From: Perna viridis
Taxonomy: Eukaryota
Assembly: GCA_037379345.1 (NCBI GenBank)
Contig: CM074524.1
Location: 33,427,644 to 33,491,643 of the forward strand
DNA length: 64,000 nucleotides
Reading direction: 5' to 3'
The notes beneath the pieces are model-generated. The model was not told the origin of the DNA. It saw only the letters and a program-made list of their open reading frames with translations, and ran no database searches. Both the position numbers and the translations under genes were made by a program. This document shows positions 1-64,000 of the stretch, one piece after another; within the stretch, counting starts at the first letter, position 1; every line of letters starts with the position of its first letter.

Positions 1-12406: not shown

Positions 12407-14768
12407 TATCTTAAAATGCTAGGATAATACCCTGGGTTGAATAAACCTGTATATTCAGATCACCTGTCGTGTGAATTCATAATTTTGTTCTTCCTCGGAA
12501 GGTTATTTAGTTTGATTATATACTAAAACCTTGTTTTATCCAATACAATTTTTTAACAATTTGTTTAAAACATTTGTAAGAACACACGGGAGAAATACAA
12601 AATATTTCAGTAGAGATGACAACGTTTATGTTCAAATACTAGATATACAACCACCACATGGAGGAAACGCATTATGCAAATAACAGGTATGGTTCATTCA
12701 TAACAGTGTCCAGACGTCTGTGCCGTCATTAGTCTCCAGGTATCTGTTGTTTATCTAAATTTATTTATCTAAATATACAATAGTCCACTTAATGTCTATT
12801 ATTAAAGAAATAAGGGCATCATATAATTTTCATGTTATCTCCATTCATAATTCCTGTTACTTACTCACGAAATATACTGTTTCAACCTTATAATTTCATG
12901 TTCTGTCTGTTCAAAGTATTTGTCACAAATATGTCCGGTTTCACAATCATTTCCGCTTTGATAATTTGATAAACGTGTCCGGTAATACGTCACATACCCA
13001 AAACAAACGTACCCGTAATTGTAATAATAGTTTAGTACCGCAAAACAACGTTAGATGTTCGTACAGGAGGGAGAGTTTTCTGTTCCCGGCAATGGAGAAA
13101 AACGTACAAGAAATATCGTCTCTCTAAGCTCCAATGAATACAGATGGTAATGTTAGATTTATTTAAGTTGGCTATGTTTGTGCGATCGAAATGGACGAGT
13201 TTATGAAAGCATGGAAGTATAATATCTAGACATTATCTAGATATCATACTTCAGTGATGAGAGCGACCACGTCAGAGTATGATTTACTTGTTTTAAATTT
13301 CCCGTGTTCAATACAAGAAATGGTGCCACGATGTTTTTCGGGACTTTTTTGATACTGCAAATTTTGTTAAAAATATATGATGCAGTTTTAATTCTTAACT
13401 GATGAGTCATGAGTAAGAAATAAGATATTATAGTTTAAGGAAACAGAATTTAAAGAAAAAGAATTGATAATTGTCCATTTATGAAGGAGTTATACAGTGT
13501 TATTTAAGATGAAATTAATAAAAGCGTTATTACAAAATGTTTGTCCTTCAAACTTTAAGGCAAACTTTTCTACGGTTTTCAAAGCTATAATGATTTTTAT
13601 TGAAATTTAGTGTGTAGTAATCAGAAATAGATTATTGTTTTGCTATATAACTATGCACTACATTAAGCAGGCTGAACTATAAGTAATTCGATTATATGCA
13701 ACGTTAATATAAACGAAAGCCACCCACAAACAAGTGCAAAATCATCACGCTATGAAGTTATGGATATAGCAGTGAAAAGTGCACAAATTAAATTAAAAAG
13801 ATCAATAAACAAAATCGTGAAATCAGCTTAACACATAGCGGCCTTGTCTGGTTGGTAGGATTAAGACGTAAACACGAGTTGAAAAAGTCAAGGTGGACTT
13901 GATCAACAAGGTGTGAAAATGTGCATTGCAATAACACCTTATAATAAAACATGTTTTCATTGAAGATTTATAGGTCATAGGATATTAATTTGTAATTGAT
14001 TTCTTACCAACAAATAGACTAATGGACGTTTGATCGCGTTAAATGGAGTGTGTGGAATAAGTGGGACATTATTGGCCACATGCAGAGAGAGGAACGCTGA
14101 GATGGAAAGTTATTGTCAACTGTTAAATAATGATATAACACATCAAACAATATGAATTGCTCATAGCTTCTCCTCCTTTCTATACACCGACATAGCCATT
14201 TGAATAAAAGTTCATAGTTTTTTGTGATATATACAAAAAATGCCAATTTTATATATTGTAATTTTCGATATGCTGTACACGTGTGTTTCAAGGAGAAACC
14301 CCCTTATCAGCAGCATTAAAATCAAATATCTAGGATGATCATAATCAAAATATTAGTTGTATACAAGAAGTACTCAAAACCGAAACTATCGAAGGAGGAA
14401 GCCAGATACATAACCAAGAGGTTCTACCATATGCAATGCAAGGAATGAAGTCTCAGTGTTTAACCTATTTTTAAATTTGGAATACTGCAAGATTTCATAA
14501 ATAGGGTATATAAATTATAGTGTAATTCGGGGTCAGACAAGTCTGACTACTGGTTGATGAATACTCTAGAAGTAAAACCACCCGATAAGCGGTGAGAAAG
14601 TCGGATCTACCAAAAGATTAATTGTATACTATATTATTTCATATTTTGTAAAGTCAAGAACATTGCCTATTTTGTTGTCATTCATTATATTTAAAAAGGT
14701 TGCACATTATTATAACCGCATGATAATGCATAACTTCAACTTTGTTGCCCCTGTGGTGTCTATATTTT

Positions 14769-14771
<3 letters not shown>

Positions 14772-14803
<32 letters not shown>
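14772..14803. repeat. (GT)n microsatellite
   Basis: Directly visible. Confidence 0.9.
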
Positions 14804-14804
<1 letters not shown>

Positions 14805-15859
14805 TGTGACATATGTAGGCGATTTGCTTTTCTGTTTATTTTCAATAGAAGGCCATGAATGAATTTCATATACATTTAATTGCTTATGTAAACTTATAGT
14901 AAACAGGTGGAATAAAGGTGGAAATCTTTAGAAAGGGTTCCAATTTTTAGTCCAGTCAGTGCCCCCTTTTTGGAATGTTTTGCTCCGCCATTGGCAGTAA
15001 TGGCACTTGTATAAAAATTGAAAAAGGTTATTAAAGGGCAATATTTTATTAAATTCATTTGATCATGAGAATATCTTAAAAAAAGGAAAAGTTCCATTCA
15101 AATACTCAAAACTGCTTTACGTTTGTATTTATTCATAAAAGTATCTTCCGAACGAACATTAGCTAGAAAATAGTGTAGAGAAATATAACCCCTTTTAACA
15201 TACAGAAAGTGTCTATATATATTCAATTAAGCAAATGAAATGATATCAATTTTTACAATAAAACAGTTTCAATATTAAAACATTTCAAAATCCGGTTGAT
15301 AAATGGCACTTACCTAACACAATAACGTAAAACATTAAGAAATTGATGTGAACAATCATTTCTTCTGAAAATGGAAACATCGATATCAGATCAAATGTAA
15401 TTCTTATTAACTTAGATCACTTACTGAAAAAAATATTAAAAAAAACTTTTGAATCTTTTTGATTCACTTTAATTAATTATAATCTTCATGCTTTACCCAT
15501 CTTTTTGAAAGTATGATTTAATGGCTGTGTCGTTAATATTCGCAAATAAATACCAAGCATCAATACAGAAGGTCTTTCTGAGGTACTAGCGCCCATATAC
15601 ATGACAAAAACGGGCAAGGGGGAAACAGAGATGAGGAAGATCAACAAATAAAAATAGATACAAAATAAAACACAATCACATATACACATATACGCTGGGA
15701 GCGTTCGTTTATCGTGCATTAACTCTTTCAAGTAACCACTATTTCTGTTATGCAACATTAATTTGTCACAATAGCATAAATGTAATAAAATTTGTTGACA
15801 AAAATCCAAGACGGGAAAGGAGTCATGGCCGATGTAGCAAAAACATTGTCTACTAATAT

Positions 15860-17395
15860 GACAACATTGTTTTTGTCTACAAAACGTTTTATATCCAAGG
15901 TTTATTATCAGAGTAGAAAATACTAGCAGTGATAAGACCTGTACTGCTACCACTCTCTCCAAAGAAGAGATTGTGGAAAACCGTCTATGTACTGGATTCC
16001 TAAACTTCACAAGAATCCATACAAACAACGTTTCATAGATGGATCTGCAAAATGTACCACCAAACCTCTTTCAAAAGTTTTAACTTCTATACTCACAACT
16101 GTCAAAGAGGGCCTGCAGTCCTACCACAACACTTGTTACTCCCGTAGTGGTATTAATTCAATGTGCATCCTGAAAAATTCGAAAGATCTTTTAGAAAGAA
16201 TCAGTTAGAGACTATTATCTGAATATAATAGCATTAAAACCTATGATTTTTCAACACTGTATACTTCTATTCCCTACACTCAGTTAAAATCCGACTTAAA
16301 AACATTTTCCATCGTTGTTTTTTCCAAAAAAGATGGTACACCTAGATACAAATATATAGTTCTTGGTAGAGATTCCTCATACTTTGTAAGAAATAATTCC
16401 AAATCATCTTCCAAATATACAGAGGAAGATGCATAAAAAATGCTGGAATTTTTAATCGACAACATATTTGTCCAATGTGGTGGACGTGTTTTTCAACAAA
16501 CGGTCGGCATTCCAATGGGAACAAATTGTGCTCCTTTACTTGCTGACCTATTCCTTCACTCTTATGAGGCTGACTTTATAGCTGATCTGATCAGCAAGAA
16601 AGAATATCGTTTGGCTAGATCCTTTAATCTCAATTTCCGCTATATAGATAAAGTATTATCTTTAAACAATCCTAATTTCGGGGATTTGATACATCGCATC
16701 TACCCAAAAGAACTTGAGATAAAGGATACTACAGACACTGTGAAGTCAGCATCATATCTTGACCTACACTTAGAAATCGATGGTAAAGGAAAACTATTGA
16801 CCAAACTTTACGACAAACGTGATGACTTTTGATTCAGAATTGTCAACTTTCCTTTCATCTGTGGCAACATCCCTTCGGCTCCTGCGTATGGAGTGTTCAT
16901 ATCACAACTCATACGTTATGCCAGAGCTTGCCAAAACTACGCAGACTTTTTGTATCGCGCTAGAACTCTAACAAATAGGCTTCTGGAACATGGTCATGTT
17001 GCTATAAGATTGAAGTCATCACTACAGACGTTTTATGGTCGTCATCATGAACTCGCGGATCATTATGGTGTATCCATCAGCACCATGAAAACTGGTTTAT
17101 TCAACGGGTCATAGTTTTCCTTTCCTCGTTTGTCTACCCCGGACTTGACTTTTTATGAGCAACTCGGCGGGTGTTTCTAGAAAAGCAGAGGACGCTTACC
17201 CTATCGGTGCACCTGGTCCATGCTCCCAATTTTTAGTGGAGTCCGAGTTGCTCATTTACTTTTGTTACTTTGTATGTATGATTTTATGTTACTTTATGTT
17301 CTTTGTTGTGTATGTCTGTTTTCCATGTCTGGTCTTTGTCCCTGGAATACATTCTTTTGATTACCGCTATAACCTTGGTTCCCTTGATTACTCTT
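15860..17395 (+). mobile_element. 5'-truncated Penelope-like retroelement (RT ends without a C-terminal GIY-YIG; likely Naiad-type) with structured 3' UTR
   Basis: ORFs 15987-16208, 16440-16832 and 16893-17114 share one frame. They give MYWIPKLHK..., TYDFSTLYTSIP, GIPMGTNCAPLLADLFL, FRYIDK, SYLDL, LYDKRDDF and YGVFISQLIRYARAC, all PLE RT motifs. The ORF stops at 17112-17114, followed by a ~280-nt UTR repeated elsewhere in the window. Confidence 0.9.
15987..17114 (+). pseudogene. Disabled PLE reverse transcriptase
   Basis: In-frame stops at 16206 (TAG), 16434 (TAA) and 16830 (TGA). Catalytic YIDD reads YIDK (16641-16652). Apparent compensating frameshift near 16290-16325. Confidence 0.88.
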
Positions 17396-17507
17396 ACCAT
17401 TGCTTAAATGTCAGAGTTTTAGAACAGTACACAAATACGTGTTGTCTTTGCAAGCTCTAGTAAAATTTGTGATCTGTAACATAAAATACAATACGTAAAG
17501 ACCACCT

Positions 17508-17760
17508 AAGAAACAAAGGAATCAAGATTCTAGCAGAAATCAAAAGAATGTAATCCAGACATGGAAAAGAGTCACCTACAACAAAGAATATAAAACAACC
17601 AAAATAATATATACAAATTAAAAAAAAGCAAATAAGCAACTGGGACTCCACTTAAAACTGGAAGAACGGACCAGGTGCACCGGTAGGGTAAGCGTCCTCT
17701 GCTATTCTAGAAATAACCGCCCATAAGTTGCTCATTAAAAGTCGAGTCCAGGGTAGAAAC
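17508..17760 (-). mobile_element. Diverged inverted copy of the PLE 3' UTR, tail-to-tail with the main element
   Basis: Reverse complement matches 17130-17395 (GGACCAGGTGCACCGGTAGGGTAAGCGTCCTCTGC on the + strand). Confidence 0.85.
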
Positions 17761-18161
17761 TCTCGTCAAACTTTTAAAGCAAGATCAGCAATTAAACAGA
17801 AATTTCGGAAATATTGTTTGCGCTTTGTTTGTTTATACGGAACCTTTACATTTTTTCTTCAAAAGAAATCGTTAGAAATTAGAAAAATAATCTCACGAAG
17901 ATTAATCTAAACAACGAATAAGCAACTTTTAAGTGATTAAGCATTATAAATGGATATGTAAATCACAGTTCTATAAAAATGTAATTCATATTAGAACCTT
18001 GGCCGGACACTGATCAATATTGGGAATAAAATGACTGGTTATTGATAGCATAATGTAGAGTTATATTTTTGTCTTGCATTGTATTGTCTTGATCTGTTTG
18101 TTTTAATTTGATTTTTTTTCTGTTGTTTTTATTTTTATTTGTATTCATTTCTCATTTCTTA

Positions 18162-18163
<2 letters not shown>

Positions 18164-18247
<84 letters not shown>
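18164..18247. repeat. Compound microsatellite (TTA)n(TTTA)n
   Basis: Directly visible. Confidence 0.9.
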
Positions 18248-18249
<2 letters not shown>

Positions 18250-20489
18250 CTTGTATTTTCCTATTTTATTAACTTGTTTAGTAGGAGAATTGTTACATTG
18301 TAAAAATTTTATTAGTGTATTGGGTGGTCTAAAACAAGGATAGAGTTGCAATCGAAATTTACCGATCTTTGTATTTTATTAACTGTTTTTATAGATTTTT
18401 TAATCATTTTGCATTGGTAATCAAAACTCTTGAATCACACTGTACTGTTCATTTTTTCGTTATTGCCATAATTTAGGAGATTCAAAATTTCAATATTGCA
18501 TGCTATTCATGTAAATGTGTATGTATTTTTATTATTCTTGTTTGTTCTAAAATAACATTTTGAAAATAAAAGGAAAAACAAAGTTTCAAACCAGATTTAT
18601 TCATCCTCCATTATAGAGCTGTACTACAGCTAGTCCAAAAATCAGAACCATTTCAAGCTTTTACAAATTCCATGTAATATTTTTATTTGTATTTATTTGT
18701 GCTCCGTTCACTTGAAGTAAAAATATTTAATATTTGAATTGTATGTCAACAATATACCAATGACAGTGCACAAAACGATAATTATACCAATCGGTGTTTA
18801 CCTAGGTTAACCAATAACGGTTAGGAAATCAACATTTAATTTCTAGTTTTTAAAGAATATTCATGTCTTGAATGTTTTTAACTCAGGTTCTATAGGGAAA
18901 TTTTTTCTTTGTAAAAATATCGCTATTTTATTACTTTCTGTGTATTGTTTGTTAATGGCCAGTTTAATAATTTGTTGTAAGTTTTGTTTGTCCAGAATTA
19001 GATTTCGGTTGTAAAAATGTCACCGTTTATCAATTTGAAAGCACTACCAGATACATATCAGTCTGATTTCTCCTGTTGTACTACCCTTAAAATCAATTTA
19101 TTTCCATTTTTTACTCTATTTTTACTATATTTTGTGTAAACTGAGCGAAATTTGTCTTAAAGCATACATTATTTTTTGTCAAGGTCAAAGGACAATACAT
19201 CATTGATAAAAGTATGTACAGCGTCATTGCAAATGCGCAAGCAACATTTGTTGTAACATCAAATTCACCTGAATAATAAGAATTTCAGGGTATCAGATCC
19301 ATAAATGGATAATAAAATTTACACACATGTACAGACGTTTTCATCATTCACACCGATTTTGTTTTGGCAGTTGAACTGAGCTTTTTCTAGATGTGTCGCC
19401 TTAGCCTGGCAGTCGATGCCAGTATGATTATTTATTCCTGCAACATATTTTCAAAACCTGCCAGTGTAATACAGTGTTTACTACGTTATGTCAATTTGAC
19501 AGCAACCATTGCAATATTTGGTTCATTTTCCATATCAAATGAGTATCTTACATTTGTATATCTAAAATGCGTTTGAATAATATATCTCCTACCTACACAC
19601 ATCACGAGAAAAAAATAACACTAAATTACATTGCTATGGCCTTAGTCATACGACCCTAGTTATTTTGCCCCTTTACAAATTGCGGTTCATGACCTTAATA
19701 TTTCAGAAGGAGTACCAAGATATATTTTGCCAATAGAGATCAATGAATCTACATAGATAAGAATCTGTATACTCTGGACTAGTAATAGCAGTCGTATTTA
19801 ATTCAACGTTTAAACCTCTTAACAATAAAAGGTTAATTCAAATGTTGATTTTTCGGAAGAAAGTGAATATAGAATAAATAAATTTTTGGATTGAAAGGTG
19901 GTTTTCATACATTTATTTATATGAAAAATTATGTTATTAACCTAGGAATCATTTAGAATTTCTTTAGAATCCCAAGGCCGATTTTACTTTGTAAAATGAT
20001 TTGCCTTTTTTATGTCGAGTCAAATCGTTTGATTTTGAAAGATTTTGGGATAAAGTGGTGTGCCTTTTATTAAATGTTACAAACAAGAGCCATTAAACAG
20101 TTTGAAAAGTAATAAAAGCAGTTTTAGGGTCACCTCATTAAAGTTTTAACTTTTATCCCTCATTATATTACAGCTCCTTGAGAGTCGAATTGGTTTTTAA
20201 GTTCACTTCTTTGTTAAGAGCATTTTTCTTGTCCTAGTAGTGACCTTATCGTATGGACAATCCGATTCCTCGACCATAACCTTTAAAGAACTCACAGTCT
20301 ACGACTTCATTTATTGTAATTTTAATGCTGCAAATATGAGACATCAAGTAGAGCCTGACCTCGATTGCCATGACAATTCAGTTGTTTAGATCTTCAGTGA
20401 TATCATTCACTGACACACTCTACCTTTGTTGTCAAAGAATGACTTGAAAGGGACTTTTATAATTAAGTAATTAATTGATGTTTGGATGA

Positions 20490-20852
20490 TTGATGTCATC
20501 CCCACAGAAGTTATATGGTCGTCCTCGTGAACTCGTGGATCGTTATGGTGTTTACATGTGCACAATTTGAGCCAATTTGTTCACCGTGTCATAGTTTTCC
20601 TTATCTCTCTCGTCTATCCGGGATGTGACATTTAATTTGCAACTCGGTGGATGTTCCAAGAAAACCAGTGGACGAAAACATAACCGGTGCACCTAGCACA
20701 TACTTCGAGTTTTTAGTTATGTCTAGATTGTTCATTTGCTTTTGTTTCTTCGTATCTTGTATTTTGCTCATTTCATGTTCTGTGTTGTATGTTATCCCTG
20801 TCTATCTGTTGTTTGTTATCCCTGTCTATCATTGGAATATTTTATTTTGATT
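20490..20852 (+). mobile_element. Diverged PLE 3' fragment
   Basis: TATGGTCGTCCTCGTGAACTCGTGGATCGTTATGGTG...TCATAGTTTTCC...CCGGTGCACCT aligns to 17030-17360. Confidence 0.8.
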
Positions 20853-22343
20853 GTGATTATTAATTGACATAGTTGTTAATAAGGTTTCAAAGATTTGCAT
20901 TCAACTGCTTAAGTTAAAAATGTCACTTGATAATATGCAACTTGAAATGATTCTGGATAAAAAAAATTATATGACTTGTATTTTATGATACGCATAATAT
21001 CGCTAAGTAAAAAGCTGAGACATTAATCTTAATGATGTACAATGTTCTATCTTTTCCTTGATATTACAGTTTTGGAATTAGTTTTAACATTTTGACCTCA
21101 CAAACGTTGTTGTTGAACAACAAGCCATCTAGGAAAAAAACAAACCACATATCATATTGTATATTATACAGAAACCTTACATTTTAATACACAAACTGAT
21201 AAAAAATGTTTTAATAACCTTACTTTTATTATTTATTCAGAGTCCCACTTTAAATGGGTCAGATATATAGATGTTCTAATTACTCTATGGCTACTCAGTA
21301 GGAATGACAAGCATCGGTATTAAAAGGGCAGAAGAACTTCAGTAGTGAGATAATGTGATCAATGATATTATAATTGTTAAAATGGCCTGATCACTGATTA
21401 ATATTTAGATATACAGATACAAGTATATAACCTAGCGAATTAGGTCCAATGTCAAATTATCAAACCAAGGACATTACTAGCAAGCTAGTTGCTGTAAAAT
21501 TTTATTACCATTTTAAGTTTGTAGGATCGAACATCGAAGCATAATTAATTATTATTATCGGGTTAATGTTTTCTCTCTTTGTGATATGCATTTTAACACT
21601 GCCTTGCATGACGATGTCTGTCTTGTCTTCCTTAACAACTCTTTTTTAAAGATACTTAAAACCCTTAAGATACATGCGAGGCAAGTCATTAAATCTCTTA
21701 ATTTTATATTTGTTTTAATTTTCAAAGCCGTGTTACGTAAGCCATGTATCATTGAATGACACTTTAGTCATAGAACCATGCACATGTAGGCCAGATATAA
21801 AGATGTTCTGTAAAGATGTATTTACACAAAGAAACGTGTCAGCTGTATAAGCGTCAATGTCACCCAGGTTAGTAAATGATAATAAGTTAATACTATTTGA
21901 TAACTAGTTATGGTGTCAAGTTTGATTGTTAAAGTATCAGTGCCACGCGACTATGATATTTGTGTATATTAAGTACGAAATCTATGTAAGTTAATCATTT
22001 AATTCATGGTTACATGATGTGATGAACCAAATTGCATTCATTAATTTCAGTTTTTTTATACACATAGGTACACCTCAAGAATAGCATCAGTCGTCAATTT
22101 CGCAAATAAACGCATATTAAGACGTCCTGATAAGCATCGTGAGTCATTGCTCACGATAAATTTTACACCAATTTTATAGAAAACAGTAATATCACTATTT
22201 AGCTTTACATATTATTTTGATAATCGGCCAGAGAAGAGATTGGTATATCATGATGTTTGTATCTTAAACCCAATACATATTTCACAGTACTTTTCTCTTT
22301 GCGGGATAGGTTTTTCAGTGTAATGAGGTCATCATCATTTTTA

Positions 22344-22616
22344 GGTTGATTGGTTGATTTGTGTTTAACGCCCAAGCAGTAATTTTCCAGCTATATCCTG
22401 GCGATGAACATGACATAGATTATTAAGTGAACATGGAATAATGATGCAATAAAATTTGGATGGGACACAATAAGTAAAGGATCGAGGAATTTCGATTGCC
22501 ACTTAAAATAGGGTCGGACAATTTAGCCTTTGGAAATAAACCGAGGCTCCTACTCCGGTCGAATACCACATCAGAGCGGCCTAGCCCTTGACCAGGGTTT
22601 TCAGATATATTTAGTA
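22344..22616 (-). mobile_element. Same SINE-like family, diverged and internally deleted copy 3
   Basis: GTTTAACGCCCAAGCAG...GGCGATGAACATG...GGGTCGGACAATTTAGCC...CGAATACCACA then jumps to CCTAGCCC...TATTTAGT. Confidence 0.8.
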
Positions 22617-24626
22617 TCTTCGATTACTTATAAAGTTTTAATCATCAATGTTGCCATGTTCTACCTCAGTTTAAGATGACATTATTACAAAATACATCTA
22701 TTCCAAAAAGTTATTTATGTAATTGTTCTTGAAAAACTTAATCTGACATTATCTTAAACATTGATCAAAAGTGTCATAATGTGAAGGTCAAACGGTAAGC
22801 GACATTCTATCCACTCCTTGATTGGAAAGTACAATGACCTAGGAAAAAGATGTTAACAATATAGTTATTCCCGTTTTAAAACTAATAAAATAACAACTTT
22901 CAATCGAATTACATTCTAGCTGTAAGAAGTAGTTCTAGTTATATTGTCACCTTTATCATTTTGGTCAAAGTTACAATGAATGTGTGTATTTTGTTGTCTC
23001 GATCTTACCTCCAGTCAGAAGATGACCAAAATGACCAAACAAAGGGTTTAGATGCAAATTTTACTTTATTGTCTGTTTAACCACTTCATTATTGCAGCTC
23101 AGCGATATTTTTTTAAAAAATCAATCTATAGTATACACCTACTGAAAGTAACTACTCTGTTCAACCAGGATAAAAAACTGCAGCCCTTTAAAAATCGAAT
23201 ATAAAGACTCTTATATGACATTTACTTTTTTGTCTACAATTAATGACACGATTACACCTAACTACTGGGTGTTTCTTCACCCACGCAAGATAAAATCTTA
23301 ATTGAAATGAAACTGACAGGAAATATCCAACACCGTCTTGAATTATCCTGACATTTCAATTTAGCTTTTGATAACTTCACTTAAACGTATACTATAATAT
23401 CTTTATAACATGTACTCTTCTATCATATGCCATTTACAAAAAATAATGTTACGATTGTCAAACAGAAATGTATCGCTGACTCGTCTCTTTATGAGGTAGT
23501 CCCGTCTTCTGGTATTGTGACGTCATCAATTTAAACCTTTGCCAAATCATGCTATATAGTGATAATGAAGATATCATATTCATAGCTTTTCATTAATGGT
23601 AATTTGATCATGATTTTGTCTCATGTTAATTACAGTTTGAAAATTTCCGTTTGATATGTGTACTCCTAACCCAGTAACCATATATTTTCACAGTTCATAG
23701 AAGAATTTAAAAAGTCAACGATTTTAGATTATTTTGTGACACCAGTTATGTTATACATCACATTTTTTTCATTTTGTTAGTTACTAATACTGCTCTAAAG
23801 AACTGATTAATCTACACGTGATATTTGTGAAATTATGTAATACACCCTTTTATGATAAGTAAAATTACTGAAAATTTAAGAATTGAAAAAGAGGAAGTTA
23901 TCTTTCTCGTAGAAGTAAATATTCCAAACTGTTCAATCTATAACAATAGGTTTAGATGAAAAATACAGAGGGCAGGGGATGGAAATGACAGAACTCCATG
24001 CTTGATTTTATTTCAGCATTAGAGAGTATAAAATTTATAGCATCTTTTATGTTCCTTTGCATTCCTTAGTACTTGTACTTAAATATTCAAGCAGCTTATA
24101 ATAACGGCCAATGTACAGTAAAGGAGTTACCTACGATCATAGTAAAATATCATGTTGCTGTCTTAATAGAACTCTTCTCGTTGCCCGCACGTAACCTATA
24201 ACCAAAACGAATTGAGAGTCATTATCAAATCTAAATGTTAGAAAGCATATGATTAAACAAATAGTTTTCAACATCCTTTCACTTGTCTAGATTAAGGTTT
24301 TTAACTAGTATGTTGCCTCTTGTAAACAATTTTTATACGCCTCATTTCCTCCTGACCAAGCAAGAAATTTGCGATTATTTGTTATTTTCTGTGTGTTTCC
24401 TTAAACGTTGCTTTATATATGTTAAGAATATTATTTAATAATGAAAGGTAGATATAAGCTGTGTCCTGTTGCAACAAGATGAAAATAAGTATACTATGTG
24501 TGTAAGTTTTCAGTTTATCAAGTATTCGACCTCCTATAGCCAGCCATATATCTAAACAAGTTTTTCTTTCTCATACTGTTGACTTTTAACTTTTAAAATG
24601 GGAGACATAAGGAAGAATCAATAGAG

Positions 24627-24718
24627 ATCAAGTAGGTAAATTTTACCTTCGGTGATATCCATAAATTAGGAAATCAAGTAGGTAAATTTGACCTTCGGTG
24701 ATATCCATAAATTAGGAA
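24627..24718. repeat. 46-bp tandem duplication
   Basis: ATCAAGTAGGTAAATTT(T/G)ACCTTCGGTGATATCCATAAATTAGGAA x2. Confidence 0.9.
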
Positions 24719-24887
24719 TCTACAAGGAAAAGTTGTTCAGTACATTGCTTCATTTGACCAATGACATGTCTTCAAATATGTTGTCCTTATGATGTTTTAC
24801 ATTCAACGAAAGCGTTGTATTTGTACAAATAATATTTAAAATTGTGGTTATTGAAATTATTTCGTGACTACATATTTGTAATTTGTA

Positions 24888-25054
24888 ATATATATATATA
24901 GAAAGGTTTGAAAATTCCCAACGATGTTAGAACTGTCAAATTTGCGATGCAAATTTTTGTTCGTTCCCTCCACGGAACTCGAACTCGTACCGCTGTGACA
25001 TCTATTCCAACACCGCCTGCACAAAGTCTAGCGCCCTAGACCACTTGGTCAGCT
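24888..25054 (-). mobile_element. tRNA-derived SINE (Leu/Ser-like head)
   Basis: Minus strand GCTGACCAAGTGGTCTAGGGCGCTAGACT (A box, tRNA 5' half), GAGTTCGAGTTCC (B box), a short body and a (TA)n tail. Confidence 0.75.
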
Positions 25055-25872
25055 ATGTATACATTTCTAAGTTTAAAAACTTGTGTCCAAATAATTAATT
25101 TGTTAAGAAGATGAACAAACTGTTATTATTAATAATTATATTATTATGAAGTGTTTTTAAAATGTGTTGTTGATTTTTTCTTTTGTTTACAAGATGTGTG
25201 TTCACTTGTTTTATTTTGTAAGGTTTGTTAGTGATCTTCCGATTTCTTAAATAATGTTGCTATTGTAATGTTTAAAAGAAGAGTTATAAACCGTGTACCT
25301 CATGTAATATATAGACAATATCAAAGTTGAAATTTTCAATTTGTCAAAACAAAGCAATTGTAAAATATTTACCTAGGTGACGTCATCATTAAAGCCGTCT
25401 AAAAGTCAAATATCATATGTATATCATGCTACCACAACCTAACTGTGCACGGTTTTAACACATGGTTAATTACTTAAGAATATCTAGTAGCTTCCATTCT
25501 ATTTGTATACTTATATTTTTGTCGACAATTTGTGGGTACTTGTAATAAAATACTACACACGTTTGGTTTAAGAAGCTACCCAAAGTAATTAAATAAAATA
25601 ATCATGTCCATGTTATACTTAATATAATATTTATTGTAATAATCGAAGATCAGATATGACTACGAGCGTAAATCAAATCAAGGATTTAGCAATTTTGTCG
25701 TAACATTTTAGTCACTATTTCAAGAAAAATATATTTACACAAAAACTATATACTAGAAGCTTTATTAAAACATTGAACACAGATAAATATTGCTGCCTGT
25801 ATTCTACATTGGTTTTGTAAACATCAGACACTTTACACAAAACACCGATTCTTTTAATGCTCAGAACATGTG

Positions 25873-26217
25873 AAAGAGTAATCAAGGAAACTAAGGTTAT
25901 AGTGGTAATCAAAGAGTAATCAAGGAAACTAAGGTTATAGCGGTAATCAAAGAGTAATCAAGGAAACTAAGGTTGTAACGGTAATCAAAGAGTAATCAAG
26001 GAAACCAAGTTTATAGCGGTAATCAAAGAGTAATCAAGGAAACTAAGGTTGTAACGGTAATCAAAGAGTAATCAAGGAAACCAAGTTTATAGCGGTAATC
26101 AAAGAGTAATCAAGGAAACTAAGGTTATAGCGGTAATCAAAAGAATGTAATCCAAGGACAAAGACCAGACATGGAAAACAACAAACACAACAAAGAACAT
26201 TAAGTAACTTAAATCAT
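25873..26217 (-). mobile_element. PLE 3' UTR end whose terminal unit is amplified into 7 x 38-bp tandem repeats (25873-26138)
   Basis: Unit AAAGAGTAATCAAGGAAACTAAGGTTATAGCGGTAATC starts at 25873, 25911, 25949, 25987, 26025, 26063 and 26101, then continues into AAAAGAATGTAATCCAAGGACAAAGACCAGACATGG (PLE UTR). Confidence 0.92.
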
Positions 26218-26934
26218 ATTATCTTTTTATATATGATAACATAATGATAATAATACCATTGTTACATATGAAAAAAAATAGATTTAGTATAGGCATATAT
26301 AAGTATACTTCAGGTTGTATGATGTTTCTTAAACTCTTAAATGTATATTTCGGTCGATTTGATTGGTATGTGGTAATAAACATGAACATATATGGTTATA
26401 TATGCTCCTCAAACATAAATAACTGAGAAAAATGTTTCTAAACGCCAAATTTTGCCTCTTTTAACGTCGACTGCATGTGTTTACTTTCAATATATTTTGT
26501 GTATAGTCACGTCCATTCAACACAAAAAATCAAATTGCATAAATTTAAAACTTTAAGGGTTGTGTAATTTGTGTAATTTGTGCATAATATTTAAACATCC
26601 AAAGTATTGTCAAAAATAGCTCTATTTAGTGTTTGTAACCATTTTACTATACTTTTTCTGCCGAAAAATAAGCTTCATTCAGTTAAAAAAATGAACATAT
26701 CTTGATAAGGGTTCTACTACTTTCACACGTAAACCGATCTTTTTGTATATCCTTGTTCGTTTTCTCCAGGCTCTATCTCAATACTCACTACTGTATCAGG
26801 TCTCTACAATATCTTCTGTATTGTTTCAGCAATCACATCTGTTTGGTTTCTTTTTATTGGGGGGTATGTTTTTTTATTTTGTTTTGTTTTTTTGTTCTAT
26901 GTACATATTGCAGTGTTGTGCTTGTTCTACCTTG

Positions 26935-27112
26935 TCAATGTTCCCAGTTTTATGTGGAATCTGTGTTTGTTTGTTTTTTCTTTGTACTTGCTATTTTGGT
27001 TATTGCATGTTCTTTGGTGTGTGTGTGTTTGTCTGTCTGTCTGTTTTCCCTGTCTAGTATTTATCCCAGGAATATATTCGTTTGATCGAATCCGGCTTCC
27101 CTAGATCACTAT
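26935..27112 (+). mobile_element. Degenerate PLE 3' UTR
   Basis: TGTTCCCAGTTTTATGTGGA...TCTGTTTTCCCTGTCTAG...CCAGGAATATATTCGTTTGAT...TTCCCTAGATCACT resembles 17220-17395. Confidence 0.6.
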
Positions 27113-27326
27113 TTCACGAAATTAATTATTATTTCTATCAGTGTAAAACAAATGTTATCATAATAAATGAAAATGTGAAAGATGAAACTGAGGATATGGC
27201 AGTTGTTTTCATTACTCAAGCCATTTGGCAACAGCTAATTCACAAGACTCTTGCTATAAAGACCATCAAATTGTCGAAGTTCAGTTTACTTTGATTATGC
27301 GAGATAAAATGCAAATTTGGGCAAAA

Positions 27327-27428
27327 AACTCGGGACAAGTATTACCAACAGGAAGAAGAACTCGGGACAAGTATTACCAACAGGTAGAAAAACTCAGGAC
27401 AAGTATTGCCAACCAACAGGAAGAAGAA
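27327..27428. repeat. 32-bp tandem repeat x3
   Basis: AACTCGGGACAAGTATTACCAACAGGAAGAAG at 27327, 27359 and 27391. Confidence 0.88.
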
Positions 27429-27751
27429 CGAATGTCATGAATAATCTCTAACTTGAAACGTACCAAAACATCAAATCAATGCATGATATTTGAGTTATTT
27501 ATTTACACCTGTTATCATCTGTCCAGTAGTAGATATAGAAATGGTCACTGTGAAATATTTAAACTTGAATGACACTAATAAATCAATAAGCCCTAGAAAA
27601 TGTTCGACAGTTAAGTTGTTCTTCAAAAAGTGCTTACTTAACATTAGTAGTGGCATGATTAAAGTTTATTTTATTACCTTCGAAAACGTATGTCTTCCTT
27701 AAATCCCAAAAAAAACAATATAATGATGTATTTTAAACAAATGGGCTTCCT

Positions 27752-27997
27752 AGTTTTTAGTGGAGTCCGAGTTCCTCATTTACTTTTGTTACTTTGTATG
27801 TATGATTTTAGTTACTTTATTTTCTTTGTTGTGTATGTCTGTTTTCCATGTCTGGTCTTTGTCCCTGGATTACATTCTTTTGATTACCGCTATAACCTTG
27901 GTTCCCTCGATTACTCTTTTGATTACCTCTATAACCTTGGTTACTTTGATTACTCTTTTGATTACCGCTTTAACATTGGTTCCCTTGATTACTCTTT
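27752..27997 (+). mobile_element. PLE 3' UTR with terminal unit in 3 x 39-bp tandem copies (27878-27997)
   Basis: Near-identical to 17230-17395; TTTTGATTACCGCTATAACCTTGGTTCCCTTGATTACTC occurs three times with substitutions. Confidence 0.92.
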
Positions 27998-29677
27998 CAA
28001 TAAGTACCTGTAACAAAGAATCACATGTTAATCCGTGAAATCGTGCTACTGCAAATTTACAGGTACTATAATGTGCTACCAAAGATTCATTAATTATGGC
28101 TAAGTAATCTCAGAGGAGATCTCTTAAAAACCTGCCCTCATTCGAAATTTTGGAAATTTTAAATTTAAAGAAGAATTACTCCAACGTCAAATTTTCAAAG
28201 GAATATTCGCAATTACATACGTCAAAGTATCATGAAATTTGGTGCGGTAGTTAATGAAGAGTTGTGCCTACAATACTTTCATGATATTGCAAAAGACAAA
28301 GGGAGACAACTTTCACAAAAATAGTGGATATCATATGCCTGGTTATGTGTACAAATACAAAAACTGTATTTACTAAATACAAGCTAAGTAACATCAGTAT
28401 AATGAAATTACTAATAAGAATGGTGGTTTATATAAAATTTTAAAAAAGACAACTGATACTCTGATATTAGTTTTGTGAATGTTCCTCGATTGATGAGTGA
28501 GATCATTCAGTCGAGTAGCTACCAATTTACCATATTCGGATCTGCTTTATCATTGTAATCAAAATGCAATCTCTAAATTATTATGAATCATTATGTTAAA
28601 ACAATAGAAAGTGGAAACCCATAAAATGACATCATTCAAGATTGCAGTTCAAATGAATCATTATATCACAACGCATTGATATCCGTCGGTATAAATTCAC
28701 TTTTGCTTGATAAATGAAGGTTTCATTATAATGACGGTACAATTTGTATTACCAATCGCATACCACCACCAAATACGTTGGAGTATATGCCTCCAAGTAA
28801 CTCAGAAGGGTCCAATTAAACAGGCACTCGAGGTCTTGAATATTTATATTCTGCAGACAAATGGACCATAAATCTATTCTATTGACCCAAAATATGTGTG
28901 AATAGTGGCTGTAATTCATTGACAATGAAGTTATAGACTGTTCAATCCGTTTACAAGGTTTAATTTTATCTGATTTTGGTTTGCTCTTTAACAGTAATAC
29001 ACTTTCTGAAGATTTATGGCCAAACGTACTGCACTAACCCGCTATACCTTGGAACTTAAGTGGTTCGCACCGTGAAAGTCTAGGAAACTTGTAACGAAAT
29101 TGTTACAGTTTATGACATAATAATTTTAATTGTTCACATGTTTATTACATTTTGTTGAAAGACTATCAATTACGATTTGCAGCGTTTTTTGAAAACTTAG
29201 ATTGGAAAAAGAACGGCCCAAATGATGACCATTGAGTGTAACGATCCACATTCAGTATTTGTATGAATCTCGATTTAAAGTTCAAATTTTCAATTAAATG
29301 TATTATCTGACACTATCGTGAGTATAAAAAAAAATAAAATTCCGACACATTGTAATTGCTCTGAACAATTTTGAAATCTTAATCAAAGCGATGGTGGAAC
29401 CAAACGGGGACGAAGATTATAAAGTAATTTAACGAAGCCCTATGGTGATGATTGGTTCCATTTTATAGACAATGTTAAAGGAAAACAGACTTGGAATCAG
29501 CATGTAAAGTATGACATAATATATATAAAAGCGAGGAAATTATAGATGGTGACTTACTGTAACGCCGGTTTCTTTTTTATCTTATATCACATCTTTTAAC
29601 TTGATTGTACTGTGATATATATTTTCATAATGATGGAGAAACATATGACTATACAGTGTCTACTTTGACCGCTCTAA

Positions 29678-29716
<39 letters not shown>

Positions 29717-31532
29717 CATTATTTCAAATGATGATTGACTTTCTGAGACTGGAACATTATCGGTAACGATCATCATATCATTGCAAATGTTAATAAAACG
29801 ACGACTCATCTCATTTGTCAGCTTCACACATATCAATAAACTGTCTTTCTTTGTGCAGCCCAAGCGAGGAATACAGCCTTGTGGAGAGGATCAACTATAA
29901 TAAAAAAAAATAATAAGAACATGCAGTATGCACTCAGTGGCTCATAATGTATTCTCAAATCAATTATTGATTTTCTTAAAACATAGTTTTGAGCCTGATA
30001 TTATACCTTTCTATAAAAGTTACGTCATGCATCATATACATAATAAAGAGCATATAGTTTATTCATTCAAACGTCCTTTATAATGATTGCCAATTTTTTT
30101 ACATGCAGCATTGTCTTTTCAAAATACAAATACACTTGAAAAGCAAGTGAACAGTGAGAGTAAATATTTTATTTCATTAGGAGTAGTTGGAAATATTGAC
30201 AATTAATAATTTTGGAGTACTGCGACCCAAAACATCCTACAAATGTATATTTCCTAACTTCTATGTGAATCAACTTCATGAATTGCAAGATGATTAAAAT
30301 GTTAGAATAAAGGACTACTTGGCACCGACTAAGTTGAACTTGAACCACTAACCTCATGTGATCATGACCCATTTGGTAGGTCAAGTAATTGTATTGTTTC
30401 TTGAGATCGGATTCGATGGCATTATACTGTCTAATTTGAATAACAATGGTAGACCCGTTGTATAACTGATCCTTTCGCCACCTGAGTGATCATGGCGTTT
30501 GCAACGTATTAAGTACCTAAAATGCAGGGTGATTTTATTTGGATAATTCATTATTAAATATTGCTCTGTGTTATTTGCCAACGGAATCCAAATTCCTGTT
30601 CTTTTGTACCCAATCTTTGAACTTTAAAACAAAGCTAAGTATACTCTTTTTCTATCCATGTTTTGAAATCAGTTTTAAATCCAACGATGGTGAACTAGTT
30701 GTACTATTTGCTGGTCGTATCAGTCGATTCCCACGATGCCAAGCAAACATTGAAGGTACAACTAAACATATGCCATATTTTCACTTTTATAAATCAAAGT
30801 AAAATATGGCTTCCATGTTATTTTCTTGATTTTCTGAATGGTCTTCAGTGATAGTTTAACAGTTGTTGCCATCATCACTACCCACGTGATTGGGTAGTGA
30901 TACGCTCAATTAGTTTTTTTAATTGTAATGTCGATAAAAATGCTTCCATCAGTATTTAAATATTCTATATCACTAACACTTAAATATAGAATTAAACTTC
31001 CAATCCATATTAAATTACGACATCACCAATAGCAGAGGTGGTATGACAGTAACAATTAAACTACACGGAACAATAAAGCAATGTTTTTTTCGATCTAATT
31101 ACGCCATAATTTACCTAACTCAGTGTACTGTACATACCTATAGTCCTTATATAAATCTGCCTCTTTTTCTTTCTGTTATATAATAAAACCTTTTTAAGAT
31201 ATACATGTATTTTGCACTATCTTTAGTATAATTTCAAAAAAGAAAGATTGTCTCCTTAATATATTAAGGCAATTACACTAAAACTCTATGGAAATGTTTG
31301 TGTTGTTGTTTATGTACGATTTAGTTATATTGTATATGATTTGTTCTTTTTGTCTTGTATTTCTGATGTTCAAGATTGCGTTTTGTCCTTGGATTCACAC
31401 CCGTTTTACACGTCAATGCTCTAACATTTTCTTAACAAAGCAATGATGTTTTATAATGTCCTCCTGTTTATAAGAGGTTTGTTTTCTACTATAATAAAAT
31501 GTCATTTTTTATCTATTTTAAAACACCAGCTG

Positions 31533-31935
31533 GAAGAGTAATCAAGGAAATCAAGTTTATAGCGATAATCAAAAGAACGTAATCTAGAGACAAAGACCAG
31601 ACATGGAAAACAGACATACACAACAAAAAACATAAAGTTACTAAAATCACACATACAAAGTAACAAAAGCAAATGATTAACTCGGACCACTAAAAACTGG
31701 GAGCATGGACCATTTGCACCAATAGGTTAAGAGTCCTCTGCTTTTCTAGAAACACCCGCCGAGTTGCTCATGAAAAGTCAAGTCCTGGGTAGACGAAAGA
31801 GGAAAGAAAAACCATGTCACGTTGAACAGATTAGTTTTATGGCGCACATGGATACATCATAACGATCCACGAGTTCATGATGACGACCATAAAATTTTTG
31901 TAGTGATGATTTCAATCTTGTAGCAACATAACCCT
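31533..31935 (-). mobile_element. PLE 3' fragment (RT C-terminus plus complete UTR)
   Basis: Reverse complement aligns with ~16990-17395, with a single terminal unit. Confidence 0.9.
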
Positions 31936-33122
31936 ACTCCAGAAACCATAAAATTACTGGTTTAAGTACCGTTGCACAATAGCGGATAGGTTTATTTTCC
32001 ACCAAAACGTGCATCTTGATATTTTTGTTTACGATCTTTGATAGAGTGAGTTTTATTTTACTTAGATACCCACCATGGTATCTTATGAGATCGGGCTGGA
32101 ATATTTTCGAGAAAAAATGTAATTCCAAATGTTTGGGAATTCCTTTATTACTGATCCATTTAAAAAATTAATGATATTTTCCTCATTACAAGGCATATTT
32201 TCAAATAAAAATATTGATTTCGATTGCTGCTGAATTATAAATAACAATTTTGCACTTGAGCGAAAAAAATTGCTTACCTGACATCAAATCCCTGGCCTCC
32301 CCTGATGATGTAAATGGTCGGTGCCTTACTTCTGGGAAAACAATTGGCATATACGGCTTTCAATATGTGAAAGTGAAAACTTTGCATTTCATGCAAAAGG
32401 AAAGTTTTTACGCCTACTACAATCACCACCCCATTACTATTATATTAAAGGATGACTGTTAAGCAATACAGCTGTAATCAATATCATGTTTAAATAAAGA
32501 ACCTCTTTATATATGAAAAAACAATTCGAACAAATGCAGCGGAAATTAAGACATTAAAAACTCAATTAAACAATGTTTTATAAAAAGGGGAAATTGACCC
32601 TTAAATTACAACAAGTACAAAAAGCGCAAGTGTGACACAGATCTAATTACGACAATACATTTCCATATATCTATTGAGTGTTGTTAGAAGAAAAGATTGT
32701 TATTGTTCAGTCGTTCTATAGAATATAGGTCTATCTACGTAATTGTCAAATATTCTATATGGATCAATTAGGCGAAAGTAAAGACGAGGTAATGGCTGTA
32801 TTGTTACTACTCAATTATCTATCCAAAACATATCTGTTTGTTATAGGATACCAAAACAACATTGATCTTTCAAAATGTGTTGAATAATTTATTTGAATGC
32901 ATAGGGTATATAGAAATATGAAGGTATTGGAAAAATTGATATTTTCTCTTTACTTCTGTTCAATGATCCATTGTTATCACAGCTTAATGAATGGGTTTGT
33001 CTGGATATATAACTGCTCCAATGTTTTGTCTGTGATTTTCCTGCTTAGTCTAGCTCTTTGTGTGTGTGTGTGTAAATGATATAAGTATATTAAATGAACT
33101 TCAGCATTTTATTTCTCGTACT

Positions 33123-33260
33123 TAGTTTAGTTTGAACAATATTTTATTCAGTATAAGTCTGAATATGATCAGGTAGCAGGTAATGCCTATATAAGCCCTT
33201 TCCAAAGATACATAGTACAATATTTACATCCGATAAGCAATACAATATAAACTGTTATGT
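33123..33260 (-). mobile_element. Probable LINE 3' end remnant (CR1/L2-like)
   Basis: Minus strand GGAAAGGGCTTATATAGGC...AATAAAATATTGTTCAAACTAAACTAA: poly(A)-signal-like motif plus a short tandem tail. Family assignment is from recall only. Confidence 0.35.
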
Positions 33261-35719
33261 ACATTGTATGTAAATTCATAAAAATATCATGGCTACTGTT
33301 GAAAACTGTGTAAGACACTTTGGTTGACATATTTTTAGTTTTGATAGGAGAGGATTGATAAATATGACTGTATGTTATGATTTGGTTTTAACCATGTACT
33401 AAAAATATTAGTAGTGTGCAAAATTATTACAGTCTGTAATTATATTTCATTGTTTAATTATTTTATTCAAATGCAATATTAACTTCAAATATAACTGACA
33501 ATTTTATGTCAGAGTTTAAAATTTGGGTCAACCATATCCAGCTTCCTTTCACCATGCAAATTTGTACACCACACAAATATTCAATGCACCAAGAAGTAAA
33601 ATAAGAGGTTAAACCATTTATCACTTACATTATAAACTAATATCATAATTAAGCATGAATTAAGTTTGAAAACACATGTACATTTTACAAGGGAAAATAA
33701 ATACCAAAGAAAATGCACAACACAGAGCAGGACTCACTATAAACGACAAGGTATTAGTTACGGGTAGTTGTTCAAAGCTATCAAATTTTCGTATACGTAA
33801 AAAGAACTCGAATAAATATAAAGAAACTACATACTCAAGATAAAACGAAGACGCATTTCATTTCTGAATCATACACTTTTTTATTTACCAAATAAAGACC
33901 TTCATACATGTGATGTACAACTATTTTGTACCTACATGTATGTTTTGTACGGTTATGTAATTTTATGTTTTATGATATGATGCGTTTATTGTTTGGTAAT
34001 TATGTAAGCATAAATATCATCGATCATTGCGCTTGCCAAGTACCTACCTAAACATCCTTAGTTTTTTTAATTTTTTTTTTCATTTTTTAAATCCTTAAAA
34101 TAAATCATTTCGAGTTACATAACATTTTATCAATAAAATCCATAAACTAAGATAAATTGTAAGTTAAACATTTTGCACGTATTGTTTTTTTTATTTTATA
34201 TTATTTATTTATTTATTTTCATTTTTGTTTTAGGTGTTATCATGGCTTCTTTACCTAATACTGGGTCAATGCCACTCCAAAGGAAACCGGATGCCAAAAG
34301 TAAAATAAGAATTTACCAAAAACTATGTCAAGTCTGACTAATTTCGGCCTTGAACATGTGAATTGCTTTTATCAAAGTTTATTTATAGAAAATTAAAAAT
34401 CAATTATTGATCGTTTAAGTATAAGCATTTAAAACATAGCATTTTTTTTTTAAATATTGTATACAAATAGAGAGACCTGATCACCAGACTGGTACACCTT
34501 TTATACAGAACGAAACTACTTGTTTTTATAATCCACCAAGTGATTGAAATGTGTTTGGTAGATGCTATACATATCTAAATTCTCTTAATTGGGGGGGGGG
34601 GGGCATCACGAGTATTTGATGGGTTCTGCATTTATAAGGTAGTATATTTTACAGTACCCAGTGTCTCGGCCTGTCCGTATACCATCCTACATTTAAGTAT
34701 TAGCCTTCCTAAAAAAAGGTAATTCATGCATATCAAAAGACCACCAAATTCAGTTTTATTTCTTGTTCAGAAACTGTTACTGATCACATAATCAGTCTTA
34801 GTTTTTTTAATATGATTGTTGTACTTTTGAGATAAACATTACATGGATTGTGCACGAAATTGGCATTTTTCAAGAGTTATCGCTGTTGATTTGGTTCCAT
34901 TTTGTTAATTTAAGTGGGAGATGAACGTAAACTATGATTTTCTCAATAGCAAAGATCTGAATACCGAAATGATTATTGTTATGCAAAAATAAATGTGGCA
35001 TATGTAGACTGAAAAAGCATTGCTTGTTTGGTTTTTTTTTTTTTTTTCTACATTATGAATCACTACACCATTGGTAGTGTCTGAATTTTATATGGATTGG
35101 TACTTAAATACACCTGACTCTTGTAATGGTCGTCCAGAAATCATTGATTTTTAATTAATAATGGTTTCTGGCAGGCCTACCTAACTGGTCTGTGGCGTGA
35201 TCAGAAGTTCGTTTAGGTACACATAGATTACTAACGCTTTGAAATTTACAAGAAGGATTCTTTTTAAACCGCTTGATATTGACAGCCGGGTTTTATACCT
35301 TGGGTTTACTTTATATACAAATCTTTGGTTCCCGGTAATATATAGGATTTTGATTCAGGAGAATTAAGAGAATCGACTGTATATTAACATGCATTAAACA
35401 ATTTTACCATCTCCTGTATTTTTCTTAAATCGACATGTACATGTATCTTTCAACTCTAAAGATATAACATGGTGCATGAAAGCATACCTTTTCTCCCAGA
35501 CTGAATAAATCACTGGGTGGCATGACTCATAATGATTTAATTGCTGTCTTGGAGACTTTTAATTCATTGCGGATGATTTTTTTTCAGACGAATTAACGAC
35601 TTTTGTTGTTGTTGATATTTCCATGATTTGCACATTGTAAAAATGTAGTACATTACATGATGAACCTTAACTGAAAATGACATTATTTTCACATTTTTAT
35701 TTAAATAACAATTTTTTTA

Positions 35720-35721
<2 letters not shown>

Positions 35722-35752
<31 letters not shown>
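35722..35752. repeat. (ATT)n microsatellite
   Basis: Directly visible. Confidence 0.85.
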
Positions 35753-35753
<1 letters not shown>

Positions 35754-36380
35754 TTAATTTTCTTTTGAAAATTGCCAGTAATGTATTGAAGGTTTAGTGA
35801 AAAAAAACTTAACAAAAATCTTCGGAATATTAGGCAGTAGACAATATTCATTACGTAACTAAAATAAAAAATTTAAAAAATGAATTCCTATGACTCTTAT
35901 TGGACTCTTTTGATTGGTTGATTTTTATCTTCGCTAATCGTCTATGTACTAAAATAGTGCTCATTTGAATCGACCGTGGCTCTTCACTGCGTTATATCTG
36001 AAATGTAACCAATGACCTTTAAAACCACGGGTTGTGTTCACTTGCTGAATTACTCGTCCTTTCGGAACATTTCGTACTTAATCTGCGACTGTGTCTCCAA
36101 ATAACAAAACTACTTGTTTGTTGTTTATTAGATCAGGCAGACAGTAATAAATAAACTATCGGTATAATCATCGTGTCTTAATGTAAAACTGTTCAAAAAT
36201 AATTCTATTTGTATAACTTTTACTAATTATCTGTCCTGTGGTCTTTACATGTGTACTGATAACATCTTTAGTTAAAGTAATTTATACCATGTATAGCAGT
36301 ATAAGTACAAGGTATAGCTTCCAATTTACATAAGCTTCTTCTTATTATATAGTTATATTACATTGTGCTAACTGTTGTTG

Positions 36381-36563
36381 NNNNNNNNNNNNNNNNNNNN
36401 NNNNNNNNNNNNNNNNNNNNNNNNNNNNNNNNNNNNNNNNNNNNNNNNNNNNNNNNNNNNNNNNNNNNNNNNNNNNNNNNNNNNNNNNNNNNNNNNNNNN
36501 NNNNNNNNNNNNNNNNNNNNNNNNNNNNNNNNNNNNNNNNNNNNNNNNNNNNNNNNNNNNNNN
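36381..36563. other. Assembly gap (N run)
   Basis: 183 Ns. Confidence 1.
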
Positions 36564-37634
36564 TGATTCTCTAAAATAGACTCTTTTATAGTACAAATGT
36601 AAGGAAAATTAATCGACTTAAGGTTATTTGACCTGCATTATTTCGGATCATTTATTGTAACTAGCGATACATTTATTTATTTGTTTGTTTATGCAAACTG
36701 TATTTTTAAAGGATGAACGGTGCCAGCTTTGTTAGAATATGCTACTTAACTTTTCTGTAATGGTTTAGCCAGAATACAATTATTCTTGTTTTCTCAGGTT
36801 ATGACAAATGCACTCATGCCACATTGTTTCTATGCATGTACCCTTGTGCATGTACCATGTCATACGATGATTCAGACTGATCCTTTATTGTGTATTGAAT
36901 ATGAACACGTGCACATTTACAAAATATAGCTTATATGTGGATCTACAATTTCCATTAAGTTTTTATAAAGTTTTGCTTTGATGTGAAATTCATTTAAAAA
37001 TATTCAAAAGATAGAGTGGCTTAAACATTCACTCAGAAAGTAATGATACATTTTTGGAAGAGACGTAAAATACATACATCACTTATCTGAATATACACAG
37101 TGTCACAATATCTACATGTTTAAACGATTTATTTGATTAAGCCCAATTTTCAAAGTCTTGATAAATGGTAAGCGGTTCCGTTATCAAATATACCTATACT
37201 TAGAGCTATTCTAATCCTATCAATCAATTTTAGAATTGGACCTTTTAACGAATCGACCATTTATTGATTTTAACCAATGTTTGGCATTGATCTAATTTTC
37301 GGACACCCAGGTCACAAGTACGGGGCTGTAATATTTAAAGTAGCCATGCTACTGGTCAATCCTTGTAGTCAAAGCAAATACAAGTCCATTGAGCTGAAAT
37401 TGCAAAACATAAATTTTGAAACCCAAAGAAAACACAACATAATACCCAAACAAATAGAAAAGTGTTACTTACTTTAATTGTTCGTACATTAATTAACTTC
37501 ATGTACTGTTACATCAGTTCGTTAGTACTTTAGAATTATATATAGTTTGACATTCCAGGTTACACTTTATACATGCAAATACTACTGATTTAAAATTATT
37601 TACACTACTGTGGATAAATTCATGCTATCTGATC

Positions 37635-37775
37635 AGTTTTCATGATGCAGATACATCGTCGTAACGATCCACGAGTTCACGATGACGACCATGAAACATT
37701 TGTAGTGATGACTTCAATCTTGTAGCAACATAACCCTGTTCCAGAAGCCTATTTGTTAGAGTTCTAGCGCGATAG
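37635..37775 (-). mobile_element. PLE RT C-terminal fragment
   Basis: AACGATCCACGAGTTCACGATGACGACCAT...TTCTAGCGCGATA is the reverse complement of ~16950-17070. Confidence 0.85.
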
Positions 37776-40749
37776 AATAGAACCATTGCTACGAAGTATA
37801 TCATCTCAGTCATCTTTGAGTCATAGAAAAAAAAACAATATATGACATTATAGTTTTATTGGTCATTGTTTTTACCTGATTGTTATTTGTATAGGAAATG
37901 ACATATGATAGGTTATCCATATTATCTTCTTTACAATTTCATTTGTAGCTCTTAAATGCATGAAACTGACTTCGCCTATGGTTGCCAAACACTAATGGTA
38001 AACATGTACTAGCGTTATCTTATACATGTACATGTATCTTTTTATTATTAAATATGTATGAAGATTTGCTTAGCAGTATTCACTGTCTCTCAGTCTGTTT
38101 CTTTTGGAAACTGACACGTATATTATTGCGTTAAGCATATATAAAGTTACCACATCATAATTGTTCACTTCTTATAGGGTCAGATTAATAACAATCTGCA
38201 TTTATTTAAAATTGAAATTTTGCCATACTCAATAAACTGCTTGAATAGATCCTATGGCATATGATTAACCCGGGACAGTATTATATATATATCATAATGC
38301 ATTTAATGAAGTAGTATAGTATTTAAAATGGGCTAGTTTTTGGACATCCATTCTAAAGTGAAGGAATCATGGCATACCTTATTTTTTTGTAATACATAAG
38401 TGTATTTCCCTCGCACATGTTCCATTTATCCAGAATGAAGCATCTCTTTTTCTATATAAATAAATCGTTTGAATTATTTCTGTTTTTTTTTATTCATTTT
38501 ATTTATTATTTGATATTTTTGACAATTACATAACTGCATATGTGTTACAGAAGATTACTATAGACTTTACATGTATGTTTGATCGTACGTATTGGCATTC
38601 CAATGGATCTACGAAGTCTATGTTTTATAAATTTTCCTAATGAGGCGATGCTAGCATATGCAAGCTTTAATATTAATCTTACTACCGTTCGTTTCTGCCG
38701 TGAAAACTAGGAAACTAATAAAACATGGAAGGTCGCCAAACCAACAGTTGAAATGTTGCTTGCTTTAAATTACTCACTAAACATGGAAGAAATCCCTTCA
38801 CATTTTACAGCATTGTGTCATGTTTTGTTCAAGGTCCTGTTGGGAAATCACAACAAAAAAATGTCTTGTGCGAATAAATAGATATTGTGCTCTTGTATAC
38901 TAACATTAAATTATGATATGGCACAAATTTGGCGTAAATTATCACTATTAAACACTGAACAACATCAAAAAGATACCCGTTAATATCTTCTTTACTTTCA
39001 TATAAGATGAAAGACTCTTGACGTGTAAGATTTTCAAATTTATCTAAATTATACCTTAAAACATCATTGAAATTACAGTGTATTTCGTAGACAATATTTT
39101 CCTACAAACCAAAAATGCACTTGTTGCATGGAAGGACATGCATCTACTCAGTCTTAGTAACATTTTATTTAGCTTATCATGATTCAGAAATGGTCTTATC
39201 AAAAATACAGTAAAATGTTCAATACATGTACCAACGAAGTTATACATGTAAACGTCATTTCCGGTTGTACATGTAAGTAGCAAAACTCTCTATTTTTTTT
39301 TTCATTCATGTTTTAGTTACACATAATTGTTTATAATTGTTTTTGTTTACATATGTACCGTTTTGTTTATCTATTATGACATATGACTAGCCCTCGAACA
39401 CAATATGTGTAGATTAACCGTTAGTCTTTAAGACGATTAACCGGGTGCAGATTATCCCCGTAGATTAATTGTAACATGGCTTATTCGTTTCATTCATAAC
39501 CAAGTGTTACGTGCCCAAACTCTGACAATGTCCTGAAGAACATCCTACATGTACACGTATGAAGCGGATTGTCCGCCTACTGTATTTGAGGATACAGGTG
39601 TAGACCTGGTGAAAGGCATTGGTGCTTGCCCTGAAAACAGAGGAGTGGGAGAAAAAACATTAAATGTTGTTGGCAGGTTAATCTGACTTTTTCTGATATA
39701 CAAATACATGTACATTGTAGTTGGGTCCATGTATAATTATATTTATCAAGGAGATAAGCAATGAAAATTCCTGTAGATCATTGTGTTATTTTGTTTCTGA
39801 ACGGTACCTATCATTCAACAATGTTAGTTGTAAACCAAAATTAAGGTAAACAAAAACATAAACAGTAAACATAAACAACACAAAACTTAGAATTTTAAAA
39901 CGTTTTTTGTAATTCTTAAGTATTTTAAGAAAATATATTTTATACCAAGTTGTTGCCAACAAGTTTTATCAAACGTGAAACATTTCTCTTACTGTAACAT
40001 ATAAACAACGAACTGCATATCTCATTTGTCATCTTTTAGGAAAACAAACGTGTTTACAAATGAATTTGTATTCTACATACTTGCACTCGCTAGCCTCAAT
40101 TTACATGAAAGTTTCTTTAATTTTGGGATATTGTAATTGAAAACGTGATAAAAATGTACAAACGACGCGTTGTAATGTAAACAAAGTTCGATTTTAACTA
40201 AGTAGAGACGGTTACAAAGGTTTAGTGTTAAACTCATTACATGAATGAATATTTTAGTACAAACAGCTTTTTTTTCTTTTCCCCATATCTATAACGTACT
40301 AACACATATAACACATTACTCATATATACTGGACCTACGTTTTTGAGTATGTTACTATCGATTGCAGGAGATTGAAAATATTCAAAACTGCGATGTTCGT
40401 CCTTTAATTTCGTTAATTTTCGGAAATAAGTTGTTATTCCTATTGTATCGTATTTCTGTCCTTAAAAATATTAAATTTGAGATTCCTATCAGTTTATTTA
40501 TGCTATCAGTATAGTCAAAATTAATTTTGGGTTGGAAATGGTTCTTAATTATTGAAAATAGAATTAATATTTGAAACTTTATTTTAGGATATTTGTTGGT
40601 AATATATCAAATACAGGAAATCATTAAAATTGCATTACTTAGGAGTTGAAACATATAGAAAATACGTCTTTCGAGTCTAAGAAGATTACCATACATTGAA
40701 GTAAGATCGGGTTTCAAACTTGTTACCATCGTCCTTTCGCTATACCCAA

Positions 40750-40910
40750 ATAACGAGAATAGGTATGGTGAATACATGTACATTCATGTCAAAGAGACAA
40801 CAGCCCCACCGGAATGAAAATGTCAACCTAGGCCACCTATTGGTCTTCAATGAACGACGAGGAAACCCTCACACCACAGGACAGGCTGCAAATGGCCCCA
40901 AAACATCATA
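40750..40910. repeat. Dispersed repeat fragment shared with 3400-3512
   Basis: GTATGGTGAAT...GTCAAAGAGACAAC...ATGAAAATGTCAACCTAGGCCAC...TGGTCTTCAATGAAC...GAGGAAACCC occurs at both loci. Confidence 0.7.
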
Positions 40911-41020
40911 AACTCTTGACCAGCATTTTTTCCAATTGATTGCCCCTTAATCTTTCAATATGTAATTATCCCTGTGTCTGGTGTGGTTGTAAAATGGTAG
41001 ATACATGTAGGTGTACAGGG

Positions 41021-41714
41021 GGATCATGTCTCATTCTCTGGTTGGGTATAGTAGTGTACCAGGCGTGGATATACTTGATTAACTTCTGGATCATGTCTCA
41101 TTCTCTGGTTGGGTATACATGTAATAGTGTACCAGGCGTGGTGACACTTGATTAACCTCTAAATCATGTCTCATTCTCTGCTTGGGTATAGTAGTGTACC
41201 AGGCGTGGATATACTTGATTAACTTCTGGATCATGTCACATTCTCTGCTTGGGTATAGTAGTGTACCAGGCGTGGTGACACTTGATTAACTTCTGGATCA
41301 TGTCTCATTCTCTGCTTGGGTATAGTAGTGTACCAGGTGTGGTGACACTTGATTAACTTCTGGATCATGTCTCATTCTCTGGTTAGGTATACATGTAATA
41401 GTGTACCAGGCGTGGTGACACTTGATTAACTTCTGGATCATGTCTCATTCTCTGGTTGGGTATACATGTAATAGTGTAACAGGCGTGGTGACACTTGATT
41501 AACCTCTAAATCATGTCTCATTCTCTGGTTGGGTATAGTAGTGTACCAGGCGTGGTGACACTTGATTAACTTCTGGATCATGTCTCATTCTCTGGTTAGG
41601 TATACATGTAATAGTGTACCAGGCGTGGTGACACTTGATTAACTTCTGGATCATGTCTCATTCTCTGCTTGGGTATAGTAGTGTACCAGGCGTGGTGATA
41701 CTTGGTTAAATTCT
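41021..41714. repeat. Minisatellite, 10 units of 67 or 73 bp
   Basis: Units start at 41021, 41088, 41161, 41228, 41295, 41362, 41435, 41508, 41575 and 41648. The 73-bp units carry TATACATGTAATAG where the 67-bp units have TATAGTAG. Confidence 0.95.
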
Positions 41715-44700
41715 GAATTTGTTATAAAGATCAGCGGATTAAATGTGTACCTAATGTAACAAAATAAAACAGAAAAACACAGTTAACCACTTCATCAGAA
41801 CGCCTGGCAAATTATTAGTACGCTCTGTGTAAGTGTAATTACAGATAAAATGCAGAACTTTATCCATTACAAATAGATAAAGACACCTTCAAAATTCATA
41901 TAATTGCTACATGTAACCAATAATTTTTCAACACCCTATAAACAAATAAAATTTAATGGGATGTTTCTCACAAAAGCAGACTGAACAACTAGACATGTTG
42001 CTGTATGCACAGTAATTATCTTTTATTGATAAATAGTGATGATTATATAATATTACTGTGTATGTAATGGCTATTGAATTTCTGATTGTTATGGTTGCGA
42101 TATTAAACAAGTACTTGTAATGTATAATAAATTGTGCATCTAAGTTCTCAACGAGCGTACTATAGTCATAAAATAATAAATACCTTGGATTTTGTATTGA
42201 CTTCATTTTTTTATTTAACTTTACAATCATTTACGCGATAAAGCTTTCATCTTTTATGGAACAGATTCGGTTTCCCCTGGCCAAATACAAGTCGCATATT
42301 GTAGAGATGGCCTTTATGCCACTTTTGATCATTAAAATCTAACACGCCTCCCGAAGACTCATAGCTTGTAGTAGTAATATTATCTACTAAAAACTACATT
42401 TTGTATTTATTCAGGACAAGTTTTTTATTATGTTGTATTTTAAATGAATTGGCTTTTGTTTTCATCTATACAAAGTTGGTTTGTCTGTGTCCCTACATTA
42501 CATGCGATAAGTCAATAGCACTAAAATGGTTGAAACTGAAATTTTTTGGAACAATGTTTGTTATCATTTTCACATTAATTGAAGCTAACTCTCTATTTTC
42601 ATCATTGGACTTGGAAAATCAAATCACAAAATTGTGTGGGGATGCTTTAGTATAGATATATATTACAGCTGTTATACTCTTGTGATTTGAATGACTAATT
42701 CATTAGTTTACGAAATATTTCGAAACAAAGATAACTATAAAAATTGAGTAAACTAATTTAATTGTATATGCAACTCGTTCTTGCAGAGTTCGTTCTAAAA
42801 CTTCACGCCAAATGATGCATTTCGTTAATTTCTTTTGTTCTATGTCAGTTTGACCCTGTACCAGTTTAACGCTGGGTCTAGTATATTAACAAAACAAAAG
42901 ACAGTATAAAGCGACTTAAAGAAGAACAAAGATATATACCCAGTATACTTGATTGCTACTGGTCCGTTTGATCGCCTCTATTGGCGTTTAATGATCAGGA
43001 AATGGCGTGACATACTGTTCTATTAGACTTTATTAAACCTTTGTCTTGTCTTTAGAAAAATTCCTCGTGTCAGCCCTAGATTTAAGACAGCAAAGTGTAA
43101 TATATAATGATAAAGCAACGACAAACGAAATTCTGTTCTTTTAAATTTCGTTTCGCTCCGTGTTTTGGTTTTTGTGTCCTCTCGTGTTTTTTTATCTTGT
43201 ACTTTTCTATCTTAGCTTTGATGTTTTGCTTAACTGCATATTTGACCAGCCTGACTATTCGTTATATTCTGTACGTTTTTTTTAATTGTGTGTTGTGTGT
43301 GCGTCCGTCTGTTCCTTATAGTGTGCATTGTGGTCTGTTTTCTAATGTTTCATGTTCATGTCATTTTAAATATGACTTGGTAATTTTCATTGTGTCAGGT
43401 TGACTTAATTGTCTTCACTTCTAAACTTCTGATTCAGAAGCGCATTTTGAAATTTTGAAAGGTTTATCAAATTTTAACGCTACACCTATCCAAATACTTT
43501 GTAGTCATTAAATAGTGATGTGACCAATTTTTTGAATAAAATAGTATGGTTCAGATTTTATGTTACATTTTGTTTCCATCATTCCAATATTATAATTCAT
43601 TTATTAGTTCTTTTAGAGTATATTCCATATCCTTTTGTTTTATAGTCAGTTTCTATTCGTCTCTCATTAATCATGTTTTTTAGAGAATCATTTTAAGAAA
43701 ATGTGTACAAAGGCAACGCAACAGAATATACAATTCTGGTAAGGTGTGTTACAAACAAGGCTAAAAAAAAAGTTCTATGCATTTTATTTCAATTTTATTG
43801 TAACAATAGTTTCTTGGACGGATGTAAACGAGCATAAAATTACAACAAAACTGATTCTATCACAAAATTCCAGATATTTTTTTAACAAAGCACACTCTAG
43901 ATCAATGATTTTTAAACGAAAAACATGACTTCAATTTTGGAAAGAATTTTTTCAACCATGATTACAGAAAGGCTTAAATTTGAAAGAAACCGGGCTTACT
44001 AATTTACTCCGTATGCTTATATCAATAGCAATCTGTTCATATTTTATAAAATGACTAGATACTTATCATTTATTTTGGACGTTTACGTTCCGTGTCATGG
44101 ATACATATCAAAGTAGCAATTTTAGAAGAAAGATTTCACATCTAAATAAATAATGATGGAAGTCGTCTACGCCATTCTGGCTCACTAAATGCAGAGCTAT
44201 AATAACTTGTTTGAGAAACAAGCTAGGTTTTGATTTTGTTTTTGATTATATCTAAAACAATATATCTACATTACAACACAAACATTGCAAACTTAACAAA
44301 GGTTTACTCGATTTGAAAGATCGAGTGCACCCATGAAATCACAGATCAGAAAAATAGCACCATAGGGAAGTGACAATATGTCTTAGTACGAATGAACATG
44401 GCGTTTCAGAAACATTTACAATGATAAAAAGTAAAAAAGCATAGAATTTCGAAACTTTCGTTCTTTCTCGAATCTACGTTTTCGTTACGTACACGCTGTC
44501 AGGGTTCCGAAAAGAAGACAGAAATGAGAACCAGATGAAAAATAAAAACCAACAAACTATACAATTTGAACTACATTCATAAAAAAAGGAAAATTTTCTG
44601 ATGGAACCCGACCATTTCACTTGGCACATTTGGAAATCATCAGCAGACGTCATCTGCTTTAAACATAAAAATAGTGACCGGAAGTGGTGCTCTTGAAGTG

Positions 44701-47303
44701 ATACGCAGATCAAAGAAGAAAACCACTTCCGTTAAAAAAAAAAGACGAATACAAAACTCAAAACTTACTAAATAGCATTAATGTTAGTCAACAACTCTAT
44801 TGCTTTGTTTTACGAGAAGTACAAAATAAAAAAAAAAGATGACAATACAAAATAGGTTAATATTGAAAGACATTTTTTCCCCGACAGGGCCACGTCACGC
44901 TTACAACGAACACACTAGTATTCACCTAAGTCAATTCTTAGTTACATGTATAGATTCTTTTAAATAAAGACGGAGTGGTAACTTTGTAATGAAGTGTATC
45001 ATAAGATTTGTCATTAGGTTTTATCAAGATGTTGATTTCTGATTTGTACCATGATTTTGTTTTTGCTTTCATAAAAAAAAATGTATTAAACTCGGAAAAG
45101 ATTTTTCTTCCTTGCTTTCCTGTGATTTATTGTGAATCATTGTAAAGTTTTATTTTTCTCCTCTGTAGGTGTAAAATCAAAAATGCATACCGAAATTAGA
45201 GGAGTTGTCTGCATATTGCATAACACTATAAATAAACGTGATTTTTTAATAACGAATAAAATAAACATATTCTCATTAAGCTATTCAATGAAATACAAGA
45301 CAGAAACGAAACATTTTCTTAACATTCGTACTACTGTATTATTTAGATTTATTTTACTATAGTGTTTCTAGACAAGATGTGTTAACAAAAGAACATAACT
45401 GACAATGCACGGTAGAGATGTCCTTGGAATCACCAATACATGTAATGATATTTCTATAATCCCTGTAGAGAGACATCCAGTTTACAAAAAGGCGACTTTA
45501 TCAGATTAAAATTTAAAAGACTTTGATGATAATTACGATATTCAAGACTTTACCACCTTGTGGGTGATTAATAGGATAAATTAAAAATCTCTTGTTCCTT
45601 AATCAGTATTACTGATTTGTGTGTTTTGGGAATTATGGTTTCTTTTCAACATTGATTGCACGTCTTTTTGAAAGATATTGTGGATCGATGTAAGCCAAAC
45701 AAATTAACATATTCGGTAAAACCGATGTTTTTAAAATGGAATTTTTTCACATGTATTTTAGTCTCATGCTTAGTTTATAATATTACACATAAAAACAGCA
45801 GCATCTAAAAAGTATAATTCAGTTAAGACACACGTTATTTATAAATACTTTTAGCTTTGAAAGTTCTAACATCAATTTTCAATTAAACTTTATATGAATG
45901 GAAAATGCCTTACAACGGACAGATTTTCAATAATACATTCAAGAATTCCCATTTCAATATTATTTCAGGCTGTTTGCAAAATGGTTTCTTTTTGTTATTG
46001 ATTTTAAAACCGGAGAAGATAGGGTATTTTCCTTAACATAGGACCAGATCAATAAATATTATCTCAAGTAAAATTTCAAAAGCAACAAATCTGTCATTAT
46101 AGAAACTACCGAACACCTTACTGAATGTTTAATGAATTTCAAACATTGTATTCTCATATTTATTTAAATGATAAGTGAGGTTCTAAATTTATAAATTGAC
46201 CTCGTATCTAAAATTCGGGTCGTTTTAAGGTCATTCGAATATTGTTTGGAAAGGGGGTATATAAAGTTTGCCATAAATTAACAAGTAGCGATCTATCTCG
46301 TCAAAATGTGAATAAACATGGGACTTAGAATTTTAATCCGGAGATGACAAAGCGATATTGTCCCTTCTATTATTATAGTCCGTTGCGGCGGTTAACCTAT
46401 CACTAACAGTTGGTATTAAGATTTAACTTGAAGGAAATTGGACCTTTGAATTATTATAACACTGCTTAATCCAAAATTCAGTTTTTGTTGATATTGGGAT
46501 ACACGTTACAAATGACAAATGTAATGATTTCATGTTAAATAAGGCGTTGAAATTGAACATGATTAGAAGATATTAATATTCATTTCCCTTACAAATTCAT
46601 GTTTTTTATAGTTCAAATGTCGTTTCAATTTCAAATTTATTGACAGTATTTTTAAAGTTGATCAAAAGTACATGATTAATAATTTTATCGAAGTTTTACC
46701 GAACCGTGCAGGTGATAAAGTATTTAGTTGGTATCGTTGTAAAAATTATTTGGCACACTTTTTTATATTTCCATATAAAATGTGATAAAACTAAGCCAGT
46801 TAAAATATTAAAACATTTTTCGCTTTTTTAACCGTGGAACATAATTTCATTCTGTTTAACTTCTTTTTGATTGTTGGGAACTTCAAACACCATCGAATCA
46901 TGAAATAGAAACCCGACTTTATACTTTCTAAATGTAAAAGTCGAATGCTCTTTTAATACTTGCCCAAAATTTGTAGTGATGGTTTGGTGTTCTTATGGTA
47001 AACTTAAGGTGACTGACTAAAATATTAGCACGTCGTAACACTTTGGTATATTATTTTCAGAAATCGAAATTCAAAAATTTCATTTTCTTGCCATTTTCAG
47101 TATTGAGAACAGAACAAACGATGGATACGCCCACATTTCTCACTCTCACACACAAAACGAAATAAATACAATGGAATATAAACAATAATAATTGTTGTGA
47201 TACCAGCACAACTGTAAACCAATAACAAATATCTACAACAAGAACATGTGAATAAATGCGCCAAACTTACAGTTTACACTGTTTATAAGAACACTCCGAA
47301 TGG

Positions 47304-48341
47304 TTATGACTCTGAATATACTATATGAATCGCCGTATCAGTTTGTACGGGAGTTTCCGCGTAGTCTATTAAGGGATCCGGTGGTGCTTCTGGTTCTTCG
47401 TTTTCGACACCAATAAGCCATTCGATAATCATTTGATCTTTACCAGATTCGGAGTCAGTGTCATCATCTTCGAATTCCTCATTTTCATTTTTGTTTCTGA
47501 CACAATTGTTCAACTGCACCGTTGATGAATATCGCCTCATTCCGTTAATGTTAGATGAATTGTATTTTCCTTGAGTCAAATTTTGTGTTTTCTCTATAGA
47601 AATGAGTCTACTCTTGTTTACTAACTTATTGTCTGAACCATTTCTTCTCATGAGGGGTTTTGGTTTATTTCCCATAAAATTCTCTATTGGTTGTATTTTG
47701 GGTTCACTTGCACAATGGCAGAACTTATTTTTTGTCTGCCGAGTGTTGTTATTCCCGCTCGAGTTAGATTTATCCCTAGATGGCAAACGATTAGTCCTGT
47801 ATCCATTCATGTTACTTCTAGGTGTTTGAACTGAAACACCATTTTTATTTTTAATAGAATCCAATTTCAAAGCTTCAGGTGAAGCTGTTATTGTTTGTTC
47901 CGGAGGTGTAATCCAAGTTTTAGAACGACAATGAACATTTGCGGAATGGTTCCGATGACTTGATGACGAAGACGTAGCACTATGTGGAGATCTCCGGATA
48001 TGTAGTCCTTTCTGAGATGAATCACTATTATTGCTCATTTGATTGCTTCTAGTTTTGTAATATTCATTTCCGTTTCCCATGCTTTGGTTACTTGTAAGTA
48101 TCCTTGAATCTAGAATAGGTGGAAGCTCAGGCGCGCTCATTCTTCGAGAACTATAAACTGATATAGGACATCCCTCATGAATTGTCCCTATGTCGTATGA
48201 AATAGCACTAGATCTTCGTAATGATGGGTTAGCAGATCGATAATGTCTACCTACGAGACCTTTTTCAAATCGCTGTTGACTGTTCAGTGTTTTATTTGAA
48301 ACTGATTGTACAGGACTAGAAAATCTTTTATCAGACTTCAT
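47304..48341 (-). CDS. Uncharacterised 345-aa Ser/Asn/Arg-rich, probably intrinsically disordered protein with acidic, conserved-looking C-terminal module
   Basis: By far the longest ORF in the window, in AT-rich DNA where chance ORFs are short. RRxS motifs (RRSS, RRMS, RRYS). C-terminus DDDTDSESGKDQMIIEWLIGVE...PPDPLID...QTDTAIHIVY. The frame stays open ~21 codons upstream of the ATG, so an upstream exon cannot be excluded. Confidence 0.8.
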   Translation of the reverse strand: MKSDKRFSSPVQSVSNKTLNSQQRFEKGLVGRHYRSANPSLRRSSAISYDIGTIHEGCPISVYSSRRMSAPELPPILDSRILTSNQSMGNGNEYYKTRSNQMSNNSDSSQKGLHIRRSPHSATSSSSSHRNHSANVHCRSKTWITPPEQTITASPEALKLDSIKNKNGVSVQTPRSNMNGYRTNRLPSRDKSNSSGNNNTRQTKNKFCHCASEPKIQPIENFMGNKPKPLMRRNGSDNKLVNKSRLISIEKTQNLTQGKYNSSNINGMRRYSSTVQLNNCVRNKNENEEFEDDDTDSESGKDQMIIEWLIGVENEEPEAPPDPLIDYAETPVQTDTAIHIVYSES

Positions 48342-48510
48342 TGCGCATGCGTTAATTTGTCTAGTTAAATGTCCCTCTATTGTAATGATATATAAAAGAG
48401 TTCTTTACCGAAATTTGCCCTTCGAATCGATTTATTGAAATCCGTTTAAATAGTTAAATGTTCAAATGTATTTTAGAATGTCCATGAAGTCCACACATGA
48501 AAACCTGCTT

Positions 48511-48518
48511 TGACGTCA
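48511..48518. promoter_or_regulatory. Palindromic CRE (TGACGTCA) ~170 bp upstream of the 345-aa ORF
   Basis: Exact consensus; a TATTTAAA on the minus strand near 48445-48452 lies between it and the ATG. Confidence 0.4.
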
Positions 48519-50782
48519 TCAAATTCCTTCTTTTTAAATCACTAGGTAGGTATCAAGAAATTAGGACAAAGAAAACTTTCAATAGCTATTAACACGGATT
48601 AACCAGTACAAATGTATGATAGCTAGCACCTGATTGACTAATGGTCACCTTTTAAGAGGTCCGTTGCTATTATTGTGTGTATGGTATTATGCGACTTCTC
48701 TCAATTAAATAGGCAAACAATAACCAAAGCAGACTAACTTTGTGATGAGCAAACAACGTATATTAAGAACAGATGTAATTTTTTTCTTGTCCTATTTTTG
48801 ACACATACGACTTTTCTAGTTTCAAAAGCAGTACCCGGATTCTTCTTGAAATTGTCACCTCTTCAATTCAGTTGAAACTGTAAAAATAAAAGTACACCAA
48901 TGCACATTAAAAATGCATTAAAATAAATTACTTTTATACAGAGTTGCTGTAAAATAATAAAATGTGTAGTTTCTAGTAAATATCGACATTTAAACAGTTT
49001 GTTATTTAACCATATTTTGGAAACATTGAAATTATCTATATAAAATATAAACATCCGCATGTGAGGTGCTTTACTTTTAAATATGTGGGGGTAAATTGCA
49101 CCAAAAAGGCGTAAAAAATAATGAGACCTCGGTGTATTTAAGATATACTGTATTTATATGATTAAAATGCATAAGTTAACTTGTTTAAAGTTTAATTACA
49201 TGTTTTCAGACAATTATTCAGATTGCGATGTGATTGCATGGTGACGGAGATTTCAAGTAGGTAAATGTTGCTTCGTGGGCATGGTCTGCAGATCTTCATG
49301 GGTTATGTTAAAAGTTCTCATATGTGGGTGAATTTTATTTTTGGAACTTCCATAAATGCCAATTGTCATAGTCGACTAATCATTGGTTGAATAGCAGTCG
49401 TCATGTACATGTACATGTATAACTAAATTGGGCTCTACCGTGTATATCCGTTCGTTTGTTTGATAATAAAATAATTGATATCTTGCACCATGGATGTATA
49501 ATATCTAGAAATTATACTTCCATACTTGCACGGAATTATCTATTCAAAGATATGTATTCAGTTAGCCAACCAGACGATTTGAGAAGAGGGCACAAAAAAA
49601 GAAATAGTGGCACTTCAGCGCGTTTACCCACAATCGATACAGCATGCTTATTATGCTTTTCATTTTATGGTCCCGGTCAGAGTAGCAAATCAGAAGGCTT
49701 TTTATGGAGGAGTCGAATCACAGGAAAACTGGTGATACGTTACAATATAGAGTATATTCGACATTGTCATTAGAAGACCGTTTGATACATGTATATTGGA
49801 TGTAATGTTTATTGTCAACAAGTAAAACTGGTGATACCATTGAAATGTAAAGCAGAGCATGTTTCCGTAAAAAATATAATACACATTATGAAAAAAACAA
49901 ACTAGCAAACAAAGTTTCGATTTAAATTTACAAAGAACAAACAAACAAGAATGTTAAAGTTGTGAAGTTAAATATTCCTGACAATGAAACCTTAATTTTG
50001 ATTTTTTTAAGATGGAACAGAGGTGCATTGTTCATTGTTAGCTTTCCGTCCTAGAGGACTTCGTACAGTACGAACTAAGTTTTGACCTAGTCGATGTAAA
50101 ACTGTGAAAGGCGTGTAATTATTTGGTTTTTTTTTTTAATAATGTATCAATATATTCAACTTCTCCCTCTTATAGGTTACACCTGCTTTATATAAGGACC
50201 GTTACCCCGATTTTTGTTTCTGCAAGTTGACCCTATTCCTCCCCATCATCCTTACCCTTCCATTTCATTCCAAATGCTGCTTGCCATCCTCACGTTGATA
50301 TACACATGTTTAATGCATGAGAAACTGGCAAAAAACGAATTTTTATTATCGACAATACTATTAAGTATATGTAGTTCTAAAGTAATCTTTTAAATCCAAG
50401 GTTCTTGTACATCAAAAGAAACCCTGAAATTAGCGTTTATTGTTTCCCTAATAGAGTTTGGGATTTCATTATGCCAATATTTAACGCTTTTAGCTTGCGT
50501 GTAGATAAAACCATCGATCGTTCGTGTAAGATCATTCTGATACTTGCTTATGTTGAAACATAATCAATTCGTCACCGGGAAGTTAGAAACAGCTTCACGG
50601 AGAATGAACGGTAAATAGTTTTAATTTTCATGTGAAATTAATCGACCCGCTATTATAAAAACTGTGCTTTAATTCGACTATAATCTGGGACCAGGAAGAG
50701 GGAAATCAAAAAAAAATTAACACTGTAAACATAAATAAAACTCCGAACAATGCTGTTGAATAAATTGGTGGTATATCGTGTA

Positions 50783-51152
50783 CAGTCCTTGAACCGATCC
50801 GCGCAACAATTTGACGGATCGATGACCGTAGACTGATTGATCGCTGACGGATCGATGACCGGTGACCGATCCGATCACAGTTTTGTTATGTAAAATGACG
50901 TAAGATGTGTTTGAAATAAAATAAATGTAAAACGAAAGTATAAATTGATGTTTAAATATATTACATTATGTAAATATGTGTAAAATTGACAAAGAAAACA
51001 ATAAAAACCGTAAAATACAGTGACCGCTATGTGGTCACGTGATGCGATCACCGGTTTAATGGATCGGTTTGACGGATCGATGACTGATCGGAAACTGATC
51101 GATGATCGATGACCAATCGCAATTTTTGTTGCACGGATCGGTTCAGGTACTG
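50783..51152. mobile_element. 370-bp Tc1/mariner-type MITE (CAGT...ACTG ends, TA TSD)
   Basis: Left TIR CAGTCCTTGAACCGATCCGCGCAACAA; right TIR (reverse complement) CAGTACCTGAACCGATCCGTGCAACAA. Flanked by TA at 50781-82 and 51153-54; subterminal GATCGATGAC repeats. Confidence 0.88.

Positions 51153-64000: not shown

Follow-up and report, generated by a model that had tools for sequence, protein, structure and literature searches.

The window, a 64,000-nt stretch of Perna viridis DNA (GCA_037379345.1, contig CM074524.1, positions 33,427,644-33,491,643, forward strand), carries two short tandem arrays of the terminal unit of a Penelope-like element (PLE), together with single-unit ends of the same element and a number of older fragments (Table 1). 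TRF delimited array A at 25873-26141 (period 38, 7.1 copies, 92% matches) and array B at 27862-27997 (period 39, 3.4 copies, 87% matches), and the exact units bear out the seven and three copies in opposite orientation that a sequence-only reading of this DNA had described. The two single-unit ends that it had listed are likewise present, one of them diverged. The 3' flanks of both arrays start with TCA, that of array A at position 25873. Arrays A and B are two separate insertions, since their 5' truncations (about 118 versus about 171 nt from the end) and their flanks differ; the earlier conclusion therefore holds on this evidence, and not on the difference in junction length that had been cited for it. 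Within array A, units 2 and 4 and units 3 and 5 (in element order) have variants in common, confirming the higher-order dimer, and one variant is present in all seven units. Array A therefore grew mostly at the DNA level, and because one variant is common to all seven units its seeding cannot be dated. The variants of array B are all private to single units, as in a star-like phylogeny. The 38-nt step is not an assembly artefact, since raw RNA reads (run X22) contain the joint that goes back 38 nt, with 236 and 119 reads for the reference's two element ends; passive transcription of genomic copies accounts for these reads, which are thus uninformative on mechanism.

Table 1. Features of the window, in positions of the 64,000-nt stretch
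Feature	Position	Strand	Description
Array A	25874-26139	-	Seven terminal 38-nt units, 38-nt register (exact units)
Array A, residual 5'-truncated Naiad 3' UTR	26140-26218	-	About 118 nt of element to first unit end
Array B	27881-27996	+	Three terminal units, minority 39-nt register
Array B, exact units	27881-27918, 27920-27957, 27959-27996	+	One additional T between units
Array B, residual 5'-truncated Naiad 3' UTR	27748-27880	+	About 171 nt of element to first unit end
Single-unit Naiad copy	15953-17395	+	Broken RT frames and 3' UTR; terminal unit 17358-17395
Extra fragments of the 15953-17395 (+) copy	15768-15982
Older 5'-truncated single-unit Naiad copy	31534-31947	-	Diverged, 87% identical; terminal unit 31534-31571 (-)
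Older or related Naiad 3' fragments	2938-3045, 7340-7646, 11640-11982, 17511-17757, 20488-20788, 26929-27086, 37632-37777		67-90% identity to the array-bearing family
Open frame	47304-48404	-	366 aa, serine-rich, acidic end, without Pfam match; probably a host gene or exon
Other, unrelated tandem repeats	41021-41715 (67/140 bp), 60161-60634 (31 bp), 27327-27429 (32 bp), 24627-24718 (46 bp)

Units 2 and 4 of array A (26025-26112) and the single copy 5.4 kb away (unit 31534-31571) share two uncommon variants, with frequencies of 7/373 and 12/373, and no such variant is common to the two bodies; either chance or local gene conversion may lie behind this.

The element with the repeated tail fits a Naiad-type Penelope-like retrotransposon. 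A GIY-YIG domain lies N-terminal to the reverse transcriptase (RT): PF01541 is matched in the upstream frame at aa 255-343 (E 1.9e-4, 22.1 bits, just missing the cut-off of 22.6), and the RT at the end of the ORF gives a weak RVT_1 match (E 0.045). The CxC linker motif PDCSC and a DKA motif (PADKAQ, in place of DKG) were found in copy L149 and in further copies, and a Cx(n)CxxC finger (CTISKCGIKNCKTC) lies upstream of GIY-YIG in copies L195, L206 and L212. The unit is 3,409 bp long, and both 5' truncation and partial tandems are present. The N-terminal GIY-YIG, the CxC and DKA motifs, the 5' truncation and the partial tandems are all as in the Naiads described in the available text of PMC8557442, as are the 3.4-kb unit (body 3.4-4.4 kb in that work) and the absence of an Rfam ribozyme match; for the hammerhead ribozyme, no match at E≤1 was obtained at two full-length loci, a result that a minimal ribozyme could escape. 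Unlike the Naiads in that text, the present family does not favour (TA)n targets, a bias that is frequent and not universal in Naiads (PMC8557442): its flanks are led by TCA, CCA, TGA, TTA and ACA, and its target is (T/C)TT|NVA. As to target-site duplications, only a minority of 117 copies had overlaps, and these were short (3-8 nt). Exact genome matches to a 22-nt UTR motif number 17,682, corresponding after a rough correction to about 34,000 copies.

In full-length copies, a copy of the 3' end (pLTR) precedes the body and is joined to it at CTCTT|TCACAC. The Naiad clade is known for such partial tandems and for a 30-40-bp tail (Craig et al. 2021, PMC8557442, in its available text), and we considered whether the 38-nt unit is this canonical optional tail. 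This was rejected: the unit is found in pLTRs as well as at 3' ends, and none of 30 pLTR-body junction copies stops 30-40 nt into the body. Furthermore, no class of copies ending at the 38 site was visible, and solo 38-nt units were not in excess. Compared with the Naiads of the same text, the unit thus lies inside the normal 3' end, is repeated and not optional, and comes in fixed lengths.

Several loci show other arrangements of the element. At C3:46027000-46084900 (L459-L464), full-length 3,409-bp units, at least 16 in number, form a head-to-tail array, with neighbouring units 99.8-99.9% identical and the ORF in pieces, and contigs C5 and C6 hold smaller tandem repeats with the same junction. 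As an intact source the C3 array was rejected, because the ORF is fragmented in the copies read. At L423:6481-6519, the terminal unit of a young full-length copy is of the older subfamily type, reflecting either nested insertion or a change from one RNA to another. Two unrelated minus-strand copies (L098:1522 and L108:1522) both stop 22 nt short of the normal end, a possible minor start site. Immediately after the 73-type tail at L240:1513-1680 come short pieces of the element end and an older copy, all of them inverted.

Repeated tails occur throughout the family, in about 3.5% (about 1 in 30) of the copies in this genome. A pattern for the first unit (32 fixed bases) had 9,214 genome matches, and one that also required a second unit behind it in register 38 (33 fixed bases) had 335; the rate of about 3.5% was obtained after removal of chance flanks, with chance or partial flanks making up 3 of the 91 records fetched from the 38-type list. 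These junctions are not due to chance, since the junction motif had 1,454 exact genome matches and its reversed control none. Among the 91 records (first 90 loci fetched), 40 contained two units, 15 three, 15 four, six five and 11 six to nineteen, while four were parsed as one. The longest arrays in this sample had 17 and 19 units, and a single large satellite was therefore rejected as the source of the junction count.

A second class of tails goes back 73 nt, with 89 junctions at 71 loci (matched pattern), or about 0.8%. Among the junctions listed for the 61-91 window, 96 of 100 were in register 73; the 40-60 window held nine junctions and the 86-146 window 44, with 110 the most frequent. Upstream of the element end, T4 tracts lie at 41-38, 77-74, 113-110 and 135-132, and the 38, 73 and 110 junctions join the exact 3' end of the element to the first three of these. 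The sites are ranked, 38 being far commoner than 73, and 73 commoner than 110; no clear junction was found at the fourth tract (132) in the 86-146 window. Three A's are left at the 38 and 110 junctions and two at the 73 junction. Twelve of 72 73-type loci also have a 38 junction, compared with 3.6% expected (P 6e-5), and in 11 of these 12 it lies at or near the end made first, which suggests two restarts in some events. The rate of multi-unit tails appears to differ between contigs: contig C1 has 10 of the 335, against 34 predicted from its length, and contig C12 is rich in 73-type loci.

The sequence-only reading had proposed that microhomology bracketing the unit (GATTACATTCTT/GATTACTCTT) acts like the alignment region of a telomerase template. 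Such a bracket predicts a register of 39 or 41. Of the first 100 junctions listed for the 37-42 window, 97 were 38, two were 39 and one was other, so the proposed alignment region does not set the register; over the genome, the 39 register accounts for 21 junctions at 13 loci. The longest exact brackets are 8 nt for a period of 27, 6 nt for 41, 4 nt for 39 and 3 nt for 38, where the microhomology amounts to only 2-3 nt. Since periods 27, 41 and 39 are better bracketed and 38 nevertheless dominates, microhomology does not select the unit. The comparison with internal segments that had been suggested points the same way: searched with shorter and more permissive patterns, the better-bracketed 27-nt period gave 27 junctions (at 19 loci) and the 41-nt period 14, far fewer than the 335 first 38-junctions and the 1,454 junction matches of the 37-42-nt class, nearly all of which are 38. 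Nor is there a single fixed template boundary, the stops lying at 38, 73, 110 and rarer sites. RNA structure was rejected as a boundary marker, no significant folding being found at the unit boundaries (z 0.76 and -0.33).

The time at which the units arose was read from their variants. Pattern-fixed positions, CpG and three subfamily markers were left out of the counts, as were copies cut by locus ends and arrays with a unit more than 5/19 bases off. If duplication occurs at a random later time, about one third of the variants in a two-unit array should be shared. Two-unit 38-type arrays (n=39) had 5 shared and 38 private variants (P 1e-3), and two-unit 73-type arrays (n=30) had 5 shared and 95 private variants (P 6e-12). 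Private variants were divided 20 versus 18 between first and terminal unit in the 38-type and 41 versus 54 in the 73-type, the latter difference not being significant. Because the units of two-unit tails have hardly any mutations in common and do not differ in age, the tail was doubled at insertion, in agreement with the seeding step of the sequence-only reading. Three-unit arrays had 6 subset-shared variants, where 1.5 are expected under a star model and 6.3 if the third unit is added later, as the DNA-level expansion in the same reading would have it; arrays of 4-6 units fall between the two models, and subset sharing is seen in 73-type arrays too. Doubling of the tail at insertion, with much of the further growth occurring later at the DNA level, is thus supported. 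Of the repeat addition that had been proposed, doubling at insertion is supported. Processive addition of many repeats finds no clear support: the three-unit arrays reject a model in which all units were born together, the 4-6-unit arrays are intermediate and the mixed 73+38 arrays suggest two restarts in some events.

Flank sequences define the target of the family. Among 119 single copies, the flank was enriched for TCA (10x), CCA (6.0x) and TGA (3.1x), with ACA and GCA likewise enriched, while TTG (0.3x), TCC (0) and TAG (0/119) were depleted and TTG, TCC, TAG and GAT were at or near zero. Empty paralogous sites, about a dozen examined by eye, were mostly (T/C)TT|NVA. The modal genomic target is the sequence at the pLTR-body junction of full-length copies, as pairing of the primer with an RNA spanning this junction would predict. 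TGA flanks were found in 15/99 multi-unit versus 2/122 single-copy loci and, with another single-copy set, in 16/102 versus 9/119, two of these nine being misclassified tails; six single copies chosen by a junction-like flank had been dropped before the counts. TGA flanks were more frequent among long copies (>615 nt; L422, L424, L431 etc.), where they numbered 6/31, including two misclassified tails, than in 59 short copies (<400 nt), where TGA was outside the six commonest flanks. A flank equal to the unit start was rejected as a general driver, there being no CCA excess in 73-type loci (5/59 versus 9/119-122).

The Naiad RT is a close relative of telomerase. We consider it probable, if not strongly so, that this RT comes to a halt in a U4 tract and primes anew at its own start site, usually once. 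It would prime at CUCUU|UCA, the sequence of the head-to-tail junction and of the modal genomic target, and would then copy up to a U4 tract; there the dA:rU hybrid, being weak, would fray. The end of the cDNA, AA or AAA and the bases next to it, would pair again with UUU(CA) at the start site, on the same RNA or on a sister RNA, and synthesis would restart. This would amount to one telomerase- or DRT2-like realignment step, with a probability that drops with distance, and third and further units would mostly be products of slippage or unequal exchange acting later on the ready-made 38-nt repeats. That the template runs on into UCACAC we infer from the genomic tandems and by analogy with a different PLE clade; the pairing with UUUCA would presumably involve 2-5 nt. 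Site use favours an RT restart, since it follows T4 tracts and distance and not target quality: the 110 site (TT|TAG, a flank seen in 0/119) is used without visible nesting, the 47 site (ATT|ACA, no T tract) was seen once and in that case nested, and 38 is commoner than 73, although 73 is the better target. Less easily reconciled with this reading are the unequal number of A's at the junctions, the lack of a clear junction at the fourth T4 tract, the intermediate position of the 4-6-unit arrays, the excess of TGA flanks at multi-unit loci and the deficit on contig C1.

Less likely than not is an extended version in which a repeat-addition cycle persists in the Naiad RT in rudimentary form. Staying tethered at its internal start site, the RT would stall in U4 and realign on UUUCA several times per insertion, making star-like 3-7-unit tails and the mixed 73+38 tails. 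If true, a mobile-element counterpart of telomerase translocation would be on record at several hundred loci of a single genome.

The main rival to an RT restart is that the endonuclease drives the doubling within the same event, the bound RNP nicking its own new DNA at TTT|TGA (38) or TTTT|CCA (73) and priming again, so that each junction would be an ordinary target-primed start. Restart junctions look like ordinary priming junctions and are thus predicted by RT restart and by re-nicking. Re-nicking needs no extra assumptions for the registers, because nested insertions share register and target preference: visible nested insertions show that the 73 site is a genomic target with an identical register (6 of 7 true nested 73 insertions read register 73 among junctions of the 61-91 window), and the use of 38 over 39 and of 73 over 74 tracks the flank enrichment and the (T/C)TT|NVA of the empty sites. 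A PLE endonuclease is also known to cut its own pLTR region (PMC11167929, in its available text). A pure endonuclease-target rule, however, fits the registers and not the site ranking; it was rejected as a rule and kept as a rival, and its early support had been inflated because the flank set contained multi-unit loci. The 47 site was hit once by a nested insertion and gave no seamless case, 110 is used in spite of its TAG, and CCA, the better target, is used about five times less than TGA. Moreover, the upstream part of the first cDNA would have to vanish at 94 of 95 38-type loci. We therefore regard re-nicking as unlikely, less so than the explanations that follow.

Alternatively, repeated tails could be inherited from source copies that already had them, with priming at any unit end. 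One case of a three-unit pLTR followed by the 5' body (L348/L429) is consistent with this, and priming at an inner unit end favours TGA flanks, which are in excess. On the other hand, none of 30 pLTR-body junctions was multi-unit, which rules out a majority and not a few percent of such sources, and inspection by eye revealed no unit variants that were position-specific and recurred from locus to locus. The 5' ends of multi-unit loci are many and unrelated, and these loci are no older than single copies. They occur in three main UTR haplotypes (subfamilies) in proportions near those of single copies, in a survey where the oldest subfamily, which breaks the search motif, is under-sampled. Descent of all multi-unit tails from a single ancestral copy, a possibility raised with the original proposal, is thus not what is found, and multi-unit tails are present among young insertions. 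Inheritance would in any case still require a de novo step, and we judge it quite improbable.

Later, independent insertions into older copies, in which annealing to the homologous old body would conceal the 5' junction, are real for a minority of loci. An old-body remnant directly upstream, ending at the junction site, was found at 7/67 73-type, 1/95 38-type and 0/10 39-type loci, compared with 0 and 1 of 106 single copies in the controls, and three 73-type loci have an old-subfamily terminal unit beneath a young copy. The single junction at 47, that at 101 (two duplicate loci) and one at 123 are nested as well. Independent insertion into older copies explains about 10% of 73-type and about 1% of 38-type loci. 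The nested rates, about 0.08% (73-type) and 0.04% (38-type) per copy, match a rough estimate for random targeting, which the seamless junctions exceed about 140-fold (38) and 11-fold (73). By this rough estimate, later insertions would need a boost of about 140-fold over random targeting at 38, and they predict older terminal units where the private variants were 20 versus 18. As a general account they are highly improbable. Least probable of all is duplication at the DNA level alone, whether after insertion, by replication slippage or unequal exchange, or through slippage in second-strand fill-in: dimers and subset-shared variants in longer arrays, the 27- and 41-nt units, duplications that include flank and a rate that apparently differs between contigs speak for it, but the dominant 38 has a 2-3-nt bracket where 27 (8 nt), 41 (6 nt exact) and 39 (4 nt) are better served, two-unit arrays are without shared mutations, and DNA-level duplication accounts for growth and not for seeding.

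Formally, the repeated tail is a partial tandem whose downstream copy is just 38 or 73 nt, and it is best classed among PLE partial tandems, as a variant. For the question of how PLE tandem ends form, PMC8557442 calls for an in vitro system; repeated terminal units are unmentioned in its available text, and its family files may bear on novelty. A literature search that stopped short of supplements and most subscription papers found no description of repeated terminal units in Naiads. In the Poseidon PLE of Anolis (PAc), RT initiates internally at two sites, as shown in tandem read-through RNA (Frangieh et al. 2024, PMC11167929). According to the available text of that study, PAc resembles the present family in its precise end without poly(A), which fits initiation inside a tandem read-through RNA, and in an endonuclease that can cut the element's own sequence. 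The PAc tail, however, extends from one start site to the other, and a copy either has it or lacks it, whereas here there is one dominant start and the segment is repeated; and PAc initiates without homology to the cut DNA, whereas in the present family the modal target and the junction sequence agree.

Tandem repeats at the priming end are also known from LINE and SINE tails (TAA in the I element, TGTAA in UnaL2), where they are ascribed to template slippage in target-primed reverse transcription (PMC3747384, in its available text). Those units are 3-5 nt long and the template itself is repeated, whereas here the units are 38-110 nt, the template is unique and the pairing is 2-3 nt. RT template jumps build repeats in DRT2 (PMC12039810, likewise in its available text). 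As in telomerase and DRT2, the RT would go from an internal stop back to a fixed start with re-pairing of a few bases; unlike in those systems, there is no dedicated non-coding template, there are several stops and no single boundary, and the step occurs in about 3.5% of insertions, mostly for one round and with no sign of function. Non-LTR retrozymes, which derive from PLE ends, are similar in forming locally amplified tandem arrays from PLE terminal sequence and different in that here no hammerhead was found and the arrays are still joined to the element body (bioRxiv 10.64898/2026.07.22.740005, in its available text).

We conclude that the tail is real, family-wide and linked to insertion, and telomerase-like only in a limited and unproven sense. 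The family provides a natural jump map with a fixed start, three ranked stops and rates of about 3.5% and 0.8%, for which the nested insertions serve as a background control. It also records the seeding of minisatellites by a retrotransposon, with one doubling at insertion and DNA-level growth to up to 19 units. With the U tracts, the UUUCA and an endonuclease-dead enzyme as handles, the idea that repeat addition predates telomerase becomes experimentally approachable.
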